Source: Candidatus Borrarchaeum weybense | GTDB lineage: Archaea; Asgardarchaeota; Sifarchaeia; Borrarchaeales; Borrarchaeaceae | DNA: 64,000 nt | Assembly: GCA_019057385.1 (NCBI GenBank) | Contig: JAHQJS010000006.1 | Location: 224,001 to 288,000 of the forward strand | Reading direction: 5' to 3' | Shown here: piece after piece, positions 1 through 64,000 of the stretch | How the letters are laid out: every line of letters begins with the position of its first letter | Numbering within the stretch: the stretch's first letter is position 1 | The notes under the pieces: generated by a model | Seen by the model: the letters and a program-made list of their open reading frames with translations, nothing else | Databases searched by the model: none | Told to the model about the DNA's origin: nothing | Program-made: the position numbers and the translations under genes

Positions 1-1493
1 TTAAAGATGAACTGGTTACTAATGATGGAGCAACAATCATGGAGAAGGTAAACCTTAAGCACCCCATTGCCAAATTAATGACGTATGTAGCAAAAACACA
101 GGATCTAGAAACTGGGGACGGTACAACCACGGCAGTTATATTAATAGGAGAATTGCTCAAACAGGCGGAATCTTTGCTGGAACAAAAAATTCATCCAACA
201 AAAATTGCAGACGGATATACTTTGGCGTTAGCAAAAGCGCTAGAACTTCTCAAAACAAATTCAATAAAAATTGATCCAGATGATGACGAGCTCTTGGAAA
301 AAATAGCGGTAACTTCAATTAATAGCAAGAACGTTGTAATTGATCTTCTCGCAAGAATTGCAGCAAAAGCAGTGAAAGGTGTGATGACCCACAGAAATGG
401 TAAACCATACATTGATACTGAATATATTGAGATTGAAAAAAAATCTGGCAAGAGTTTAAGGGAATCCGAGTTAATAAAGGGTCTTATAATTAATAGAGGC
501 GCAGAACGAGACGACATGCCAAAAAAGATGGAACATCTAAGGATCGCGGTGATTAACCAGGAATTTGATGTACCCAAGTCAAAAACTGATGCAAAGATAA
601 GAATCAACTCTCCCGAACAGATGGCGACATTTCTGAATCAAGAGTACCGATTAATTAAGGGAATGGTAGATAAGCTAGTGGAAGCAGGTGCAAACGTTTT
701 ATTAACCCAGAAAGAGATCGACCCAGTAGCTGCTGATTTAATGGCGCGAGCTGGTATGGTGGGACTAAAAAACTTGCGTCGGAGATATATGCCTAAAATT
801 GCAAAGGCTGTAGGGGCTACAATCGTCAATACTGTAAACGAAATTACCCCAGAAGACTTAGGGGCTGCCGATCTACTCGAAATAAAAGTTATAGAAGATA
901 GATATGTGACCTTCATAACAGGTTGCAAAGATTCAAAAACCATGACAATTCTTTTGCGAGGCTCTGGGAAACATATGATGGAAGAGGCAGAACGGTCCCT
1001 TCGGGATGCTATGTATGTTGTTAAAGACGTTATAGAAGATGAATTTGTTGCAGTCGGCGGAGGTGCGATTGAAGAGTCCATTGCAAGTGGACTACGCGAT
1101 TACGCCCGGTCGATAGGAGGACGCGAACAATTTGCTGTGGAGGCTTTCGCAAAAGCCCTAGAAATAGTGCCAAAAACCCTCGCCGAGAACGGTGGCTATG
1201 ACGCCATATCACTTTTAGCACAATTGCGGGCAAAACATCACGAAGAAAATGGTAAATACTATGGTATGAACCCTTTTACTGGCAAAATTGAAAATATGTA
1301 TGAGAATGGTGTATTAGAGCCCGTGCGCGTAAAATTGCAGGCTATCTCCTCCGCAACAGAAGCTGCAGTAACAGTGCTACGCATCGATGAAATATTAGCA
1401 GCAAGACGCTTCGAAGATTATGCAAAAGACCTAGCCCAAACCGGTGAATTGTCTGAAGAGCATGACACATTTGAGTCAGTGCCATCATTGTAG
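1..1493 (+). CDS. ths: Thermosome (group II chaperonin) subunit, 5'-truncated by the window edge
   Basis: Frame is open from position 3 (KDELVTNDGATIM). Motifs TNDGATI, GDGTTTAV, GGGAIE and ALEIVPKTLAENGG. Confidence 0.93.
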   Translation, partial: KDELVTNDGATIMEKVNLKHPIAKLMTYVAKTQDLETGDGTTTAVILIGELLKQAESLLEQKIHPTKIADGYTLALAKALELLKTNSIKIDPDDDELLEKIAVTSINSKNVVIDLLARIAAKAVKGVMTHRNGKPYIDTEYIEIEKKSGKSLRESELIKGLIINRGAERDDMPKKMEHLRIAVINQEFDVPKSKTDAKIRINSPEQMATFLNQEYRLIKGMVDKLVEAGANVLLTQKEIDPVAADLMARAGMVGLKNLRRRYMPKIAKAVGATIVNTVNEITPEDLGAADLLEIKVIEDRYVTFITGCKDSKTMTILLRGSGKHMMEEAERSLRDAMYVVKDVIEDEFVAVGGGAIEESIASGLRDYARSIGGREQFAVEAFAKALEIVPKTLAENGGYDAISLLAQLRAKHHEENGKYYGMNPFTGKIENMYENGVLEPVRVKLQAISSATEAAVTVLRIDEILAARRFEDYAKDLAQTGELSEEHDTFESVPSL

Positions 1494-1533
1494 TAGTTAC
1501 CGAGAAGAATAACCGTGCTGTTTTTAATGATCC

Positions 1534-2121
1534 TTACTCAATTTTTACTAGAACATCACCAGAACTGACTTTTTCTCCCTTGGTGACCTTTAGTTCTTTT
1601 ATAGTACCAGATTTTGGAGCACGAATTTCATTTTCCATTTTCATTGCTTCTATAATCAGTAGAACATCCCCTTGACTTACAGAATCGCCAGGATTAATCT
1701 TTATTGACACGACTGTGCCAACCAACGGAGCTTTTACTATACCCTCTGCAGCACCTTCTACACCATCATTAGAATTCATTAAATGTGTCGTGTCGGAATC
1801 GATATAATTGATATGAGCGGAAGAAATTTGATCTTTTGCTATAATTGGGACGGCATTCACAGTATGGGGTTTTCCGTCAAGTAAAATCGAAAATGATGAA
1901 CGATGAACATCTGATTGTTCCAACTCAACAAGATGTGCTTTATTGTCAATTACAACAGAAAAAATTGAACATTCAGTATCCAAATTCTCCAATTCTAAAT
2001 TCTTTTTGATTTTGCTTCCGCTTTCTGTTTCTATAACAACGGAGATTAAACCACCATCTGTTTCTTCAAGTTCAATAAGATAAGTTTTTTCATGTACTTG
2101 AAGCTTATATTTTTTGTTCAC
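1534..2121 (-). CDS. Biotin carboxyl carrier protein of acyl-CoA carboxylase
   Basis: EAMKMENEI biotinylation motif in a C-terminal biotinyl domain; directly downstream of the carboxyltransferase. Confidence 0.93.
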   Translation of the reverse strand: MNKKYKLQVHEKTYLIELEETDGGLISVVIETESGSKIKKNLELENLDTECSIFSVVIDNKAHLVELEQSDVHRSSFSILLDGKPHTVNAVPIIAKDQISSAHINYIDSDTTHLMNSNDGVEGAAEGIVKAPLVGTVVSIKINPGDSVSQGDVLLIIEAMKMENEIRAPKSGTIKELKVTKGEKVSSGDVLVKIE

Positions 2122-2153
2122 GGTGTATCAGTCCCTTCTAAAAACATTAAAGT

Positions 2154-3701
2154 TTACAACGGTATGTTTCCATGTTTTTTAGGTGGTAAAGTTTCTCTTT
2201 TCCCACTTAGCATCTCTAGCGCCTTTATAAGAACTGGTCTCGTATTCTTGGGTTCAATGACAGCATCTATAAAACCTTTTGCAGCAGCGATATATGGGTG
2301 GGCAAAGGTTTTTCTAAATTCTTCAATCTTTTGTTGTCTCATTGCTTCTTGATCTTTTGCCGCTTTTATTTCTTTCCTGAAGATAATATTTGCCGCTCCT
2401 TCAGCTCCCATAACTGCGATTTCGCTCATGGGCCATGCAAAAACTTGATCTGCTTTCAAGTGTTTTGATCCCATAACCACATATGCGCCACCATATCCCT
2501 TTCGAGTGATTACTGTAATCAATGGAACGGTAGCTTCCGCATATGCGTAAAGGATTTTCGCACCATGGCGAATAATGCCTCCCCATTCCTGCGCGGTACC
2601 CGGTAAAAAGCCCGGAACATCCATGAATGTCACAACTGGGACGTTAAATGCATCACAAAAACGAACAAATCGTGCTATTTTATCTGAGGCATTAATGTCG
2701 AGCGTTCCTGCAAGATAATTCGGTTGATTAGCTACTACACCAATGGAACGTCCATTCAGCCTAGCAAAACCCACAACTGCATTCTGTGCAAAGAATGGGT
2801 GTACCTCAAAAAAATCACCAAGATCAACCACCTTTCGAATGATTTCTTTGATGTCATACGGTTTCGTGGGAACATCAGGAATAATAGTATCCAATTCTTC
2901 GTCGATTCTATTGGGGTCATCACCAGTATCAATTATAGGTGGATCCTCTAAGTTATTTGAAGGAAGATAACTCAATAACTTCCTAATCATTTCCATGCAT
3001 TCTTTCTCATCTTTTGAAATGAATTGTGCGACACCGCTGCGCGAGTTATGAACCATAGCGCCACCTAACTCTTGATGAGTTACTTCTTCTCCCGTTACAG
3101 CTTTAATGACATCTGGTCCGGTAATAAACATATTACTAGTCTGATCAACCATAAATGTGAAATCGGTCACGACGGGTGAGTAAACTGCACCGCCGGCACA
3201 AGGACCTAAGATTGCAGAAATCTGTGGAATAACTCCCGAAGCGATGACATTCCTCCAAAAGATATCACCGTAGCCTCCTAAACTTGATACACCCTCCTGA
3301 ATCCTAGCTCCTCCACAATCATTGAGACCAATGACAGGTGCTCCAACCTCAAGCGCATGATCCATGATTTTGCAGACTTTAAGAGCAAACATTTCTCCTA
3401 GTGCCCCACCCCAGGAAGTGAAGTCTTGGGAAAAGATGAAAATCAAACGTCCATCAATCGTTCCATAACCCGTAACTACACCATCACCAAGTATTTTCCT
3501 TTTTTCCATCCCAAAATCTGTGCTACGGTGGGTAACTAACATATCCGTTTCGACAAATGAATTAGGATCTAAGAGTAATTCTATCCTCTCACGAGCCGTC
3601 AATTTACCTTGTTTATGTTGTCTTTCAATTCGTTCTTTTCCGCCTAATAGTTTTGCAGCTTCTATTTTTTCCGATAATTCCTTGAATCTGTCGTTAGACA
3701 T
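2154..3701 (-). CDS. pccB: Propionyl-CoA carboxylase / methylmalonyl-CoA carboxyltransferase beta subunit
   Basis: [36 protein letters not shown] and KKHGNIPL. Start placed at MSNDRF (3701) after a GGAGG SD; the ORF track starts at 3731. Confidence 0.93.
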
Positions 3702-3896
3702 TAAGCATCCTCCATTGAACTCTAAGTCCATGTATTTCGGGCATTCTTAAGTTGTAACGCAGTATCCTTATATATTAATTGTTGAAAAAACTGAGCAATG
3801 GACTTCATAGTTGTTTAAACTAAAAACACAGAACAAGAAGAGGATAAAAGATTTACACTATAGAGGGTAAACTGTTAATTATCTAGATTAACGTCC

Positions 3897-4226
3897 TTAG
3901 ATCCATCTTCTTCGCTTTTTCTTTGAGATATAAGTCAATAATGCGCCCATTCCCAACCCAACTATTGCTCCTAATACAGGCGCTTCAGTAGTAGAGATCC
4001 ATATACCTTCTAATCTTTCTTCACATTTTGGACATTTAGTATAATAGGATTTTATATCGAATCCATGCATTTCAGTATTGCACTTTGGGCATTTTTTATG
4101 ATCTTTAAGTTCCCCCACACCGCTCTCCATTAATAAACTCTTAGCCTCTTGAAGAATTTCATATTCTTCATTCGAAACTCTTAGAGTTTTTTCACGCATA
4201 GAAACCCCCCAATTATTCGCGCGCAT
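3897..4226 (-). CDS. Small hypothetical protein: RHH-like N-terminus, CPKC...CPKC zinc ribbon, C-terminal TM helix and basic tail
   Basis: Two CPKC motifs; hydrophobic APVLGAIVGLGMGALLTYI followed by KKKRRR. Confidence 0.65.
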   Translation of the reverse strand: MRANNWGVSMREKTLRVSNEEYEILQEAKSLLMESGVGELKDHKKCPKCNTEMHGFDIKSYYTKCPKCEERLEGIWISTTEAPVLGAIVGLGMGALLTYISKKKRRRWI

Positions 4227-4360
4227 ATTAGTAGACTATTGTATACGGCAGTGTACCTATATATAATTATGGCACCTTTGAAATTATTATTAAAATGGAG
4301 GGCTCTCTGAGTCAGAAATTTTCGCCCATTTTTACTGAGATCACGAAAGCCTATAATTTT

Positions 4361-5170
4361 TCATTTTTGTCTACGAATCGAAACATCGCCAGAAAAAATT
4401 TTTTCGAAAGAGCCATTATCAAGTTTAAGAATTAATGCACCACTAGCTTGATCTACATCTATCGCTTTTCCGTCAATTATTCTATTATCCATATAGACAC
4501 GTACATCTTCATTTAAAATACAGGATAATTCTTTCCACTCTTCTAGAATAGGAGAAAATCCCTTTTCTAGAAAAACTAAATACGATCTTTCAAATTCATT
4601 TAATAAACACGTGATGAATTCATTGCGATTAACAGATTCTTTTAATTCACTCTTAAGAGTTGTTGCAGTTTTCTGAATTTCAGCGGGTAATTTGTCTTTG
4701 TTAAAATTTGCATTTATTCCAATCCCTACAACAACGTAATGAAGTACATCCGTTTCGGATTCCATTTCAGTTAAGATACCACAGATCTTTCTATTGCTAA
4801 CTAAAACGTCGTTAGGCCACTTAATTTTTGCATCTAAACCTAAATTTCGAATGGCAGTAGCAACTGCTATTGCACCAATGAATGTTAGTTTTGGCGCTTC
4901 TTGAGGAGCCAGTCTTGGTCGCAATATTAAAGAAAGCCATATGCCTCCTGGAGGGGATTGCCAAACCCTCCCAAGACGTCCTCTGCCACTGGTTTGAGTT
5001 TCAGCTAGAACTAATAATCCTTCTAAAGCACCTTTTCTCGCTAATTCTTTAGCAATATCATTGGTTGATCCGGTTTCATCGAAATAGCGTATTTCCCTGC
5101 CAATAAATTCTGTACGAAGTCTATCCTTTATGATGTCTGGTGACAAAAAGTCATTCGTCAATGAAATCAC
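4361..5170 (-). CDS. birA: Biotin--protein ligase
   Basis: STND, QTSGRGRLGR, IKWPND, KICGIL and GIGIN motifs. Confidence 0.95.
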   Translation of the reverse strand: MISLTNDFLSPDIIKDRLRTEFIGREIRYFDETGSTNDIAKELARKGALEGLLVLAETQTSGRGRLGRVWQSPPGGIWLSLILRPRLAPQEAPKLTFIGAIAVATAIRNLGLDAKIKWPNDVLVSNRKICGILTEMESETDVLHYVVVGIGINANFNKDKLPAEIQKTATTLKSELKESVNRNEFITCLLNEFERSYLVFLEKGFSPILEEWKELSCILNEDVRVYMDNRIIDGKAIDVDQASGALILKLDNGSFEKIFSGDVSIRRQK

Positions 5171-5182
5171 TAGTCGTATTTG

Positions 5183-5605
5183 CTACTGATCTTCAACTTC
5201 TTTTTCGCAGAGTTCTATAAGCACGCCCTTCATCGCCTTCGGATGTATAAACGCTATTTTGGAATTATGAGCGCCTTTCCTTGGTGTTTCGTCAACCAAT
5301 CTTATTCCTTTCTCCTTTAATTCATTCAAGCGTGCTTGAATATCCGGCACTCTTATGGATATATGGTGAATACCTTCGCCTTTTTTTTCGATAAATTTAG
5401 CTACAGGTCCCTCATTTCCTATAGCTTCTAATAATTCAAGATTTACCGAGCCACAGGGAATAAACGCTGTTGTAACCTTTTGTTCTTCAACCGCCTCAAT
5501 TGACTCGACTTTCAACCCTAAAGCCTCATAGACTTTAATTGCATCCTTTAGATTTTTTACTGCGATTCCAATATGTTCAAGCTCACAACTATTTTGTTCT
5601 TTCAT
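5183..5605 (-). CDS. mce: Methylmalonyl-CoA epimerase
   Basis: HIGIAV, LELLE, GEGIHHI and AFIHPK...GVLIELCE (VOC fold); mutase context. Confidence 0.93.
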   Translation of the reverse strand: MKEQNSCELEHIGIAVKNLKDAIKVYEALGLKVESIEAVEEQKVTTAFIPCGSVNLELLEAIGNEGPVAKFIEKKGEGIHHISIRVPDIQARLNELKEKGIRLVDETPRKGAHNSKIAFIHPKAMKGVLIELCEKEVEDQ

Positions 5606-5634
5606 GAAAGCACCTTTTGATAAATCAGAATTTG

Positions 5635-6180
5635 CTAATACTCAATTCCTTTCCGCGCCTTAACCCCCACCGCTAGGGGATGTTTAATATTAAGCATTTC
5701 TGTAACAAGATCGGCAACTTTGACGATTTCTGGAGGAGCACCTCTCCCGGTCAAGATTAATTCTACATTTGGGGGCTTTCCTTCAATTAGTTTAAGCACT
5801 GACCCAACATCTGCTAGTTTTAGATCAATAGCCTCATTGATCTCATCTAGAATCACAATGTCAAATTTTTCACTAAGCAGAATCTTTCGAACACGCTGAA
5901 GGGCTTTTTTAATCGTCTGCATGTCAGACTCTTTCGGTTGCTCACCATTCTGAAAAAATCTTGAAGGCCCAAACTGCTCTATTACAAAATTTTCTAATTT
6001 GTTTGCCACATTGAATTCTCCCACAGAGGATTTCTTTAAAAAACATCCCATATATACCCTTAAGCCATGACCAATAGCACGTAGGGCCTGGCCAAGTGCT
6101 GAAGTTGTTTTTCCGCGCCCATGTCCAGTATAAACCTGAACTAATCCTTTTGTTAATCCTTTTCTTGAAATAGCTAACAT
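5635..6180 (-). CDS. cobO: Cob(I)yrinic acid a,c-diamide adenosyltransferase (CobO/BtuR type)
   Basis: VQVYTGHGRGKTTSALG, ILDEIN, LILTGR, ADLVTEM and ARKGIEY. Confidence 0.92.
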   Translation of the reverse strand: MLAISRKGLTKGLVQVYTGHGRGKTTSALGQALRAIGHGLRVYMGCFLKKSSVGEFNVANKLENFVIEQFGPSRFFQNGEQPKESDMQTIKKALQRVRKILLSEKFDIVILDEINEAIDLKLADVGSVLKLIEGKPPNVELILTGRGAPPEIVKVADLVTEMLNIKHPLAVGVKARKGIEY

Positions 6181-6197
6181 CTCCCCTATATATTGTG

Positions 6198-7889
6198 TTA
6201 AATAATTTCAGTGGCTGTGTATTCCCCAAATACGTCTCTCAATGTATCACAAATCTCACCCAGAGTTGCATATGCCTTTACAGCATCTATTATGCAGGTC
6301 ATAAGGTTTTCATCACTTCTGGCGATTCTTTTAATCTCATTTAGGCTGTCTTGTACTTTTAAATTGTCCCTTTCTTTCTTTATTTTTGCTAATCTTTGAT
6401 GCTGTATTTTTTCAACCTCTGGATCAACACGAAGAATTTCTATTTCAGGTTCTTCTCCGATTATAAATTCGTTCACACCCACAGTAATCCGTTTTTTAGA
6501 CTCAATCTCTTTCTGATACCGATAAGCACTATCGTGAATTTCTTTCTGAATAAATCCGCGTTCAACGGCTACCACAGCACCGCCCATCTCGTCAATTTTT
6601 TCGATATATTCCATTGCACGTCTTTCAATCTCATTTGTCATCGTTTCCATGTAATATGACCCTGCAAGGGGATCTATAGTTAAAGCCACTCCGCTCTCAT
6701 GAGCAATTATTTGTTGCGTTTTCAACGCAATCTGTGCAGCTTTTTCTGAGGGTAATGCTAGTGCTTCATCCATTGAATTTGTGTGGAGTGATTGAGTACC
6801 ACCACAGGCAGCAGCCAATGCTTGTATGGTTACTCTAACTATATTATTTTCTGGTTGTTGGGCTGTTAGACTGCATCCCGCTGTTTGAGTATGGAATCTC
6901 ATTTGCCAGGATCTTGGATTTTTAGCCCCAAAACGGTCTCGCATGATTCGTGCCCACAGACGCCTTGCCGCCCTAAACTTAGCGATTTCCTCAAAAAAAT
7001 CATTATGAGAACACCAGAAAAAACTAAGACGCCTAGCGAATGTATCGAGTTCTAAGCCTTTTTTGATGGCAGCTTCAACATATGCTATAGCGTTCGCTAA
7101 AGTAAACGCCACTTCTTGGATTGCTGTACATCCCGCCTCCCGCATATGATACCCTGAGATTGAGATGGTATTCCATTTGGGCATTTTATTCCATTTTGAG
7201 CAGTATTCAAAAACATCAGTGATCAACCGCATGCTTGGTCGAGGTGGGAAAATATACGTACCTCGAGCAGAGTATTCCTTCAAAATATCATTTTGTATTG
7301 TACCCGCTAACTTATCTTGGGATATGCCTTGCACTTCAGCTACTGCAATATACATAGCGAGCAAAACAGATGCTGGTGCATTAATCGTCATAGAAGTGCT
7401 TACTTTTTCAAGTGGAATTCCCTCAAAAAGAGTTTCCATGTCTTTTAGAGTATCGATCGCCACTCCAACCTTGCCTACTTCCCCTAGAGCAAGAGGGTGA
7501 TCAGAATCATACCCTATTTGTGTTGGTAAATCAAATGCAACCGATAATCCTGTCTGTCCTTGCTCAAGCAATAACTTAAATCGTTTGTTGGTTTCTTCGG
7601 CTGTGCCAAAACCGCTGTACTGGCGGAAGGTCCAGAGCCGTCCGCGGTACATCGTTGGCTGGATGCCTCGCGTGTAGGGGTATTCACCTGGGAAACCAAT
7701 ATCTACGACATAATCAGAACCTAGCAAATCAAGAGGCGTATATAAGCGGTTAACCTGTGAACTTGAGGTAGTAACAAACTCTTCCGCACGCTCAGGGTAC
7801 TTATCAAGTAAAGGGTTCAAAGTTTTGTTTTCCCATTCTTTCTTTCGAGCCTTTATCTCATTTATTTTTTCTTGTCCAGATTGCGTCAA
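6198..7889 (-). CDS. Methylmalonyl-CoA mutase, substrate-binding (large) subunit
   Basis: [37 protein letters not shown] and [10 protein letters not shown]. Confidence 0.95.
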
Positions 7890-7891
7890 TT

Positions 7892-8311
7892 TTATCCCTC
7901 TTGAAATTTCACTTTTAATACTTTTGTTAAATGCTCAATAATGACTTTTGTAGGAGTTCCAGGCCCAAATATGTTAGAAATGCCTATCTTGTTCAATTCA
8001 GGAATATCCTCCTTTGGAATAATTCCTCCAGCAAAAACGAGCAGTTGATCTGCCAGACCTTCTTTCTTTAGTAATTCCATTATTCTTGGAAATAACTGCA
8101 TATGTGCTCCAGAAAGGATACTGAGTCCAACTGCTTGTACATCTTCATGTAGGGCAGCTTGAACAATTTGTTCAGGTGTTTGACGGATGCCTGTGTAGAT
8201 GACCTCCATACCTGCATCTCTCAGTGCTCGAGCAATAATTTTTGCACCGCGGTCGTGGCCATCTAACCCTGGTTTTGCCACAAGAATTCTAAATCTAAAT
8301 GATGCTGACAT
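7892..8311 (-). CDS. Methylmalonyl-CoA mutase, cobalamin-binding (small) subunit
   Basis: [11 protein letters not shown] (DxHxxG), GLSILSGAH and GGIIP. Confidence 0.95.
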
Positions 8312-8549
8312 AAAATCAACCCCGTAAGAGTTTTAATTCCCCATTTTTGCCATGATTCTATCTTTCGACAGAGAAATAATAAATTCCCTATTGTAGAGGT
8401 TATTTATAACTCCCTACGCACAAGATCCCAACAACTTAAATACAATTAAATGCTAGTTCAATAGATTTTGATAAAATCTGCTTCGAACGTGTCGTCTTTC
8501 TGCATATGAGGCTTATGGCTAATCATTACAGACAAAAAACTTTGAATAG

Positions 8550-10163
8550 GTGAAGAAAGGAATGAAAAGACCCTTTGAAAGGATTTTAATTGCAAACCGT
8601 GGAGAAATTGCAGTCCGAGTTATGAGGGCATGCAAAGAACTTGGCATTGAGAGCATAGCAATTTGTTCAGAAGTAGATAGACATGCTCTACACGCCCAAT
8701 ATGCTGATAAGACTAAATGCATTGGAGGTAACGATCTTACTGATAGTTACTTGAACATGGAGAAAATTATCACAGCAGCATTAGAAATGAAGTGCGAGGC
8801 AATTCATCCAGGTTATGGATTTCTAGCAGAAAATGATGCTTTTGCGGCTTTATGTGAAAAAAACGGAATAAAGTTCATCGGACCCAGTAGTAAGGCTATT
8901 GGGAAATTTGGTAATAAAAACGAAGCACGAAAAATGTTGAAGCATGGAGGAGTGCCAATTGTACCCGGAACCAAGGATAAACTTCGAGATTTCGATGAGG
9001 CTAAACGTGTTGCAGAATATATTGGATATCCTGTTATGATAAAGGCCTCAGCAGGCGGAGGAGGAAGGGGTATAAAAATTGCCAATAATGAAAAAGAACT
9101 TGCCGATGCTTTTCATGCTGCACAAGTGGAATCGAAATCTGCGTTTGGTGATGATGAACTTTTTATGGAGAAATACTTGAGAGGTATACGTCATATCGAA
9201 TTTCAAATACTTGCGGATGAGCATGAAAATATAATCCATTTGATGGAAAGGGATTGCTCAGTTCAAAGGAGACATCAAAAATTATTAGAAGAAGCACCTT
9301 CACCTGCCATGACTGAGGAACTAAGAAAACAAGCAGGCGAAACTGCAATCCGCGCAGCAGAAGTAGCAGGGTATACGAATGCAGGAACTGTAGAATTTCT
9401 ATTTGCTGGTGAAGACTTTTATTTTCTGGAAATGAATACTCGCATTCAAGTAGAGCATCCTATTACTGAGGCAATTACAGGAATTGATTTAGTAAAGGAA
9501 CAAATCCATATAGCCGCTGGAGAACCATTAAGATACTCTCAAGCAGACATCAAGATACATGGACATGCTATTGAATGTAGAATCAATGCAGAAGATCCTT
9601 ATGCAAATTTTATCCCGTGTCCTGGGCAAGTCACATACTATTATGCTCCAGGAGGAAATGGTGTTCGAGTAGACAGTGCTATGCGGAGTGGCTATACAAT
9701 TCCACCGTTTTATGACTCACTAATCGCTAAACTAATCGTTTGGGGTGAAAATAGGCAAGAAGCAACAATACGTATGAAACGTGCTTTAGACGAATATGTA
9801 ATAGACGGGGTAACAACTACAATTCCTTTTCATCAAGAATTACTGAACCACGATCGTTTCTTGAGCGGAGATATTTCAACTGATTTTGTTGAAAATGAAT
9901 TTATTTTTAACGGTCGGCCATATAAAGACCAATACGAAGAAGTTGCGATTATCTCTGCAGTTCTATCTAAATATTTACATGAGAATCAGGTATCAAGGTA
10001 TCCTCTCAATGAGAAGTACTTGCCATCTTCATGGAAATTAATGGGTCGTGTAACAGAGTTTCCAGATAGAAATTCACTGCAAAAAAGGCGATTGGTCGGA
10101 AAGGCACAATCTATCTGGAGATTAATGAGAAATTATCGTACTTATGCACGTTTTAGAACTTAA
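8550..10163 (+). CDS. accC: Biotin carboxylase subunit of acyl-CoA carboxylase, with C-terminal extension
   Basis: ILIANRGEIAVR, HPGYGFLAEN, GGGGRG, EMNTRIQVEH and YDSLIAKL. Confidence 0.95.
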   Translation: MKKGMKRPFERILIANRGEIAVRVMRACKELGIESIAICSEVDRHALHAQYADKTKCIGGNDLTDSYLNMEKIITAALEMKCEAIHPGYGFLAENDAFAALCEKNGIKFIGPSSKAIGKFGNKNEARKMLKHGGVPIVPGTKDKLRDFDEAKRVAEYIGYPVMIKASAGGGGRGIKIANNEKELADAFHAAQVESKSAFGDDELFMEKYLRGIRHIEFQILADEHENIIHLMERDCSVQRRHQKLLEEAPSPAMTEELRKQAGETAIRAAEVAGYTNAGTVEFLFAGEDFYFLEMNTRIQVEHPITEAITGIDLVKEQIHIAAGEPLRYSQADIKIHGHAIECRINAEDPYANFIPCPGQVTYYYAPGGNGVRVDSAMRSGYTIPPFYDSLIAKLIVWGENRQEATIRMKRALDEYVIDGVTTTIPFHQELLNHDRFLSGDISTDFVENEFIFNGRPYKDQYEEVAIISAVLSKYLHENQVSRYPLNEKYLPSSWKLMGRVTEFPDRNSLQKRRLVGKAQSIWRLMRNYRTYARFRT

Positions 10164-10284
10164 ACTGTCCTCAACTATCATAAGACTTCCTAAATTACGC
10201 ATTGATCAAAAGAAAAGAACCTTTTACAAAGAAAGCTTCCGATTTCAGTCGCGGAGAGAGTCAATGGAATCTCAGAAGCCAACG

Positions 10285-11742
10285 TTATATCATATGAGAT
10301 AAAAATCTAATTAACCACTCCCAGAAGCGAAACCACCACAATGGTATTGAGATTATTTCTTCCGTTAAAGCATCCTCTGGTTCTTGGTCCTCTGGTTCAT
10401 CATTAGTCCCTCCGTTATTTTCTCCATCACTGCCACCATTATTTTCTCCATCACTGCCACCATTATCATTCCCAATATCGTATTCTATATCATCTCCAAC
10501 CGTTGTACCATTTTTATACAGCCATAAATAATCAAAAGTGCTTCCTGAGGAGTCTTTCGCATCAAGGTAAAGAAAATCATCGGTAACATTCATCAAAACA
10601 AAATGGTATGTTTTGTTTCCATGTGCGGTGTATGCTTGTGGATCAACGTCGTATAAAGGTGCGTCCCATGCACCTGTTGTTACGTAAACTGTTCCGTTAA
10701 TTGAAACTATTTCATTATTTCTTAACAATTTTGTTCGATGATAGTGATGAGTGTGCCCCTGAAATACCATACTAACATTATATTGATCAAACAAGGGAAC
10801 CCAATAGCTTTGCAGGTCAGTTCTGTTTCCATGCTTTCCTGAATAATAGACATTATGATGGAAAAAGACCATTGTCCACATAGACTGAGGAGTGTTTTCC
10901 AACTCAGTTTTTAACCAATCTTTTTGAGTGGTTTGAATTTGTGACGAAGACGCATCGCTATTCAAAACGAGCATTCTAACATTACCCCAATCATAATAAT
11001 ACCACTGTTCATTATTTGGCAAGGCAAATTGTTCATAATATTTTGTGCTATTGTTTTCATGGTTTCCCAGTGCTGGAATAATTGGAATGGTGTGACCGTT
11101 AGTTCCGTTCCAATTGTTATTAACATCATCAAACCAAATATCCCATTCAGCTTGATTGTCCCCATCGGTAACCATATCTCCCAAATGAACTACAAAAGAT
11201 GGACTAAACTGCGCCATAGCCTGCGAAATAAGTGTCATATTTCCCCCTAACGCTCTACTGTCAGCTCCCACTACGAAAGCAAAATTAGTTTCGGAAGTAG
11301 GGGCTGTTTTGAACAGTCTCTCTTCACTCCAGTCGCCAACGTCTCCACCACAACGAAAATAGTATACCGTGTCGGGATCAAGGTTATTTATCGAAGCCAT
11401 GTGAATATGACCACTGGCTCCGTCGTATGTGAAATCAACACCCGTTTTAGAGTAAAAGTAATCACTTAGAGGGTCTATTGAAGAACTATGTGAAACCATA
11501 TCATAGACCACATCATTTTCTGAAGATTCGGAATTTGTTTGCCAAGTTATTGTTACCGAAGAGGCAAAACTATTTTCGGATGTTATACGAATTTTTTGAG
11601 GTGGATCGGATCCTTGTGCTTTAGTTAGTCCAATCGAACCGATGTTTAAACAAAATAAGAACATTAAAAAAATCGAAATGAAAAGATATCTCTTTGATCT
11701 CATAATAATCTCCAATTGAATATAAGAGGTGCAATAAGACAC
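10285..11742 (-). CDS. Secreted purple-acid-phosphatase-like metallophosphoesterase (FN3 + calcineurin-like domain)
   Basis: Signal peptide; GADS, HLGDMV, ALGNHE and FQGHTHHY metal motifs; acidic Gly-rich linker and Trp-rich C-terminus. Confidence 0.85.
   Translation of the reverse strand: MSYCTSYIQLEIIMRSKRYLFISIFLMFLFCLNIGSIGLTKAQGSDPPQKIRITSENSFASSVTITWQTNSESSENDVVYDMVSHSSSIDPLSDYFYSKTGVDFTYDGASGHIHMASINNLDPDTVYYFRCGGDVGDWSEERLFKTAPTSETNFAFVVGADSRALGGNMTLISQAMAQFSPSFVVHLGDMVTDGDNQAEWDIWFDDVNNNWNGTNGHTIPIIPALGNHENNSTKYYEQFALPNNEQWYYYDWGNVRMLVLNSDASSSQIQTTQKDWLKTELENTPQSMWTMVFFHHNVYYSGKHGNRTDLQSYWVPLFDQYNVSMVFQGHTHHYHRTKLLRNNEIVSINGTVYVTTGAWDAPLYDVDPQAYTAHGNKTYHFVLMNVTDDFLYLDAKDSSGSTFDYLWLYKNGTTVGDDIEYDIGNDNGGSDGENNGGSDGENNGGTNDEPEDQEPEDALTEEIISIPLWWFRFWEWLIRFLSHMI
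10415..10466. repeat. 24-bp coding tandem repeat (2 copies, GGSDGENN)
   Basis: ttattttctccatcactgccacca occurs twice in tandem. Confidence 0.9.
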
Positions 11743-11846
11743 ACTACAGCTAATTATTTTTAGGTTTCTTTTGTTGAATTTTTAAATCATCTAGATCTAA
11801 GATTCACATTCCTTTAAAGGACAAACAAAAAAGAAGGTTATTAGAA

Positions 11847-12230
11847 ATGAATGGCATATCGCTTATTCTAGAGTTTAAAGAGAACCTCAATAAAAAGGAA
11901 CTAGTAGGAACAAAATGTAGAGCATGTGGTAGCACAAGTGTATATCCTAATTTTCATTGCCGTAAATGCGGAAATACAAGTTTTGAAAAAGTCAAATTTT
12001 CAGGAAAAGGAACGCTTATCACATATACTATACTTCACGCTGTTCCTTCGGGATTCAAAGAGAATTCACCGCTTGTTATTGGTTTAGTAGAATTAGAGGA
12101 GGGGGGAAGAATCTCCGCACAATTAGATGTTTCTGAGGATGAACTCTCGGTTGGCAAAAAACTAGAAGCAATCTTTCAAGAGAGAGATGGAAGAATTTTA
12201 CTAAGATTTAAACTACTTGGAGGCATCTGA
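11847..12230 (+). CDS. DUF35 family Zn-ribbon/OB-fold protein (thiolase partner)
   Basis: CRACG...CRKCG and GKGTLITYT; overlaps the thiolase start. Confidence 0.88.
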   Translation: MNGISLILEFKENLNKKELVGTKCRACGSTSVYPNFHCRKCGNTSFEKVKFSGKGTLITYTILHAVPSGFKENSPLVIGLVELEEGGRISAQLDVSEDELSVGKKLEAIFQERDGRILLRFKLLGGI

Positions 12231-13398
12231 CGTGAAAGGAGAGTCTATAGTCGTCACCGGGGTTGGACAAACAAAATATGGTAAATTAAATGGACAATCA
12301 CTTTCATCGCTCATGTATGAAGCCGCATCAAATACTTTATTAGATGCATGTGTTACGCGATCACAAATTGATGCATTAGTTATTTCTAACTTAGCTTCCA
12401 ATCGGTTTAATAATCAGCAAAATTTAACGGCACTTTGCACAGACGTAATTGGGCTTTCTGGAATCCCTGCATTTAGATCAGGAGCCTCCAGTGCATCTGG
12501 TGCTGCAGCAATTCAACAAGCAGTAATGATGGTCAAGTCAGGAATATTCGAAAATGTACTTGTTATTGGAGTAGAATTAATGAATCAAGTGCCAACCGAT
12601 GTATCTACATCCATTCTTGCAAATTCAACTCATCCTTGGGAGCAAGAACAGGGTATAACTATTCCTGCCTTAGCAGCAATGCTTACTAGATTGAATATGC
12701 TTCACAATGGTTTGACAAGAGAACAATTGGCTTTAGTCGCTGTAAAGAACCATAAAAATGCTTTACTTAATCCACTCGCTCATTTTCACCACAAAACGAT
12801 ATCCTTTGAAGATGTAATGAACAGTTCAATTATTGCAGATCCTTTAAGATTGTTTGACTTCTCGCCAAGGAGTGATGGAGCAGCAGCAGTAATTATCAGC
12901 TCAGAAAAATGTGTCAAAAAATCTTGTGAACAACCAATTTACATTAAAGGGATTGGTGCTGCTACAGACATCTTTGCATATATGAACCGAGAAAATTTAA
13001 TGAGTTTAGACGCTACTCGCCTTGCAGCAGACCGTGCGTTCAAAATGTCAGAAAAAACACAAAAGCAGATCGATATACTTGAAGTTCATGATGCGTTTAC
13101 ACCATTAGAACTTGTTAACCTAGAAGATATGGGATTCTTTAAACGAGGATCCGCAGGAAAGGCACTTGAAGACGGCGTAACTGAAAGAAATGGTCAATTA
13201 CCAGTAAACGTATCAGGAGGGCTAAAAGCTAAGGGCCACCCTGTTGGAGCTACAGGTATAGGTCAGGTACTTGAACTCACTTTGCAACTGAGAAATGAAG
13301 CAGGTAAGCGTCAGGTAACTGGAGTCGATACAGGACTTGCTCATGCTATTGGCGGCTTCGGAAATAATGTTTTTGTAACAATTTTAAGTAGATCTTAG
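12217..13398 (+). CDS. SCP2-type thiolase family protein (nucleophile Cys apparently replaced by Ser)
   Basis: KNHKNALLNPLAH, SDGAAA, EVHDAF and NVSGGLKAKGHPVGATG; GASSASG in place of ACASG. Confidence 0.88.
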   Translation: MEASDVKGESIVVTGVGQTKYGKLNGQSLSSLMYEAASNTLLDACVTRSQIDALVISNLASNRFNNQQNLTALCTDVIGLSGIPAFRSGASSASGAAAIQQAVMMVKSGIFENVLVIGVELMNQVPTDVSTSILANSTHPWEQEQGITIPALAAMLTRLNMLHNGLTREQLALVAVKNHKNALLNPLAHFHHKTISFEDVMNSSIIADPLRLFDFSPRSDGAAAVIISSEKCVKKSCEQPIYIKGIGAATDIFAYMNRENLMSLDATRLAADRAFKMSEKTQKQIDILEVHDAFTPLELVNLEDMGFFKRGSAGKALEDGVTERNGQLPVNVSGGLKAKGHPVGATGIGQVLELTLQLRNEAGKRQVTGVDTGLAHAIGGFGNNVFVTILSRS

Positions 13399-13420
13399 TT
13401 TCTCATAACTTAGTCAATGA

Positions 13421-14212
13421 CTACTTGCTCTTGTTAGCCAATGAAATGACCATTAAGTCTTCTCCGATGATTACTTCTCCAGTGTAAGATTCTTTGATAC
13501 TTTTAACAATTTGTTCTTCCTTTCCTTCACAGGCGGGGTACATATGTGTAATAACAAGAGTTTTTACTCCCGCCTCTTCAACTTCTATTCCAAGTGGTTT
13601 TGGCTTTGTATGATCTTTTTTCTCATAATTGTAGTCATCCGGAAATGAAACTTCATGGATTAAAAGATCTGCATTTTTGGCGAAAGTCGATAAGCCTTTC
13701 ACAGGGCTGAATGTATCTCCACAAATTACTACTTTATTTTCTTCGGTTTCTACTTTATATGCAAAGCTTGAGACTCCATGTGTCAAGGGAAAACACGATA
13801 TGCTCCAACGATCGTTCTTTACGACTGGTCCTGGTTTAACGTCTGTAACACTGAGAGGGATAACCCCTTCTAAATATGGGTATGCTTTTGAAAAAAACAG
13901 TTCGCACATTTGCTTAGTACCATGCGGTCCGTATACATTTAAGGTGTTTTGTCTGCCCTGCAGCCAATTAGCTTTCACTAAAATTCCAAGATCAGAAGTA
14001 TGGTCAAGATGAAGATGTGTAATTAAGATATTATCAATTTTTGAAAAATCAACGTCTGCTTTCGCAATTTGCCTAAGGATTCCGTTTCCACAATCAAATA
14101 AGAATAAGGTGCCGTCGTCAAGATTGACTAACACTCCAGGTGCATTACGATCTTTTGAAGGGATAGTTACTCCCGTTCCCAACAAAATTACTTTACTAAT
14201 TCTGTGTCCCAT
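13421..14212 (-). CDS. MBL-fold metallo-hydrolase (RNase Z/AtsA-like)
   Basis: LLGTG, FDCG, THLHLDH, GDT, LIHE, DHT and ITHMY. Confidence 0.85.
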   Translation of the reverse strand: MGHRISKVILLGTGVTIPSKDRNAPGVLVNLDDGTLFLFDCGNGILRQIAKADVDFSKIDNILITHLHLDHTSDLGILVKANWLQGRQNTLNVYGPHGTKQMCELFFSKAYPYLEGVIPLSVTDVKPGPVVKNDRWSISCFPLTHGVSSFAYKVETEENKVVICGDTFSPVKGLSTFAKNADLLIHEVSFPDDYNYEKKDHTKPKPLGIEVEEAGVKTLVITHMYPACEGKEEQIVKSIKESYTGEVIIGEDLMVISLANKSK

Positions 14213-14358
14213 CCAAACATCCTCCTTTTCTGCTTATTATAGAACTATAAGAATCATAGATGGTCGTGATCATAAATCTCAAAAATACCTTAGAGTTAGT
14301 TTATACTTGTAACTCTCATTTAAACATCGTGTTTATTATTTTGTGAGATGAGGCTTGA

Positions 14359-15465
14359 TTGAAAGGACTTATTCCAGCTGCAGGATTAGGTAGACGAATG
14401 TTCCCTCTTACATTGACACGCCCAAAAACGCTTCTTTCTATTCTCGGAAAGCCAATACTTCATTACGTCTTGCAGGTTTTTAACAGAATAGGTATCAAAG
14501 AAATAGGTATTATCGTAAATGCTACTCATCGAAAATCAATCGAGTCATATGTTTCCAGTCACTACGAACATATGATAAACTTCATTGAACAAAACAAGGC
14601 CTTAGGTTTAGCTAATGCAATCTTAACTGCAAGGGATTTTATAAACAATGAATCTTGCCTTATAATTAATGGGGATGCAATTTTAGAAGGAAATTGGCAA
14701 GATTTAATAAACTCTCATCACCGTATGAGCGCTAAAACAACTTTAGGTCTTTGTAAGATACCTCGACCAGAGCGGTTTGGAGTAGTGCAATTGAAGGGGA
14801 ATCGTGTAATAAAAGTGATTGAAAAACCAGAAATACCTTTTAGCCCTTTAGCATCCGCAAGTACTTATTTGATAGAGCCTATTGTTCTAAACTTTATAGA
14901 GCGAATCCAAACTGGGAAAAGGGGTGAGTATGATTTCGCCGATGCGATACAGTTACTGATCAGAGAGAATGAATCTGTCATAGGCTACGAATTGGATAAC
15001 TGGATTGATTTAGGTCGCCCATGGGACTATTTAGATGCTAATTTATACTTTCTTCAGAGAGTATCTCAAGATGTAGACGACTCAGTAATGATCGGGACAG
15101 GCACAGAAATTCAAAACTCATTTATCGATAGAGCTTGTGAAATTGCTGAAAATTGTAGAATTCTCCATAGTTCTGTTGATAAGAATGTCACTATTGGTAG
15201 AAGTTCTGTTATAGAACGAAGTGTAGTATTAGCGTCTACAACAATTGGTGAAAATGTTATTATCAAGAACAGTGTAATTGGTGAAAATTGCATTATTGGA
15301 AATTCTGTGAGATTTTTAGATAAAAAAAACGATAATCAAGAGATTCATACAAGTTTTGAGGGGAAATTAGTAAATACACATCGAACTTGTCTTGGATCCA
15401 TTCTTGCAGACAATGTTACTATTAATGAAAACCAAGTGATTCCTCCTGGCTCAATTTTTGGTTAA
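14359..15465 (+). CDS. Sugar-1-phosphate nucleotidyltransferase with hexapeptide-repeat C-terminus
   Basis: IPAAGLGRRMFPLTLTRPK, EKP, RGEY and WIDLGRPWDYL; left-handed beta-helix repeats. Confidence 0.88.
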   Translation: MKGLIPAAGLGRRMFPLTLTRPKTLLSILGKPILHYVLQVFNRIGIKEIGIIVNATHRKSIESYVSSHYEHMINFIEQNKALGLANAILTARDFINNESCLIINGDAILEGNWQDLINSHHRMSAKTTLGLCKIPRPERFGVVQLKGNRVIKVIEKPEIPFSPLASASTYLIEPIVLNFIERIQTGKRGEYDFADAIQLLIRENESVIGYELDNWIDLGRPWDYLDANLYFLQRVSQDVDDSVMIGTGTEIQNSFIDRACEIAENCRILHSSVDKNVTIGRSSVIERSVVLASTTIGENVIIKNSVIGENCIIGNSVRFLDKKNDNQEIHTSFEGKLVNTHRTCLGSILADNVTINENQVIPPGSIFG

Positions 15466-15487
15466 GTTAAAAATCATACCTAGGATT

Positions 15488-16891
15488 CTACTTTATCGAT
15501 TCTTTGAATTTCTTGTAGACATATAGTGCCTTTAGTGCTCTAACGCTTTCAGATAGGGTTAGAAAAACAGGAATCCTATGATCTTCAAATCTATCTCGCC
15601 ACTTGCTGATTATTCTTGGATCTCCGAAAAGCCAGACAACCATAGGTTTTCTATTATTTACCTGCATGTTGATTATCATGTCGATATCTATTTGCTCCAA
15701 CTCTTTCAAAGCCATTAGTATGAACAGAATACAGTCAACTGATTTATCATCAATAACAGATTGTAACACTAGACCATGAACTTCATTTAATCCATGTTTT
15801 GCCACTGATATGGCTGGCCAAATATCTATCGGGTTCGCAGGTGGCATCCATTCCGGAAAAACTTCTGATAATTTACTTACGGTCGTGGGTGAAAGACTTA
15901 CTACATTTAGTCCTTGTTGGGCGCATTGATCTGCCGATAACACACCACCACCGCCGGAAGCTGTGAAAATAGCAACTCTATTTCCATTAGGTAACTCAAG
16001 CCAATCTAATGCTTTAGAAAAACCAATCAAATCTTCCAGAGTTTCAGCCTGAAGAATTCCTATTTGTTTAAACGCTGCTTCTACGACTTCACCCCGTCCT
16101 GCAATTGAAGCCGTATGTGAGAGTGCTGCTTTAGCTCCTGCGTCAGATCTTCCTCCTTTAAGAATAATTATGGGTTTCTTTTTTGTGACATCTTTTGCGA
16201 CTTGGATTAGTCTACGTCCATCTGCAATCCCTTCAAGATAAAGAGCAATAACTTGAGTATCAGGATCTTCCGCATAATATTCTATAAGATCTACTTCGTC
16301 TACATCAGCTTTGTTTCCAAAACAAGCAACTTTTGAAATCCCCAAATTCTGTGATATGAATTCGGGAATGAGGGTACCAGCGAACATACCTGTTTGTGCT
16401 ACTACAGAAACTCCACCCTTCGTGATTTCCGAAACCTCAACAAATGTAGTTATGAGATTATTGTTGGCATTAATTATACCAGTGCAGTTAGGTCCTATAA
16501 TTCGAATTCCTGCAGATTTGGCAATTCTTACGACTTCTTCTTGAAGCGCAATTCCTTCGGGTCCAACTTCAGCAAAACCAGCTGATTCTATAATAACAGC
16601 TTTGACATTTTTCTCGGCGGCATCTTTCATGATGGTAGGTAATGTCCTTGCAGGTGTTAAGACAACGACGAGATCTACTTTATCAGGTATTTCTTTCAAA
16701 CTAGGGTACGCTTTTAGATCAAGAACTTTGTCTGCACCCGGATTGATGGGATAAACTCGTTCAACGAACTTTGAATCCCATCTTTTTAAGTTTCCTACAA
16801 TTATTGAGCCACCTTTGCTAGGATCACGAGACGCACCAACGACTGCAACGCTTTGCGGTTCAAAAAAAGGTTTCAAACTTTCTGTAGTCAT
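15488..16891 (-). CDS. Acyl-CoA synthetase (NDP-forming), alpha subunit
   Basis: FEPQSVAVVGAS, SAGFAE, GPNCTG, GNKADV, SHTASIAG (phospho-His) and NPID. Confidence 0.9.
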   Translation of the reverse strand: MTTESLKPFFEPQSVAVVGASRDPSKGGSIIVGNLKRWDSKFVERVYPINPGADKVLDLKAYPSLKEIPDKVDLVVVLTPARTLPTIMKDAAEKNVKAVIIESAGFAEVGPEGIALQEEVVRIAKSAGIRIIGPNCTGIINANNNLITTFVEVSEITKGGVSVVAQTGMFAGTLIPEFISQNLGISKVACFGNKADVDEVDLIEYYAEDPDTQVIALYLEGIADGRRLIQVAKDVTKKKPIIILKGGRSDAGAKAALSHTASIAGRGEVVEAAFKQIGILQAETLEDLIGFSKALDWLELPNGNRVAIFTASGGGGVLSADQCAQQGLNVVSLSPTTVSKLSEVFPEWMPPANPIDIWPAISVAKHGLNEVHGLVLQSVIDDKSVDCILFILMALKELEQIDIDMIINMQVNNRKPMVVWLFGDPRIISKWRDRFEDHRIPVFLTLSESVRALKALYVYKKFKESIK

Positions 16892-17044
16892 TGAAAATCC
16901 CCGATAATTGTGCCTAGACTTTTTTCATATTTAAATCTCTCTTCTGATTTCAAATCAAGAGTCAAAGTTTAGTTATGAAGAAGCATTCTTTTAGAACATA
17001 CTTTATATGTTCTTCTCCAAAAGCATCTTCAACTTGAAGGCAAC

Positions 17045-17340
17045 TCATGTTTCTTTTATTAGGTTATATTCCTCTTCAGACATCCCGAAAGTCCAGGCAA
17101 TTGCCTCTTTACAAGTTTTGGCTGATAATGGAACTCGTAATATATAGAAATCTCCCGTTGATGGATCTTTCACCTTAACCAATTTTAAAGCTTCTTCGTA
17201 ATCGCCCCATTTTATTAAGAGTAATTCAGAGTCTCCATCCCGATGAACAACAGTTCCCTTCAATTCCATAACAAATCTTTCATAACTAAAGCGCATTAGT
17301 AGAATTCTTCTGATTTCAGCATTTCTACAGCGTATTATAA
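17045..17340 (-). pseudogene. DUF6745-like C-terminal fragment (5'-truncated remnant)
   Basis: KVKDPSTGDFYILRVP...CKEAIAWTFG. The in-frame upstream RCRNAEIRRILL extends past the Met at 17296, with no N-terminal part present. Confidence 0.6.
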
Positions 17341-17659
17341 CATTTTGAAGTTTGTATTCGACTTTAATAATAGCTGTTGCGAATCCATTTGAAAATAAAA
17401 AATAGTATAAAAAACAGTCTAATGTTTAGACATATTTGGTTCCATTTCTTAAAGGAAACGGAGAGGCGGGGAAGTTAGTTCGTTTTATTCCTTTAGGTTA
17501 TTTTCCTGTTTTCTAGATGTTTCCCTCTTTCTGGATGTAGTTAGGTCCGTATTCTCTTTTAGAGGAAGCAAACCAGTATATACTTGCACTAACTCGAAGA
17601 ACTATTGTTTTCAATGCTTATTACTTTCAGATCTTTATCACGTTTTTCTTGATTTCGCC

Positions 17660-17854
17660 TTAAGTACCTTCCATCTCACTTATCATCTCTTCATTTAACT
17701 TAACGGACTCCTTCAATGCTTTAACGCTTTCTTTCAGTAACTTGGCTTCATCCGGATTATTCTTTTTGGCTATAGCGAGCTGTTTTTTCATTTGAGCAAG
17801 TTCTGCATTCATTTGAGCAAGTTCTGCTCTCATTTGATCCATCCCACTCTGCAT
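17660..17854 (-). CDS. Small coiled-coil protein
   Basis: Heptad pattern with QM(R/N)AELA repeated; SD GGGGGTGA upstream. Confidence 0.55.
   Translation of the reverse strand: MQSGMDQMRAELAQMNAELAQMKKQLAIAKKNNPDEAKLLKESVKALKESVKLNEEMISEMEGT
17789..17837. repeat. 21-bp coding tandem repeat (one heptad), about 2.3 copies
   Basis: catttgagcaagttctgc occurs twice, 21 bp apart. Confidence 0.85.
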
Positions 17855-18198
17855 ATCATATTCACCCCCTTATCAGGTTTTATCTAGACTCTACCTGTTG
17901 TATCGAAAACTAGCGTTGAGTAATAGTTTCTTAGATTTAATAGTATTGTTTGATCTACTGAATTAAAAAACATTTGGTTGTATGCAAATATTCACTTTTT
18001 CTTCGTGTATAGTACTATATACTCCCAATCCAATGAAAACCAATTAAATTCTCTATCTTCCTTTTTTAACTTGTGATCTGTAAATTAAAACAGGTGTTGA
18101 GGAACTTTTTTTCAACTTGTTTAGTATTTTTACATGTTCACTCAACTTGATCTTTTTCTAATTGAATTTGGTGTAACTTCTCATCAATTCTTACTCGA

Positions 18199-19935
18199 TT
18201 AAGCAGTTTTGATTTTAGCCACTTCTTCAAGCCCCAATTCTTTGGTATATTGCTCGCGCATTATGTATTTTTGGACTTTCCCCGTCACGGTCATAGGAAA
18301 TAAGTCAACGAACTTGATGTATTTGGGTATTTTGAAGTAAGCGATTTCGCCCTTACAGAACTCACGAATTTCTTCTGCTGTGGCGGACTTCCCTTCCTTT
18401 AATTGTATCCAAGCGGCTACTTCTTCCCCAAATTTCTCACTAGGAACTCCTATAACTTGGACATCTTTGATGGCAGGATGGCGGTACAGAAATTCTTCTA
18501 ATTCGCGTGGATAAATGTTTTCACCCCCACGAATAATCATATCGGTCAATCTACCTGTGATATTGCAGTAGCCTTGCTCATTCATTGCTGCAATGTCACC
18601 TGTGTGAATCCAGCCTATCTCATCTATGGCGTTATTAGTAGCTTCTGGGCTTTTATAATAGCCATGACGCATCACAAGATAACCTCTGGTGCAAAGTTCA
18701 CCTGGAGTTCCCACAGGAACTATCTTGCCTGTTTCTGAGTTAATGATTTTTACTTCAACATGAGGCAAAGGTTTGCCAACTGTTTCTGTCCTTAATTCTA
18801 ATGAATCATAGGGTGTAGTCTGGGTAATGACTGGGGAAGTTTCTGTTTGTCCATACGCTATCGTGATTTCATTGGCGTTCATTAAATTGTTTACTTTCTT
18901 CATAACTTCAACAGGACAAGGCGATCCAGCCATAATTCCTGTTCGTAAAGTAGAGAAATCATATTTGCTGAAGTCTGGATATGAAAGTAAAGCGATCCAC
19001 ATAGTCGGAACACCATGACAAGCTGTCGCCTTCTCTTCTTGGATGCAATCTAAGACTTCTATGGGATTAAATGACTCCCCAGGGATGAGCATTGTTGCGC
19101 CGTGACTGACACATACGAGATTGCCTAGAACCATGCCGAAACAGTGGTAAAAAGGTACAGGGATACAAAGTCTATCCTGATCAGTGAATTTCATTGCTCT
19201 GGCGATAAAATAACCGTTATTGAGAATATTGTGATGCGAAAGTGTAACCCCCTTTGGAAATCCTGTCGTTCCACTCGTATATTGAATATTTATAGGATCA
19301 TCAAACTCTAAACTCTCTTCCCTATTTGCAAGTTCTTCATCAGAAATTTCATCGCCCATTGCCATTAACTCGTCCCATGTAAGCATTCCTGGTAGTTTTT
19401 CCTTTCCGATAAATATCGCAGTTTTTAAGAAGGGAAATTCTTTTGATTTAATGTCGCCAGGAGCATCAGTTTTTGCCTCTGGGCAGACCTCATAGAACAT
19501 TTCCACATATTTTGAAGTTTTAAATTCTCGAATAAGCAATAAGGTTTGTGTTTCAGATTGTTTCAATGCAAATCGAAGTTCACGAGGCCTATAGGCTGGA
19601 TTGATGTTCACGAGGATGGCACCAATCAATGCGGTAGCAAATTGTGTTATTACCCACTGGGAATTGTTTGTGGACCAGATCGCCACACGATCGCCCTTCT
19701 GAACGCCTAATTTCATAAAGCCCTTTGCTGCTTGGCGACAAACCTCGTAAAATTCTTTGTAAGTATATCTTAGGATTTCACCACTGGCGTCTCGTTCATG
19801 TCTGCATACGAGGGCATCATTATTTGGATATTTCCCAGTTATTTCGGCGAGAAATTCTCCAATAGTTTTTCCAATCAATCCAGTATCTGAACATTCAGAA
19901 TAATAACTCATGGTTAACTTCTCTTTTTCTAACAT
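18199..19935 (-). CDS. AMP-forming acyl-CoA synthetase (ACSF2/YngI-like)
   Basis: NIQYTSGTTGFPKG, YHCFG, AYGQTETSP, HTGD, IIRGGENIYP and TVTGKVQK. Confidence 0.92.
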   Translation of the reverse strand: MLEKEKLTMSYYSECSDTGLIGKTIGEFLAEITGKYPNNDALVCRHERDASGEILRYTYKEFYEVCRQAAKGFMKLGVQKGDRVAIWSTNNSQWVITQFATALIGAILVNINPAYRPRELRFALKQSETQTLLLIREFKTSKYVEMFYEVCPEAKTDAPGDIKSKEFPFLKTAIFIGKEKLPGMLTWDELMAMGDEISDEELANREESLEFDDPINIQYTSGTTGFPKGVTLSHHNILNNGYFIARAMKFTDQDRLCIPVPFYHCFGMVLGNLVCVSHGATMLIPGESFNPIEVLDCIQEEKATACHGVPTMWIALLSYPDFSKYDFSTLRTGIMAGSPCPVEVMKKVNNLMNANEITIAYGQTETSPVITQTTPYDSLELRTETVGKPLPHVEVKIINSETGKIVPVGTPGELCTRGYLVMRHGYYKSPEATNNAIDEIGWIHTGDIAAMNEQGYCNITGRLTDMIIRGGENIYPRELEEFLYRHPAIKDVQVIGVPSEKFGEEVAAWIQLKEGKSATAEEIREFCKGEIAYFKIPKYIKFVDLFPMTVTGKVQKYIMREQYTKELGLEEVAKIKTA

Positions 19936-20099
19936 TTCTTACACCCCAAAGTGATATGCGCTAAAATAATCGCTTTTAATAGGTGAAATTTAGTAATTTT
20001 GAACAATTTCTGATATTAGTACTTTATTTTTTTATGAGCAAAGTATATTGCCCACGATTATTCGAAAGAGTTATCTCTAATCTAACTGTACATTAACGA

Positions 20100-21293
20100 T
20101 TACACAATATTGAACGACTGTTCTAGATCTGAAATTATATCATTAGCATCTTCTATTCCCACAGCCAATCTTATCATGCCGTCAGTGATTCCAAGTTTCA
20201 ATCTTTCTTCTCTTTCAATGTAAAAGTGGCTAGATGTAGCGGGTTGTGTAACTAGACTTTCAACGCCTCCAAGACTAGGCGTTAACGCACAGAGTTTTAG
20301 GTTTTCCACAAACTTGATGGCTGTCTCTAAGTCGCCTTTAATTTCAAAAGTTACTACGGAACCAAAACCTCTCATCTGCTCTTTCGCCACGCTAAAATGC
20401 GGGTGACTAACAAGGCCTGGATAGTACACTTTCTCAACTTTTGGATGACTTTCAAGATATCTTGCAACTCTTGTCGCATTGTGATTGAGCCTTGCCATCC
20501 GTGGCACTAACGTTTTCATCCCTCGGATGAGCAACCATGCAGCATGAGGGTCCAAGACACCCCCAAGAAGTTTTCTAGTCGCTGTAAGGGAATTAATAAA
20601 TTCTTTTGATCCTGAGACTACACCCGCAATTATATCATTATGCCCTCCAAGATACTTTGTAGCACTATGAATAACTACGTCAATGCCCATTTTGTATGGT
20701 TGTTGATTGAATGGCGAAGCGAAGGTATTATCTACAATCGTAATTATACCCTTCTCCTTGCCGATCTCAGCGACCTTCTTTAAGTCTACAACCTTTACTG
20801 TGGGATTCGTAGGCGATTCGGTATAGATGGCTACCGTGTTCGACTTTATTGCTGACTCGATGCCTTCATAGTCAGTGGGGTCAACCATGCTTATCTCTAC
20901 GCCGAATTTTGTCAGGATATTGTTGAAGAACGAAAGAGATCCACCATAGAGTTCATTAGTAGAAACGATGTGGCTACCAGAAGAAGCAAGACTCAATATC
21001 ACGGTGGTTATGGCTGCCATACCTGAAGAGAAAACTGCAGCATCCTCAGCACCTTCAAGTTCAGCTACTTTCTTCTCTGCAACTCTCAAAGTAGGATTGC
21101 TAATTCTGCTGTAAATATGTCCTTCAATCTCTTTGCCGGACATCACAGCTATTAAATCTTGGGTACTGGAGAATGCAAATACACTTGTTTGATAAATTGG
21201 TGTAATTACAGATCCACTAGAAGGATCTCGTTTCTCACCTGCATGTACAGCTTTAGTAGACATGCCTTTTTCTTTTTCATTCATCTTTTTCAC
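20100..21293 (-). CDS. PLP-dependent trans-sulfuration enzyme (methionine gamma-lyase / cystathionine gamma-synthase family)
   Basis: PIYQTS, YSRISNPT, SSGMAA, DNTFASP, HSATKYLGGH (PLP Lys), SLGGVES and RLAVGIE. Confidence 0.92.
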   Translation of the reverse strand: MKKMNEKEKGMSTKAVHAGEKRDPSSGSVITPIYQTSVFAFSSTQDLIAVMSGKEIEGHIYSRISNPTLRVAEKKVAELEGAEDAAVFSSGMAAITTVILSLASSGSHIVSTNELYGGSLSFFNNILTKFGVEISMVDPTDYEGIESAIKSNTVAIYTESPTNPTVKVVDLKKVAEIGKEKGIITIVDNTFASPFNQQPYKMGIDVVIHSATKYLGGHNDIIAGVVSGSKEFINSLTATRKLLGGVLDPHAAWLLIRGMKTLVPRMARLNHNATRVARYLESHPKVEKVYYPGLVSHPHFSVAKEQMRGFGSVVTFEIKGDLETAIKFVENLKLCALTPSLGGVESLVTQPATSSHFYIEREERLKLGITDGMIRLAVGIEDANDIISDLEQSFNIV

Positions 21294-21318
21294 TTCTTTA
21301 GTTAACGAGTTTGTTCAG

Positions 21319-22239
21319 TTAAGAGGTATTTTTTGCGGACGTCCATTCGACGTGCGCCATTATATCATCCCATCGTTCGTCTATCAGTCTTTGATATTCA
21401 CCCATTTGCTCCTCTGTCATCTTAGCGAATCTTCTTTGTTCCTTTATGAATTCATTAACAGGACGCCTTCCCTTATCAAGGACCTTCTTTGAAGGGGTAC
21501 TAAGTTTGTAAACTCCGTCTTCTATTTCATAAAGAATATGGACGCCTGTTTCGACTGCTAGTCTTCCAATTTTGATCGTCTCGTTTGTTGGGAAGCCCCA
21601 ACCAGGAGGGCAAGGTGCGAAGATCTCAATATACCTAAATCCTTCCTTATCTTTGGATTTTGTGAATTTCTTGAAGAGATCATGTGGATAAGACGGTGAA
21701 CCTGTAGCTAAATATGGAATCTTGTGTGCCGCAACGATGGCTTGCATATCCTTTTCTGCGACAATTTTGCCTGTTTGAGTCGTTGTCGTATATGCACCAA
21801 AAGGAGTTGCACCACTTCGCTGGGTACCAGTATTCATATACGCTTGATTGTTGTAACAGACATAAATCATAGGATCTTTACGTTCTGCTGCACCTGAAAG
21901 TGTTTGCAGTCCAATATCAAAGGTTCCACCATCTCCTGCCCAACAAAGCACGTTAGTTTCCTTATCTCCTTTTATTTTCAATGCAGCAGCTATTCCTGTT
22001 GCTGTTGATGCAGTTGCAGTAAAGGCTACAAACATCATTGGGACTTTAACAGCAGTCTTTGGGTATAAACTGGTCATTGGTACGCTGCACGAAGCAGGCA
22101 TAATAATAATTACTTTGTTTCCTAATGCTTTCAGCGCAGTTCGTAAAGAAAGTGCGCTTGTGCAAGCTGGGCAACTTGCCAGTCCAGGGTATACGAGTTC
22201 GTTTTCTGAAAATATGGTTTGCTTTTCCATCTCAATCAC
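21319..22239 (-). CDS. porB: 2-oxoacid:ferredoxin oxidoreductase beta subunit (TPP-binding)
   Basis: SCPAC, GDGGTFDIG, NNQAYMNTG and PCPPGW. Confidence 0.9.
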   Translation of the reverse strand: MIEMEKQTIFSENELVYPGLASCPACTSALSLRTALKALGNKVIIIMPASCSVPMTSLYPKTAVKVPMMFVAFTATASTATGIAAALKIKGDKETNVLCWAGDGGTFDIGLQTLSGAAERKDPMIYVCYNNQAYMNTGTQRSGATPFGAYTTTTQTGKIVAEKDMQAIVAAHKIPYLATGSPSYPHDLFKKFTKSKDKEGFRYIEIFAPCPPGWGFPTNETIKIGRLAVETGVHILYEIEDGVYKLSTPSKKVLDKGRRPVNEFIKEQRRFAKMTEEQMGEYQRLIDERWDDIMAHVEWTSAKNTS

Positions 22240-23402
22240 CTATGAAGTCCGATCCACTTTTCGACAGTTTTTCCTTCAAGAAATCTGTCCATTGTCGTAT
22301 ATTGCTGTTCTATGCTTACATTGCGCCCACCGATCCCAGCTATCACTCCTTGAACACTTGGTCGTGAGCCACCATCGAAATTATATAGTGCAGCCTTCAA
22401 GTCAGTAAACATTGCACCGCCTTCCATCCCAAAGTTGATGTTCTTATCGAAAACTAAGAATTTATCAATTCCTGAATTTGCCAATTCTCTGAATTCTTCA
22501 GTTGGAAAAGGTCTATAAGCCCTAATTTTAACAGAACCGATATTTTTTCCATCCTCGCGCATTTTATCTACTGCTAATTCCGCTTGATCTGATAACATTC
22601 CAGCTGAAACAAAAACGGCTTCTGCATCTTCACATCGATAAGTATTGATAAGATCTCCATGAAACCTGCCAAAATGTTCTTTAAAACGTTTAGCCACTTT
22701 AGCAATTTTTGCTTTTGATCTTTGGACGGCTTCCGATACTTTGAATTTATACTCCATGAAACTTCGTTCTGGCAAAATTACGCTGTTGAATGTTGCTGGA
22801 TTATCTACGTCAAGATAAACATTAGGTCTATTAGTAAGAAATTCGTCAACTTTTGCTTGTTCTGGCACTTCGACTCGGGTGCTTTTATGACTCAAATTGA
22901 ATCCGTCTACACAAACCATGCATGGTATATGGATCGAACTATCCTCCGAGATCTCATACGCTTGAATCACGGTATCTAATACATCTTGTTGATTCGAGGC
23001 GAACATGATATTCCATCCAGTAAGTGCCATTGATACCGCATCTTGATGATCAGACCAAATTGACCAGGGCGGTCCAATCGCTCTGTTTACTAATACCATA
23101 ACAATTGGAACGCGCTGTCCGGCAGCCCAGTGTACCATTTCATCCATGTAAAGTAAGCCCTGACTGCTTGTAGCCGTAAAAGTTCTACTACCAGCCATAG
23201 CCGCCCCAATAAGTGCAGCAAGCGCTGTATGTTCTCCTTCTACTCTAATAAAATCTGCTTTGAGGCTACCATCCGCAATAAATCCAAAAATTGTCTCCAC
23301 AATCTCACTCTGTGGAGTTATTGGGTAAGCTGCTACAACTTCAACTTTAGAGAGCCTTACAGCTTCAGCAGCAGCCCTGTTCCCGCTAAGAATCTTTTTC
23401 AT
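22236..23402 (-). CDS. porA: 2-oxoacid:ferredoxin oxidoreductase alpha subunit
   Basis: SGNRAAA, AYPITPQS, TATSSQGL and DGFNLSH. Start at MKKILSGN (23402) overlaps the upstream stop (ATGA). Confidence 0.9.
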   Translation of the reverse strand: MKKILSGNRAAAEAVRLSKVEVVAAYPITPQSEIVETIFGFIADGSLKADFIRVEGEHTALAALIGAAMAGSRTFTATSSQGLLYMDEMVHWAAGQRVPIVMVLVNRAIGPPWSIWSDHQDAVSMALTGWNIMFASNQQDVLDTVIQAYEISEDSSIHIPCMVCVDGFNLSHKSTRVEVPEQAKVDEFLTNRPNVYLDVDNPATFNSVILPERSFMEYKFKVSEAVQRSKAKIAKVAKRFKEHFGRFHGDLINTYRCEDAEAVFVSAGMLSDQAELAVDKMREDGKNIGSVKIRAYRPFPTEEFRELANSGIDKFLVFDKNINFGMEGGAMFTDLKAALYNFDGGSRPSVQGVIAGIGGRNVSIEQQYTTMDRFLEGKTVEKWIGLHR

Positions 23403-24352
23403 CGTTTTACCTCCACCATCTCTATGGCATCTTGTTTGCATTCTTCCGCGCAGATACCACAGCCTTTGCAGTAACGTAGATCGATTTTAGGAACGCCTTC
23501 TTTTCCTTTTGTCCAAATAATACAGTTATCAGGACAGTAAATAAAACAGGTTCCACAATTATTACACAATTCTTCTTTAATTTTAGGCTGAATAAGGGCC
23601 CATAAGCCGGTAGGTCCACCTACACCCTCTGTTGGGAAACATAAGGCTATTTCGTTCAGTTCATCGACAGGAGTGCGTTCCATTTCTATAATCGTTGTAT
23701 CCATCCCTTTCTTAGAGGACTCTATTACCAGAGCCTTATTATAAGCGAAAATTGCCGCTTGTTTATTAATGTCACCTATTCTTCCTCCCCATTTACTTTC
23801 AATAATTTTTAAAAAAGTTTCAAGTGAAGCAAGACCGGTGATGTTAAACAAGGCTGCAATTGTTGGCACATTTGGACGTATTTCTTCAAAAGTCGTCGCC
23901 CTACCAAATGCTTCGTTAAAAACTTCACTAAAAATCCCTGAGGCATCAACTGTGGCGACGTTAAAATATCCTAGTTTCCCATTTTCTTTTACTAATTCCT
24001 CTGGGCTTTTCGGTGTATTAAACAGAACAATTCCATCTTCTCTTAATCCATTCAAAAGTTGCTCCTTTCCAACTGAAGCTGGATCGAAGACAACGAGTAC
24101 GTCCTTCTCCACTAACATTTCATAACTTTTAGTCTTTTTTGGGTCATTGTACAGCCCTACAAAACAAGAAATTGGTTTGCCACGACGTTCGGCACCAGGC
24201 GAGTATACTCCAGTAAGGTGCCAATTTGAATCAGACAATCCTTCTAAGAAAAGGGTTGAACCAGTCACTACTCCTTGTCCCCCGATTCCGTAGAAGTAAA
24301 ATTCATTATTTTCTTTTAATTTCTCTTTGAATGATTCAAACGTGCCTTCCAT
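23399..24352 (-). CDS. 2-oxoacid:ferredoxin oxidoreductase gamma-delta fusion
   Basis: YGIGGQGVVTG and GAERRG (gamma); CNNCGTCFIYCP and CKGCGICAEEC (2x[4Fe-4S], delta). Confidence 0.9.
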   Translation of the reverse strand: MEGTFESFKEKLKENNEFYFYGIGGQGVVTGSTLFLEGLSDSNWHLTGVYSPGAERRGKPISCFVGLYNDPKKTKSYEMLVEKDVLVVFDPASVGKEQLLNGLREDGIVLFNTPKSPEELVKENGKLGYFNVATVDASGIFSEVFNEAFGRATTFEEIRPNVPTIAALFNITGLASLETFLKIIESKWGGRIGDINKQAAIFAYNKALVIESSKKGMDTTIIEMERTPVDELNEIALCFPTEGVGGPTGLWALIQPKIKEELCNNCGTCFIYCPDNCIIWTKGKEGVPKIDLRYCKGCGICAEECKQDAIEMVEVKR

Positions 24353-24667
24353 TTTTTCATCACCGGTAACTGCGGTTTTCTAGTGTGCATATTTTATGTG
24401 ATCTTGGATTTTAGAACGGTAATACATTTTGAAAATATAAGTGTTAAGTACCTTATGAGCAAAAAAAGTTGATCATACTAATGCGATATTCGCGAATGAG
24501 TTTTAGGCAATGAGTTTCTTCTCATTCTATGCAATGAGTTTCTTCTTGCCTCAGATGAAATTCAAATAAAGAGTAAGAACAAATATACCAAAAACAAGCT
24601 TGGATTAAAGAAACATTCATTAACAGATAATCTAAGGGTATATTGCTGGATTTGAATGGTGCGGTAA

Positions 24668-26578
24668 ATGACACGGAGTTTAGCGAAACTCAGTACTTCA
24701 GAAACAAAAACTGTTGCTGAGCAAGCATTTAAAAATGTGGTGGGACGAAAAAAAGAGATACTATTGATATTAAGCTCATTATTAGCTGGAAAACCCATAC
24801 TCCTCGAAGGTCCTCCAGGAGTTAGTAAAACTACAATTTTACGAACTCTAAGTGATATCTTAGATGTACCATTTTACTTTGTTGAAGGTAATGAAGATCT
24901 TACAGCCTCAAAATTAATTGGCTATTTTGATCCTGCTATGGTATTGCAAACTGGGTATATTCCAGAAAATTTCAGAAAAGGTGCTCTTGCTCAAGCTATG
25001 AGAAATGGAGGGATACTTTACATAGAAGAATTAAATCGTGCCCCTCCTGATGCTCTTAATAGTCTAGTCGTAGCCCTTTCAGAAAGACAAATTCATGTCC
25101 CCCGATATGGCAGAATTAGCGCAGAAGAAGATTTTCGCATTGTAGCAGCTATGAATCCTTATGATGACATTGGGGTTCAAAGAATTAGCCGTGCAATTCT
25201 CGATCGTTTTACTAAGCTTCGTTTGGATTATCAGTCAAAGGATGAAGAATTAGAAATTGTGCGAGTAAATACAGGCAGTGATAATGAGTTATTAATTGAA
25301 CTAGGAGTAGAAATCGGTATACAGACCCGAATACATCCTGATCTACGTTTAGGAGCAAGTGTGAGGGGAGCAATAGATTTCGTTTTATTGTGTACAGAAA
25401 AACTGACACTAAAGGATCATCATCTCACTACCGAAGACATTATTGATTGTGCATGTCTGACATTTTCGTCCAAAATATGGCTTTCGGCGACTTCGGAAAA
25501 AACTGAGGAAGAAATCATTCGCGAAATTGTTCAAGGGATTTTAAAGAATAAAGAAGATGAATTAAAGGAAGAATTTGAAAAAGAAGAAAAAAAGGAATCA
25601 CCATCTGAGCCTTCTTCTTCCACATCAGAAACTGATACATGGATTCCAGAAGGAGACGCGATTCAACAAGAGATTGAAGCAGCTATCCAAAATGCAGATA
25701 CAAAAGCATTACTGCAATTCCTTCTTTCAAAGAGATCCTTAAAACGAAAGGTAGGCGATGATCTTTCTGAGATAACAAACCAGTCGTTTAATGAAATCTT
25801 CAACAGACCAGAGGCTCCAGAACTTTATAGTCTGTTAAGAAAAACTCTTAATCGGGAACGTGAGTTGCTAGCGCGAAAATTATCAACACGTATAATCCTT
25901 TCACGTGCACAAATGGTTGCTCCGTATGGACAGAGAAATGGTAAATTTCATCCATCAAGGTTTGACGGGGAATGCCAAATTGATTTACATCGTACAATTG
26001 AAAAATTTGTAGAGAATCGCCCGTCTTTCACGCAGGATGAAATTCTTGTCCGTAAAAGAAAACGAGTCAAACGCACTTACGTCCTCCTCCTTGACGCGTC
26101 AGAATCAATGTACGAACGAAAAATAGGTTTAGCTGCATTGGCAGCCTCAGTTCTGGCCTATAGTCTATTCCGTAAGGACGATTATTACTCAATCATTGCG
26201 TTTCATTCGAAACCGTTTTTAGTTAAGCCTATAAACCAAAATCTGGCCGTGGAACAAGTTGTTAACGATGTGCTGACTATTGAAGCAGGTTATCTAACGA
26301 ATATAGCTTCAGCATTGCAAATGGGCATAGATGAGACAGCTAAAGTAAAATACACGCAGCGTGAAGCATTTCTATTGACAGATGCTGTTTGGACTGAGGG
26401 GAGGGATCCCCGTCCGATTGCTCATGCTGGACTATTTGATAGGATCAATGTTCTTCTCGCAACGGATGGAGACCCTGAATTCGCTGACGAGTTAGCTTAT
26501 AACGGAAATGTTTATCCCATCGAAACTTGGAAGGACATTGTTAAAGCAATAAATAAAGCTCTAACGCCCAACTGTTAA
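24668..26578 (+). CDS. MoxR/CoxD-type AAA+ ATPase fused to a VWA (CoxE-like) domain
   Basis: LLEGPPGVSKT, YIEELNR, AMNP and LDRF; MIDAS motif DASESM, LTNIASAL and LLTD. Confidence 0.85.
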   Translation: MTRSLAKLSTSETKTVAEQAFKNVVGRKKEILLILSSLLAGKPILLEGPPGVSKTTILRTLSDILDVPFYFVEGNEDLTASKLIGYFDPAMVLQTGYIPENFRKGALAQAMRNGGILYIEELNRAPPDALNSLVVALSERQIHVPRYGRISAEEDFRIVAAMNPYDDIGVQRISRAILDRFTKLRLDYQSKDEELEIVRVNTGSDNELLIELGVEIGIQTRIHPDLRLGASVRGAIDFVLLCTEKLTLKDHHLTTEDIIDCACLTFSSKIWLSATSEKTEEEIIREIVQGILKNKEDELKEEFEKEEKKESPSEPSSSTSETDTWIPEGDAIQQEIEAAIQNADTKALLQFLLSKRSLKRKVGDDLSEITNQSFNEIFNRPEAPELYSLLRKTLNRERELLARKLSTRIILSRAQMVAPYGQRNGKFHPSRFDGECQIDLHRTIEKFVENRPSFTQDEILVRKRKRVKRTYVLLLDASESMYERKIGLAALAASVLAYSLFRKDDYYSIIAFHSKPFLVKPINQNLAVEQVVNDVLTIEAGYLTNIASALQMGIDETAKVKYTQREAFLLTDAVWTEGRDPRPIAHAGLFDRINVLLATDGDPEFADELAYNGNVYPIETWKDIVKAINKALTPNC

Positions 26579-26654
26579 GAAACTCAACTTAATCTTTTGC
26601 TGATTGATTTTTAAGTTTAAAAAGAGCGCTAGAAAAAAAATGGTTAATTTAGAT

Positions 26655-27998
26655 CTATTTTTTCAAACCGATTCTTCTGTAGGTCACTCCTGCATTGAGA
26701 AATGTTTCAGCATCTACAGTTTTTCGTCCATCAATGACAATCGGTGTCTTCATAAGGGTCTTGACGTCATTTGGTTGTAATTCCGTAAATTCCTTCCAGT
26801 TTGTGACAATGATACATACATCAGTATCTCTCAAGGCTGCTTCTTTGCTCTCAGTGAATTGAACTTTTTCACCAAAAAGTTGTTTCATATTGTCCATTGC
26901 CTCTGGATCGTACGCCTTTATTGTTGCGTTATTCTTCAGAAGTTCATCGATTACAATAATAGAGGGTGCTTCACGGATATCATCAGTATCTGGTTTAAAG
27001 GCAAGACCAAGAATAGCAAATTGCTTTCCAGAGAGATCGTTACCGATTACGTCTTTACACATGGATATTAGGCGCAAAGGTTGTCTCTTATTTACTTCAA
27101 TCACAGAATTGAGTAATAAGGGATCATAATTTGCCTTTTTTGCTGCTGCAATGATAGCTTTGACATCTTTTGGAAAACAGCTGCCACCAAACCCAGCACC
27201 TGCTCTGAGAAAATAAGGGCTAATTCTGAAATCAAGTCCAATACCTTCTGCTACATCGTAGACGTCTTTGACACCAAGTGCCTCGCACATATTTGAAATA
27301 GTATTGATAAACGAGATTTTTGTAGCTAAAAAGGAATTCGCGCCATATTTAATCATTTCTGCGGTTCTAAGGTCAGTCTTAAGAATGGGGGTCTCTTTGG
27401 GAACCCAATCAAATAACTCACGAACTGTCTCATACGAGCGTTCATCAATTGCGCCAATAACTACTCGATCTGGTTTTAAGAAATCTTCAATAGCATTTCC
27501 CTCACGAAGAAATTCAGGACAAAAAGCAATACCAAAATCTTTTCCTGCCTCTTTTCCTGATTCAGCTTCCAGGATAGGCGTAATTACAGAATCTGTTGTA
27601 CCCGGCACAATTGTAGACTTTGCTGTGACAACAAAATATTCATCTTTTTTCTTTAGAGCCTTGCCAATATCTCGTGCGGCTGACTCAATCCACACAGTGT
27701 CCATTTCTCCGCTCTCTTTAGATGGTGTACCAACGCATATAAATGCTACATCTGAGTTTAATATAGCTTCTTCGGTGTTAATAGTTCCTTTAAGCATTTC
27801 AGTGCTTACCATTTCTTTTAAAAGTTCGTCTAGACCCTTTTCATAAATAGGTGGTTGAGCTGAATTGATCGCCTCAATTTTCTCAGGTATTATATCCACA
27901 CATTTAACAGAAAAGCCTTGTTTGGCGAAACAAACGCCACTTACCAAGCCTACGTATCCTGTACCGATCATTGTAATTTGTTTAGATCTATTTTTCAT
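26655..27998 (-). CDS. ugd: UDP-glucose/GDP-mannose dehydrogenase family protein
   Basis: GTGYVG, ICVGTP, PEFLREG, GFGGSCFPKD and GLAFKPDTDDIRE. Start chosen at MKNRSK; the ORF track starts at 28043. Confidence 0.93.
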   Translation of the reverse strand: MKNRSKQITMIGTGYVGLVSGVCFAKQGFSVKCVDIIPEKIEAINSAQPPIYEKGLDELLKEMVSTEMLKGTINTEEAILNSDVAFICVGTPSKESGEMDTVWIESAARDIGKALKKKDEYFVVTAKSTIVPGTTDSVITPILEAESGKEAGKDFGIAFCPEFLREGNAIEDFLKPDRVVIGAIDERSYETVRELFDWVPKETPILKTDLRTAEMIKYGANSFLATKISFINTISNMCEALGVKDVYDVAEGIGLDFRISPYFLRAGAGFGGSCFPKDVKAIIAAAKKANYDPLLLNSVIEVNKRQPLRLISMCKDVIGNDLSGKQFAILGLAFKPDTDDIREAPSIIVIDELLKNNATIKAYDPEAMDNMKQLFGEKVQFTESKEAALRDTDVCIIVTNWKEFTELQPNDVKTLMKTPIVIDGRKTVDAETFLNAGVTYRRIGLKK

Positions 27999-28099
27999 AG
28001 AATCCCCTAAATGCATGCTAATTGATAGATAAAAAGTTAACAACTTGAGTAGAGATTCACATTATCACTGAATTTTTCAATATTTCGCTTATTAAGTGA

Positions 28100-28972
28100 T
28101 TAATTCTCATTAAGTTTGTTCGAAACTAATTTTTCTAGAGCCTCGAAAATCTTCAAGAGTTCGTCCTCAAAAGTAGTTAGAAAACTGTCAAGTAATGTAA
28201 TACGAATTTGATTTTCTGTTTCATCCAAGGAATTTGTGCAGCGATTAAAGTAAAAGCCTTCTAATGTAGCCCTAGTTTTATTGAATAAACTTAGATTTTT
28301 TTCCGAAATACTGTCTGAAAGTTTCTCTAGTAGAGCAAAAAATGAATTATCATTGGACTCAAAATAATCAGATACGAAAAGATCTTCTAACTTTTTGAGT
28401 CTATTTAGATACTCAGTAATCCTTTCAGTATCATTATCCAATATGGAGCTAAAAAAAGAGAAGACAGATGAACTAAAGCCAAATGTTAGCAGTTCTGATT
28501 GAAGAGGTGTTATACCCACAATATCTTTAATTTGAGGATCAATTAAATTAGAGAAATAATCTTTATGATCTTTTAATATTGAATTTGCCATGTTTAGTGG
28601 CTTATGGCTCTCGATGAAGAATATTTTTGCTAAAGAGGGCTTCTGAAGTAAGATATGGATGAGACCTAAATTAAGAAGACAGGCATTCTTTGCAAGAAGT
28701 AATTTATACAGGTTTGAGATTTCTCCACTATCTAACATCTCATTGTCTGATGTTTCTTGCTCAATTATCCGCAAAGCTGATGTATAGTATTTTGCAGCGT
28801 TTTGTAAATCCTGCAAATCCTCCTGATAAGCTGCTGCAGCCCGAATATAGTTATCGACTGCTCCAGTCGGGTCATCGTTCTTGAGACAAAACTCTGCGGA
28901 ATTTAAAAAATGGGTGGGTTGATTAAACCCTTTTTCGCTCATAAGCACCACCGTTGTTATGTAGCAACGCAT
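28100..28972 (-). CDS. Alpha-helical TPR-like protein resembling alpha-SNAP/Sec17
   Basis: About 290 aa, with helical-repeat segments that align by eye to alpha-SNAP (see findings). Confidence 0.5.
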   Translation of the reverse strand: MRCYITTVVLMSEKGFNQPTHFLNSAEFCLKNDDPTGAVDNYIRAAAAYQEDLQDLQNAAKYYTSALRIIEQETSDNEMLDSGEISNLYKLLLAKNACLLNLGLIHILLQKPSLAKIFFIESHKPLNMANSILKDHKDYFSNLIDPQIKDIVGITPLQSELLTFGFSSSVFSFFSSILDNDTERITEYLNRLKKLEDLFVSDYFESNDNSFFALLEKLSDSISEKNLSLFNKTRATLEGFYFNRCTNSLDETENQIRITLLDSFLTTFEDELLKIFEALEKLVSNKLNEN

Positions 28973-28988
28973 AATGTTTTAGTGTAAC

Positions 28989-29516
28989 TTAGATAGGCAT
29001 AGAAGGCAAAAACTGATGCGCCAGTAATATAGTAAGTACAAAGAAAATTGCAACAATAATCCCTGATACCTTTAACCAATTTCTCTCATATTTTTCTGGT
29101 ATACCTCGAAGATCTCCAGGAGCTCCTCCTTTCAATCGTTGTTCAAACCATTTTGAAACGCGAGATCCAAAGGCTGATCCTGTAGGTGGAATTAAATCGA
29201 GGAAAAGATGCGAGCTATAACCGATGAAGAAAGCGGCTAAAAGAAACAAAACCCCGAACTCAAAACTCGTCAAAAAATAAAATACGAATAATACAGCAGG
29301 GATTAGAGGCGAATGAGTGATGGGAGATCGATGATACTTTATGCCAAAATCGAGATCCACATCGGGAGCATGAGAAGCCGCGATAACTACCAGATATCCA
29401 AGAACAGATCCGTTTATAGCTGCCAGTCGAATAACTCCACTACCAAAAAAGAAATATGCAAGAAAAAATACGGTAAACGCTATGCATGCCCAAAATTTGT
29501 GTTCAAATCTATTCAT
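28989..29516 (-). CDS. Membrane-bound metal-dependent hydrolase (YdjM/DUF457-like)
   Basis: PDVD, HRSPITHS and SHLFLD motifs; TM helices. Confidence 0.75.
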   Translation of the reverse strand: MNRFEHKFWACIAFTVFFLAYFFFGSGVIRLAAINGSVLGYLVVIAASHAPDVDLDFGIKYHRSPITHSPLIPAVLFVFYFLTSFEFGVLFLLAAFFIGYSSHLFLDLIPPTGSAFGSRVSKWFEQRLKGGAPGDLRGIPEKYERNWLKVSGIIVAIFFVLTILLAHQFLPSMPI

Positions 29517-30801
29517 AGAATCACCTCAAGAATATTCACTATGAAGTGGGGATAGGAATTGTGTTCTAAGCGAAATTCGGGTTAAGATCGTACAATCTTC
29601 TTTTTTAGCGTTTTGCGTTAGACGTTTTCCGGTTTTTAGACAATGCAGGCTTAAACGATTTTTTAGATTACCACCGATATAACACAACCCTAAGGTTTTA
29701 TGAGTTACGAGTGTTCCTTTTTTCAGCCCAAGTGATAGCGTACCACCATATCTTCTTTTTATGCCCCCTTTCGCGAATTGAAAACGATGTAACTGTCTCC
29801 TGTGAAATTGTAGCGGTGTTATATAGTAAATACTTATTGTGGTCGGAAATTTTGCTCTGGTTGTAGCGGCTGCCAGTACCCAGGCATCTACACAATGAGT
29901 TTCAAAGATAGGTTGTGATTTGCTCTTCTTTTTGTGCAATCCAAAGTGTTGTCTTAACTGCTGTGTCTCGTTCCCTTGTGCTAGTATCACATTTAATTTA
30001 AGTTTTTGTAACTCGCTATAGAAATACCACTTGCCCACTTCTAATGGGCTAAAATTAGTGTTCCATCTCTTATGATGTCTCTTTTTTGTAACTGCTTGAA
30101 TATCCTCTACCACCACGTTTTGGATAGGAATGATAGTGCAGAGTTGTTTGATGATCCTTAGTTTTACATCCCATCGTGCTCTGGTGGATGGTGGTAACCT
30201 ACGTTGATTTGCTATTCGGTTTTTCTTGTTTTTTCTACGGCGAGTATTCCTTTTTCGGCGTGCCTTCCGCGCATTTCGTCTTTGTTCGACCTTTCTTTTC
30301 ACCCAAGTTATCGCTTCTGACATGATATTGACTACCGTATCACCTGTACCAACGATTGAGAACCCTTCGTACTTCGTACCTGGATCTACTCCAATGGCGA
30401 GCGGTTGTGTGACGGGTATGTGTGGATCGAATTGTAAATGAAGATAAAAGATGCCTATTTTATTCCGTTTCTTGATGGCCTTTCCTTGAGCAATGAGTTT
30501 TCGAGCTTTTGCAGGTCGACACGGCATTAATGGAGTGCCATTTTTACTAACGACAGGTATTCTACCGATTGCGGTCTCCCTGTCAGAGTCATGTTTCCCT
30601 TCGCCAGGGTATATAGGACATAGTCTAGTACTATTGTTGCTAGACTTGGAATTAAGTGATTCTTCCGAAGCGGGCTGGACTAGGGAGGCATCCAACCATT
30701 CTTGTAGTCCTATACACGTAGTTCCCGAAGAACTGAGGCTAGTCAACTCTTGCGTTGGTATCACCATCCCATGCCCTGTCCTCTTGGACAGGGTAGCTGA
30801 C
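29517..30801 (-). mobile_element. IS200/IS605-family non-autonomous OMEGA element (omegaRNA + IsrB, no TnpA)
   Basis: One end begins GTCAGCTACCCTGTCC-AAGA-GGACAGGG (hairpin). The other end, CAATTCC...ATTCTTGAGGTGATTCT, abuts ATGAA (TAM-like). Confidence 0.85.
29526..30569 (-). CDS. isrB: IsrB (RRXRR/PLMP-domain RNA-guided RuvC nickase, no HNH)
   Basis: GTPLMPCRPAKAR, RuvC-I GVDPG, Arg-rich bridge helix, LPPS, RuvC-II VVEDI and RuvC-III HCVDA; no HNH; core about 347 aa. Start uncertain (ATC after GGGAGA; the frame is open to 30815). Confidence 0.85.
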   Translation of the reverse strand: MGRIPVVSKNGTPLMPCRPAKARKLIAQGKAIKKRNKIGIFYLHLQFDPHIPVTQPLAIGVDPGTKYEGFSIVGTGDTVVNIMSEAITWVKRKVEQRRNARKARRKRNTRRRKNKKNRIANQRRLPPSTRARWDVKLRIIKQLCTIIPIQNVVVEDIQAVTKKRHHKRWNTNFSPLEVGKWYFYSELQKLKLNVILAQGNETQQLRQHFGLHKKKSKSQPIFETHCVDAWVLAAATTRAKFPTTISIYYITPLQFHRRQLHRFQFAKGGIKRRYGGTLSLGLKKGTLVTHKTLGLCYIGGNLKNRLSLHCLKTGKRLTQNAKKEDCTILTRISLRTQFLSPLHSEYS

Positions 30802-30821
30802 AGAAACATCACCAAACAAAT
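30575..30821 (-). ncRNA. omegaRNA: about 20-nt 5' guide from the flank plus scaffold
   Basis: Scaffold motifs GTCAGC/GTTGAC pairing, TAGCCTCAGTTC-TTCG-GGAACTACGT, GGATGCCTCCCTAGTCC and GGCGAAGGG; guide about ATTTGTTTGGTGATGTTTCT. Confidence 0.8.
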
Positions 30822-31046
30822 TCATTTTTGAATTCATTTGTTGCTTAATTCGATTGATCTAATGCAGAAATTAAGTTATACCAAATATTTAACGTTTCTC
30901 ATAAACACATTGAATTGAAAAGTTCAGACCCCTCACACCTTTATAGTGGTATAAACCTTTAAAAGCAAAATTTGCTAGTCACAGTAACCACTCCAAAGAT
31001 TTAAGTAGTGATTCATGAAACTGGTTCTCTAGAAGTTTAATGAAAG

Positions 31047-31658
31047 GTGCAGAAAGTGAGACATAAGTGGGCACTCTTTTTCATAGTAATATTGTGTTTT
31101 ACGATTCCTATCACACCAATGCAAAAAATTGAACTGGTAGCTGGCCAAGAGGAGGAAGTACTAAGTGGAAAGGATTTTCTGAACGTAACGAAAACTGTAA
31201 AACCGAAAGAAACTTTTGTCGACTCCAATGTAACAGTTACAGTTGAAATCAAGAACCCTGAAGTCGTAAATGAAACAATCTTTGATCTGGCAATAACAGA
31301 AGCAGATCTTCCTTTCTGGAGCTTTACAGAAATAGATCCAGGTAATTTAAGTCTTGTCGATGGGATTGAACTTAGTGTTAAGGAGAATGTTTCTGCGTAT
31401 TATATCCTTCGCCCCGAGAAATCTGGAAATTATACATTACCTGGGGCAAAGATTACATTTATGGATGAGAACGATACTCGTTATGAGTTTTTCACCGATC
31501 CAGTAGTGCTTAATGTACTTCCCAAGCTAACTACAATAGAGTGGAGAGATATTCTATTGCTTTCTATCTTAGCAATTGGAATCCCAGGTGTTCCTTGGGC
31601 ACTGTTATTCTTCACAAAAAGGAAGACATTTAAAGTCAGAAAGAAAAGCAAAAGATAA
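31047..31658 (+). CDS. TRAP-beta (SSR2)-like / BatD-fold single-pass membrane protein
   Basis: Signal peptide, Ig-like domain (NVSAYYILRPEKSGNYTLPGAKITF), TM helix containing IGIP, then a KRK basic tail. Confidence 0.65.
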   Translation: MQKVRHKWALFFIVILCFTIPITPMQKIELVAGQEEEVLSGKDFLNVTKTVKPKETFVDSNVTVTVEIKNPEVVNETIFDLAITEADLPFWSFTEIDPGNLSLVDGIELSVKENVSAYYILRPEKSGNYTLPGAKITFMDENDTRYEFFTDPVVLNVLPKLTTIEWRDILLLSILAIGIPGVPWALLFFTKRKTFKVRKKSKR

Positions 31659-31770
31659 GATTTTTAGATGTACGGGATTAGACCTTATGAATTTCATAGA
31701 TTTTAATGTACCTTACTTACGGTAGGGATTTATTACTAATTTCTTATAAGCTAAAAAGGATTGATAAGTT

Positions 31771-32757
31771 ATGACACTGGATAACCTACTTAATAAAGAC
31801 CTCAAGTTCATTTTCTTTGGCGGCAAGGGTGGAGTAGGAAAGACGACATGCGCGGCAGCAGCAGCAGTTTGGTATGCAAAAAATACTAACTTGAAGGTTC
31901 TGATAATATCAACAGATCCAGCACATAGTCTAGCTGATTCTTTGGATCAACCGATTGGTGGCGAAATAAAGTCAATCGAAGGCGTAGAGAATCTTTATGG
32001 TCTTGAAATTGATCCAAAGACGGCAATAAAGGACTATAAAAGTCTTATGGGGATTTCACCTGAAGAGAGTTTATCAGACATGTCGCCGGTTCCGCTTGAT
32101 GAACTTGGGATGGGAGATATGTTGGATACGAGCCCACCTGGTATTGATGAAGCATTAGCGTTCGGTAAGGTCCTTGAGTTCATTGAAAAGAAAGATGAAC
32201 ACGATTATGATCTAATCATTTTTGATACAGCCCCTACAGGACATACGTTACGTCTTCTAAGCTTACCTGATGTGCTTGATTCATTCCTAGGAAAGATTAT
32301 AAAACTCAGACTCACCCTTGGGAAGTTTGTAGGCAAACTTAAGAGTCTCTTTGGTAAGGATACAACTGAGGATAGAACAATGGAAGCTTTAGAAAAACTT
32401 AAAGAGTCTGTTGGAAAAGCACAGGTGGATTTGAGTGATCCAGAAAAAACATCATTTTGCACGGTGATGATTCCAGAGGCAATGAGTATCTATGAAACTG
32501 AACGACTTATCACTACACTCTATGAATATGAGATACCAATAAGCAATGTACTTGTAAACATGGTGTACCCAGTTATACCTGACTGCGCTTTTTGCGCTGC
32601 AAGACGAAGTATGCAAGAAGGTAATCTGGAAACTATAAGAGAGTTTTACGCAGAAGAATTCGAAATTACAGAGATCCCACTTTTTGACACGGAGATAAGA
32701 GGTATAGAGCGCTTAGAAATGTTTAGTTCAAAGCTTTTCGGAAAGAATGAGGATTAA
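31771..32757 (+). CDS. Get3/TRC40-type ArsA-family ATPase
   Basis: GGKGGVGKTT, STDPAH, PGIDEA and DTAPTGHT; Met-rich insert; CAFC (CxxC) motif; single ATPase domain. Confidence 0.88.
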   Translation: MTLDNLLNKDLKFIFFGGKGGVGKTTCAAAAAVWYAKNTNLKVLIISTDPAHSLADSLDQPIGGEIKSIEGVENLYGLEIDPKTAIKDYKSLMGISPEESLSDMSPVPLDELGMGDMLDTSPPGIDEALAFGKVLEFIEKKDEHDYDLIIFDTAPTGHTLRLLSLPDVLDSFLGKIIKLRLTLGKFVGKLKSLFGKDTTEDRTMEALEKLKESVGKAQVDLSDPEKTSFCTVMIPEAMSIYETERLITTLYEYEIPISNVLVNMVYPVIPDCAFCAARRSMQEGNLETIREFYAEEFEITEIPLFDTEIRGIERLEMFSSKLFGKNED

Positions 32758-32809
32758 AGATATTTTTGTGAAGTAATAATTGCGCTTTGAGCGCATCTCA
32801 TCCTTTAGT

Positions 32810-35233
32810 TCATTTTTTTTGGTTTTTGGCATTTGAGATAAGAAGCTTAAATTTTGGAAGTATCAAGACCACAGAAAGATAGAATAGCACACCAACTAAA
32901 CAAAGAATTGAAATTGGATATCCAATAGGAACGTTCTCTTCAAATCTTAATGTTATTAGATGCTCGCCTTCTGGCAATTCTAGAGTAATAATACCAAATT
33001 TGTTTTCTTTGATATTAATCTCTGTGGAATCTAAGTCTGCCTTCCAATTAGGGAAGATCCCATACTTCACAAGAAGTATTCCACCATCTGAAGATTGAGC
33101 GTTAATAATTAAAGCTGTTGGGTTTATTGATACGAATTCTGCAGTACCTATACTATTCGGAAATAAAGTATCAGCGTCGTCAACGATTTCGACCATTGGC
33201 CTGAAATATGGATTTTGCAGGATACTTATATTGGAGTTCTCGTAGAACCTGATTTTTTGCCATCCATTAAGTAGCCATTCTGCATCATTTTTTTGCCTTA
33301 CAATCAAATACTTTAAACTTAAGTATCCAAGTTCTTTAGTCAATGATGGGTTCAAACTAACACTGTTTTCCAAAGATCTTGAGGCTGTCCACCACTGGGG
33401 TCCTTCTACCTCATAAAATTCAGTTTTTGTTATTGATTCGCCCCTGCCTCGCCCGTATAGATCACTGATGCGATAAAGACCAGTGTCGCTGGACTTAATC
33501 CACTGTAAAGCATTCAAATAATCCTCATCTTGGGGAAAGTACTCCCATTTATAGGCGCCTGTATATGGCCACATATCCACTAGAATTAAAAGGACGGTAA
33601 TTACAAGAATCCAGTGGCTTAAACGAAACTTGAAATTCCTTTTAATCTCAAACGCTTTTGCTTTCTCATAGAAAGTACTTACAACTATGCCTGTCAAATA
33701 AGCGATGGAAATTGAAGCGGGTAACAGAAATCGCCATGGCCACTTAAAGAACGAAATTAATGGAACATAATAATAAATAAAAACGCTAGGATAATCTGCT
33801 AGAATAAGAGAAATAACAAGAAGCGCCATAAAAAACTTTGTTTCATTATTTTTAGAGTTCTTATCCTTTGGCTTTATGAAAAACGCAAGTAAAGCAAGTC
33901 CCAAAGAGACTGTACCTATATAGAATGGCATTTCGCCCGCTATACCGATTTTCGACCCTCTCATCCGCCACCAAAGCTCTCTCGTGTAAAGCTGTGGTAG
34001 ACTGACAAAATGCGAAGCAGGATAACCTCCAGTCGATAAAGCGACTTCGTTACTCCATAGAATCGTGGACGTCTGTGTATACGCAGGTATAAGCCACCAT
34101 GCTGTTAATCCTAGCCCTACTCCAATGGGTACGAAATACATAGCAACCATCAAAAATGCTCTATTTACAGTAAGTTGATGGGAGATAAGTTCATCTAGAA
34201 GCGAATAGATTAAATACATAGTGATAATGTAGACAGAGATATACGCTGTCGGTAAATGCGTCAAGATCAATCCTGCGAGGAAAATACCTGAGAATATTGC
34301 TTTTACTAAACGCCTATTCGAATCTGTTTTAAGAGATTCTCTTGAAAGGACGAAAATAAGAGGCACATACATGTAACCCATTAATTCCGTAAAGGTACCT
34401 CTATAAAATGCTGTAGTAAGATGGAGTCCAATGAAAGTAAAGGATATCGCGGAGATACTTGCTACAATGCTATCCTTTGAAATTTTTTTGGTCATATAAT
34501 AAACAGAAAGAGCGCAAAGGATGAACGAAGTAACAATTGCACCCTTTAGAGCTTGAAAGGTGTTTAAAAACCATGAAAAAGGGAATGTAAAATAATAACC
34601 AAGAAAATGATAGAAGCGAAACAATGCCAGACCGCCAATTCCGTTCCAAGGATCGAAAGGGGAATATATTATGCCTTCTCTCCAGTATCGGAACATAACC
34701 CATACATTGCTTACATGATAGGTAAGGTCATGACTCTCTGGAAACCCTGGCTTTGTTAAAAAAGTATGAGTTGGAAGAATAGCTAAAACGACAAGAATAA
34801 CGATAATTATAACTTCTTTTCTTCTTCGCGAATTTTCCAAATAGGACTGAAATGGAAATAATGGAAATGTATACAATAACGAAACGAATATTGTTACAAC
34901 ACAAACGATACCCAAGAGAATATAACTTGGAGGGGTATATGGGGCGCCATAGGTTGTAAGAAGAAATATTGTTAAAAAGACAGCCATTAGAGTAGCGAAG
35001 AACAAGAAAGGACGCTCTAATAACTTCTCAGAGTTCCGATAAAGAAAAAACCCCATAAAAAGAGCAAGTACTCCTAAAACAAACGCCTGAAGTATATAGA
35101 TCGTTCCATCCAAAGGAGAAAAGGAAAATTTCATAAGCAAAGCGAGAAGTACGCCCATGACTAAAAATACAGGATAATAAATAAACTGCTTCATCAAATC
35201 AAATAAACGAGTTTTTTTTATATTTGACGTCAT
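32810..35233 (-). CDS. Polytopic GT-C-like membrane protein (PTPS-related/YfhO-like, probable glycosyltransferase)
   Basis: More than 12 TM helices; SHDLTYH, GIGGLALFRFY, THL, AWWLIP and WPWRF; C-terminal FPNWKA extracellular domain. Confidence 0.65.
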   Translation of the reverse strand: MTSNIKKTRLFDLMKQFIYYPVFLVMGVLLALLMKFSFSPLDGTIYILQAFVLGVLALFMGFFLYRNSEKLLERPFLFFATLMAVFLTIFLLTTYGAPYTPPSYILLGIVCVVTIFVSLLYTFPLFPFQSYLENSRRRKEVIIIVILVVLAILPTHTFLTKPGFPESHDLTYHVSNVWVMFRYWREGIIYSPFDPWNGIGGLALFRFYHFLGYYFTFPFSWFLNTFQALKGAIVTSFILCALSVYYMTKKISKDSIVASISAISFTFIGLHLTTAFYRGTFTELMGYMYVPLIFVLSRESLKTDSNRRLVKAIFSGIFLAGLILTHLPTAYISVYIITMYLIYSLLDELISHQLTVNRAFLMVAMYFVPIGVGLGLTAWWLIPAYTQTSTILWSNEVALSTGGYPASHFVSLPQLYTRELWWRMRGSKIGIAGEMPFYIGTVSLGLALLAFFIKPKDKNSKNNETKFFMALLVISLILADYPSVFIYYYVPLISFFKWPWRFLLPASISIAYLTGIVVSTFYEKAKAFEIKRNFKFRLSHWILVITVLLILVDMWPYTGAYKWEYFPQDEDYLNALQWIKSSDTGLYRISDLYGRGRGESITKTEFYEVEGPQWWTASRSLENSVSLNPSLTKELGYLSLKYLIVRQKNDAEWLLNGWQKIRFYENSNISILQNPYFRPMVEIVDDADTLFPNSIGTAEFVSINPTALIINAQSSDGGILLVKYGIFPNWKADLDSTEINIKENKFGIITLELPEGEHLITLRFEENVPIGYPISILCLVGVLFYLSVVLILPKFKLLISNAKNQKK

Positions 35234-35289
35234 CTTTTTGATGTTTCCCCTAAATTCTAAGGATATAGAACCGGTCTAAACCTGTCCAC

Positions 35290-35360
35290 TCATCAGCGTA
35301 ACTATAAGCGATCATCCTCAAAATTTGAGCTCACCCTTGCCAGTTAACTTCATCTGATTT
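35290..35360 (-). ncRNA. Double-guide C/D-box sRNA targeting 23S rRNA H69 and H71
   Basis: C box CAGATGA (35356-35350), 15-nt guide, D' GTGA (35334-35331), hairpin spacer, C' AGGATGA (35318-35312), 15-nt guide, D CTGA (35296-35293). Guides are antisense to GTAACTATAA and CCTTGCC.GTTAA. Confidence 0.8.
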
Positions 35361-35408
35361 TGGGGTTTGCAGATATTGCATTTATCTAAAATTCAGAAAT
35401 TACTGAAA

Positions 35409-35702
35409 TCAAACAATAGTAACTTTTCCACCAATGGATTCACCTGGCAAGCCATGTTCAAATCTTGCCCTAACCACACCATTTCTTCCATGGGGGCGTA
35501 AAATTTTTCCTTTTAGACGTTTACCTGCAGGAGAAAGCCAAACTACTGTTTTTCCTATCAATTGAGCAGCTTCTTTATCAGAATCGTATTTTTGAAATTT
35601 CAATAACATATGCTTATTGATTTGCCTATTGCCGCCTCTTCTGTATCCTGTGATGAGACCTTCAAGACCTTTGACAATGCTTTCCGTCATTCTGTTCACC
35701 AT
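35409..35702 (-). CDS. rpl35ae: 50S ribosomal protein L35Ae (eL33)
   Basis: GYRRG, LIGK.V.W, GKILRPHGRNGVVRARF and GLPG. Confidence 0.93.
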   Translation of the reverse strand: MVNRMTESIVKGLEGLITGYRRGGNRQINKHMLLKFQKYDSDKEAAQLIGKTVVWLSPAGKRLKGKILRPHGRNGVVRARFEHGLPGESIGGKVTIV

Positions 35703-35815
35703 TTTGTTGCCTTTCCATATATTTTATGATTTGTTTAAAAAGACTTCTATTAAGAACTACGAATTAAGAATTAAAGTCTTCAATCACTTAATAAGAAGGA
35801 AAAAAAAACAAGTAA

Positions 35816-36490
35816 CTAGCCGTTTATGAATTGTTCTGCGATCTTACGCCTCACACCATAAAAAATTTTCAAAATTTCTTTTTTTACAAGTCCAGCTAAA
35901 GGCTTATTCAGACGAGTGAAGAGCTCAATGCGAGACATTTTATGTTCATTTGCAATTTCATAAATAGATTTGTTTCCATTGCATGATTCAAGAAGTGCCC
36001 ATTCTTCTCGTGATAATTTTGCTAGTTTCTTGGTATTAACCTCTTGAGTGATCGGAATGCGACAAATCGGTCTGAAAGTTTCTCTTAATGTCTTCTCGAA
36101 ACACAACATCAAAAAATTTTCAATTTTTTCAAAATCCGAAATATCTCCAGACCAATCGTCAAGAACTTGACTGTACTTGATTGAAATTAACTTAGCTGCG
36201 GTAGAAATATCTTCTTCTAATAGAATTGGTGAAGTAAGCACATCCGAGAGAGCAACAACTATGAAATTATGATTTTCTCCCCACTCAAAGACAAATTTTG
36301 TATCACCAGAATCAATCTGTTCAAGTTGGCCATTACCTGAGGAAACCACTTCAGAAATGAGAGAACTAATCCCACTCAACGCCCCACTAACTAAATCTTG
36401 ATCTACACCGTTCATGTATTCTTTACATAAAGAACATGAGTAAATTGTCCTTCCGTCCTTATAGATTATGTAAATCGAATATAGTCCCAT
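35816..36490 (-). CDS. Longin-like domain plus winged-helix domain protein
   Basis: IYIIYKDGRTIY, DLVSGALSGISSLISEV and WSGDISDF (longin-type); C-terminal LESCNGNKSIYEIA wHTH. Confidence 0.65.
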   Translation of the reverse strand: MGLYSIYIIYKDGRTIYSCSLCKEYMNGVDQDLVSGALSGISSLISEVVSSGNGQLEQIDSGDTKFVFEWGENHNFIVVALSDVLTSPILLEEDISTAAKLISIKYSQVLDDWSGDISDFEKIENFLMLCFEKTLRETFRPICRIPITQEVNTKKLAKLSREEWALLESCNGNKSIYEIANEHKMSRIELFTRLNKPLAGLVKKEILKIFYGVRRKIAEQFING

Positions 36491-36499
36491 TATAAGACC

Positions 36500-37009
36500 T
36501 CAGCGCATTTTTTCAAGAATCCGAAGTTCATATTCACAAAATTCTTCATTTAATGCTCTACAGTGAGTTTCAACGCAATTAACGCGCCATCCCTGGGTAT
36601 CAATTAACTCTTCATAAACTAGAGAAAAAACCTCTTCAACGATACCTGCAACAAAATCACAGAGAACCCCTTCTCCCTTCTCAGAAGCTAGTGTATCACA
36701 AATGACGCACTGGAAATCGCGTATTTTAAATAGTCCCTTATTTCCAGATATCTTTGGAGAACTTTCAAAAATTTTTTTCCATAAAACTTTGATTAGATTC
36801 TTTATTGTACCATCTTTTAACGGTGCTTTGAGTTTCATGAGTTCCTTGGGAAACACACTGTATAAAATTTCCTCTCCGAAATTCTTTCCCCTTAATTTTA
36901 ATTCCCTGCGAACATCTATGAAAGATTCGTTATACCTATAGAGATGTTTAATAAATAAACCATACATGATAGGTAAAATACGCCGGTTCATCTCAGACAG
37001 AAGCTTCAC
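36500..37009 (-). CDS. V4R / TRAPP Bet3-like domain protein
   Basis: GKNFGE, LWKKIF, CVIC, CDFVAGIVE and ETHCRA...CEY. Confidence 0.7.
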   Translation of the reverse strand: MKLLSEMNRRILPIMYGLFIKHLYRYNESFIDVRRELKLRGKNFGEEILYSVFPKELMKLKAPLKDGTIKNLIKVLWKKIFESSPKISGNKGLFKIRDFQCVICDTLASEKGEGVLCDFVAGIVEEVFSLVYEELIDTQGWRVNCVETHCRALNEEFCEYELRILEKMR

Positions 37010-37544
37010 CTCTTGCTAGAATGAATTTGCAATAGGGTGTCCCATCTTTTGCCCAGCATTCCGATTCATGGCATGTAATGCCCGAAGAGGAAAAACGCCC
37101 TTTTGCTCCAATATCTTCAAGTGCGAATTCGATGATTGTTTCAATAAAGCCCGCGATAGCTTCAGAAAATGGAAAATGGACAGGTTCAGATATATTCCGA
37201 CATAATTCACTTGATTTGGAAATAATAACTAGCTGATTCGAATCCTTATCCCATTTACACTTATCAGGTTTTTTTAAAAAAACAATTTTCCATATTTCTT
37301 CAATATAGTGTTCTAATTTCTGTTCAATGAGGTTTGGATCTAAAATTTTTGAAAGAAGTGGATAAAAAACTTCGCCAAGTTGCCTGCCAAATTCATGCAG
37401 ATGGTTTGTGATTCGTTCAATATCATATTGAGTTCGCCATACTATGGAATTAACAATAGTTGTGTATAAGCCACCAACTAATGTTGTATTTATCTTATTT
37501 TTGAGATCTTTCTGAGCTCGGCTCTCAGTATGAATTTTAACCAT
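36993..37544 (-). CDS. V4R / TRAPP Bet3-like domain protein
   Basis: LHEFGRQLGE, IWKIVFLKKPD, AIAGFIE and ESECWA...CKF. Confidence 0.7.
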   Translation of the reverse strand: MVKIHTESRAQKDLKNKINTTLVGGLYTTIVNSIVWRTQYDIERITNHLHEFGRQLGEVFYPLLSKILDPNLIEQKLEHYIEEIWKIVFLKKPDKCKWDKDSNQLVIISKSSELCRNISEPVHFPFSEAIAGFIETIIEFALEDIGAKGRFSSSGITCHESECWAKDGTPYCKFILARGEASV

Positions 37545-37739
37545 ATATCATTTCAGCCCATTCGCTTTTTCAAAAATTTTTTGGCAATTAAACAATCGCA
37601 CACATGTTTATGAATTATCTGGTGAAAAAAACCGCAATTACAACTAATGAGTCATTTGGTACAAGAACGACCAAATTAACTTCACTTTTATGTGGTTGAG
37701 ATAAAAAGTGTAATATCCTCCAATTAAAGACAACAATCT

Positions 37740-38771
37740 TTAACATACCCTTGGTATTAATTCACCTACTGGCTTTTCTATAATTCTTTGCCCACCTACG
37801 TAGGTTTCCAATATCACATACCCTGGGTTGTCGACTTTAGCCTCACCAATGATTGCCGCATCTTCTCCATAGCGAGTTTTTTGTATATGTTCAAGAGTTT
37901 GTTCTGCTTTTTCAGACGCTACGCCAATAAGGGCAATACCTTCACAAGCTATGTCTAACGGATCTAATCCTAACATATCTGACGCCGCTAAGACTTCCGG
38001 CCGTCGAGGGATCTTTTCCTCCTCGATCCAGATGCTAACGTGTGATTTATGGGCAAAATCATTTAAAGCAGAAGAAATTCCTCCTCTTGTTGGATCCTTC
38101 ATGCATGTAACTCCCCCAATTGCAAGCGCACTTTGGATAACTTCATAGATAGGTGCACAATCGGATTTTAATTCTGTTTCAAACTCAATACCCTCTCGAA
38201 ATGACATTAATGCAATACCATGATCCCCGATTGTTCCAGTAGCTATTATCTTATCGCCAGGTTTTAAATTTGAATCCGTTATTACACTTCCTTTAGGCAC
38301 AATGCCAATTCCTGTTGTAGTAACTGTAATTTTGTCTATAGATCCTTTTGGCATGACTTTGGTATCTCCCGTGATTATCGCTACGTCGACTTCTCTCGCT
38401 GTTTCATCCATGGATTGTAGTATTTTTTTTAAATCAGAAACTGGAAATCCTTCTTCAATGATTAAAGCACTAGCTATTGCGATAGGTCTAGCTCCCATTA
38501 CAGCAACATCATTGATTGTGCCAGCTGTCGCTAATCTTCCAATATCTCCGCCTGGAAAAAATATTGGGTCTACTGTATGTCCGTCTGTGCTAACAACAAT
38601 TTCAATATCACAATCCTTCAAAGAAATCGTAGCTCCATCGTCCAAAGAATCTAATCCGATGCTTTCATTTGAAACAGTGCGTTTAGAAAAGGATTTTAAC
38701 ACGAGATCGGATAATAACTCATCCATAATGCTGCCACCAGCACCATGAGCTAACTTTATTACATTAGTCAT
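37740..38771 (-). CDS. hypE: Hydrogenase maturation carbamoyl dehydratase HypE
   Basis: AHGAGG, FFPGGDIG, GDTKV, GDHG, KDPTRGG and C-terminal PRVC. Confidence 0.95.
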   Translation of the reverse strand: MTNVIKLAHGAGGSIMDELLSDLVLKSFSKRTVSNESIGLDSLDDGATISLKDCDIEIVVSTDGHTVDPIFFPGGDIGRLATAGTINDVAVMGARPIAIASALIIEEGFPVSDLKKILQSMDETAREVDVAIITGDTKVMPKGSIDKITVTTTGIGIVPKGSVITDSNLKPGDKIIATGTIGDHGIALMSFREGIEFETELKSDCAPIYEVIQSALAIGGVTCMKDPTRGGISSALNDFAHKSHVSIWIEEEKIPRRPEVLAASDMLGLDPLDIACEGIALIGVASEKAEQTLEHIQKTRYGEDAAIIGEAKVDNPGYVILETYVGGQRIIEKPVGELIPRVC

Positions 38772-39070
38772 CTCTCTCGCCCCTTGAGTTGATCGGACCG
38801 GTGATGGATATTTGAATTCATATCTATGTCAATCTAAATTTTAACGATTTTTAAATCCATTTGTTTAGACATTGTGATCTTAAAGTAGAGCCTAAATTAT
38901 TTTCCTGTTAGCATGGATTTACCCAAGAGCTAAATTAAATTTAAAAGTAATATCTTTTTTTCTAAGAACTGTCTTATCTGCAGAATCGTTCATTTTAAGA
39001 CATCAAGAAAAAATTTAAAAAGCAATAAGACTCCTGAAAACTACAACTAAAAGAAACATTAGGTGTAATT

Positions 39071-39454
39071 ATGCCGATTCAACAAGGACGTTCAAAACGT
39101 AAAGCAACTGGTGCAAAGTTAAGATCGTTTAGAAAAAAGAAAAAGTATGAAATTGGAAGAGAACCTGTGGAAACAAAAGTGGGCGAGGAAAAGAAAAAGA
39201 AAGTACGAGTCCGCGGGGGAAACTTCAAAATTAAACTTCAAGCTGTACGTTATGTTAACGTAACCGATAGAGGAGTGACAAAGAAAGTTCGTGTACTTGG
39301 TGTTGAAGAAAATCCTGCTAATTTGGATTTCACACGCAGGCAAATTATTACAAAAGGAACCATAATACAGACAGATATTGGGTTGGCAAGAGTAACAAGT
39401 AGACCTGGTCAAGACGGAATAATTAATGCTGTCACGGTTGAAGTTGTAGATTAA
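39071..39454 (+). CDS. rps8e: 30S ribosomal protein S8e (eS8)
   Basis: RSKRKATG, RVRGGN.K, IITKG and VTSRPGQDG. Confidence 0.96.
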   Translation: MPIQQGRSKRKATGAKLRSFRKKKKYEIGREPVETKVGEEKKKKVRVRGGNFKIKLQAVRYVNVTDRGVTKKVRVLGVEENPANLDFTRRQIITKGTIIQTDIGLARVTSRPGQDGIINAVTVEVVD

Positions 39455-39567
39455 GTCGTGAAAATCGCTATTATTCAATTCTTAGAACATTATCGTCCTG
39501 TTTGGAATTATTTTGATTTCTTCTTTTTCAATAAATTTCCAAAATTATCCGTACACTGGGAAAGATC

Positions 39568-39942
39568 ATGATACCAAGAAGGAGCCTCTTAGGCCTTTCA
39601 AGTGTTGGTTTTGGTTTTATATTATTAGGTATAGGTCTCATTATCCTCGGAATGATACTTTCTAGTTCTGGAACAGGTCAATCAGGTCAGATACAGGGCG
39701 GAGGAATTATATTGATTGGTCCAGTTCCTATCATTTTTGGAACCAACACGGCTATGCTTCTGCCGTTAATTATCATAGCAATAATTTTTATGATCCTTAT
39801 GCTCGCACTTCCGTTTATTTTTCAAAAATTATGGATTCCAGAATTGCCTAAAGATCTGTATAAAACCTGTCCTGTTTGTGGTCAAATTATCCCTAAAAAT
39901 GCACGATTCTGTCATCAATGTGGTAATCAGGTGAAAGATTAA
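39568..39942 (+). CDS. DUF131 (TIGR00304) membrane protein with C-terminal zinc ribbon
   Basis: GGGIILIGPVPIIFG; CPVCG...FCHQCG. Confidence 0.8.
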   Translation: MIPRRSLLGLSSVGFGFILLGIGLIILGMILSSSGTGQSGQIQGGGIILIGPVPIIFGTNTAMLLPLIIIAIIFMILMLALPFIFQKLWIPELPKDLYKTCPVCGQIIPKNARFCHQCGNQVKD

Positions 39943-40009
39943 GGGCGAAAAATCAAAAAAAAGAGGGAAACTACATATAGCGACACAGCACATTATCTGA
40001 GGCCACAAA

Positions 40010-41800
40010 TTAAGACTCAGAATAAGATCTAACTTCAGGTTCAGGTTCAGGTTCAGGTTCAGGTTCAGGTTCATAATCAGGGAATAATAATTTAATGAAC
40101 GGAGTTAATTGAGTTATAGGCTTCTCTTGGCACTTACGTATTAAATCTTCGGCTTCTTCTTGATTAAGTTCGATTACCATGATATTATTCCCAGCAGACT
40201 CACGTACTTGCATATATTTATTGCCTTTAGTCCCAGATGGAGTTATAAGGCAACCTTTAGTAATAACCCCATTTTTAATGGCGTCATGTAACCGCCGTAT
40301 TGCATAATAAGCTGCAACACCACCGGGTTTATCAAATGACTTGACAGAAGGCACTTCTACACCTATGAGCATGTAAGGTCCTCGCTTAATAGTACCGCCT
40401 AGTTTTTGCTTCTTTTTATCTATAATAAATTCAAAATCTAGGTCCAAAGAGATCTCATTAAGTTTTCCTAAATTCCGCGCTATTGCTTGTACTGAGCATA
40501 ATGCACCGCCTACAATACTACCTGGATTGACATCAATTGCAAGAATTTCTGCAAGTTCAACGCTTGGAGTGACTTCTTTGCCAACTTCTTGAGTTACAGC
40601 CATAGTTGTTTCAGCTGTTGCTACTTCTACTTGCGCAGGTGGAATAACTCCTACTGCCTCTGGCAGTGTCAAATCAGGTTCTATATAAGAATCTGTTTTC
40701 TCATCGATTGCCTTTCGGATAAGCTTAATCGAGTCTCGTGGATTTCCTTTAGATCTGTGGTAAATCTTATCAAAGACAAATTCCGCTAATGGGAAGAATT
40801 TATCTTCAGGATCTGGTAAGTTATTAACGTCCCAGAAGTGGTTCATTGCTCGTACATAGAATTCCTTTATGTCCTCAACTTTAAAGGGATAAAGACGCAG
40901 GGTAGATTCCATCCTGGAACGCATAGCAGAGTCTGCCAATGACTCTATTTTGTCCCAAACTTCAAGAAGACATGATGCAATAATTACAACGTTCTGTAAC
41001 TCATTATAGAGACGTTTCATAGTTTCCCAGAGTCTTGTTTCAGAATCTTCACCAAACATTCTGAAGGGGATTTCAAGCTCGTCAAAATAAAGGATAATTG
41101 GTCTGTCCATATTTTCCACAAAAAGCTTGATCGCAGCTAAACATACATCATCGTCTTCGATAAGAGATTTTACTCCAATTTTATCCATTTCATCTTCTGA
41201 AATTGCCTCACCAAGAAGCCAAGCCTCAGCAATTTGTAATTCTTCTATTTGTCCTGTTTTTTTTCCCAGTCCAAACAGGATAATTGCTTTTAGTACATCT
41301 ACGTTTAGACCAGGATAAAACCGCATTGCAGTTCGCGCAACCTGCTCTGCAGAAACATAAGAGAAACCCCTTCTCATACTTTCAGTAGCACCAAAATCGG
41401 TGAGTATCTTCTCAGCGACTATCTTAAGGATTTCTATACCAACTTCGTCCATTAAAGCCGTGTAAACGTGTAAAAGGATACGTGTTGGAGAAGGGGGACT
41501 AGGAACGTAGACTGTAATATAATTCATGTCCTGCGGAGCAATATCCTTTGATTTCAGAACCCAGTAAAAATGTGTTTTGCCAGATCCAGCATTCCCTACA
41601 ATAGGCAGAAATCTTGCCGACTGATCTGACAACGTAAACCTTATTGCTCGCATGGCGCCTCTTTCAACTTCCATTCGAGGACCTGGAATGTCGACTACAT
41701 CCTCTATGTCTCCTCGGGAAACATAACGGTCAAAAGGTGTTGGAGTTGTTTTGATCACTTCAAAATACATTTCTTGCTCATCATCATCCATTATAATCAA
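40010..41800 (-). CDS. Uncharacterised P-loop AAA+/STAND-like ATPase with extra C-terminal domain and (EP)6 tail
   Basis: Walker A GNAGSGKT, Walker B ILYFDELE, MRSRM and GNPRD. Confidence 0.75.
   Translation of the reverse strand: MIIMDDDEQEMYFEVIKTTPTPFDRYVSRGDIEDVVDIPGPRMEVERGAMRAIRFTLSDQSARFLPIVGNAGSGKTHFYWVLKSKDIAPQDMNYITVYVPSPPSPTRILLHVYTALMDEVGIEILKIVAEKILTDFGATESMRRGFSYVSAEQVARTAMRFYPGLNVDVLKAIILFGLGKKTGQIEELQIAEAWLLGEAISEDEMDKIGVKSLIEDDDVCLAAIKLFVENMDRPIILYFDELEIPFRMFGEDSETRLWETMKRLYNELQNVVIIASCLLEVWDKIESLADSAMRSRMESTLRLYPFKVEDIKEFYVRAMNHFWDVNNLPDPEDKFFPLAEFVFDKIYHRSKGNPRDSIKLIRKAIDEKTDSYIEPDLTLPEAVGVIPPAQVEVATAETTMAVTQEVGKEVTPSVELAEILAIDVNPGSIVGGALCSVQAIARNLGKLNEISLDLDFEFIIDKKKQKLGGTIKRGPYMLIGVEVPSVKSFDKPGGVAAYYAIRRLHDAIKNGVITKGCLITPSGTKGNKYMQVRESAGNNIMVIELNQEEAEDLIRKCQEKPITQLTPFIKLLFPDYEPEPEPEPEPEPEVRSYSES
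40034..40073. repeat. (TTCAGG)6 microsatellite encoding EPEPEP
   Basis: Six perfect hexamer units plus TTCA. Confidence 0.95.
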
Positions 41801-42092
41801 AACCCATCCAGTTATCTTATTTCATAATTAGAGAAATCTTATCTGACTCAAAATGTGCTCAGTATATTCATAAAGGTTCCGTCTTTTCTCGCTCTTATTT
41901 TTGAGGACAGCTTGAAAAAAGATATATTAGTTAGACTTGAAAATGTCTTTGTAACATCCTTATATGGCACATCAAGGAATTTTCTTCTTGAAGTATAAAA
42001 AGTCCTCTAAGAGATAAGATCTTATGTAGTAGATTCCATAGATGTTATTGATCTTGAATAACAACTACACAGATCATATGAGAGATGCTCAA

Positions 42093-42971
42093 ATGCGTAT
42101 AGGTATTATAACAAACCTTGAAAAGAGTTTTGAAGTTCAGGAATTAGTTAATTCATTGCAGAACAGACAAATTACACCTTTGATCTTTTCGTTTGATCAA
42201 CTTGCTGCAAATATTGGCTTTGAGAGAGACACTATTCAACTGAAGGACATAAATCTCTTGGATGAATTGGATGCACTAATCGTTAGAGGACCTCCTATGG
42301 GTACGTTAGAACAAATAACTGCTAAATTGGATATTTTATACAAATTAGAAGGTCTAGGAATTACGATTATCAATTCCCCTAAAGCAATTGAAGTGTCTGG
42401 GGATAAATTTCTTTCAGGAATTCGACTTGCAGAAGTTGGTTTACCAGTACCTAAAAGTATAGTAACTGAGACTCTAGATGCCGCACTCGATGGCTTCTCA
42501 AATTTGGGGGAAGACGTAATTGTAAAACCAATTATTGGGAGTAGAGGGCGAGGAGTTGTAAGAATAACAGATCGGGAAATTGCTTGGCGTATATTTGATA
42601 CGTTAATTCGCTCTAATCAAGTCATTTTCATGCAAGAATACCTTCCTCATGGATTACAAGATATTAGAACTCTTGTTGTTGGCAATACGGTAACTGCTGC
42701 AATGTATCGGTTATCTAATAACTGGAAATCTAATATAAGTGAAGGTGCTATACCAAAACCTTGCAAGATTGATGAATCATTGGAACAACTGAGTATAGAT
42801 GCTTCTAAAACTCTTGGGTGTGAACTGGCTGGAATCGATTTAGTTGAAGTAAAAAACACAAGATATGTTATAGAGGTAAATCCAAGTCCTGGATGGAAGG
42901 GATTACAAAGCGTTACCGAACATTCGATTGCTGATGCGATCATTAACAAAATATTAACAAAGATAGCGTGA
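42093..42971 (+). CDS. RimK-family ATP-grasp glutamate ligase (MptN/CofF-like), paralog 1
   Basis: GTLEQI, INSPKAIE...DK, VKPIIGSRGRG, QEYL, DIR, WKSNI and EVNPSPGW. The ORF track starts at 42042. Confidence 0.85.
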   Translation: MRIGIITNLEKSFEVQELVNSLQNRQITPLIFSFDQLAANIGFERDTIQLKDINLLDELDALIVRGPPMGTLEQITAKLDILYKLEGLGITIINSPKAIEVSGDKFLSGIRLAEVGLPVPKSIVTETLDAALDGFSNLGEDVIVKPIIGSRGRGVVRITDREIAWRIFDTLIRSNQVIFMQEYLPHGLQDIRTLVVGNTVTAAMYRLSNNWKSNISEGAIPKPCKIDESLEQLSIDASKTLGCELAGIDLVEVKNTRYVIEVNPSPGWKGLQSVTEHSIADAIINKILTKIA

Positions 42972-43101
42972 TTTAACTCAATCCTTGAAATAAATTGGGA
43001 GCAAAGGAGGAATTGGTAACATCATTTCTTGATATTGCTAGATTTTTTCCTCTTAAAATAATATGAATCTTCTAATGGTTTGTTAAAACTGATTAGAGAG
43101 T

Positions 43102-44007
43102 GTGAATTTGAAGATAGGAGTTGCAATTTCGTCATCAGGACAGACACTTCGTTGGCATGAATTGCAGTTAAAACGTGCATTGGATAAGAAAAATATCTCT
43201 ACAGTTTTCTTCCCAATAAAAGATACAATAGCAAATTATAGTAGATCCACTTTAGGTGTTCATTATAACAACTCTAATTTAATTAATGAACTAAGCGGCG
43301 TCCTAGTTAGGGGGCCAGGAATCGGCGTTTTGGAACAAATCTATTTTCGAATGAATGTGGTTAGACTCTTTGAGCACTCAGGTACTTATGTCATTAATTC
43401 GGCAAAAGCAATTGAGCAAGCAAGTGACAAATTATTTACGTCTATGGCTTTAGACGGGGCAAATATTTCAGTACCTCCAACCATGGTGGCACAGAAAATC
43501 GATGACGCAATGAATTTCTTTAAAAGCTATAAAGATATAGTAATAAAGCCGTTGTTTGGTTCAATGGGCCAGGGGATTACTCGCATAACAGATGAGGACA
43601 CAGCATATTTAATATTTGAAACTTTAGAGCAATTTGATTTGATCATTTATCTCCAGAAATTTATTCCACATGGAAATCGAGATATTAGAGCCTTGGTGAT
43701 AGGAGATCAAGTTATTGCAGCTATGTATCGAGTTGCAGAAAACAATGGTTGGAAAACGAATGTAAGTCTAGGAGCTACTCCTGAAGTGTGTGAGCTGAAT
43801 GAGAAGTTAAAAAAAATCTGCGTTAGAGCTGCTCAAATAGCAGGTTGCGAAATCGCAGGAATTGATATAATGATCCCCGAAAATGAACAGGATACTGATT
43901 ACTATCTACTTGAAGTAAATGCATGTCCTGCATGGGAAGGTCTGCAGAAAACTACAACATTAAACATAGCTGAAGTTATTGTAGATTATATAGCAACCAG
44001 AGTATAA
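43102..44007 (+). CDS. RimK-family ATP-grasp glutamate ligase (MptN/CofF-like), paralog 2
   Basis: GVLEQIYFR, IKPLFGSMGQG, QKFI, RDIR, WKTNVSLG and EVNACPAW. Confidence 0.85.
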   Translation: MNLKIGVAISSSGQTLRWHELQLKRALDKKNISTVFFPIKDTIANYSRSTLGVHYNNSNLINELSGVLVRGPGIGVLEQIYFRMNVVRLFEHSGTYVINSAKAIEQASDKLFTSMALDGANISVPPTMVAQKIDDAMNFFKSYKDIVIKPLFGSMGQGITRITDEDTAYLIFETLEQFDLIIYLQKFIPHGNRDIRALVIGDQVIAAMYRVAENNGWKTNVSLGATPEVCELNEKLKKICVRAAQIAGCEIAGIDIMIPENEQDTDYYLLEVNACPAWEGLQKTTTLNIAEVIVDYIATRV

Positions 44008-44035
44008 CGAAGAGCACATTGAAGGACAAATCTCG

Positions 44036-44671
44036 ATGAATACCACAATAGCGATTTTATCCGGAGGAAAATCTCATAGACTTAAGTCAGTTGTCCCAGA
44101 CAAAGGTTTACTATTGCTGAACAACAAACCAATGATTTTATGGGTGATAGAGGTTATTCAAGAACTCTCTAATAACATTCTAGTCATCGTAAGTTCAGAA
44201 AGTCAAAAAGAAAAATATCTTGAAGTTATAGAAAATCTTGCAGAAATGGTGATAGACAAAAGAGAGTCTATTAGGAGTTCCTTGCTGGGTGCACACGCAG
44301 CATTCATGCATGCAAGTGGGAAATACACCATTTTATTACCTAACGATACGCCTTTATTAAATCGAGATGCCTTACTCCTATTAATAGAATTATGTGAAGA
44401 CTATGATGTGGTATTACCCCGATGGCCAAACGGATTTATCGAGCCCTTACATGCCATTTACAGGACAGAAATTGCAAGAAAAAGATCAACGGAACTGATA
44501 CAGAAAAACCAATATAAACTAGATGGTCTGCTACAAAATGCAAACGTTTTGTATATCAATACTGAGATTTTCAAACAATTTGACCCTCAACTTAATATGT
44601 TTTTCAACGTAAATACCCCAGGTGATCTGAAGAAACTAAAAGGTTTAGTCAAAAAGCCTCAAAGGAGATAA
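44036..44671 (+). CDS. mobA: MobA-like nucleotidyltransferase
   Basis: ILSGGKSHR, DKGL, DTP, EPLHAIY and FNVNTPGDL. Confidence 0.8.
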   Translation: MNTTIAILSGGKSHRLKSVVPDKGLLLLNNKPMILWVIEVIQELSNNILVIVSSESQKEKYLEVIENLAEMVIDKRESIRSSLLGAHAAFMHASGKYTILLPNDTPLLNRDALLLLIELCEDYDVVLPRWPNGFIEPLHAIYRTEIARKRSTELIQKNQYKLDGLLQNANVLYINTEIFKQFDPQLNMFFNVNTPGDLKKLKGLVKKPQRR

Positions 44672-44677
44672 GATGAA

Positions 44678-45445
44678 TTGGAACTCCCGAAAATTGAAAT
44701 TTTTCCAATCCCCGGTATACCTATCATACGAGAAGGGGATAATACTGGAGAAATAATATGCCAATGTATAAACAACACGCGGATTGCTTTACAAGAAGAG
44801 GATATAATAGTTATAGCCCATGCGATAGTTTCAAGAGCGGAAGGAAGATTGGTAGATTTAAGGACGGTCATACCTTCTGAGTTTGCACAAACGATTTCAG
44901 ATCAATGCGATAAAGACCCAAGACATGTAGAAGTGATTCTCAGTCAAGCAAAGTCAATCGTACGGATGAAAGATGGAATATTAATAGTTGAATCAAAAAC
45001 ACCAGCAGGATGGGTAATGGCAAACGCAGGAGTAGATCAATCTAATTCTCTTGGAGAAAACTTTGCTCTTCTTTTACCAGAGAATCCAGATCGTTCCGCA
45101 GAAACAATTAGAAAAAAAATACAAGAAGAATATGGGGTTGAAGTAGCAGTAATTATTACAGATACTTTTGGCAGAGCACTGCGTTCAGCTGCAGTTAATG
45201 TAGCTATTGGGACATCAGGGATTAAACCGATCCTAGACTTAAGAGGAGTGAAAGATCTCTTCGGCTATACATTGACTAGCACTTGCGTTGCGATCGCAGA
45301 TGAACTCGCTTCAGCTGCAGAGTTAATTAGTGGACAATCAAATGAGGGGTTTCCTGTTATTGTAATTCGTGGATACAAATATCAAAAGGGAACAGAATCC
45401 GCATTGTTGCTTGCTAGGCCAAGAGAAAACGCTCTCTTTTGGTGA
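44678..45445 (+). CDS. cofE: Coenzyme F420-0:L-glutamate ligase
   Basis: GIPIIREGD, IVSRAEGR, ANAGVDQSN, TDTFGR, ADELASAA and PVIVIRG. Confidence 0.92.
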   Translation: MELPKIEIFPIPGIPIIREGDNTGEIICQCINNTRIALQEEDIIVIAHAIVSRAEGRLVDLRTVIPSEFAQTISDQCDKDPRHVEVILSQAKSIVRMKDGILIVESKTPAGWVMANAGVDQSNSLGENFALLLPENPDRSAETIRKKIQEEYGVEVAVIITDTFGRALRSAAVNVAIGTSGIKPILDLRGVKDLFGYTLTSTCVAIADELASAAELISGQSNEGFPVIVIRGYKYQKGTESALLLARPRENALFW

Positions 45446-45515
45446 CTGCGAAATATGATAAAAAAGATTATAACTATCATCTAAAATTCAAAAATATCCG
45501 TAAAAGTTGATATAA

Positions 45516-47045
45516 ATGAAGGGTGACAACACCGAACTAAGAAAATGGCCTCCAGTTTCGGGTGATTGGGTACTAGGTAATCCAAACGCTCATATCGCTA
45601 TTATGACTTGCGGATCATATGAGTTGCCAAGTCATCTTGTAAACTCAAATAAAGATTATGTCGCAATTGCAGGTTTTTGTGAAGTTGAGAATGAGGGTAT
45701 AGCAAAAATATTACAAAATATATGCTCTAACGCATCTATTCGTGTACTAGTCGTCGCCGGCGAGAGAGTAAAAGGACATGAGCCCGGACAGAGTATTATT
45801 AGCCTCTATGAGAACGGCATTGATGATAATTTTACTATTATTGGAAGTAACGGTACCATACCCACGCTATTGCCCCGATATTTCAAAAATATAGATCCTT
45901 TCATATGGGTTTCACGCTTTCAACAGCAGATTGTGAATATTTTAGATTTGCGCAATGAAACAGATCTTAACAAAATTTCAGAAGAAATCGCTAAACTTGG
46001 AGAACAAGCATTTGAAACATTCCCCGATGAACCTCTCTTTCCTCCTGTGCAAAAGGTAAATTACGATTTTGGAACGTTGGCGAGTTCTGAATATGATATC
46101 ACTGAGATTGATGTAAAGAAAACTGAAAATATGCTTTTAGGAAATCCGCTCTTTTTTTCTAATACACAGCTACTGGTCTACGATATAGGTGGCACAAAGA
46201 TTGGAGGACAACGAGGAGAATACCCATGTGTCTTAGCTGGAACGATTTTTTATAAGGGTGATAAGACGGTGGAAAATTCCGATCGAGGATTATTTGACAA
46301 AAAACTAGCCGCTGATTACATTTATCAACAGGAACTAAAATCATTTGAATTTGAAATCCCATCAATGGTGCATGTCGTTGGTGAAACACCAATGGCTATT
46401 GAAAACTATCTATTGTTTGCTATAGAGCGTACAGACTCTCCGATTATAGTAGATTCCCCAGACGCTGCGACAAGGATTGCTGCAGTTCAGTTATCAAAAG
46501 ATATGGGGTTCGACAACCGAATAATTTACAATTCTATCTTTGTCCAAGATGAAGCGGAAATAAAGACGCTTACCGAAATTGGAGGCGTTGAATATGCAAT
46601 AATTTTACCATACGATCTCACTGTTGAAGAAAGGGTCGTAAAGACAAATGATCTCATTAATTTTGCAAAAGATGCTGTCAAGAAACCAATTTTGGATCCG
46701 GGTGTCCCTAAACTTGGTGAAGGGGGTTTTAGTGCACTCCATGCTGCATGGACCTTAAAAGATATTTACGGGTTCCCAATGGCTATTGGAATTCACAACT
46801 TACATTCAAGATTGCCAAAAAAGGAAAAAGGATTATCAGCAAAATCATTAGATTTTGGATTTAATTATGCGTTTCCATCAAATTTTGGGATAGATATTAA
46901 CATGTATGGACCGATAAAAAGGGCTGATAAAATCTTTCCAATGATTGCGGCTATTGAAACTATGATCGCTGATGAACTGATTAAAATCTACGATATATCA
47001 CCTAGACCTCCACATCCATATTATAAACTTGGTCTGGAAGGATGA
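45516..47045 (+). CDS. Soluble MtrA-MtrH fusion (corrinoid protein plus methyl-tetrahydropterin methyltransferase)
   Basis: MtrA part: WPPVSGD, ENEGIAK, SN..IR and VKGHEPGQS (Co-ligand His88). MtrH part: DIGGTKIGGQRGEYPCVLAGTIFY, IVDS, IYNSI, ILDPG, GIHN and MYGPI. No TM helix. Confidence 0.9.
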   Translation: MKGDNTELRKWPPVSGDWVLGNPNAHIAIMTCGSYELPSHLVNSNKDYVAIAGFCEVENEGIAKILQNICSNASIRVLVVAGERVKGHEPGQSIISLYENGIDDNFTIIGSNGTIPTLLPRYFKNIDPFIWVSRFQQQIVNILDLRNETDLNKISEEIAKLGEQAFETFPDEPLFPPVQKVNYDFGTLASSEYDITEIDVKKTENMLLGNPLFFSNTQLLVYDIGGTKIGGQRGEYPCVLAGTIFYKGDKTVENSDRGLFDKKLAADYIYQQELKSFEFEIPSMVHVVGETPMAIENYLLFAIERTDSPIIVDSPDAATRIAAVQLSKDMGFDNRIIYNSIFVQDEAEIKTLTEIGGVEYAIILPYDLTVEERVVKTNDLINFAKDAVKKPILDPGVPKLGEGGFSALHAAWTLKDIYGFPMAIGIHNLHSRLPKKEKGLSAKSLDFGFNYAFPSNFGIDINMYGPIKRADKIFPMIAAIETMIADELIKIYDISPRPPHPYYKLGLEG

Positions 47046-47048
47046 ATA

Positions 47049-48347
47049 GTGCTTAAATGTGCAGAAAACATTGAGGATCTCTATGGTCCGTATATCATTA
47101 GAGGAAGATCAATCGATTTAGTTTGGAGAACATATTTGTCAAAAATCATTGAACAAGGATTATCTGTAATCACAGAAGATAAACAACAGAAAACTAAGGA
47201 GACCTTATGTTGCATATCCCATTTGACTGACTGGAAAAGTGGGCGAATAGTTCCTAGAAATTATGTTGGATTATCACCAGAAATTATTAGAACACAATAC
47301 CTACCACAGTATCTAAGCGGCGAAAAGGGAGATCATACATACACCTACGGTTGGTGTGTAAGAAAAAGATTTGGATTTGACCAGACCAAACTGGCAGTCG
47401 AGCAATTAAAAACTTCAAGAACAGCATTCGCGCAACTTTGGAATCCTATAGAAGATCTAAAAAGTGCTAATCCACCTTGTGTTGACATAGCACTGTATTA
47501 CAATGATTTTTCAACAAAAATGCTCCACATGATTGCCTATATCCGTAGCAATGATATGGGACGTGCCCACTCTGATGATGTTGCAGGTCTCTACGAAACA
47601 TTTCTCCGTTATGACGGCGCCTTTAATTTATATGGAGCCCAGAAAGCTGCAGGTACATTAACAACCATTTCAGGTTCTGCTCATATATATGATACCTCAA
47701 TTCCTGAACTACAAGAAATTTTGGTTGGTTCTGTTACTTTAGCGAATGAAAATCAGCCTTTAAATACCAAAACTTTACCAGGGCCTATTTTGTTTCAATC
47801 AAGAACCTATCAAAGTTTCCTTTCAGAATTAGAAGTCAAATTCAAAAAATACTGCAGAGAAAATAATGGATCATTTGATCTCTTTTTTACTGTAAGATTT
47901 GATGATTTAGCTTCTTCTGATTTTGATTCGAGTCAAACATTAGAAAAATTAAATGACCAGATTAAAGATCCTTCGCTTGAAAGTACGATTCGAAATTATC
48001 AAGGAGTAACAGATACTGGGAATGCATCAAGTATTGATCAAATCGAGTTTATTGCAAAAAAACTTAGAAATGCACCGAGAAGTCGACGGATGGTTATTGC
48101 GCCTAATAATCCCTCCAAAAAAATCTATTCTTTGAATCCTATAATAGTTCAATTTCTTTATCGACTTGAAAAATTGTATACAATTGCATTATTCTCCAAT
48201 TACAGCCTTATAGATATTCCTAAGGCAGTAATTATGGTTAGAAATCTCCAAAATGAAGTCCTCAAAGGCACAGATATCGCTGCTGGACCTATAGTGTTTC
48301 TATTTATGCCTGGTACCCATAAAACCAAGCATTTCTCTCTTTCGTGA
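47049..48347 (+). CDS. Thymidylate-synthase-like protein with two tandem ThyA domains (one catalytic, one degenerate)
   Basis: N-domain: YTYG, DQ, WNP, PPC144, R166SND and AHIY. C-domain: DQIEFIAKKL...SRR and QF, without the Cys. Confidence 0.85.
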   Translation: MLKCAENIEDLYGPYIIRGRSIDLVWRTYLSKIIEQGLSVITEDKQQKTKETLCCISHLTDWKSGRIVPRNYVGLSPEIIRTQYLPQYLSGEKGDHTYTYGWCVRKRFGFDQTKLAVEQLKTSRTAFAQLWNPIEDLKSANPPCVDIALYYNDFSTKMLHMIAYIRSNDMGRAHSDDVAGLYETFLRYDGAFNLYGAQKAAGTLTTISGSAHIYDTSIPELQEILVGSVTLANENQPLNTKTLPGPILFQSRTYQSFLSELEVKFKKYCRENNGSFDLFFTVRFDDLASSDFDSSQTLEKLNDQIKDPSLESTIRNYQGVTDTGNASSIDQIEFIAKKLRNAPRSRRMVIAPNNPSKKIYSLNPIIVQFLYRLEKLYTIALFSNYSLIDIPKAVIMVRNLQNEVLKGTDIAAGPIVFLFMPGTHKTKHFSLS

Positions 48348-48397
48348 ATTATATGCATTCTGAAAAAGAATTTTTGATGAATGACATCTATTTGGTG

Positions 48398-49561
48398 TCA
48401 TCCTTTGAGAAACAAAATCTTAAGCTCATTTTCGTGGAATTTAGCCTTTTCGATCTCCTTGTCCCGAATAATTGTGGGGAGATATAAAACACGCTTGTAT
48501 TTGCCTACACGAATAACCAGTGTGTTACGATCGTGCTCGATTGATAATTCACCTTTTTCGCTGAAAGGCAGTTTTATAACCAGTTCATAGTTTCCATTGT
48601 CTTGTTGCACAAGTTGAAACGGTCTTTCTGTAGTTAGAGTTTCAGTCGGATCTTTATCATGATAGAGCGCATCTGCCACTTTTCCAAGAAGCGTGGTACC
48701 TATGATTTCTTCCTGGAACAGTGGAACTGGAAGAATTGGAAGTGGATCAAATGCTTCATCGATCTGATTCATATAATCGGCTTGCTGTTGTTTCCAGCGC
48801 ACAAAAAATGGATCACTAACCTCCTCTGGAAGTAATCTATTGACTACAACTCCGTCAACGAGAAAACCAAACAAGTTCATAAAGGTTAATGTGCGCATCG
48901 ATTCTAGTAATACCATTTTTTCTGGATTAACCACCAACTTAACCGTTGTGACCGATGGATCTACAAGCAGTTCTCGAACTTCCATTGCTTCTTCAATCAA
49001 AGAATCTGTAACTTTTTGCACATCTGCACCAGGTAATGAGACTGGTAAAAGCATCCGAAGTGGCTTTAATTCCTCAAGTATTATTTTTTCGAGCTCCACC
49101 AGATTTCGACCAAGTGAACCGATGACCTCTGGAAAACTCATTAAACGAAGTGTATGTCCTGTAGGCGCCGTATCCAATACTATAACATCGTACTCGTTTA
49201 TGTACTGACGGATAGTTAAAAGACTAAATAACTCATCCATTCCAGGAATTACTACCATCTCACTCGCTAAAGCTTGGTCAAACCCTCTCGCAGTAAATAA
49301 TTGTGTAAGATACTTGAGTACAATCTCCCATTTTTCCTCCATCAGGCGCTGGGAATCAATTTCCAGACCATATAAATTCTCGCTTATCTTTTTCGGGGAG
49401 TGACCACCTAAATTAATACCTATTGCGTCACTTAAACTATGAGCTGGATCTGTGCTGAGCATTAAAGTTTTTTTTCCATTCTCTGCACACCGTAAACCTG
49501 TAGCTGCCGACACAGTTGTCTTTCCGGTGCCACCTTTTCCTGTAAACACTAAAATTCGCAT
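48398..49561 (-). CDS. ArsA-family ATPase with C-terminal HSP20-like domain (Get3d-type)
   Basis: TGKGGTGKTT, STDPAHSL, PGMDEL, DTAPTG and NPEKMV; C-terminal LVIRVGKYKRVLYLP...LKILF. Confidence 0.88.
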   Translation of the reverse strand: MRILVFTGKGGTGKTTVSAATGLRCAENGKKTLMLSTDPAHSLSDAIGINLGGHSPKKISENLYGLEIDSQRLMEEKWEIVLKYLTQLFTARGFDQALASEMVVIPGMDELFSLLTIRQYINEYDVIVLDTAPTGHTLRLMSFPEVIGSLGRNLVELEKIILEELKPLRMLLPVSLPGADVQKVTDSLIEEAMEVRELLVDPSVTTVKLVVNPEKMVLLESMRTLTFMNLFGFLVDGVVVNRLLPEEVSDPFFVRWKQQQADYMNQIDEAFDPLPILPVPLFQEEIIGTTLLGKVADALYHDKDPTETLTTERPFQLVQQDNGNYELVIKLPFSEKGELSIEHDRNTLVIRVGKYKRVLYLPTIIRDKEIEKAKFHENELKILFLKG

Positions 49562-49669
49562 TTAATAACTTCCTCTTTCATCGCAAGTAGTTCAACTCAA
49601 CTATCCATTGAATCATAAAAAATTACTGAAAATTGAATAAAAACGAGTCAAATTGTGACGATTAGTGTT

Positions 49670-50281
49670 TTATTCAACACTTATCTCAAAAGATTTCGAA
49701 TTGTCGCCAGAATTCTTTTTTGGGTTACTTAGAGTATTGTTGACAGCCTCTAACTCACTTTCTAGAATTTTTTTATACTGCATGAGCACCTCTACAAGCT
49801 GATCTGGCTTTACAATTTGAATTAACCATTCTCTTAATTGTTTACCTCTATCTTCCATAAGCTGTATAACATCTTTTAGTCTGTTTTCTACATATGTTTG
49901 GTAAGGGCTAAAATATTCGTCGATAAAACTAACAAATTTGCCTAGTAGGTCGATTTCTTGATCAAAACGTTCTGCAATAATCTTTAGAACACCTTTTCCC
50001 TTGTCCGTTAATTGATACATCTTTTTTGTGCCACCCTCTCCACTTTCAGTGATATTCTGAATTAACTTATCATTTTCTAATCTGGAGAGTGTAGGATATA
50101 TTGTGCCGCTTTTTGGCTCCCATGCGCCACCAAACTTCCCTTTTAGATCTTGTATAATATCTGAACCTGCCATCGGCTTTTCTTGTAGCAGCACTAATAT
50201 TAAAAATTCAACTGGGCTCACTTTTCGTTCAAGTACATTTCTGAAAAGCCCTCTACCTAATCCTCGACCAAGCCAAAACAT
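49670..50281 (-). CDS. PadR-family transcriptional regulator
   Basis: LILVLL...PM.G, WEPKSGTIYPTLSRLE and KKMYQLTDKG. Confidence 0.9.
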   Translation of the reverse strand: MFWLGRGLGRGLFRNVLERKVSPVEFLILVLLQEKPMAGSDIIQDLKGKFGGAWEPKSGTIYPTLSRLENDKLIQNITESGEGGTKKMYQLTDKGKGVLKIIAERFDQEIDLLGKFVSFIDEYFSPYQTYVENRLKDVIQLMEDRGKQLREWLIQIVKPDQLVEVLMQYKKILESELEAVNNTLSNPKKNSGDNSKSFEISVE

Positions 50282-51009
50282 GTTACTCTTCCTCTTTTTA
50301 ATAAATGTAGAGTTATCAAAATCAACGGGTTAAATTACCTTAAAAAGACTTTTGGTTATAAAAAATACTCTTTCAGTATTTATAAATACCATGTCGAAAA
50401 AATAAAAGAAAATCAAAAGAAAGAAAGACTTACAACATTTCCTTTGCCAGAACATGAAAAGAATCTATAAAATCAATGAAGAAAAGAATTTGAATGTTCA
50501 GGCAAATCGCACCACAGAGTATTCCTTTTTATTATTGACGCATCCTTCTATTTGTCGAAGAGTCTAATTTCGAAAAATATACGTTTTCAAAAAGAATCAA
50601 ATCCAAGTTCTGCCCCCGCCAAGATACCCGCGTTACACAGAGGGGAGGGGGAGGGAGCTCCAGAGCCTAAAAGAAAAGTAGTATTCAATTCGGCTCTGAA
50701 GCGTTATTTGTCAAATAGTCGTTATGCTTTTTAAAAATTTCGATCAATGTATATTGAGGTTTCTAGTTCAGAAAAAATTAAAGTGGATTTTGTAATATTC
50801 TGGTTAACGAATATTACTTTACGACATAAAGATAGGATTTCTTGCTTGCTTACGGGAACTGGTCACTTCTTCGTTGATCCAGCTTGATATTTCGCGGTTT
50901 CAAAATATGACAGTTGTATAAATTACAATTTGTAATCTAACAGAACAGCTAATCAAGTTTTGAATTCTTAATTCTCTTGCCCCGCTGACACGACGTATGC
51001 GACAAACGA

Positions 51010-51639
51010 TCACTTTTTATGATGTTTCCCAAAAAAATTGATAGAAATGTCTTGAATGATCTCCTGTGATTTTTGTATAGACTGAGTTGTATCAATAACT
51101 GAGTATTCTTCTTCTTTCGCCCTTTCAAGGAAATTATCACGTACTTTGCTAAGAAACTCTCTATTTTCAAATGATTCTAGTTTTTCTCTTCTATTTAGGC
51201 GCGCCATAGCATCCTTTGGACTTATATCAAGGATAAAAGTAATGTCGGGCCAAACTATGCCTTTGTTAATAGCCTTGATCCACTCTCTTGTTAATTCTTG
51301 CGCGGATTGATATGCTAATGAAGATTCAATATATCGAGTTGTAATTACGATTTGTCCTTGTTTAAGGGCGGGCTCTATAACTTCCTTCACATGTTGTATT
51401 CTATCTGCAGCAAATAATAGTGCAAACATCTCAGGCTGCTTAATTTCGAACTTGTCTTGCAATGCTTCTTTTATTAAGCGGCCAACGGCACCCTTAGTAG
51501 GTTCTCTAGTAAGAATTACACTAAATCCTTGTTCAACCAAAAACTCATATAGAAGTCTACTATGAGTAGACGTTCCAGAACCGTCGATTCCTTCAAATGC
51601 GATCAGAAAACCTCTCTGATTTGATTGTGGGTTCGTCAT
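51010..51639 (-). CDS. tmk: Thymidylate (dTMP) kinase
   Basis: IAFEGIDGSGTST, TREP, LLFAADR, RYIESSLAYQ and PD. Confidence 0.92.
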   Translation of the reverse strand: MTNPQSNQRGFLIAFEGIDGSGTSTHSRLLYEFLVEQGFSVILTREPTKGAVGRLIKEALQDKFEIKQPEMFALLFAADRIQHVKEVIEPALKQGQIVITTRYIESSLAYQSAQELTREWIKAINKGIVWPDITFILDISPKDAMARLNRREKLESFENREFLSKVRDNFLERAKEEEYSVIDTTQSIQKSQEIIQDISINFFGKHHKK

Positions 51640-51679
51640 GTGTTCACCTATAAAAGAAATTATAAGATTTCAGAGAATA

Positions 51680-51935
51680 TGGTGCTCCGGCCGGGATTTT
51701 CAGGGTAGACAGACGTCAAGTCCCATTCGAACCCGGGTTTTGGGCGTGCTGTAATCAATGATATTTGATGAATACACGGTTCCCCCGATTGATCGGTTGA
51801 TCGAATGTCCAGGGGTTTCTCCCAATTCTGCACAGAGTACAAAGAAGAGTCGAGAGCCCCAGATGCTTTCGACTTAGAATTTGTTTATTTAGAACCGTTT
51901 ATGCCTTCTAAATGGCCGGACTACACCACCGGAGC
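51680..51935 (-). tRNA. tRNA-Glu(CTC) with encoded CCA, interrupted by multiple BHB introns
   Basis: Exons 51935-51913, 51867-51851, 51816-51809, 51738-51726 and 51696-51680 splice to a 78-nt cloverleaf GCTCCGGTGGTGTAGTCCGGCCAAGCATCTGGGGCTCTCGACCCCTGGACCCGGGTTCGAATCCCGGCCGGAGCACCA. Confidence 0.9.
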
Positions 51936-52059
51936 ATATTTTATTTATTACTCATTTCTTGCCTAAGCAGTATAGTGCTAATTTACTCTTTCAGATGCTT
52001 TAAATAACTTATGTTTCCCAGAGAGTTGAGTGATTTCTCAAATATTATGCTTCCCTAAT

Positions 52060-52356
52060 CTACAAGTAAGCTGGTAGATAAAAAAGAACAAAGCTAATGA
52101 TCATTAGGATAATAGCAAGTACTATTGCAATTATGAGGAATTTCTTATCGGATCCAAAAATTATGGGAATTGGGCCAATAAGGACTACGCCTCCTCCGCC
52201 AACTTTAGTTTTCGTTTTCTTTCGCCTTTCTTCGTCGTCTTTTTCAGGTTCTTCTCTCTTTTCCTTGATAATGTTCCAAAAAACCTCAAGAAATATGAAG
52301 ATGCTGCCGATAATGATTAAAATTATTCCAAGAGGTATTAAAAAGTTCCACTGCAT
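52060..52356 (-). CDS. DUF131 (TIGR00304) membrane protein
   Basis: GGGGVVLIGPIPIIFGSD between two TM helices. Confidence 0.85.
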   Translation of the reverse strand: MQWNFLIPLGIILIIIGSIFIFLEVFWNIIKEKREEPEKDDEERRKKTKTKVGGGGVVLIGPIPIIFGSDKKFLIIAIVLAIILMIISFVLFYLPAYL

Positions 52357-52387
52357 AATTTCACCAAAGTATCAAGAAATCTCAATC

Positions 52388-52687
52388 TCATAATTCGTGA
52401 TTGCCACCATGTATTATAGGCAAAATTGTTATGATATCATTATTTGAAAGTTTAGTATGTTCATCTTCAAAAAGTGAAATGTCTGCATCGTTCAGTAATA
52501 TGAATAATGAGGGGTAAAGCTCTGAAAGAGACTGATTGAACTTTTCTTTGAATTGTTGGTCAAAATCATTTGAGAGTGAATCCAAAAGATCTTGTATTGT
52601 AGAATCATCTGGCAAATTTATCTGAAATGGGTTTCCCATGATCTCTTTTAGTGAACCCATTACCCTAATCCGTACATTGATTCCCAT
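52388..52687 (-). CDS. MoaD/ThiS/SAMP/Urm1-type ubiquitin-like protein with a C-terminal extension after GG
   Basis: ILLND.D...HTKL...D.ITILPIIHGG followed by NHEL*. Confidence 0.85.
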   Translation of the reverse strand: MGINVRIRVMGSLKEIMGNPFQINLPDDSTIQDLLDSLSNDFDQQFKEKFNQSLSELYPSLFILLNDADISLFEDEHTKLSNNDIITILPIIHGGNHEL

Positions 52688-52964
52688 GGTTTCTCACTCT
52701 CATTGTCTATGAATTTAGTCTTAGAATTAAAACTTTTCGTCAGAAAAGCATTCTTTTAACATTTGCATGAGAGGCTCTTCACCTTATTTTCACCTTATTC
52801 TGGTTTCAAAGACACGTTCTTTTTAAAATGTTTAAGAAAAGTAAGTATATTCTCAAAAGAACGGAATATATCCCATAATTTTTTAAAAGGAGTCCATCAA
52901 AGTATATTTCAAATTTTAATTTTGTCGAATTAAGTTATGATTTCAAACAATGTGAGGGAAAATT

Positions 52965-53189
52965 ATGGCCGCAACCGATTTACCCTTGGCTCCTTTAGAA
53001 AGGTTAGTGCGTAGAGCAAAAGCAGATAGAGTAAGCATGACTGCTGCAGAAGCTTTGCGAGACGTTTTGAATGAAATTGGTCTTGAAATCAGTTCTCGTG
53101 CTGTAGAGCTTGCAACTCATGCAGGAAGAAAGACGGTTACAGGTGAGGACATTCGATTGGCATATAATCAATGGAAGAAACGCTGGTAA
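52965..53189 (+). CDS. Archaeal histone (HMf-like)
   Basis: LPLAPLERLVR, RVS..A and HAGRKTVTGEDI. Confidence 0.93.
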   Translation: MAATDLPLAPLERLVRRAKADRVSMTAAEALRDVLNEIGLEISSRAVELATHAGRKTVTGEDIRLAYNQWKKRW

Positions 53190-53400
53190 ACCTGTAGAGT
53201 TAGTATGCCCATCAGAATCTCTTATCTTTTTTTCAATGTAGTGATCAAATTATTACTCAAAGATAATTTCGAAAAAGACTGTTGCTTTTTGGCTGGAATA
53301 ATTTGGAGGGCGAAATCCCTTTATATTATACTCTATTGAAAGGAATTAAATTCAATAAATTAACTTCTTGACTAACTACTTCGAAAACAAAGTGAGTTGA

Positions 53401-55371
53401 ATGCAAGTAGACATATATCAGCCCGTTACAGTTTTTTCCCTCTTTACATTTTCCTTGCTTTTTTACGTAGTGATGATCGCTATGGGAGGACTTGTTTTAT
53501 GGTTTTTTTCTCATTTTGAAAGCCGTATTCAGCGCTTTGATCTGATTGAAAAAATGGTACTTTGTGTAGCTATAAGTTCGACGTTTATACCTCTGATGGT
53601 CTTTGTTTTAACGCCTTTCTCTGGGTTCAATTATCTCACAACAATTTGCATTATGCTTTTTATTCTCGCAATAGCAGGATTCATTGCTTTAAAAAACAAA
53701 CACAAACTGAAGGAGTATATAGTTGAACTTAGGTCAATTCCTCCAATAATCGTAATTACTCTCGCAGTTTCGTTTGGTATTCGATTGTTTCCAACTCTAG
53801 GATTATATGTTTACCCCGGCAACGATGCAAAATTTCATACGCTTTACGCCTATTTAATTATCAGAAATCGAGGATACCCAGTCACATTCGCTCCATTTTA
53901 TCCAGTGGCAGTAACTTATAATTTAGGACTACATGCAGTAGCAGTCTTCTTTTTCTACCTTTTACCTTTTCCAATTGAACAAATCCTCATGTTACTTACA
54001 AATACCTACAATTTCTTATTTCCTATTTCTATGTACTCCTTAGGAAGCAAACTTTTTGATGATAAAAGAATTGCCGCAAATATGTGTTTCTTAAGCGGTG
54101 TGGTTACTCATGTCCCCATGATTTTTTTTAATTGGGGTGGAAATAGTTACATCTTCGGATTTTTCTTGATTCCTCTGTTTATTTCGGTTGCTGTACAAAT
54201 GATAAAAGAAAATAAATTCTCTCTAGTATTATCTATACTTTTAGTAATACTTACAGTTGGTCTCATTTACGCACATTATCTGCCATTCTTTATAGCGATC
54301 TGTGGGTTGGTTTCAGTAAATTTTTCACATTTTTTTAAAAGAAATGTTAAATCATTTCTGAACGCTCTTCTTTCTGTCTTTTTTGGCTTATTGATATCAT
54401 TTCCTCGAATATTGCTAAGTATTTCTGCTACTGAGGGCAGAGAAAGTTTTTTTATTGAAACAATGATTAAATGGTGGGCAAAGACACAAATTTTTGATCT
54501 CAGGTATTTTACATCACTTTCTGGGCTTGAAAAGGTCTTTGTAAGGTTGGTTATAAAAGATTTCGGTGGGAGTATTCCGCTTATAGCATTTATAGGATTA
54601 CTCTTCTTCTTATCAAGATTCAACAGAACCAATTCAAAAAATAATTCCATAATCAGTATATTCGTATGGAGTGCCATATTATTTCTTATTACAGCAAATG
54701 GACCGATAGGTCTTTATTTCTTAGAATTTCCATACTGGTACATATTTGATCCAACGTATATCAGACCTGGTTTAACTTTGCCTCTAGTATCAATGGCTGG
54801 ATTTGGATTCACTAATCTATCAAACTGGGCTGGTTCAATTGGAGATCTTAAATATTTCAAAAAACTTACTCCAACGCAAATATTTCAAAAGGTTTTTTTT
54901 GTATTTATTTTAATTGCCGTTACTATTGAGTCCCTTTTGCTTTTTAATTACATGGTGGGGAATTACGAGGACTCAGCAGTAACAACGGCAGACTATCAAG
55001 CCTTTATATGGATTCAAAACAATACCGATGAAAACGCAACATTTTTTGTTACATCAGCAGATGCTGGAGAATGGATTGTAGCTATCGCGCATCGAAGGAC
55101 TTATTCAATGGCTAAAAGTAACGGGGACAATTTGGTTTCTGAAGAATATGTAACAAAAGTTAATCAATTGAAGCAGCGATTAAAGGAAAACCCTGAGTCT
55201 GAAGAGACATTTTCACTTCTCAAATACTTCAGTATTGATTATATCTACATCGGAAAGAAAGCAATCTATGATTTCCAGCGATTAGATCCTAATTTATTCT
55301 TAGGCAGCAGAAATTATGAGCCAGTTTATTCTGATGGAGATATTTGGATTTTTAAAATCATTTATGGGTAA
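53401..55371 (+). CDS. Polytopic GT-C-like membrane protein (DUF6541-like)
   Basis: Many TM helices; GNDAKFH, YNLGLH, WGG, AFIWIQNNT, DAGEWI and YIYIG. Confidence 0.6.
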   Translation: MQVDIYQPVTVFSLFTFSLLFYVVMIAMGGLVLWFFSHFESRIQRFDLIEKMVLCVAISSTFIPLMVFVLTPFSGFNYLTTICIMLFILAIAGFIALKNKHKLKEYIVELRSIPPIIVITLAVSFGIRLFPTLGLYVYPGNDAKFHTLYAYLIIRNRGYPVTFAPFYPVAVTYNLGLHAVAVFFFYLLPFPIEQILMLLTNTYNFLFPISMYSLGSKLFDDKRIAANMCFLSGVVTHVPMIFFNWGGNSYIFGFFLIPLFISVAVQMIKENKFSLVLSILLVILTVGLIYAHYLPFFIAICGLVSVNFSHFFKRNVKSFLNALLSVFFGLLISFPRILLSISATEGRESFFIETMIKWWAKTQIFDLRYFTSLSGLEKVFVRLVIKDFGGSIPLIAFIGLLFFLSRFNRTNSKNNSIISIFVWSAILFLITANGPIGLYFLEFPYWYIFDPTYIRPGLTLPLVSMAGFGFTNLSNWAGSIGDLKYFKKLTPTQIFQKVFFVFILIAVTIESLLLFNYMVGNYEDSAVTTADYQAFIWIQNNTDENATFFVTSADAGEWIVAIAHRRTYSMAKSNGDNLVSEEYVTKVNQLKQRLKENPESEETFSLLKYFSIDYIYIGKKAIYDFQRLDPNLFLGSRNYEPVYSDGDIWIFKIIYG

Positions 55372-55411
55372 AACCATATGAAATATTGATTGACGAAAAT
55401 ATCTCATAATA

Positions 55412-56149
55412 ATGATTCTTATGAATAAATTACATTCTAAAGAAAAATCCAAAATAAGAGTAGAAATCTGGGATTTGATGGAAAAACGTGGAATTGCCAG
55501 GTTTCCAAGACCTGTTTTTAATAGGATCCCCAATTTTGTTGGTTCTGAGGATGCTGCACAACGTCTTGTAGAAATAAAGGAATACAAAAATGCGCAAACA
55601 ATATTTTGTAATCCTGATTCCCCTCAAAGACCTGTTAGAGAACACATCTTAAGAGATGGGAAAATTCTGATAATGGCACCACCCCGATTAAAGGAAAAAG
55701 GGTTTTTAGTTTTAAGTAAAAAGACAGTTCGCACCGACAAGATCAGAAGGGCGTCTACAATAAAGGGTGCATTTCAATTTGGGAGTATTGTAAAGCCAAA
55801 TAAAATCGAAAAAATAGATCTAAAGATAGCGGGATCTGTAGCTGTTGATATAAAAGGTGGCCGTGTCGGAAAAGGCGGTGGGTATTCAGATTTAGAGTTT
55901 GGCATTTTGACAGCATATGATTTGATTGACAAAACTACGCGGGTGTTGACTACAGTCCATGAAGTGCAACTAGTTGAAAATATACCTATGACTGAGCATG
56001 ATGTTTCACTAGACATTGTTATAACACCAAATAGCGTTATTTATACAAACACTACCTATCAGAAACCTCAAGGAATATTGTGGGAGTTACTATCAGATTT
56101 AAGAATTAGTTCAATTCCAATGTTAGAAGAATTAAAAAGTCGATTATAA
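55412..56149 (+). CDS. 5-formyltetrahydrofolate cyclo-ligase family protein (MTHFSD-like)
   Basis: RIPNFVG, NPDSPQRPVRE, GSVAV, RVGKGGGYSDLE, TTVH..Q and HD. Confidence 0.88.
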   Translation: MILMNKLHSKEKSKIRVEIWDLMEKRGIARFPRPVFNRIPNFVGSEDAAQRLVEIKEYKNAQTIFCNPDSPQRPVREHILRDGKILIMAPPRLKEKGFLVLSKKTVRTDKIRRASTIKGAFQFGSIVKPNKIEKIDLKIAGSVAVDIKGGRVGKGGGYSDLEFGILTAYDLIDKTTRVLTTVHEVQLVENIPMTEHDVSLDIVITPNSVIYTNTTYQKPQGILWELLSDLRISSIPMLEELKSRL

Positions 56150-56163
56150 CTGAGGTCTTCGTC

Positions 56164-58347
56164 TTGAGTGCAAAATTAGTTCCAGAGCTTCTTAAAATAA
56201 TGAAAACCAAAAAACAAATTCGGAATATTGGAATTATTGCACATATCGATCACGGAAAAACAACACTTGCAGATTCATTTCTGGCGAATTCAGGCTTATT
56301 ATCTCCGTCAATAGTTGGCAAAGCCCGTGCGCTGGATTATCTAGATGAAGAACAATTGAGAGGAATCACGATTAAGAGTGCAACAATATCCTTACTCCAT
56401 TCTAAAGATGAAAAAGAATTTGTTATCAATTTGGTAGACACGCCGGGACATGTAGACTTTTCTGGAAAAGTGAATCGTGCTCTTAGGGCTATTGATGGAG
56501 CAATTGTGGTTGTTGATGCAGTTGAAGAGGTAATGGTACAAACAGAGACCGTGACAAGACAGGCGCTACAGGAACGTGTAAAGCCTGTTTTGTTTATCAA
56601 CAAAGTTGATCGGCTGATTAATGAAATAAAATTAACTCCCGAAGAAATACAGGAGAAATTAAAGCGTATTGTCCAAGAGTTCAACACCTTAATTGAATTA
56701 TATGCGGAAGAAGAGTACAAGGACAACTGGAAGGTAAATGTTGCTAGTGGAACAGTAGTTTTTGGCTCTGCTCTCCATCGTTGGGCTCTTTCAAGTGCTA
56801 TTACTATGAAAAAAGGAGTAAAGTTCGCTCAAATTTTAGAAGGATACAAAGAAAACAAAATAGAGGAGTTAGCTGAAACGATACCTGTTCAAGAGGCAGT
56901 CTTAGATATGGTGATTGATCATTTACCGAATCCAAAGCAAGCACAATCTTATAGAATCCCACGTATATGGCAAGGTGATTTAACTAGCAACGCAGGCATA
57001 TCAATGCTTAACTGTGATGAGAACGGACCTTTAGTGATTTGTGTTCATAAAATTATACAAGATCCTCATGCAGGAAGAATCGCTACGGGAAGAATTTTTT
57101 CCGGTACAGTTCATGTAGGCGATCGTGTACATCCAATTTTGGCAAACGAAAACAATCGAATAACACAAGTAAGTATGTTTATGGGAGCGCAAAGAAAAAT
57201 TGTAGAAGAACTAAGGGCGGGTAACATTGTTGCACTTGCAGGAGTAGGGAATGTAAGAACTGGTGAAACAATTACAAATCAAGATTATATTGATCAGATT
57301 ACACCTTTTGAAGGCATCTCTTATGTTTCTGAACCTGTTATGACCGTAGCAATAGAACCCACACTGACTAGACAACTCCCGGACTTAGCAGAGATCATTG
57401 AAAGACTGGCGATTCAGGATCCTAATTTGGTTAGTACTGTTAATCAAGAAACAGGCGAGGTGCTTCTTTCAGGGATTGGAGAACTTCACCTTGAAATTGC
57501 TGTAAAAGATATCGAAAAAGAAGGCGTTAAGGTGATTACTTCAAAACCTCTCATAGTATATCGCGAAACAATATCCCAAAGCACTCCTGTCTTAGCAAAT
57601 AGTGATGAAAATGGATTCAATAGCATTCAATTGGTCGCAGAGCCCTTAGACGAAAAAAGTATTAGTTTAATAGCAGATAAGGAGATAACAGAAAAAACAG
57701 ATCAAAGAAGAATAATTAAAACCCTTATTGAGAAAGCCAAATGGCCTAAAAATGAGGCACGCTCAATACTCTATTTGGACAATTTTGCAAACATTTTAGT
57801 TAACGAAACCTCAAGAGTTCCTTTTTTTTCGGAAGCTAAGGATATTATCATTGCAAGTTTTAAACAAGCTATGCAAGCAGGCCCCTTAGCACAAGAGCAT
57901 ATACGGGGCGTCAAAGTAACGATTAAAGAGTTAGAACTTAGTTTAACCGCTGAACATCGTAGCCCTTCAAATATTGTCCCAATGATGACATATGCAATTT
58001 TTAATGTAATTTTAAAGGGTAATCCTGTCTTATTGGAGCCGCTTTACAAAATTCAGGTAAGAATTCCATCTGAATTCATCGGAAAGGTTACAAGTGTGCT
58101 GAACAGAAGAAGAGGTAAAATATCTGATAGTTCTCAAAAGGGTCATATTGTAACAATCACTGGCACAATTCCAGTAGCAACAACATTAAACCTAACAACT
58201 GAATTACGTGCTGAAACTTCCGGATATGCGTTTTTTCAAACAGTTTTCTTGAATCAGTGGAGTCCCTTAAGCCCGAAAGTTTCACAGGAAGTTATTCACG
58301 AGATACGTTCACGTAGAGGATTACGAGGTTTGCCCAATATTGATTAA
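56164..58347 (+). CDS. Elongation factor 2 family GTPase, probably the divergent aEF-2 paralog
   Basis: AHIDHGKTT, RGITI, DTPGHVDF, NKVD, GSAL, GELHLEI and LLEP; HRS in place of HRG; no rps7/rps12 neighbours. Confidence 0.88.
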   Translation: MSAKLVPELLKIMKTKKQIRNIGIIAHIDHGKTTLADSFLANSGLLSPSIVGKARALDYLDEEQLRGITIKSATISLLHSKDEKEFVINLVDTPGHVDFSGKVNRALRAIDGAIVVVDAVEEVMVQTETVTRQALQERVKPVLFINKVDRLINEIKLTPEEIQEKLKRIVQEFNTLIELYAEEEYKDNWKVNVASGTVVFGSALHRWALSSAITMKKGVKFAQILEGYKENKIEELAETIPVQEAVLDMVIDHLPNPKQAQSYRIPRIWQGDLTSNAGISMLNCDENGPLVICVHKIIQDPHAGRIATGRIFSGTVHVGDRVHPILANENNRITQVSMFMGAQRKIVEELRAGNIVALAGVGNVRTGETITNQDYIDQITPFEGISYVSEPVMTVAIEPTLTRQLPDLAEIIERLAIQDPNLVSTVNQETGEVLLSGIGELHLEIAVKDIEKEGVKVITSKPLIVYRETISQSTPVLANSDENGFNSIQLVAEPLDEKSISLIADKEITEKTDQRRIIKTLIEKAKWPKNEARSILYLDNFANILVNETSRVPFFSEAKDIIIASFKQAMQAGPLAQEHIRGVKVTIKELELSLTAEHRSPSNIVPMMTYAIFNVILKGNPVLLEPLYKIQVRIPSEFIGKVTSVLNRRRGKISDSSQKGHIVTITGTIPVATTLNLTTELRAETSGYAFFQTVFLNQWSPLSPKVSQEVIHEIRSRRGLRGLPNID

Positions 58348-58399
58348 AAACAACTATTGACTTTTGGATTGAAATAATTCCGTAGGATCTAATTTTACC

Positions 58400-60127
58400 T
58401 CATTTATGAGCGAACCACACTACCAATTCAGATCCAATTTGATCCACACGTCCAAATCCTACTCTTTCAAATTGGATGATATCGCCTATTTTAAGGGTTC
58501 TTGTAGCAGGCTCACTAAATCCATTTCTTACGGATCCGTCTGACATCAACAATCTTGTTTTCACTAAATCTCTAGAGATAGGTAGCCAATGAATTATTTT
58601 CTTTTTCTTTTTCAATACAATTTCAACTTCCCGACTGTGAAAGACTGCTTGAAGACTATCAACTTTTTCGACTACGATGTTAAATAAATCCTTTAACCTG
58701 ACTAGTTCTTGTTCAATAAATCGTTGTGCATCAGTCTTAGCAACATAAAGATTTGCTTTATTTTTCACTACAAATACTTTGAGTTCTCTGTTTCCTCTTT
58801 CTGGAAATTCGGGATGCAGAGGTATCTGAGCTATTTTAGTTAATTGAGGTACTTTTTCAATTACTAGTTCAACAGGATCTTCCACAAAGAAGTACCGATT
58901 CGCAATAGGATCAATTAATTTCCTATTGAAAGAGTCCAATGTCTCCATGCCGATACGAATGTCCGTTTTGCTCAGACCGCTTGCAATAGCTAACTCTTTA
59001 AAAGCTTCTGGCTGGAACCCTCGGCGAAGAAATGCTCGAATCGTTGGCAAACGTATGTCATCCCACCCCGAAATTTTCCCTTCTTTTAGCCACTGTCGGA
59101 TTTGCCGCTTGTGGATCTTTCCCCAAGGATCTGGCAGGTAGACCATACCGAACTGCGTTGATTCTGGTGGTGTCCAACCGAATGATGCATAGATTTCAGC
59201 TTGAATGCTCGCATTATGCTGGTGCTCTTTAGCTCTGAAAACATGGCTTATGTTGGAATAGTGATCTTCAATAGTACACGCATAATTATATAGTGGATAA
59301 ACTCTATACTTAGTGCTAGTCCGTGGGTGTGGTGTATCAATTATTCTCAGAAGGGGTGGGTCGCGCAAAACAGGATTTTTGTGATCCATAAGTGTTTTTA
59401 ATCGAACAACAGCGTCTCCCTCAGCGAAGAAGCCGTCAAGCATTTTCGTCCATCTTTCGAGATTTTCACCTCTACTCAGCGATCTATGAGGACAATTTCG
59501 CCTTTCCATTTTGTACTTTTTAAACTCCTCTTGCGTACACGTATCTACATACGCCTTTCCATCTTTAATTAAGTCTGCTGCTTTTTCGAGATAAAGATCA
59601 AAATGATCAGATTCATATACAATCTCGTCCCATTGAATTTCAACTGCTTTTAAATCCTCTAAGATCCAGTTATAGAATTTTTGATCAACACGCTTGGGGT
59701 CAGTATCTTCAAATCGCAAAACAAACTTACCATCGTACATCTTAGCATAAAGATAACTAAGTGAAAGCGCTCTTAATAGATGGCTAATATGTAATGCACC
59801 ACTTGGTGCTGGAGCAAATCGTGTAGCTATTTGCTCATATTTATCAACATTAGGTAATGGCGGAAGTTTACCTTCCTCTTTTTTTTCTTCTTTAACTTCA
59901 AGGAGTTCTGGAAAGTCTCTCTCTACTTCTCTTATTTGATCGTCTAGTGAAAGATTGTTTATATCTGTAATTACGAACATGAAGACGTCCTCGATCTCCT
60001 TATGTTCTTTTGTCAATTCTGGGTGTTCTGAGAATAGAGTTGACATCGCGGGTCTGAGTTGTGCATGTCCCTCATGTTTTATTGCATTAAGGAGAATATA
60101 TTTTCTAGCTAGTTTCTGATAGTCCAT
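58400..60127 (-). CDS. gltX: Glutamate--tRNA ligase (archaeal type)
   Basis: TRFAPAPSGALHISH, LRFEDTDP, SHVFRAKEH, GWDDIRLPT and QFERVGFGRVD. Confidence 0.93.
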   Translation of the reverse strand: MDYQKLARKYILLNAIKHEGHAQLRPAMSTLFSEHPELTKEHKEIEDVFMFVITDINNLSLDDQIREVERDFPELLEVKEEKKEEGKLPPLPNVDKYEQIATRFAPAPSGALHISHLLRALSLSYLYAKMYDGKFVLRFEDTDPKRVDQKFYNWILEDLKAVEIQWDEIVYESDHFDLYLEKAADLIKDGKAYVDTCTQEEFKKYKMERRNCPHRSLSRGENLERWTKMLDGFFAEGDAVVRLKTLMDHKNPVLRDPPLLRIIDTPHPRTSTKYRVYPLYNYACTIEDHYSNISHVFRAKEHQHNASIQAEIYASFGWTPPESTQFGMVYLPDPWGKIHKRQIRQWLKEGKISGWDDIRLPTIRAFLRRGFQPEAFKELAIASGLSKTDIRIGMETLDSFNRKLIDPIANRYFFVEDPVELVIEKVPQLTKIAQIPLHPEFPERGNRELKVFVVKNKANLYVAKTDAQRFIEQELVRLKDLFNIVVEKVDSLQAVFHSREVEIVLKKKKKIIHWLPISRDLVKTRLLMSDGSVRNGFSEPATRTLKIGDIIQFERVGFGRVDQIGSELVVWFAHK

Positions 60128-60370
60128 TATAATTCCTTCTAAAACTTGTTTATTTTTAGCGTAGTCTAATTGCAGTTTCTTGGGTGGCTACCAGTTGACG
60201 TTTTTGTTAACAAATGTATCGTTTTGTCGACATATATTTTATAGTGGAGACTGATGAGTTGAGTTCACAGCATACTGCTAACAGCAACGCTGCCTTTTTA
60301 TAACCGCTTCCTAGAGTAAATATGCCAGTAACTGAATGGCCTCACACACCATTCCCATCATCCTAGGGGA

Positions 60371-60734
60371 ATGTTCACAACCATGACCTCTCTGACGCAA
60401 GCCTATCCACTGAAACTCCTACAGGATACCATCTTACGCCACCAACTTGACTTGTTACTTGATTTGGCTAGCGATGTGGGGCAAAAGGGGAGAAGGTCAG
60501 CGATCCAAGAGCTCGTCAAATTATAAAAAGCGGTAGGTTCTTTTACTGTGGCGCGTGTAGTTATTTGGCAGACCGCTATTATATTGCCTCTCTTAACATC
60601 TATCGTGTGTATCAAGAACTGCAGAAAAAAACCTATAGTTTAAAACACTCAAGGCCTGTTCCCTATATGGCGCCAGGTAATCCGCTCAACCGTCCTAGCG
60701 GGGACTCCACTTCATTGATCGTGGGTGGATAGAC
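60371..60734 (+). mobile_element. tnpB: Internally deleted TnpB remnant with right end/omegaRNA (left end unresolved)
   Basis: N-terminal MTSLTQAYPLKL (60383) is joined out of frame to RCGAKG...FFYCGACSYLADRYYIASLNI (60472-60732: Zn ribbon plus RuvC-III with D>Y). It ends GGACTCCACTTCATTGATCGTGGGTGGATAGAC. Confidence 0.75.
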
Positions 60735-60843
60735 ATTCTATAAGAGATGTCTATTATGAAAGGAACGGTCGGTCTTATATTCTAATGAATATAAAAGCCA
60801 ACCTTATTAATTTGTACATAATCTAAGTCGTTAACTGTTGTAT

Positions 60844-61158
60844 ATGAGCTACCTCGTGCGAAAGCATTGAGGCTTCCTGCTTCTACGACAGACTCGATCC
60901 CCTGGCGGGTTACGGAGGTCTTATCTCCACAGGCTTAACATCCCTACGCTCCGTAGGTACTACTACGATGTTAATGCAATCAGAGTATGCACCTTGTCTC
61001 AAATGTGCGTATTATCCCTCCAATTGCCTTTGATATCTTCGTAACACCACCTATATAATATTAGGGAGCCCCCTCTATAAGTGATGAAAGTGAACCCATA
61101 CTCACTATCGCAATTCATCACCACGCTGAAGCGGTGGTGCATTCTTGCTTAGCGACTC
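60844..61158 (-). mobile_element. IS605-type MITE-like element keeping both ends and the TnpB omegaRNA
   Basis: Left end CAAGAATGCACCACCGCTTCAGCGTGGTGATGAATTGCG follows TTTAC. 3' part GTACCTACGGAGCGTAGGGA...GCCTGTGGAG...GAAGCAGGAAGCCTC...GAGGTAGCTCA. Only a few TnpB codons remain (IRTFETR, INI). Confidence 0.78.
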
Positions 61159-61204
61159 GTAAAATTCTTAGATATCTAAAGAAGTAAGAGAAACAAAAAG
61201 AGGT

Positions 61205-61852
61205 TTGAAAATGTTTTGGTATTGGGAACTTGTTATTGGTATCTTAACAATAGCCTTAATGACTTTTATAGAGATCAAGAGTCAAAAGATTGACAATGGA
61301 AAAAACATAAAGTGGATCAAAGAGCGTTTCACTTGGATCTTAACATTGTTACTATTCGGATTGGCTATTTGTTTTACTGCAACAATCCTTTTAACAGAAA
61401 CGTATGCAAACAGCGGTAAAAATGTTCCTGTCCCTGTTATTCTACAGTTGCTTCAATTTTCATCATGGGATGCTGTTCATTCATTTCTGACCGATAATTT
61501 TCTTGGCCTTTTTTGTATATTTGTAATCCCAATGTTATTTTTTAGAGAAGTTGGCTTATGGAAAAGTATACAGATTGCTCTTTTAACTACCTCAATAGCA
61601 TATTTTATACCCGTGATTACTGAACACTATTGGTTTTTTATTCATGATTTGATGGGTTTTAGAGAATTTGGGGACTTGTATGAAAATGGTGCTCCTGCTT
61701 GGTTTTCAAATCGGATAATAGCTGGAATTTCGATAATCATAGCATTTTTCATATCACGAGCTCAACTTCCCGAGCAAGAAAGGTTGTTCAATTTCCATTT
61801 TTTTAAAAGAAAATTGGACTATTTGAAGTCAGTCTACAAAAATCTAAAATAA
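61205..61852 (+). CDS. Hypothetical membrane protein
   Basis: About five TM helices, GAGG SD, first gene of the ABC operon. Confidence 0.65.
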   Translation: MKMFWYWELVIGILTIALMTFIEIKSQKIDNGKNIKWIKERFTWILTLLLFGLAICFTATILLTETYANSGKNVPVPVILQLLQFSSWDAVHSFLTDNFLGLFCIFVIPMLFFREVGLWKSIQIALLTTSIAYFIPVITEHYWFFIHDLMGFREFGDLYENGAPAWFSNRIIAGISIIIAFFISRAQLPEQERLFNFHFFKRKLDYLKSVYKNLK

Positions 61853-61878
61853 CATGATTCTTCATATGCATCTAGAGA

Positions 61879-62604
61879 TTGAAAATGATAGAAACGCAGA
61901 ACCTCACTAAAAAGTTTGGAGATCAAACGGCGGTAAAGGAAATAAATTTATCCGTTCCTGAGGCATCAATTTATGGGTTCTTAGGTCAGAATGGAGCTGG
62001 CAAAACCACAACGATACGCATGCTTACAGGACTGATAAGACCCACAAGTGGTTTTGGTGCGATTTCGGGATTTGATATTGTAAAAGAATCTCTGTCAATC
62101 AGACGCATAACTGGAGTATTGCCCGAGGAGTTCAAGTTTTATCCTTCTCTTTCTGTTTTTCGGGCTCTTATGTATATAGGACGGTTGGATGGAATCAAAG
62201 AAAATTTGGAAGATAGTGTTTTGGAGGTAATAAAACTAACAGATTTATCAAAGTACAAACTCTCAAAAGTAGGTACTCTTTCAAGGGGACTAAATAGGCG
62301 ATTTGGTTTGGCACAATCCTTACTAAAAAGTCCTAAAGTCCTAATATTAGACGAGGCGACTTCAGGTCTTGACCCAATCGCCAGAAGAGAGACTCACACA
62401 TTATTAAAAACGTTAAATAAGGAAAAGGGCGTAACGGTCTTTTTTAGCACTCATATTTTGAGTGACGTTATTGAGTTGTGCGATAGATTCGGTGTATTAC
62501 GAGACGGAATTCTTGTAATAGAAGAAAACATGGATAATCTCGCAACAAAAGAAGAAACTAAACTTGAAGAAATGTTGCTAGATTATATGGGCGGATCTAG
62601 CTGA
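61879..62604 (+). CDS. ABC transporter ATP-binding protein
   Basis: GQNGAGKTT, LSRG, ILDEATSGLD and STH. Confidence 0.93.
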   Translation: MKMIETQNLTKKFGDQTAVKEINLSVPEASIYGFLGQNGAGKTTTIRMLTGLIRPTSGFGAISGFDIVKESLSIRRITGVLPEEFKFYPSLSVFRALMYIGRLDGIKENLEDSVLEVIKLTDLSKYKLSKVGTLSRGLNRRFGLAQSLLKSPKVLILDEATSGLDPIARRETHTLLKTLNKEKGVTVFFSTHILSDVIELCDRFGVLRDGILVIEENMDNLATKEETKLEEMLLDYMGGSS

Positions 62605-62607
62605 ATA

Positions 62608-63351
62608 ATGCATGAATTGAAAATAAGGAGTATGAAACGCACTATGACGACATTTACAGTCATACGCACAGAATTTCAATTATACGCACAGAAAATCAGG
62701 TTTTTCCTTATTATTAGCTTCGTTGTGGCAATAACATCACTTGCTGGCATTATAGTAGAAATTGATGATCCCTTAAGACTTTTTATGCCTCAAGCCCTTG
62801 CTTATTATCTAGGTATTTTCATCGGACTGAGTGTGATTTCAGAAGATTATGAAAATAAAACATTGACGGCACTCGTTTTGAGAGCAATTCCTCGTCGCAC
62901 CATAATTATTGGAAAGTCAGTATCATTAGTTTTAATCTATACTATGATAACTATAATTTCTCTTATAGTTGCAGACATCATTTTTTTAGCTCTTAGCGGA
63001 AACCATTACAACGTAGTCCTACTTTTCAGGGCATTTGCTTCGAGTGTTCTTACTGCATTCATCATGATTTCTTTGACAGTTCTTGTTTCAAGTTATTTTC
63101 TCAAAATGGTTCCAACGGCAGTTGCATCCTTTGTGATCTTTCTCCTATTAATCTTGCTCTCTATTGGCGCCACATTTGCGCCAATTGTAGCATATTCTAG
63201 TCCCTTCTTCTATGTTACTGATTTAGGGACACCAATCCCGATGACCCCCCAAGAAATAATCATTTCAATTATTGGAGCATTGATCTATGCTGTAATCTTC
63301 TTAGGACTCGCAATACTATTTTTCGAAAAAAGAGAATTAGAAAATCTTTGA
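62608..63351 (+). CDS. ABC-2 type transporter permease
   Basis: Six TM helices; ISEDYENKTL...R..II.GK and FEKREL. Confidence 0.88.
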   Translation: MHELKIRSMKRTMTTFTVIRTEFQLYAQKIRFFLIISFVVAITSLAGIIVEIDDPLRLFMPQALAYYLGIFIGLSVISEDYENKTLTALVLRAIPRRTIIIGKSVSLVLIYTMITIISLIVADIIFLALSGNHYNVVLLFRAFASSVLTAFIMISLTVLVSSYFLKMVPTAVASFVIFLLLILLSIGATFAPIVAYSSPFFYVTDLGTPIPMTPQEIIISIIGALIYAVIFLGLAILFFEKRELENL

Positions 63352-63455
63352 AATTAATCCTTTCTCCCAAAAAAAACCCTATTTTGGCTCTTCAAACAAA
63401 CTTCGGGCAATTATCTTTAAAATATCTATTTTCTTAATGTTAAGAGGCGATCTTA

Positions 63456-64000
63456 TTGTATGATGTAGCAATCATCGGTGGAGGAATCGCAGGACTCACT
63501 GCAGCAACCCTTCTAAGTAAAAAGGGCTTTAATGTAGTCGTTCTTGAAAAGAGTACTAACTTAGGTGCTCATAATAAACTTCAAATGCAAGGTTTTCCAG
63601 CATTTGAAATTCCTACCCTTCCTATTCGTGTACCTTTGAAATATAAAGTTAAGAAAGCCCTTTTATGGACTCCAAGTCAGTCCGTAATTCCTTTTCACTT
63701 CGAAAAACCAATTTTATATTTACATTATCGAGGAGCAGAGCATTCAGTTGATACATTCCTGTATAAATTAGCTCTTAAGGCAGGTGCTAGCATAATAACA
63801 GCTTCAGAGGTTCGAAAACTAGGCTTTGGCAAAACAATAAATGAAATTACGACTTCTGGTGGTGCGAAGTATAAAGCTCGTTGTATACTCGCTGCAGATG
63901 GGGCTAGTAGTCGCACAAGAAGAATACTTAGAGTCGATGTGCTTGAGCCAAAGGGGATCGGTTATGGGGCGGTGATGGAAAACATCGATATAGAGCCAAT
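63456..64000 (+). CDS. FAD-dependent oxidoreductase (geranylgeranyl reductase-like), 3'-truncated by the window edge
   Basis: TTG start after GAGGCGA; YDVAIIGGGIAGLTAA...VLEK, DTFLYKLA and AADGASS. Absent from the ORF track because no stop falls in the window. Confidence 0.82.
   Translation, partial: MYDVAIIGGGIAGLTAATLLSKKGFNVVVLEKSTNLGAHNKLQMQGFPAFEIPTLPIRVPLKYKVKKALLWTPSQSVIPFHFEKPILYLHYRGAEHSVDTFLYKLALKAGASIITASEVRKLGFGKTINEITTSGGAKYKARCILAADGASSRTRRILRVDVLEPKGIGYGAVMENIDIEP

Follow-up and report, generated by a model that had tools for sequence, protein, structure and literature searches.

Thymidylate synthases (TS) of the ThyA type are textbook obligate homodimers, in which the two phosphate-binding arginines of a site come from the opposite subunit, and their half-of-the-sites behaviour is debated. 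Besides the classical enzymes (E. coli, L. casei, human), the relatives that bear on the protein described here include the short archaeal ThyA proteins (TIGR03283, PF00303; ~200-220 aa; for example M. jannaschii MJ0757). Their fold is truncated and lacks the C-terminal tail that closes over folate; they carry Cys, RSxD, YTYG and SAHxY motifs, and are single-domain proteins, presumably homodimeric, with an (S/T)RR motif in each subunit and Asn177. ThyA domains also occur in MtrA-like/ThyA/PterinBD-DUF4346 fusions (~450-650 aa) of cyanobacteria and other organisms; our literature search found nothing on DUF4346. The homologues that act on cytosine nucleotides, namely T4 dCMP hydroxymethylase, the CMP hydroxymethylase MilA and the phage protein AfhB, are homo-oligomeric single-domain proteins of phages or secondary metabolism, and have Asp at the position of Asn177. 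AfhB is a flavin-dependent dCMP hydroxylase (PDB 9iqc), which shows that the TS fold is usable with a non-folate cofactor (PMC13326640).

A corrinoid protein also enters the comparison. The motifs of cobalamin-binding MtrA are the lower-ligand His84, the Glu of a His-Glu linkage and a GAIPF-type meander (PMC4915002). A "novel MtrAH fusion" has been described from Atabey-, Frey-, Sif- and Jordarchaeia, with CoM proposed as the methyl acceptor or the fate of the methyl group left open, and a ThyA-like neighbour was not mentioned (PMC11291895, PMC9723677). A paper on Asgard ThyA (PMC9931769) mentions neither a fusion nor MtrH. Our literature search returned nothing joining MtrA, thymidylate synthase and methanopterin, nothing tying thymidylate synthase to a corrinoid and methyl-H4MPT, and no publication describing the arrangement of a two-domain ThyA with MtrAH that we report here.

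The window, that is, the whole stretch of 64,000 nucleotides that was analysed, comes from Candidatus Borrarchaeum weybense. One of its ORFs holds two fused ThyA-fold domains, laid out as follows.

47049..48347, + strand: two-domain ThyA-fold ORF, 432 aa, GTG start, stop codon counted in
47082..47726, + strand: Domain 1 (D1), aa 12-226, a ThyA domain like that of the short archaeal proteins, with its catalytic residues
47727..47777, + strand: interdomain linker, aa 227-243, with a lower pLDDT (78-81) and 31% mean identity
47778..48326, + strand: Domain 2 (D2), aa 244-426, a ThyA fold without catalytic residues

The ORF as a whole matches PF00303 with 49.8 bits (cut-off 24.3), and the AF2 model of the entire 432-aa chain has a pLDDT of 89.2 and a pTM of 0.91. 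D1 matches the short archaeal model TIGR03283 over its full length (aa 15-219, E 7e-33), with a score of 113.8 bits that lies below the equivalog cut-off of 174.55, and it aligns with TS-family chains at VIA Z scores of 19-22 over ~200 aa; when the model of the entire chain is compared with PDB chains, D1 is the one part that aligns. It shares the truncated fold and the motifs of the short archaeal proteins but differs from them in three respects: the Arg-Arg pair is lost from D1, residue 177 is Asp, and a dead second domain follows that holds the pair. A quick tree contains a branch (SH-aLRT 87) that splits the D1 sequences of two-domain proteins from the short ThyA forms. Compared with the classical enzymes (Z ~19.5, rmsd 2.5 Å over ~200 aa), D1 has equivalents of the catalytic Cys, of R166/S167/D169 and of H207/Y209, but ~40 C-terminal folate-closing residues are missing and Asp replaces Asn177. 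The ThyA domains nearest to D1 outside its own family are those of the DUF4346 fusions (~30-39% identity), which contain a single ThyA domain with Asn177, and many of which have also lost the RR pair.

The first-pass annotation of this DNA had proposed an internal duplication on the strength of two short stretches, GPYIIRGRS (G13-P14) and GPILFQSRT (G245-P246). Both are found at those residues of the translation; the match between them is not significant by itself, and the duplication proved to be real on other grounds, the fold of the D2 model and matches to family models. It could not be proved from sequence alone, as a BLASTP comparison of the two halves gives an E of 0.29, and hhalign of the two half-profiles, colinear over ~150 columns, gives an E of 0.03 to 0.006; these values are too weak, and structure is required. 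Modelled alone (pLDDT 86), D2 finds only thymidylate synthases among its top Foldseek matches (E ~2e-8), and in VIA it aligns with TS-superfamily chains at Z 12.1-15.4 over 167-178 of its 193 modelled residues. No other chains exceed Z 8, the best unrelated match reaching Z 5.5, and the order of secondary-structure elements in D1 recurs in D2. The C-terminal half therefore has a ThyA fold, as had been claimed. Sequence matches to D2 are confined to the segment around its Arg-Arg pair: classical ThyA NCBIfam models match aa 323-365 (E 7e-8 to 2e-6) separately from their match to D1, and the family profile, when compared with PDB thymidylate synthases, likewise gives two matching stretches, D1 and the RR segment of D2. 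Membership of the ThyA superfamily is thus indicated for D1 by sequence and fold, and for D2 by fold, with a sequence match to the RR segment only.

A D2-like stand-alone gene, P0068 (160 aa), is present on a 1.9-kb contig. We considered it as a split intermediate and set it aside, since the short contig and the in-frame stops upstream make a gene fragment or a misassembly the probable explanation.

The residues that would form the active site are divided between the two domains, and two positions are central to this division.

47478..47480, + strand: codon of Cys144, which corresponds to the nucleophile Cys146 of the E. coli enzyme and is invariant in the 26-homologue alignment
48084..48089, + strand: Arg346-Arg347 codons, the pair given by the partner subunit in homodimeric ThyA (E. 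coli R126'/R127')

The TS catalytic set (E. coli C146, R166, S167, D169, Y94, H207, Y209) is complete in D1, and none of it is present in D2. Translation and alignment bear out the motifs that had been read in D1, namely PPC with C144, which aligns with PPC/APC in PDB thymidylate synthases, R166-S167-N168-D169 and A211-H212-I213-Y214, together with S123-R124-T125 where ThyA has SRR. D2 retains DQIEFIAKKLRNAPRSRR with R346/R347, a segment that aligns with SRR/DRR of PDB thymidylate synthases and of the classical NCBIfam ThyA models; Cys, RSxD and HxY are gone from it, with Ile365 standing for Cys, the Phe382/Tyr385 region for RSxD, and HxY missing. Among 26 homologues (37-94% identical), C144, R166, S167, D169, H212, Y214 and also Y100 are invariant in D1, while S345, R346 and R347 are invariant in D2, and the D1 position that matches SRR is variable and never Arg-Arg. 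The losses in the two domains are thus complementary and conserved throughout this range of identity, in agreement with the split of catalytic roles that the first-pass annotation had suggested. The same complementary pattern is found in P0071 and P0085, two-domain proteins from another archaeal lineage with 25% identity.

An alternative would be that D2 is a structural remnant or a regulatory or docking module, that the protein dimerizes via D1 like ordinary ThyA, and that R346/R347 have no part in the D1 site. The faster evolution of D2 (mean identity 31%, as against 53% for D1 among divergent homologues) speaks for this, but the conserved residues of D2 cluster at aa 322-372, its most constrained part is the Arg-Arg loop segment with the two sheet strands after it, and the only strictly invariant block is the SRR loop and its adjoining strands. 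Moreover, a D1-D1 dimer would be left without Arg-Arg for either site, as the pair is lost from D1 family-wide, the complementary pattern persists at 25% identity in another lineage, and the pTM of 0.91 indicates tight packing of D1 and D2. We regard this alternative as highly improbable.

For a chain of 432 aa, that pTM implies a D1-D2 arrangement that is fixed and confidently predicted in the model, because the value would be unreachable if two ~200-aa domains were placed uncertainly. We propose that R346 and R347 would reach into the phosphate site of D1. D1 would activate the pyrimidine C5 with Cys144 as the nucleophile and with Arg166/Ser167/Asp169, Tyr100 and His212/Tyr214. D2 is catalytically dead, and its conserved core is the Ser345-Arg346-Arg347 loop together with the next two strands; judged by the homologous central sheet of ThyA, these probably lie at the dimer interface. 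D2 would pack on D1 like a second subunit and so complete one composite nucleotide-phosphate site. With D2 completing the phosphate site of D1, there would be one active site per chain and not two; from the sequence, no more than one complete active site per chain is expected, and the fold, the conservation and the pTM together point to one composite site. The principle of the classical enzyme, a phosphate site completed by two arginines of the other ThyA-fold unit, would thereby be carried over, whereas the units, unlike those of classical ThyA, are fused and diverged (~16% identity), and one of two possible sites would survive.

The gene preceding the two-domain ThyA gene encodes a corrinoid-type protein, and its stop lies 3 nt before the GTG start.

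45516..47045, + strand: soluble MtrA-MtrH fusion, 509 aa, with MtrA at aa 9-175 and MtrH at aa 220-486
45777..45779, + strand: codon of His88, which lies in GERVKGHEPGQ of the MtrA domain and is a candidate for the lower axial corrinoid ligand (methanogen MtrA His84)

This protein (Pfam scores of 116.9 bits for MtrA and 187 bits for MtrH) corresponds to the novel MtrAH fusion mentioned above. Four Asgard MtrAH proteins have GERVKGHEPGQ with His88, CEVENEGI and GSNGTIP in common, and judged by its sequence the MtrA domain keeps the His, the Glu and the meander expected of a cobalamin-binding MtrA. With the methanogen Mtr complex the fusion shares the MtrA fold, including the His ligand motif, and the pterin-methyltransferase domain MtrH, but it has no membrane anchor and is not accompanied by MtrB-G. 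The 100%-complete Borrarchaeum genome yields no match to MtrE, so that an Mtr complex, recognised by MtrE and the membrane subunits, is not indicated. The only MtrA domain in this genome is the one beside the two-domain ThyA gene. Its cobamide machinery includes CobS, there are 18 matches to B12-binding domains, and use of cobamides by the organism is plausible.

In order to see how the two genes are distributed, we surveyed 400 Asgard species genomes. The two-domain ThyA form occurs in 18 of them, and the full-length MtrAH fusion in exactly the same 18, all other matches being MtrH-only paralogues; these genomes represent 5 families only and are not independent. MtrAH lies immediately upstream on the same strand in every case (18/18), with gaps of -4 to +43 nt, while the other neighbours differ. 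No MtrAH was detected in the flanks of single-domain ThyA at 12 Asgard loci (0/12), nor next to P0071 or P0085, the distantly related two-domain proteins. A fusion of MtrAH with ThyA of the Rosetta stone type was not found among proteins of 757-2160 aa, which is weak negative evidence. Exact co-occurrence and adjacency across families whose neighbourhoods are otherwise unrelated suggest a direct partnership, and a functional tie between the two-domain ThyA and MtrAH is strongly supported. The first-pass annotation had pictured the dead half as free to bind a partner such as MtrAH, and D2 may be such a docking surface. The co-inheritance of both genes is observed directly; that they are also coupled chemically, we infer. 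Taken as a whole, the protein is probably a one-site, single-chain, pseudo-heterodimeric C5-methyltransferase of the TS type that forms a two-gene module with MtrA-MtrH, a corrinoid-type protein of the His-on kind.

The genome content is relevant to the product of this module. The 100%-complete Borrarchaeum genome contains a single PF00303 match and no ThyX, and ThyX is likewise missing from all 18 genomes in which the two-domain form occurs, three of them assembled as a single contig. As the sole gene of ThyA/ThyX type, the two-domain protein is most likely the source of the 5-methyl group of thymidylate. A search for DHFR, the one dihydropterin-recycling enzyme covered, found none in the Borrarchaeum genome. 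The genetic partner of classical ThyA is DHFR, whereas here it is a corrinoid protein.

The most attractive option for the methyl transfer is that MtrH would transfer methyl from CH3-H4MPT onto the Co(I) of MtrA, and that the Cys-activated C5 carbanion would then attack CH3-Co(III). Such a reaction would be a polar methyl transfer comparable to that of methionine synthase or TsrM. It would form no dihydropterin, so that DHFR-type recycling would not be needed, and space for the corrinoid domain to dock may come from the dead domain and from the lack of a C-terminal lid. On this basis we tentatively suggest, while regarding it as somewhat doubtful, that MtrAH and the pseudo-dimeric ThyA might constitute a third, corrinoid-dependent kind of thymidylate synthase.

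The pseudo-dimer could also employ conventional chemistry, with D1 taking the one-carbon unit and hydride straight from 5,10-methylene-H4MPT, in the way that classical ThyA employs methylene-folate, and with MtrAH adjacent for some other reason, such as balancing or channelling of the H4MPT C1 pool, or regulation. This deserves serious consideration, although we give it rather less than an even chance. D1 has kept Asp169, Tyr100 (the Tyr94 equivalent) and the pterin-contact aromatics Y84 and Y88, which is consistent with such chemistry, and the genes upstream, an MptN-like H4MPT:glutamate ligase and CofE, are involved in cofactor tailoring, so that the local operon may concern C1 and redox cofactors generally. 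The DUF4346 fusions are instructive in this respect, since they show the association between ThyA and the MtrA fold as a fusion and not, as here, as neighbouring genes, and their MtrA-like domain is without the His and Glu ligand motifs; MtrH is absent from these fusions. The old ThyA-MtrA association is therefore in itself no sign of corrinoid chemistry, and we dropped corrinoid binding by these MtrA-like domains as an argument for a methyl relay, the His and Glu motifs being absent. Against conventional chemistry, the exact co-occurrence and adjacency of MtrAH in 18/18 genomes argue for a direct partnership, and no DHFR was found that would recycle a dihydropterin, within the limits of the search given above. 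In addition, the purified short ThyA of Methanobacterium is reported (Krone et al., Eur J Biochem 1994) to have given no dTMP with either methylene-H4folate or methylene-H4MPT.

The label "thymidylate synthase" implies dUMP as the substrate, and one residue of D1 is at odds with it.

47577..47579, + strand: codon of Asp177, which takes the place of E. coli Asn177, the determinant of dUMP versus dCMP preference

Asp177, eight positions past RSND, aligns without gaps with the Asn of PFNIA in PDB thymidylate synthases. It is invariant in 34/34 Asgard two-domain homologues, and nearly all single-domain and MtrA-fused relatives have Asn. The protein thus lacks the Asn177 of dUMP-methylating TS (EC 2.1.1.45) and has the Asp177 of the dCMP/CMP hydroxymethylase/methylase branch. 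The replacement Asn177Asp turns TS towards dCMP (PMC8670742), and Asp stands at this position in natural dCMP/CMP enzymes (PMC8670742; PMC13326640). Since Asp177 marks ThyA homologues that act on dCMP or CMP, "thymidylate synthase" is unsafe as a label for the chemistry. The D169N signature of the flavin-dependent hydroxylase branch (PMC13326640), seen in the 5-hydroxy-dCMP synthases AfhB and RB69 gp48, is absent: Asp169 is kept and invariant in D1, whereas the flavin hydroxylases have Asn, and we rejected a reading as such a hydroxylase for this reason.

The substrate may accordingly be a cytosine nucleotide (dCMP, CMP or a triphosphate precursor) and not dUMP, and the product a 5-methyl- or 5-hydroxymethyl-cytosine nucleotide, with thymidylate arising by later deamination or the product serving another purpose. 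Apart from Asp177, this is suggested by the top structural neighbours of D1, which are cytosine-nucleotide homologues at Z 20-22 (AfhB 22, MilA 20, as compared with 19.5 for TS), by Asn141 at the position of E. coli L143, where an acidic residue lets in water for hydroxymethylation and Njord/Atabey-type homologues have Asp, and by a ComEB-like dCMP deaminase in the Borrarchaeum genome. However, the higher Z score with AfhB may merely mirror similar size, short archaeal ThyA proteins often have a polar or acidic residue at the L143 position as well, and P0085, a distant two-domain protein, has Asn at position 177. The described cytosine-nucleotide enzymes belong to phages or secondary metabolism, whereas the two-domain protein is the sole TS-type gene of a cellular genome, and as the sole ThyA/ThyX-type gene in 18 genomes it must be the route of dTMP synthesis. 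Proteins of the Dcd/dUTPase family, which supply dUMP, are present in 18/18 genomes, but a CDA-type dCMP deaminase occurs in 6/18 only and is missing from two single-contig genomes. For that reason we rejected the path from dCMP through 5-methyl-dCMP to dTMP by a CDA-type deaminase as a general explanation of Asp177. On balance we think a cytosine substrate unlikely.

In several Asgard classes (Borr-, Sif-, Jord-, Frey-, Njord- and Atabeyarchaeia), thymidylate synthesis has no candidate other than the two-domain protein. It combines a cytosine-type specificity residue with the lack of a DHFR partner, which bears on how these relatives of eukaryotes make their DNA precursors, and the adjacent MtrAH gene hints at an unusual route to thymine. 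The protein illustrates how duplication and fusion can be followed by subfunctionalisation, and a single-chain ThyA with one surviving composite site would be a clean natural experiment on the half-of-the-sites question. For MtrAH, exact co-inheritance with the two-domain ThyA points to a role in nucleotide methylation and not in methyl transfer to CoM, and if the corrinoid-dependent reaction is true, the missing methyl acceptor of the Asgard MtrAH fusion would be identified.

The ThyA-like gene encodes a protein of 432 aa with a GTG start, which we consider sound because its homologues begin with MFKCAENIEDLYGPY at the same point of the alignment. Pfam ThyA matches aa 94-225, and TIGR03283 (methanogen-type ThyA) matches aa 15-219 with an E-value of 7e-33, under its equivalog cut-off; the segment DQI...SRR...NP (aa 323-365) is matched separately by classical ThyA models. 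Named relatives come from Candidatus Borrarchaeum yapensis (94% identity), Sifarchaeum (47%) and the Jord-, Frey- and Atabeyarchaeia (37-45%). The locus is composed as follows.

Genes of the ThyA-like locus (window coordinates)
within 43102-45445, +, RimK-type ligase, best matched by MptN (H4MPT:alpha-L-glutamate ligase) at 267.7 bits against a cut-off of 350
within 43102-45445, +, MobA-like NTP transferase, weak CofC-like match
within 43102-45445, +, CofE, F420-0:gamma-glutamyl ligase, above cut-off
45516-47045, +, MtrA-MtrH fusion (MtrAH), soluble product, 3 nt upstream of the ThyA-like gene
47049-48347, +, ThyA-like two-domain protein
48398-49561, -, ArsA/Get3-type ATPase with HSP20-like C-terminal domain
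49670-50281, -, PadR-family regulator
51010-51639, -, thymidylate kinase (PF02223, E 1e-51), 2.7 kb downstream of the ThyA-like gene on the opposite strand, the two preceding genes lying between

Judged on sequence alone, the internal duplication is only marginal, as BLASTP between the two halves gives an E-value of 0.29, and hhalign of half-profiles gives a colinear match with an E-value of 0.03. Predicted structure settles it as a duplication of the ThyA fold. In the whole-chain model (pLDDT 89.2, pTM 0.91) the secondary-structure order of aa 246-424 repeats that of aa 15-225. The first-pass annotation had made its reading depend on a ThyA fold in the C-terminal half (D2, aa 244-426), and this fold was recovered: when aa 240-432 were modelled in isolation (pLDDT 86), thymidylate synthases (TS), dCMP-acting relatives and one TS-scaffold design were among the Foldseek matches listed (E about 2e-8), and a scan of 48,161 chains independent of Foldseek retrieved seven TS-superfamily chains (167-178 residues aligned, Z 12.1-15.4), well ahead of the following match at Z 5.5. 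The N-terminal half (D1, aa 12-226) reaches Z 19-22 in its structural scan.

The two halves carry complementary parts of a ThyA active site. Across 26 aligned homologues (37-94% identity), D1 residues C144, R166, S167, D169, Y100, H212 and Y214 are invariant, whereas its Arg-Arg position is variable (SRT, GKN, GRS, REQ and others). D2 has Ile365 at the Cys position and has lost the RSxD and HxY motifs, while S345-R346-R347 is invariant. Constraint is much stronger on D1, where divergent pairs share 53% identity on average, against 31% in D2. Conserved D2 residues concentrate at aa 322-372, in a helix with TDxG-IDQ, the SRR loop and two strands with TPNNP and NP..QFL.R; by homology, these elements are the counterpart of the central sheet that forms the dimer interface in classical ThyA. 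A family profile aligns this segment with '...IDQL...NPxxRR...WNP' of PDB thymidylate synthases. The same split of residues is seen in P0071 and P0085, two proteins of about 415 aa and 25% identity from another archaeal lineage, and in a quick unrooted tree one branch separates off all two-domain D1s (SH-aLRT 87). We infer that the chain forms a pseudo-heterodimer whose single, composite site would be the D1 site completed by R346/R347 of D2. A pTM of 0.91 for two domains of roughly 200 aa can be reached only if the model places D1 and D2 confidently relative to each other, and this predicted arrangement is the sole geometric support for the composite site. The first-pass annotation, whose quoted motifs all lie at the residues it assigned, had proposed just such a single-chain pseudo-dimer with split roles. 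Its observation is confirmed and its interpretation mostly correct, though incomplete, having missed Asp177, the status of the gene as sole TS-type gene, and the strict coupling to MtrAH.

Asp177, eight residues past RSND, stands at the position of E. coli Asn177, in a stretch that aligns to PDB enzymes without gaps. The position is Asp in all Asgard two-domain homologues and Asn in nearly all retrieved single-domain short ThyAs and MtrA-fused ThyA domains. Asn177Asp is the exchange that classically turns a dUMP enzyme towards dCMP, and Asp is also what natural dCMP/CMP enzymes have at this position (PMC8670742; PMC13326640). The top structural neighbours of D1 are the dCMP/CMP enzymes AfhB (Z 22) and MilA (Z 20), ahead of TS (Z 19.5), an order that similar size may explain. 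Dcd/dUTPase-family proteins are present in all 18 genomes with two-domain ThyA, and dUMP is therefore available everywhere. A route from dCMP through m5dCMP to dTMP that uses a CDA-type dCMP deaminase cannot hold for all of them, because this deaminase occurs in only 6 of the 18; B. weybense itself encodes a ComEB-like dCMP deaminase. We consider dUMP the likelier substrate, and a cytosine nucleotide unlikely.

The B. weybense genome (4.18 Mb, 8 contigs, 100% complete) contains a single PF00303 match, and neither ThyX nor DHFR was found in it; ThyX is likewise absent from all 18 genomes carrying the two-domain form. As the only TS-type gene, two-domain ThyA must, on gene content, be the obligate route to thymidylate in this organism.

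Two-domain ThyA occurs in 18 of 400 Asgard species genomes, from five families, and in every one MtrAH immediately precedes it in the same orientation, the two genes overlapping by 4 nt at one extreme and lying 43 nt apart at the other; other neighbours vary by family. Full-length MtrAH is restricted to exactly these genomes, the remaining matches being MtrH-only paralogues (30-39% identity), and it is absent from the flanks of all 12 Asgard single-domain ThyA loci examined. This strict co-inheritance with a His-on MtrAH suggests that MtrAH is a physical partner of two-domain ThyA. Its MtrA domain, the only one in the B. weybense genome, retains the motifs GE(R/K)VxGHEPGQ, CExENxGI and GTIP of cobalamin-binding MtrA (PMC4915002). 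The genome lacks MtrE and encodes CobS and 18 B12-binding domain (PF02310) matches, one of them at 7949-8290 (-) in the window (231949-232290 of the contig); it is rich in corrinoid proteins. The three tightly spaced cofactor-tailoring genes directly upstream (43102-45445, +) are not conserved in other Asgard families.

MtrH-only paralogue matches in a six-frame search, at 451326-452210 (-) of the same contig outside the window and in many Asgard genomes, often contain one in-frame TAG, which may reflect stop-codon recoding, pyrrolysine, or read-through across gene ends; recoding or pyrrolysine has been reported for some Asgard lineages. At 30588-30801 (-) the window has a HEARO RNA (Rfam RF02033, HNH endonuclease-associated RNA and ORF) that covers the whole model and, at 83.2 bits, just passes the gathering score of 83. 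It hints at a mobile element of the IscB/OMEGA type.

The ThyA domains nearest to D1 outside the two-domain family belong to fusion proteins with MtrA-like and DUF4346 domains, and the association of the ThyA and MtrA folds is therefore old. By itself it is no proof of corrinoid chemistry, because these MtrA-like domains, unlike that of MtrAH, lack the His and Glu motifs. The MtrA-like/ThyA/PterinBD-DUF4346 proteins (P0036-P0056, P0060 and others) form a large family of about 450-650 aa, one cluster of which has 475 member sequences, some named as cyanobacterial; many have lost the Arg-Arg pair ('AASAV', 'SARAV'), and P0040 has an extra dCMP-deaminase domain. The genes of P0071 and P0085 (L010:6001-7251 and L012:142-1389, loci of these distant homologues) adjoin genes for ribosomal proteins, and MtrAH is not among their neighbours; the products have no Pfam match, and position 177 is Asp in one and Asn in the other.

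The main rival to a corrinoid mechanism, that two-domain ThyA uses methylene-H4MPT conventionally, is tentative but plausible, as Asp169 and the pterin-contact aromatic residues are kept in D1. A corrinoid relay is speculative, with a probability only slightly lower: MtrH would pass the methyl group of CH3-H4MPT to Co, and CH3-Co(III) would deliver it to the Cys-activated C5, so that no dihydropterin would arise. ThyA is reported from most Asgard genomes in PMC9931769, a study in which the terms 'fusion', 'pseudo' and MtrH do not occur and 'duplicat' occurs once. In publications on the Atabey-, Frey-, Sif- and Jordarchaeia, MtrAH is either considered a candidate CoM methyltransferase or given no definite methyl acceptor, with no mention of thymidylate, and we found no literature on DUF4346 or linking ThyA with corrinoids. 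Two-domain ThyA may be the part so far seen of a new pathway that makes thymidylate with the help of a corrinoid.

Follow-up and report, generated by a model that had tools for sequence, protein, structure and literature searches.

The minus strand of the window (the whole 64,000-nucleotide stretch of DNA that was analysed) carries, at 51935-51680, a 256-nt tRNA-Glu(CTC) gene whose exons are separated by inserts at four sites: 20/21, 37/38, 45/46 and 59/60. We consider it probable that this is a functional Borrarchaeum gene with five introns, in which introns 1, 2 and 5 each occupy a site of their own and the site 45/46 holds two abutting introns, A and B, B being removed first. The features of the locus are collected in Table 1.

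Gene structure, spliced product and conservation

Read on the minus strand, the sequence has at 51935 a 5' end typical of an archaeal tRNA-Glu; its other end consists of the 3' acceptor strand that matches it, A73 and CCA. The four inserts (51912-51868, 45 nt; 51850-51817, 34 nt; 51808-51739, 70 nt; 51725-51697, 29 nt) total 178 nt, i.e. 69.5% of the 256 nt, and the exons total 78 nt, CCA included. This confirms the initial annotation of the locus as a tRNA-Glu(CTC) gene that is about 70% intron. Its coordinates and lengths are all correct on the minus strand (78+178=256), and the helices that it quoted are all present (CGGC/GTCG, CTCT/GGAG, CCCT/GGGG, GGGG/CCCA with one mismatch, and TTCG/TGAA). 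A published list of intron positions in archaea includes all four insertion sites.

Table 1. Features of the tRNA-Glu(CTC) gene and its upstream region, in window coordinates. H, central helix; h, exon-side helix; the cut within a bulge is marked by ^.
Feature	Start	End	Strand	Description
Whole tRNA-Glu(CTC) gene	51680	51935	-	CCA genomically encoded at 51682-51680
TTATTTAAAGCAT-like A/T box	51995	52007	-	~65 nt upstream of the mature 5' end
Exon 1	51913	51935	-	tRNA positions 1-20b: acceptor 5' strand, D-stem 5' strand, most of D-loop
Intron 1	51868	51912	-	45 nt, D-loop 20/21; H CGGC/GTCG, 4/4; h' TTAGAA/TTCTAA, 6 bp
Exon 2	51851	51867	-	positions 21-37, anticodon CTC inside; invariant in 7 orthologs
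Intron 2	51817	51850	-	34 nt, canonical 37/38; H CTCT/GGAG; bulges CG^A, AA^A; h = anticodon stem
Exon 3	51809	51816	-	positions 38-45; invariant in 7 orthologs
Intron A (putative)	51780	51808	-	29 nt, 45/46; H = exon 40-43 CCCT with GGGG, 4/4; bulges GG^A, AA^N
Intron B (putative)	51739	51779	-	41 nt, adjoins A; H = A's GGGG with CCCA, 3/4, conserved G.A
Nested 23-nt intron of the initial annotation	51748	51770	-	inside B; drawable in the window's genome, not conserved
Exon 4	51726	51738	-	positions 46-59; invariant in 7 orthologs
Intron 5	51697	51725	-	29 nt, T-loop 59/60; strict hBHBh'; H TTCG/TGAA; bulges AA^T, AA^T
Exon 5	51680	51696	-	positions 60-76: T-stem 3' strand, acceptor 3' strand, A73, CCA; invariant in 7 orthologs

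Removal of the inserts in silico restores a cloverleaf: the 78-nt product is called tRNA-Glu(ctc) by ARAGORN, and its length and identity agree with those of an intron-less tRNA-Glu(TTC) paralog of the same genome (G000:C5:330579-330656). The paralog is also 78 nt long, shares 73/78 positions with the spliced product and differs from it at the anticodon, 26/27, 44 and 49; all 23 nt of exon 1 match its start. Apart from a one-base A/A ambiguity, the comparison determines how much is taken out at every site, with exactly 70 nt for 45/46. The variable loop left by precise removal is 4 nt long, as in the paralog. The mature model contains the U27.U43 mismatch that had already been pointed out, and all orthologs keep it.

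The unspliced gene is missed by standard finders, as had been expected of it. ARAGORN, with or without its intron mode, called nothing on the 256 nt, and the Rfam tRNA model (RF00005) gave no match at its gathering score, at E<=0.001 genome-wide or at E<=10 on a 401-nt stretch. With four inserts, the locus thus belongs with the heavily interrupted Asgard tRNA genes, i.e. those that have at least two inserts and are missed by finders. BLAST with the whole precursor found no second tRNA-Glu(CTC)-like sequence elsewhere in the genome; the locus is therefore the only candidate decoder specific for GAG codons. GAG decoding would then require five introns to be excised accurately, two of them in a set order. 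In a crude list of gene spans in this genome, about 30 tRNA-like candidates measure 75-201 nt, followed by the Glu(CTC) gene at 256 nt and by one of 470 nt. The latter (G000:C6:872128-872597, plus strand), which has a large insertion, is the only candidate longer than the Glu(CTC) gene.

Orthologs were collected by a pattern scan of metagenome contigs, which gave seven further copies in addition to those of the window's genome (G000) and of Ca. Borrarchaeum yapensis (G004, same genus). Merged, these copies amount to seven distinct sequences, which fall into three groups or more and are 80-99% identical; the Ca. B. yapensis copy is 96% identical over its full length. The locus was not found in the other three genomes of the genus, which are 69-77% complete. 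All orthologs keep the four insertion sites with near-identical intron lengths (34, 29 and 41 nt exactly), and the 80%-identical clade retains all five units. Comparison of the orthologous loci, a check that the initial annotation had proposed, gave 0/78 variable columns in the exons against 60/178 in the introns (Fisher p about 1e-11), and all central-helix strands are invariant. The variable columns include intron edges, at pre-tRNA positions 86, 157, 197, 211 and 239. The first nucleotide varies in introns 2, B and 5 and the last one in B and 5, so that the boundaries are fixed independently of any motif. The A/T box lies at an equal distance in 7/7 orthologs, including L035, despite the divergence of the rest of its upstream sequence, and is a candidate archaeal TATA element. 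Searches with each intron against the genome (blastn-short) returned only chance-level matches of 11-14 nt, and the genome thus bears no sign of recent intron copying. Two short metagenome contigs (L034 and L030, JABAOF.../JABAOC...) share 90 identical nucleotides upstream of the gene, are about 80% identical in the gene body and differ in their downstream flanks, a pattern which suggests either chimeric assembly or recombination at the tRNA gene.

Perfect conservation of the exons next to introns that differ at a third of their columns speaks against a decaying pseudogene. We regard as highly improbable both this reading and its variant, in which the mature RNA would retain the 45/46 insert as an extra arm of excessive length. 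Neither the helices nor the positions of the bulges vary, the variable loop that remains after precise removal has 4 nt as in the Glu(TTC) paralog, and BLAST showed no other Glu(CTC) candidate in the genome. The U27.U43 mismatch of the mature model could be read as a sign of decay, but its presence in all orthologs shows that it is not a random lesion. What such a reading retains in its favour is the invisibility of the gene to standard tRNA finders and the conservation of intron A, which is unusually high for an intron (4/29 columns variable).

The motifs were read with one geometry: a central helix strand, then a 3-nt bulge, with the cut after bulge nucleotide 2. Introns 1, 2 and 5 have full, conserved motifs of this kind, in agreement with the single bulge-helix-bulge (BHB) introns that had been proposed at D-loop 20/21, at 37/38 and at T-loop 59/60. 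Each has a 4/4 central helix, fully paired and invariant in the seven sequences, together with an outer helix of 3-7 bp. Intron 1 essentially lacks an exon-side helix (HBh' type), and 14 of its 45 columns are variable. In Ca. B. yapensis, T88>G and T111>G turn the imperfect h' of intron 2 into a perfect 7-bp helix. For intron 5, h is the T-stem (5 bp) and h' is GGG/CCC, and both end nucleotides of the intron differ between orthologs. Introns are also present at the D-loop and 59/60 sites in tRNA-Glu genes of other Asgard lineages.

The 70-nt insert at position 45/46

The outer ends of the 70-nt insert form 0/4 central pairs and thus no BHB, and the one-base A/A shift is of no help; a single BHB was therefore rejected. 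The initial annotation had split the insert into two tandem introns sharing a GGGG strand, a division that pairing, covariation and shuffles all support. The resulting units, A and B, are relaxed forms of the BHB motif, with central helices of 4/4 and 3/4 respectively; the shared GGGG lies at 51785-51782 and the CCCA of B at 51744-51741. A contains a hairpin with a GATC/GATC core; its h' is limited to 1 bp, followed by the interrupted hairpin. B has a 5' bulge AA^C and an h' of 5-8 bp stacked directly on H. This h' is 95% paired in the orthologs, with one G-C to A-U compensatory change and two wobble-preserving changes.

Relaxed BHB motifs are common by chance. A loose BHB scan of the 256 nt gave many spurious candidates, and conservation, covariation and shuffles were relied on instead. 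When the 70-nt insert was shuffled 20,000 times, a two-unit solution of equal quality appeared in 0/20,000 cases. An alternative register for A, with cuts at 128/129 and 154/155 and H CCTG/CGGG, was discarded: it gives a better hairpin, yet it leaves a 7-nt variable loop and is incompatible with the motif of B.

Four genomes of another Asgard family with small genomes (L005-L008) contain a free-standing intron of 19-20 nt at the 45/46 site of tRNA-Glu(CTC), with H CCCT/GGGG and a 78-nt product as in the present gene. Unit A therefore has a stand-alone counterpart. These genes differ from ours in that the single 45/46 intron has nothing attached on its 3' side, that an intron at 34/35 replaces the one at 37/38, and that the D- and T-loops contain none. 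Searches of 400 genomes of the phylum, of metagenome contigs and of species-representative genomes turned up no relative that has A and lacks B.

A simpler reading treats the 70 nt as one intron, and the gene as having four in total: the broad-specificity (alpha-beta)2 endonuclease would cut the two outer sites separately, as single bulge-helix(-loop) motifs, with neither a cut in the middle nor an obligatory intermediate. A motif-free count does give four intervening sequences, and cleavage of relaxed HBh'/hBH motifs has been reported for (alpha-beta)2 EndA with a Crenarchaea-type loop. The local minimum free energy (MFE) fold of the diverged orthologs combines, at the 5' site, a helix of 6 bp, a bulge of 3 nt and a hairpin (HBh'), with no second bulge; moreover A and B both lack an exon-side helix, their h being only 0-1 bp. 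Against this, both outer sites need the same GGGG partner strand and cannot be presented simultaneously, and the best-defined cleavage site of the insert is precisely the middle one, where the AA^C bulge places 3 nt between two helices. The edge nucleotides of B (157 and 197) vary while GGGGGAA, in the middle of the insert, and GCCCAA persist as invariant islands in variable surroundings. The A-type intron found alone at 45/46 in L005-L008 also points away from a single 70-nt unit. We therefore judge the one-intron reading rather unlikely.

In our estimation the chances are about even that the insert is a conserved compound intron in the full sense, i.e. that abutting BHB introns share a four-base strand, that only the downstream-first order is productive and that the wrong order strands the tRNA. 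This dependence of one motif on the presence of another follows from sequence logic only. In silico, removing A first leaves B with 0/4 central pairs, whereas removing B first leaves A at 4/4. The 5' helix strand of B, GGGG, lies inside A, and B before A would thus be the productive order. The ordered splicing that the initial annotation had envisaged is supported to this extent.

The same annotation had counted five to six introns, the sixth being a nested intron of 23 nt within B. Five are retained here. The strict hBHBh' described for the nested one (CG, TGTA/TACA, bulges TTC and GCA, ATCAA/TTGAT) does exist in the sequence and can be drawn in the window's genome and in L034, but it does not behave as a conserved intron. 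The motif is broken in 5/7 orthologs; its central helix (160-163/183-186) is 68% paired, its helices 68-69%, and the pair T160-A186 is present in 2/7. A continuous stem that competes with it is 95% paired and shows the G-C to A-U compensatory change. The substitutions found in the other species of the genus lengthen this stem: A186>T gives a pair A163-T186, and T168>A with A177>G shifts the register of the apical hairpin. The diverged clade has a continuous stem of 8 bp and no bulge-helix-bulge at the nested site, and the MFE folds of both the window's genome and Ca. B. yapensis use the continuous stem. The nested motif is probably fortuitous. A six-intron pathway, in which the 23-nt intron (51770-51748) would leave first, then the 18-nt remainder of B and then A, accordingly appears improbable to us; a cut within an intron would be harmless, yet the nested excision is unnecessary for a mature tRNA.

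Splicing enzymes and proposed order of maturation

The genome encodes both a splicing endonuclease and an RNA ligase. Two genes, at G000:C4:663429-664055 (plus strand) and G000:C5:195817-196488 (minus strand), have an EndA domain (PF01974), one of them being an alpha subunit with the catalytic Tyr/His/Lys and the other beta-like, without the His. The best PDB match of the alpha subunit is that of Aeropyrum pernix (3p1z_B, E 6e-42), and the alignment spans the region of the Crenarchaea-type loop. The ligase is RtcB. According to published work, Asgard archaea have an (alpha-beta)2 EndA with an L1 loop conferring broad specificity. A catalytic alpha subunit, a non-catalytic beta-like one and the alignment over the loop region are in keeping with the relaxed endonuclease that the initial annotation had supposed.

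We propose that a precursor of about 256 nt is transcribed and matured by the archaeal protein-only pathway, in which EndA would cut at bulge-helix-bulge motifs and RtcB would ligate. Introns 1, 2 and 5 would each be spliced from their own motif. B would be excised while A is still present, GGGG being paired with CCCA at the 3' end of B; GGGG would then re-pair with exon CCCT (40-43), allowing the removal of A. Excision of A first would be a dead end, B being left with 0/4 central pairs. A ends and B begins at one phosphodiester (pre-tRNA 156/157, window 51780/51779), which would serve as 3' cut for the former and as 5' cut for the latter, so that three cuts with a single ligation would be sufficient for the whole insert. 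The motif of A also competes with the anticodon stem, which is the outer helix of intron 2, so that the precursor would need at least two conformers.

Predicted energies were set aside as a guide to splicing order. The restricted-structure energies of the A and B motifs are only about 1.4 kcal/mol apart, and the local MFE folds favour a slipped 7-bp helix (121-127/148-154) that leaves both BHB bulges unexposed. A sequence joining 51698 to 51913 with 36 letters between was considered as a spliced form and rejected, as it corresponds to the Glu(TTC) paralog on shared exons. Among the sequencing runs listed with the locus none was of RNA, and the two that were compared, contig sets of unknown kind, contain the genomic form and the paralog only.

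Relation to other interrupted tRNA genes

Heavily interrupted tRNA genes in Borrarchaeaceae, and nested introns with ordered removal, are already known, and the Glu(CTC) gene is an extreme example of them. Introns are reported in 92-95% of the tRNA genes of three Asgard genomes (Valentin-Alvarado et al. 2024, PMC11291895). A preprint (Goswami et al. 2026, 10.64898/2026.10.13.758758) describes Asgard tRNA genes with as many as five intervening sequences and gives, for a single Borrarchaeaceae lineage, a figure of 2.12 per gene, of which tRNAscan-SE misses half. The maximum of five outdates the benchmark to which the initial annotation had compared the gene, namely the Thermoproteales with about three introns. 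Both surveys (PMC11291895; 10.64898/2026.10.13.758758) report, as we do, BHB-type introns at the D-arm, 37/38, the variable region and the T-arm, often missed by annotation. In their counts each contiguous insert figures as one, and neither adjoining introns nor the order of splicing is taken up. In the Glu(CTC) gene, one of the four inserts appears to be compound, which would raise the number of splice units to five, and it is detailed here with its orthologs.

Soma et al. 2013 (PMC3728597) cite as known archaeal tRNA introns that are nested and can be processed only in order. The nested pre-tRNAs of Thermoproteales and other Crenarchaeota (Sugahara et al. 2007, 2008, as relayed in PMC3728597 and PMC4090602) use sites such as 20/21, 45/46 and 59/60, like the present gene. 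As summarised by Soma et al. 2013 (PMC3728597) and Yoshihisa 2014 (PMC4090602), these genes have up to three introns, against five proposed here, and an (alpha-beta)2 EndA is common to both groups. The host of the Glu(CTC) gene is an Asgard archaeon. The dependency would also be the opposite of theirs: here the inner or downstream intron borrows a strand from its neighbour and would be stranded if the neighbour left first. The eukaryote studied by Soma et al. 2013 (PMC3728597) likewise combines BHB introns of the D-loop, 37/38 and T-loop in one gene. No gene there has more than three; the introns fold independently of one another and are explicitly described as not nested, and their order of removal was shown experimentally and correlates with motif stability.

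What is added to the known picture is a worked-out compound intron, a modest addition that creates no new category. The gene supplies a worked example of a phenomenon described in 2024-2026 and leaves the general picture unchanged. Being compact and well conserved, it makes a test substrate for the tolerance of Asgard (alpha-beta)2 EndA towards relaxed motifs, and it also suits two other questions, namely enforced splicing order and the annotation of long inserts without an outer-end motif. If the compound layout is general, it would explain the lack of a canonical outer BHB in many variable-region inserts of motif-free Asgard censuses, and tRNA splicing that is ordered and switches conformers could be tested directly in the closest prokaryotic relatives of eukaryotes.

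Several other observations concern tRNA genes. In a genome of the same class and another family (L055, G005:C228), tRNA-Glu(TTC) has a D-loop intron of about 30 nt and a T-arm intron of about 45 nt, and its 3' end reads ATCA, not ACCA; the Glu(TTC) counterpart in the window's genome is intron-less. Contigs from Nanoarchaeota and Woesearchaeota MAGs (L044, L045, L047) carry tRNA-Glu genes of 183-230 nt with exon ends as in Asgard, which indicates that very heavy interruption of tRNA-Glu also occurs in DPANN archaea. The 179-kb contig G000:C1 contains clusters of compact intron-less tRNA genes (e.g. C1:107-253, 19436-19895, 74513-74748 and 161784-161928), unlike the rest of the genome, whose tRNA genes are intron-rich. 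A second RtcB match is also found there, in two separate stretches (G000:C1:13917-15008). This contig may represent contamination (the genome is scored 7% contaminated), a mobile element or a virus.

Within the window, a weak match to the C/D-box RNA sR35 at 51761-51833 (plus strand, antisense to the tRNA gene) was dismissed as probably due to chance, its 18 bits standing against a gathering score of 60 (E 0.027 in a 401-nt search). HEARO RNAs are guide-RNA-like elements associated with IS605-family/HNH genes, and one of them (RF02033) is matched at 30588-30801 on the minus strand with 83.2 bits, just over the gathering score of 83.
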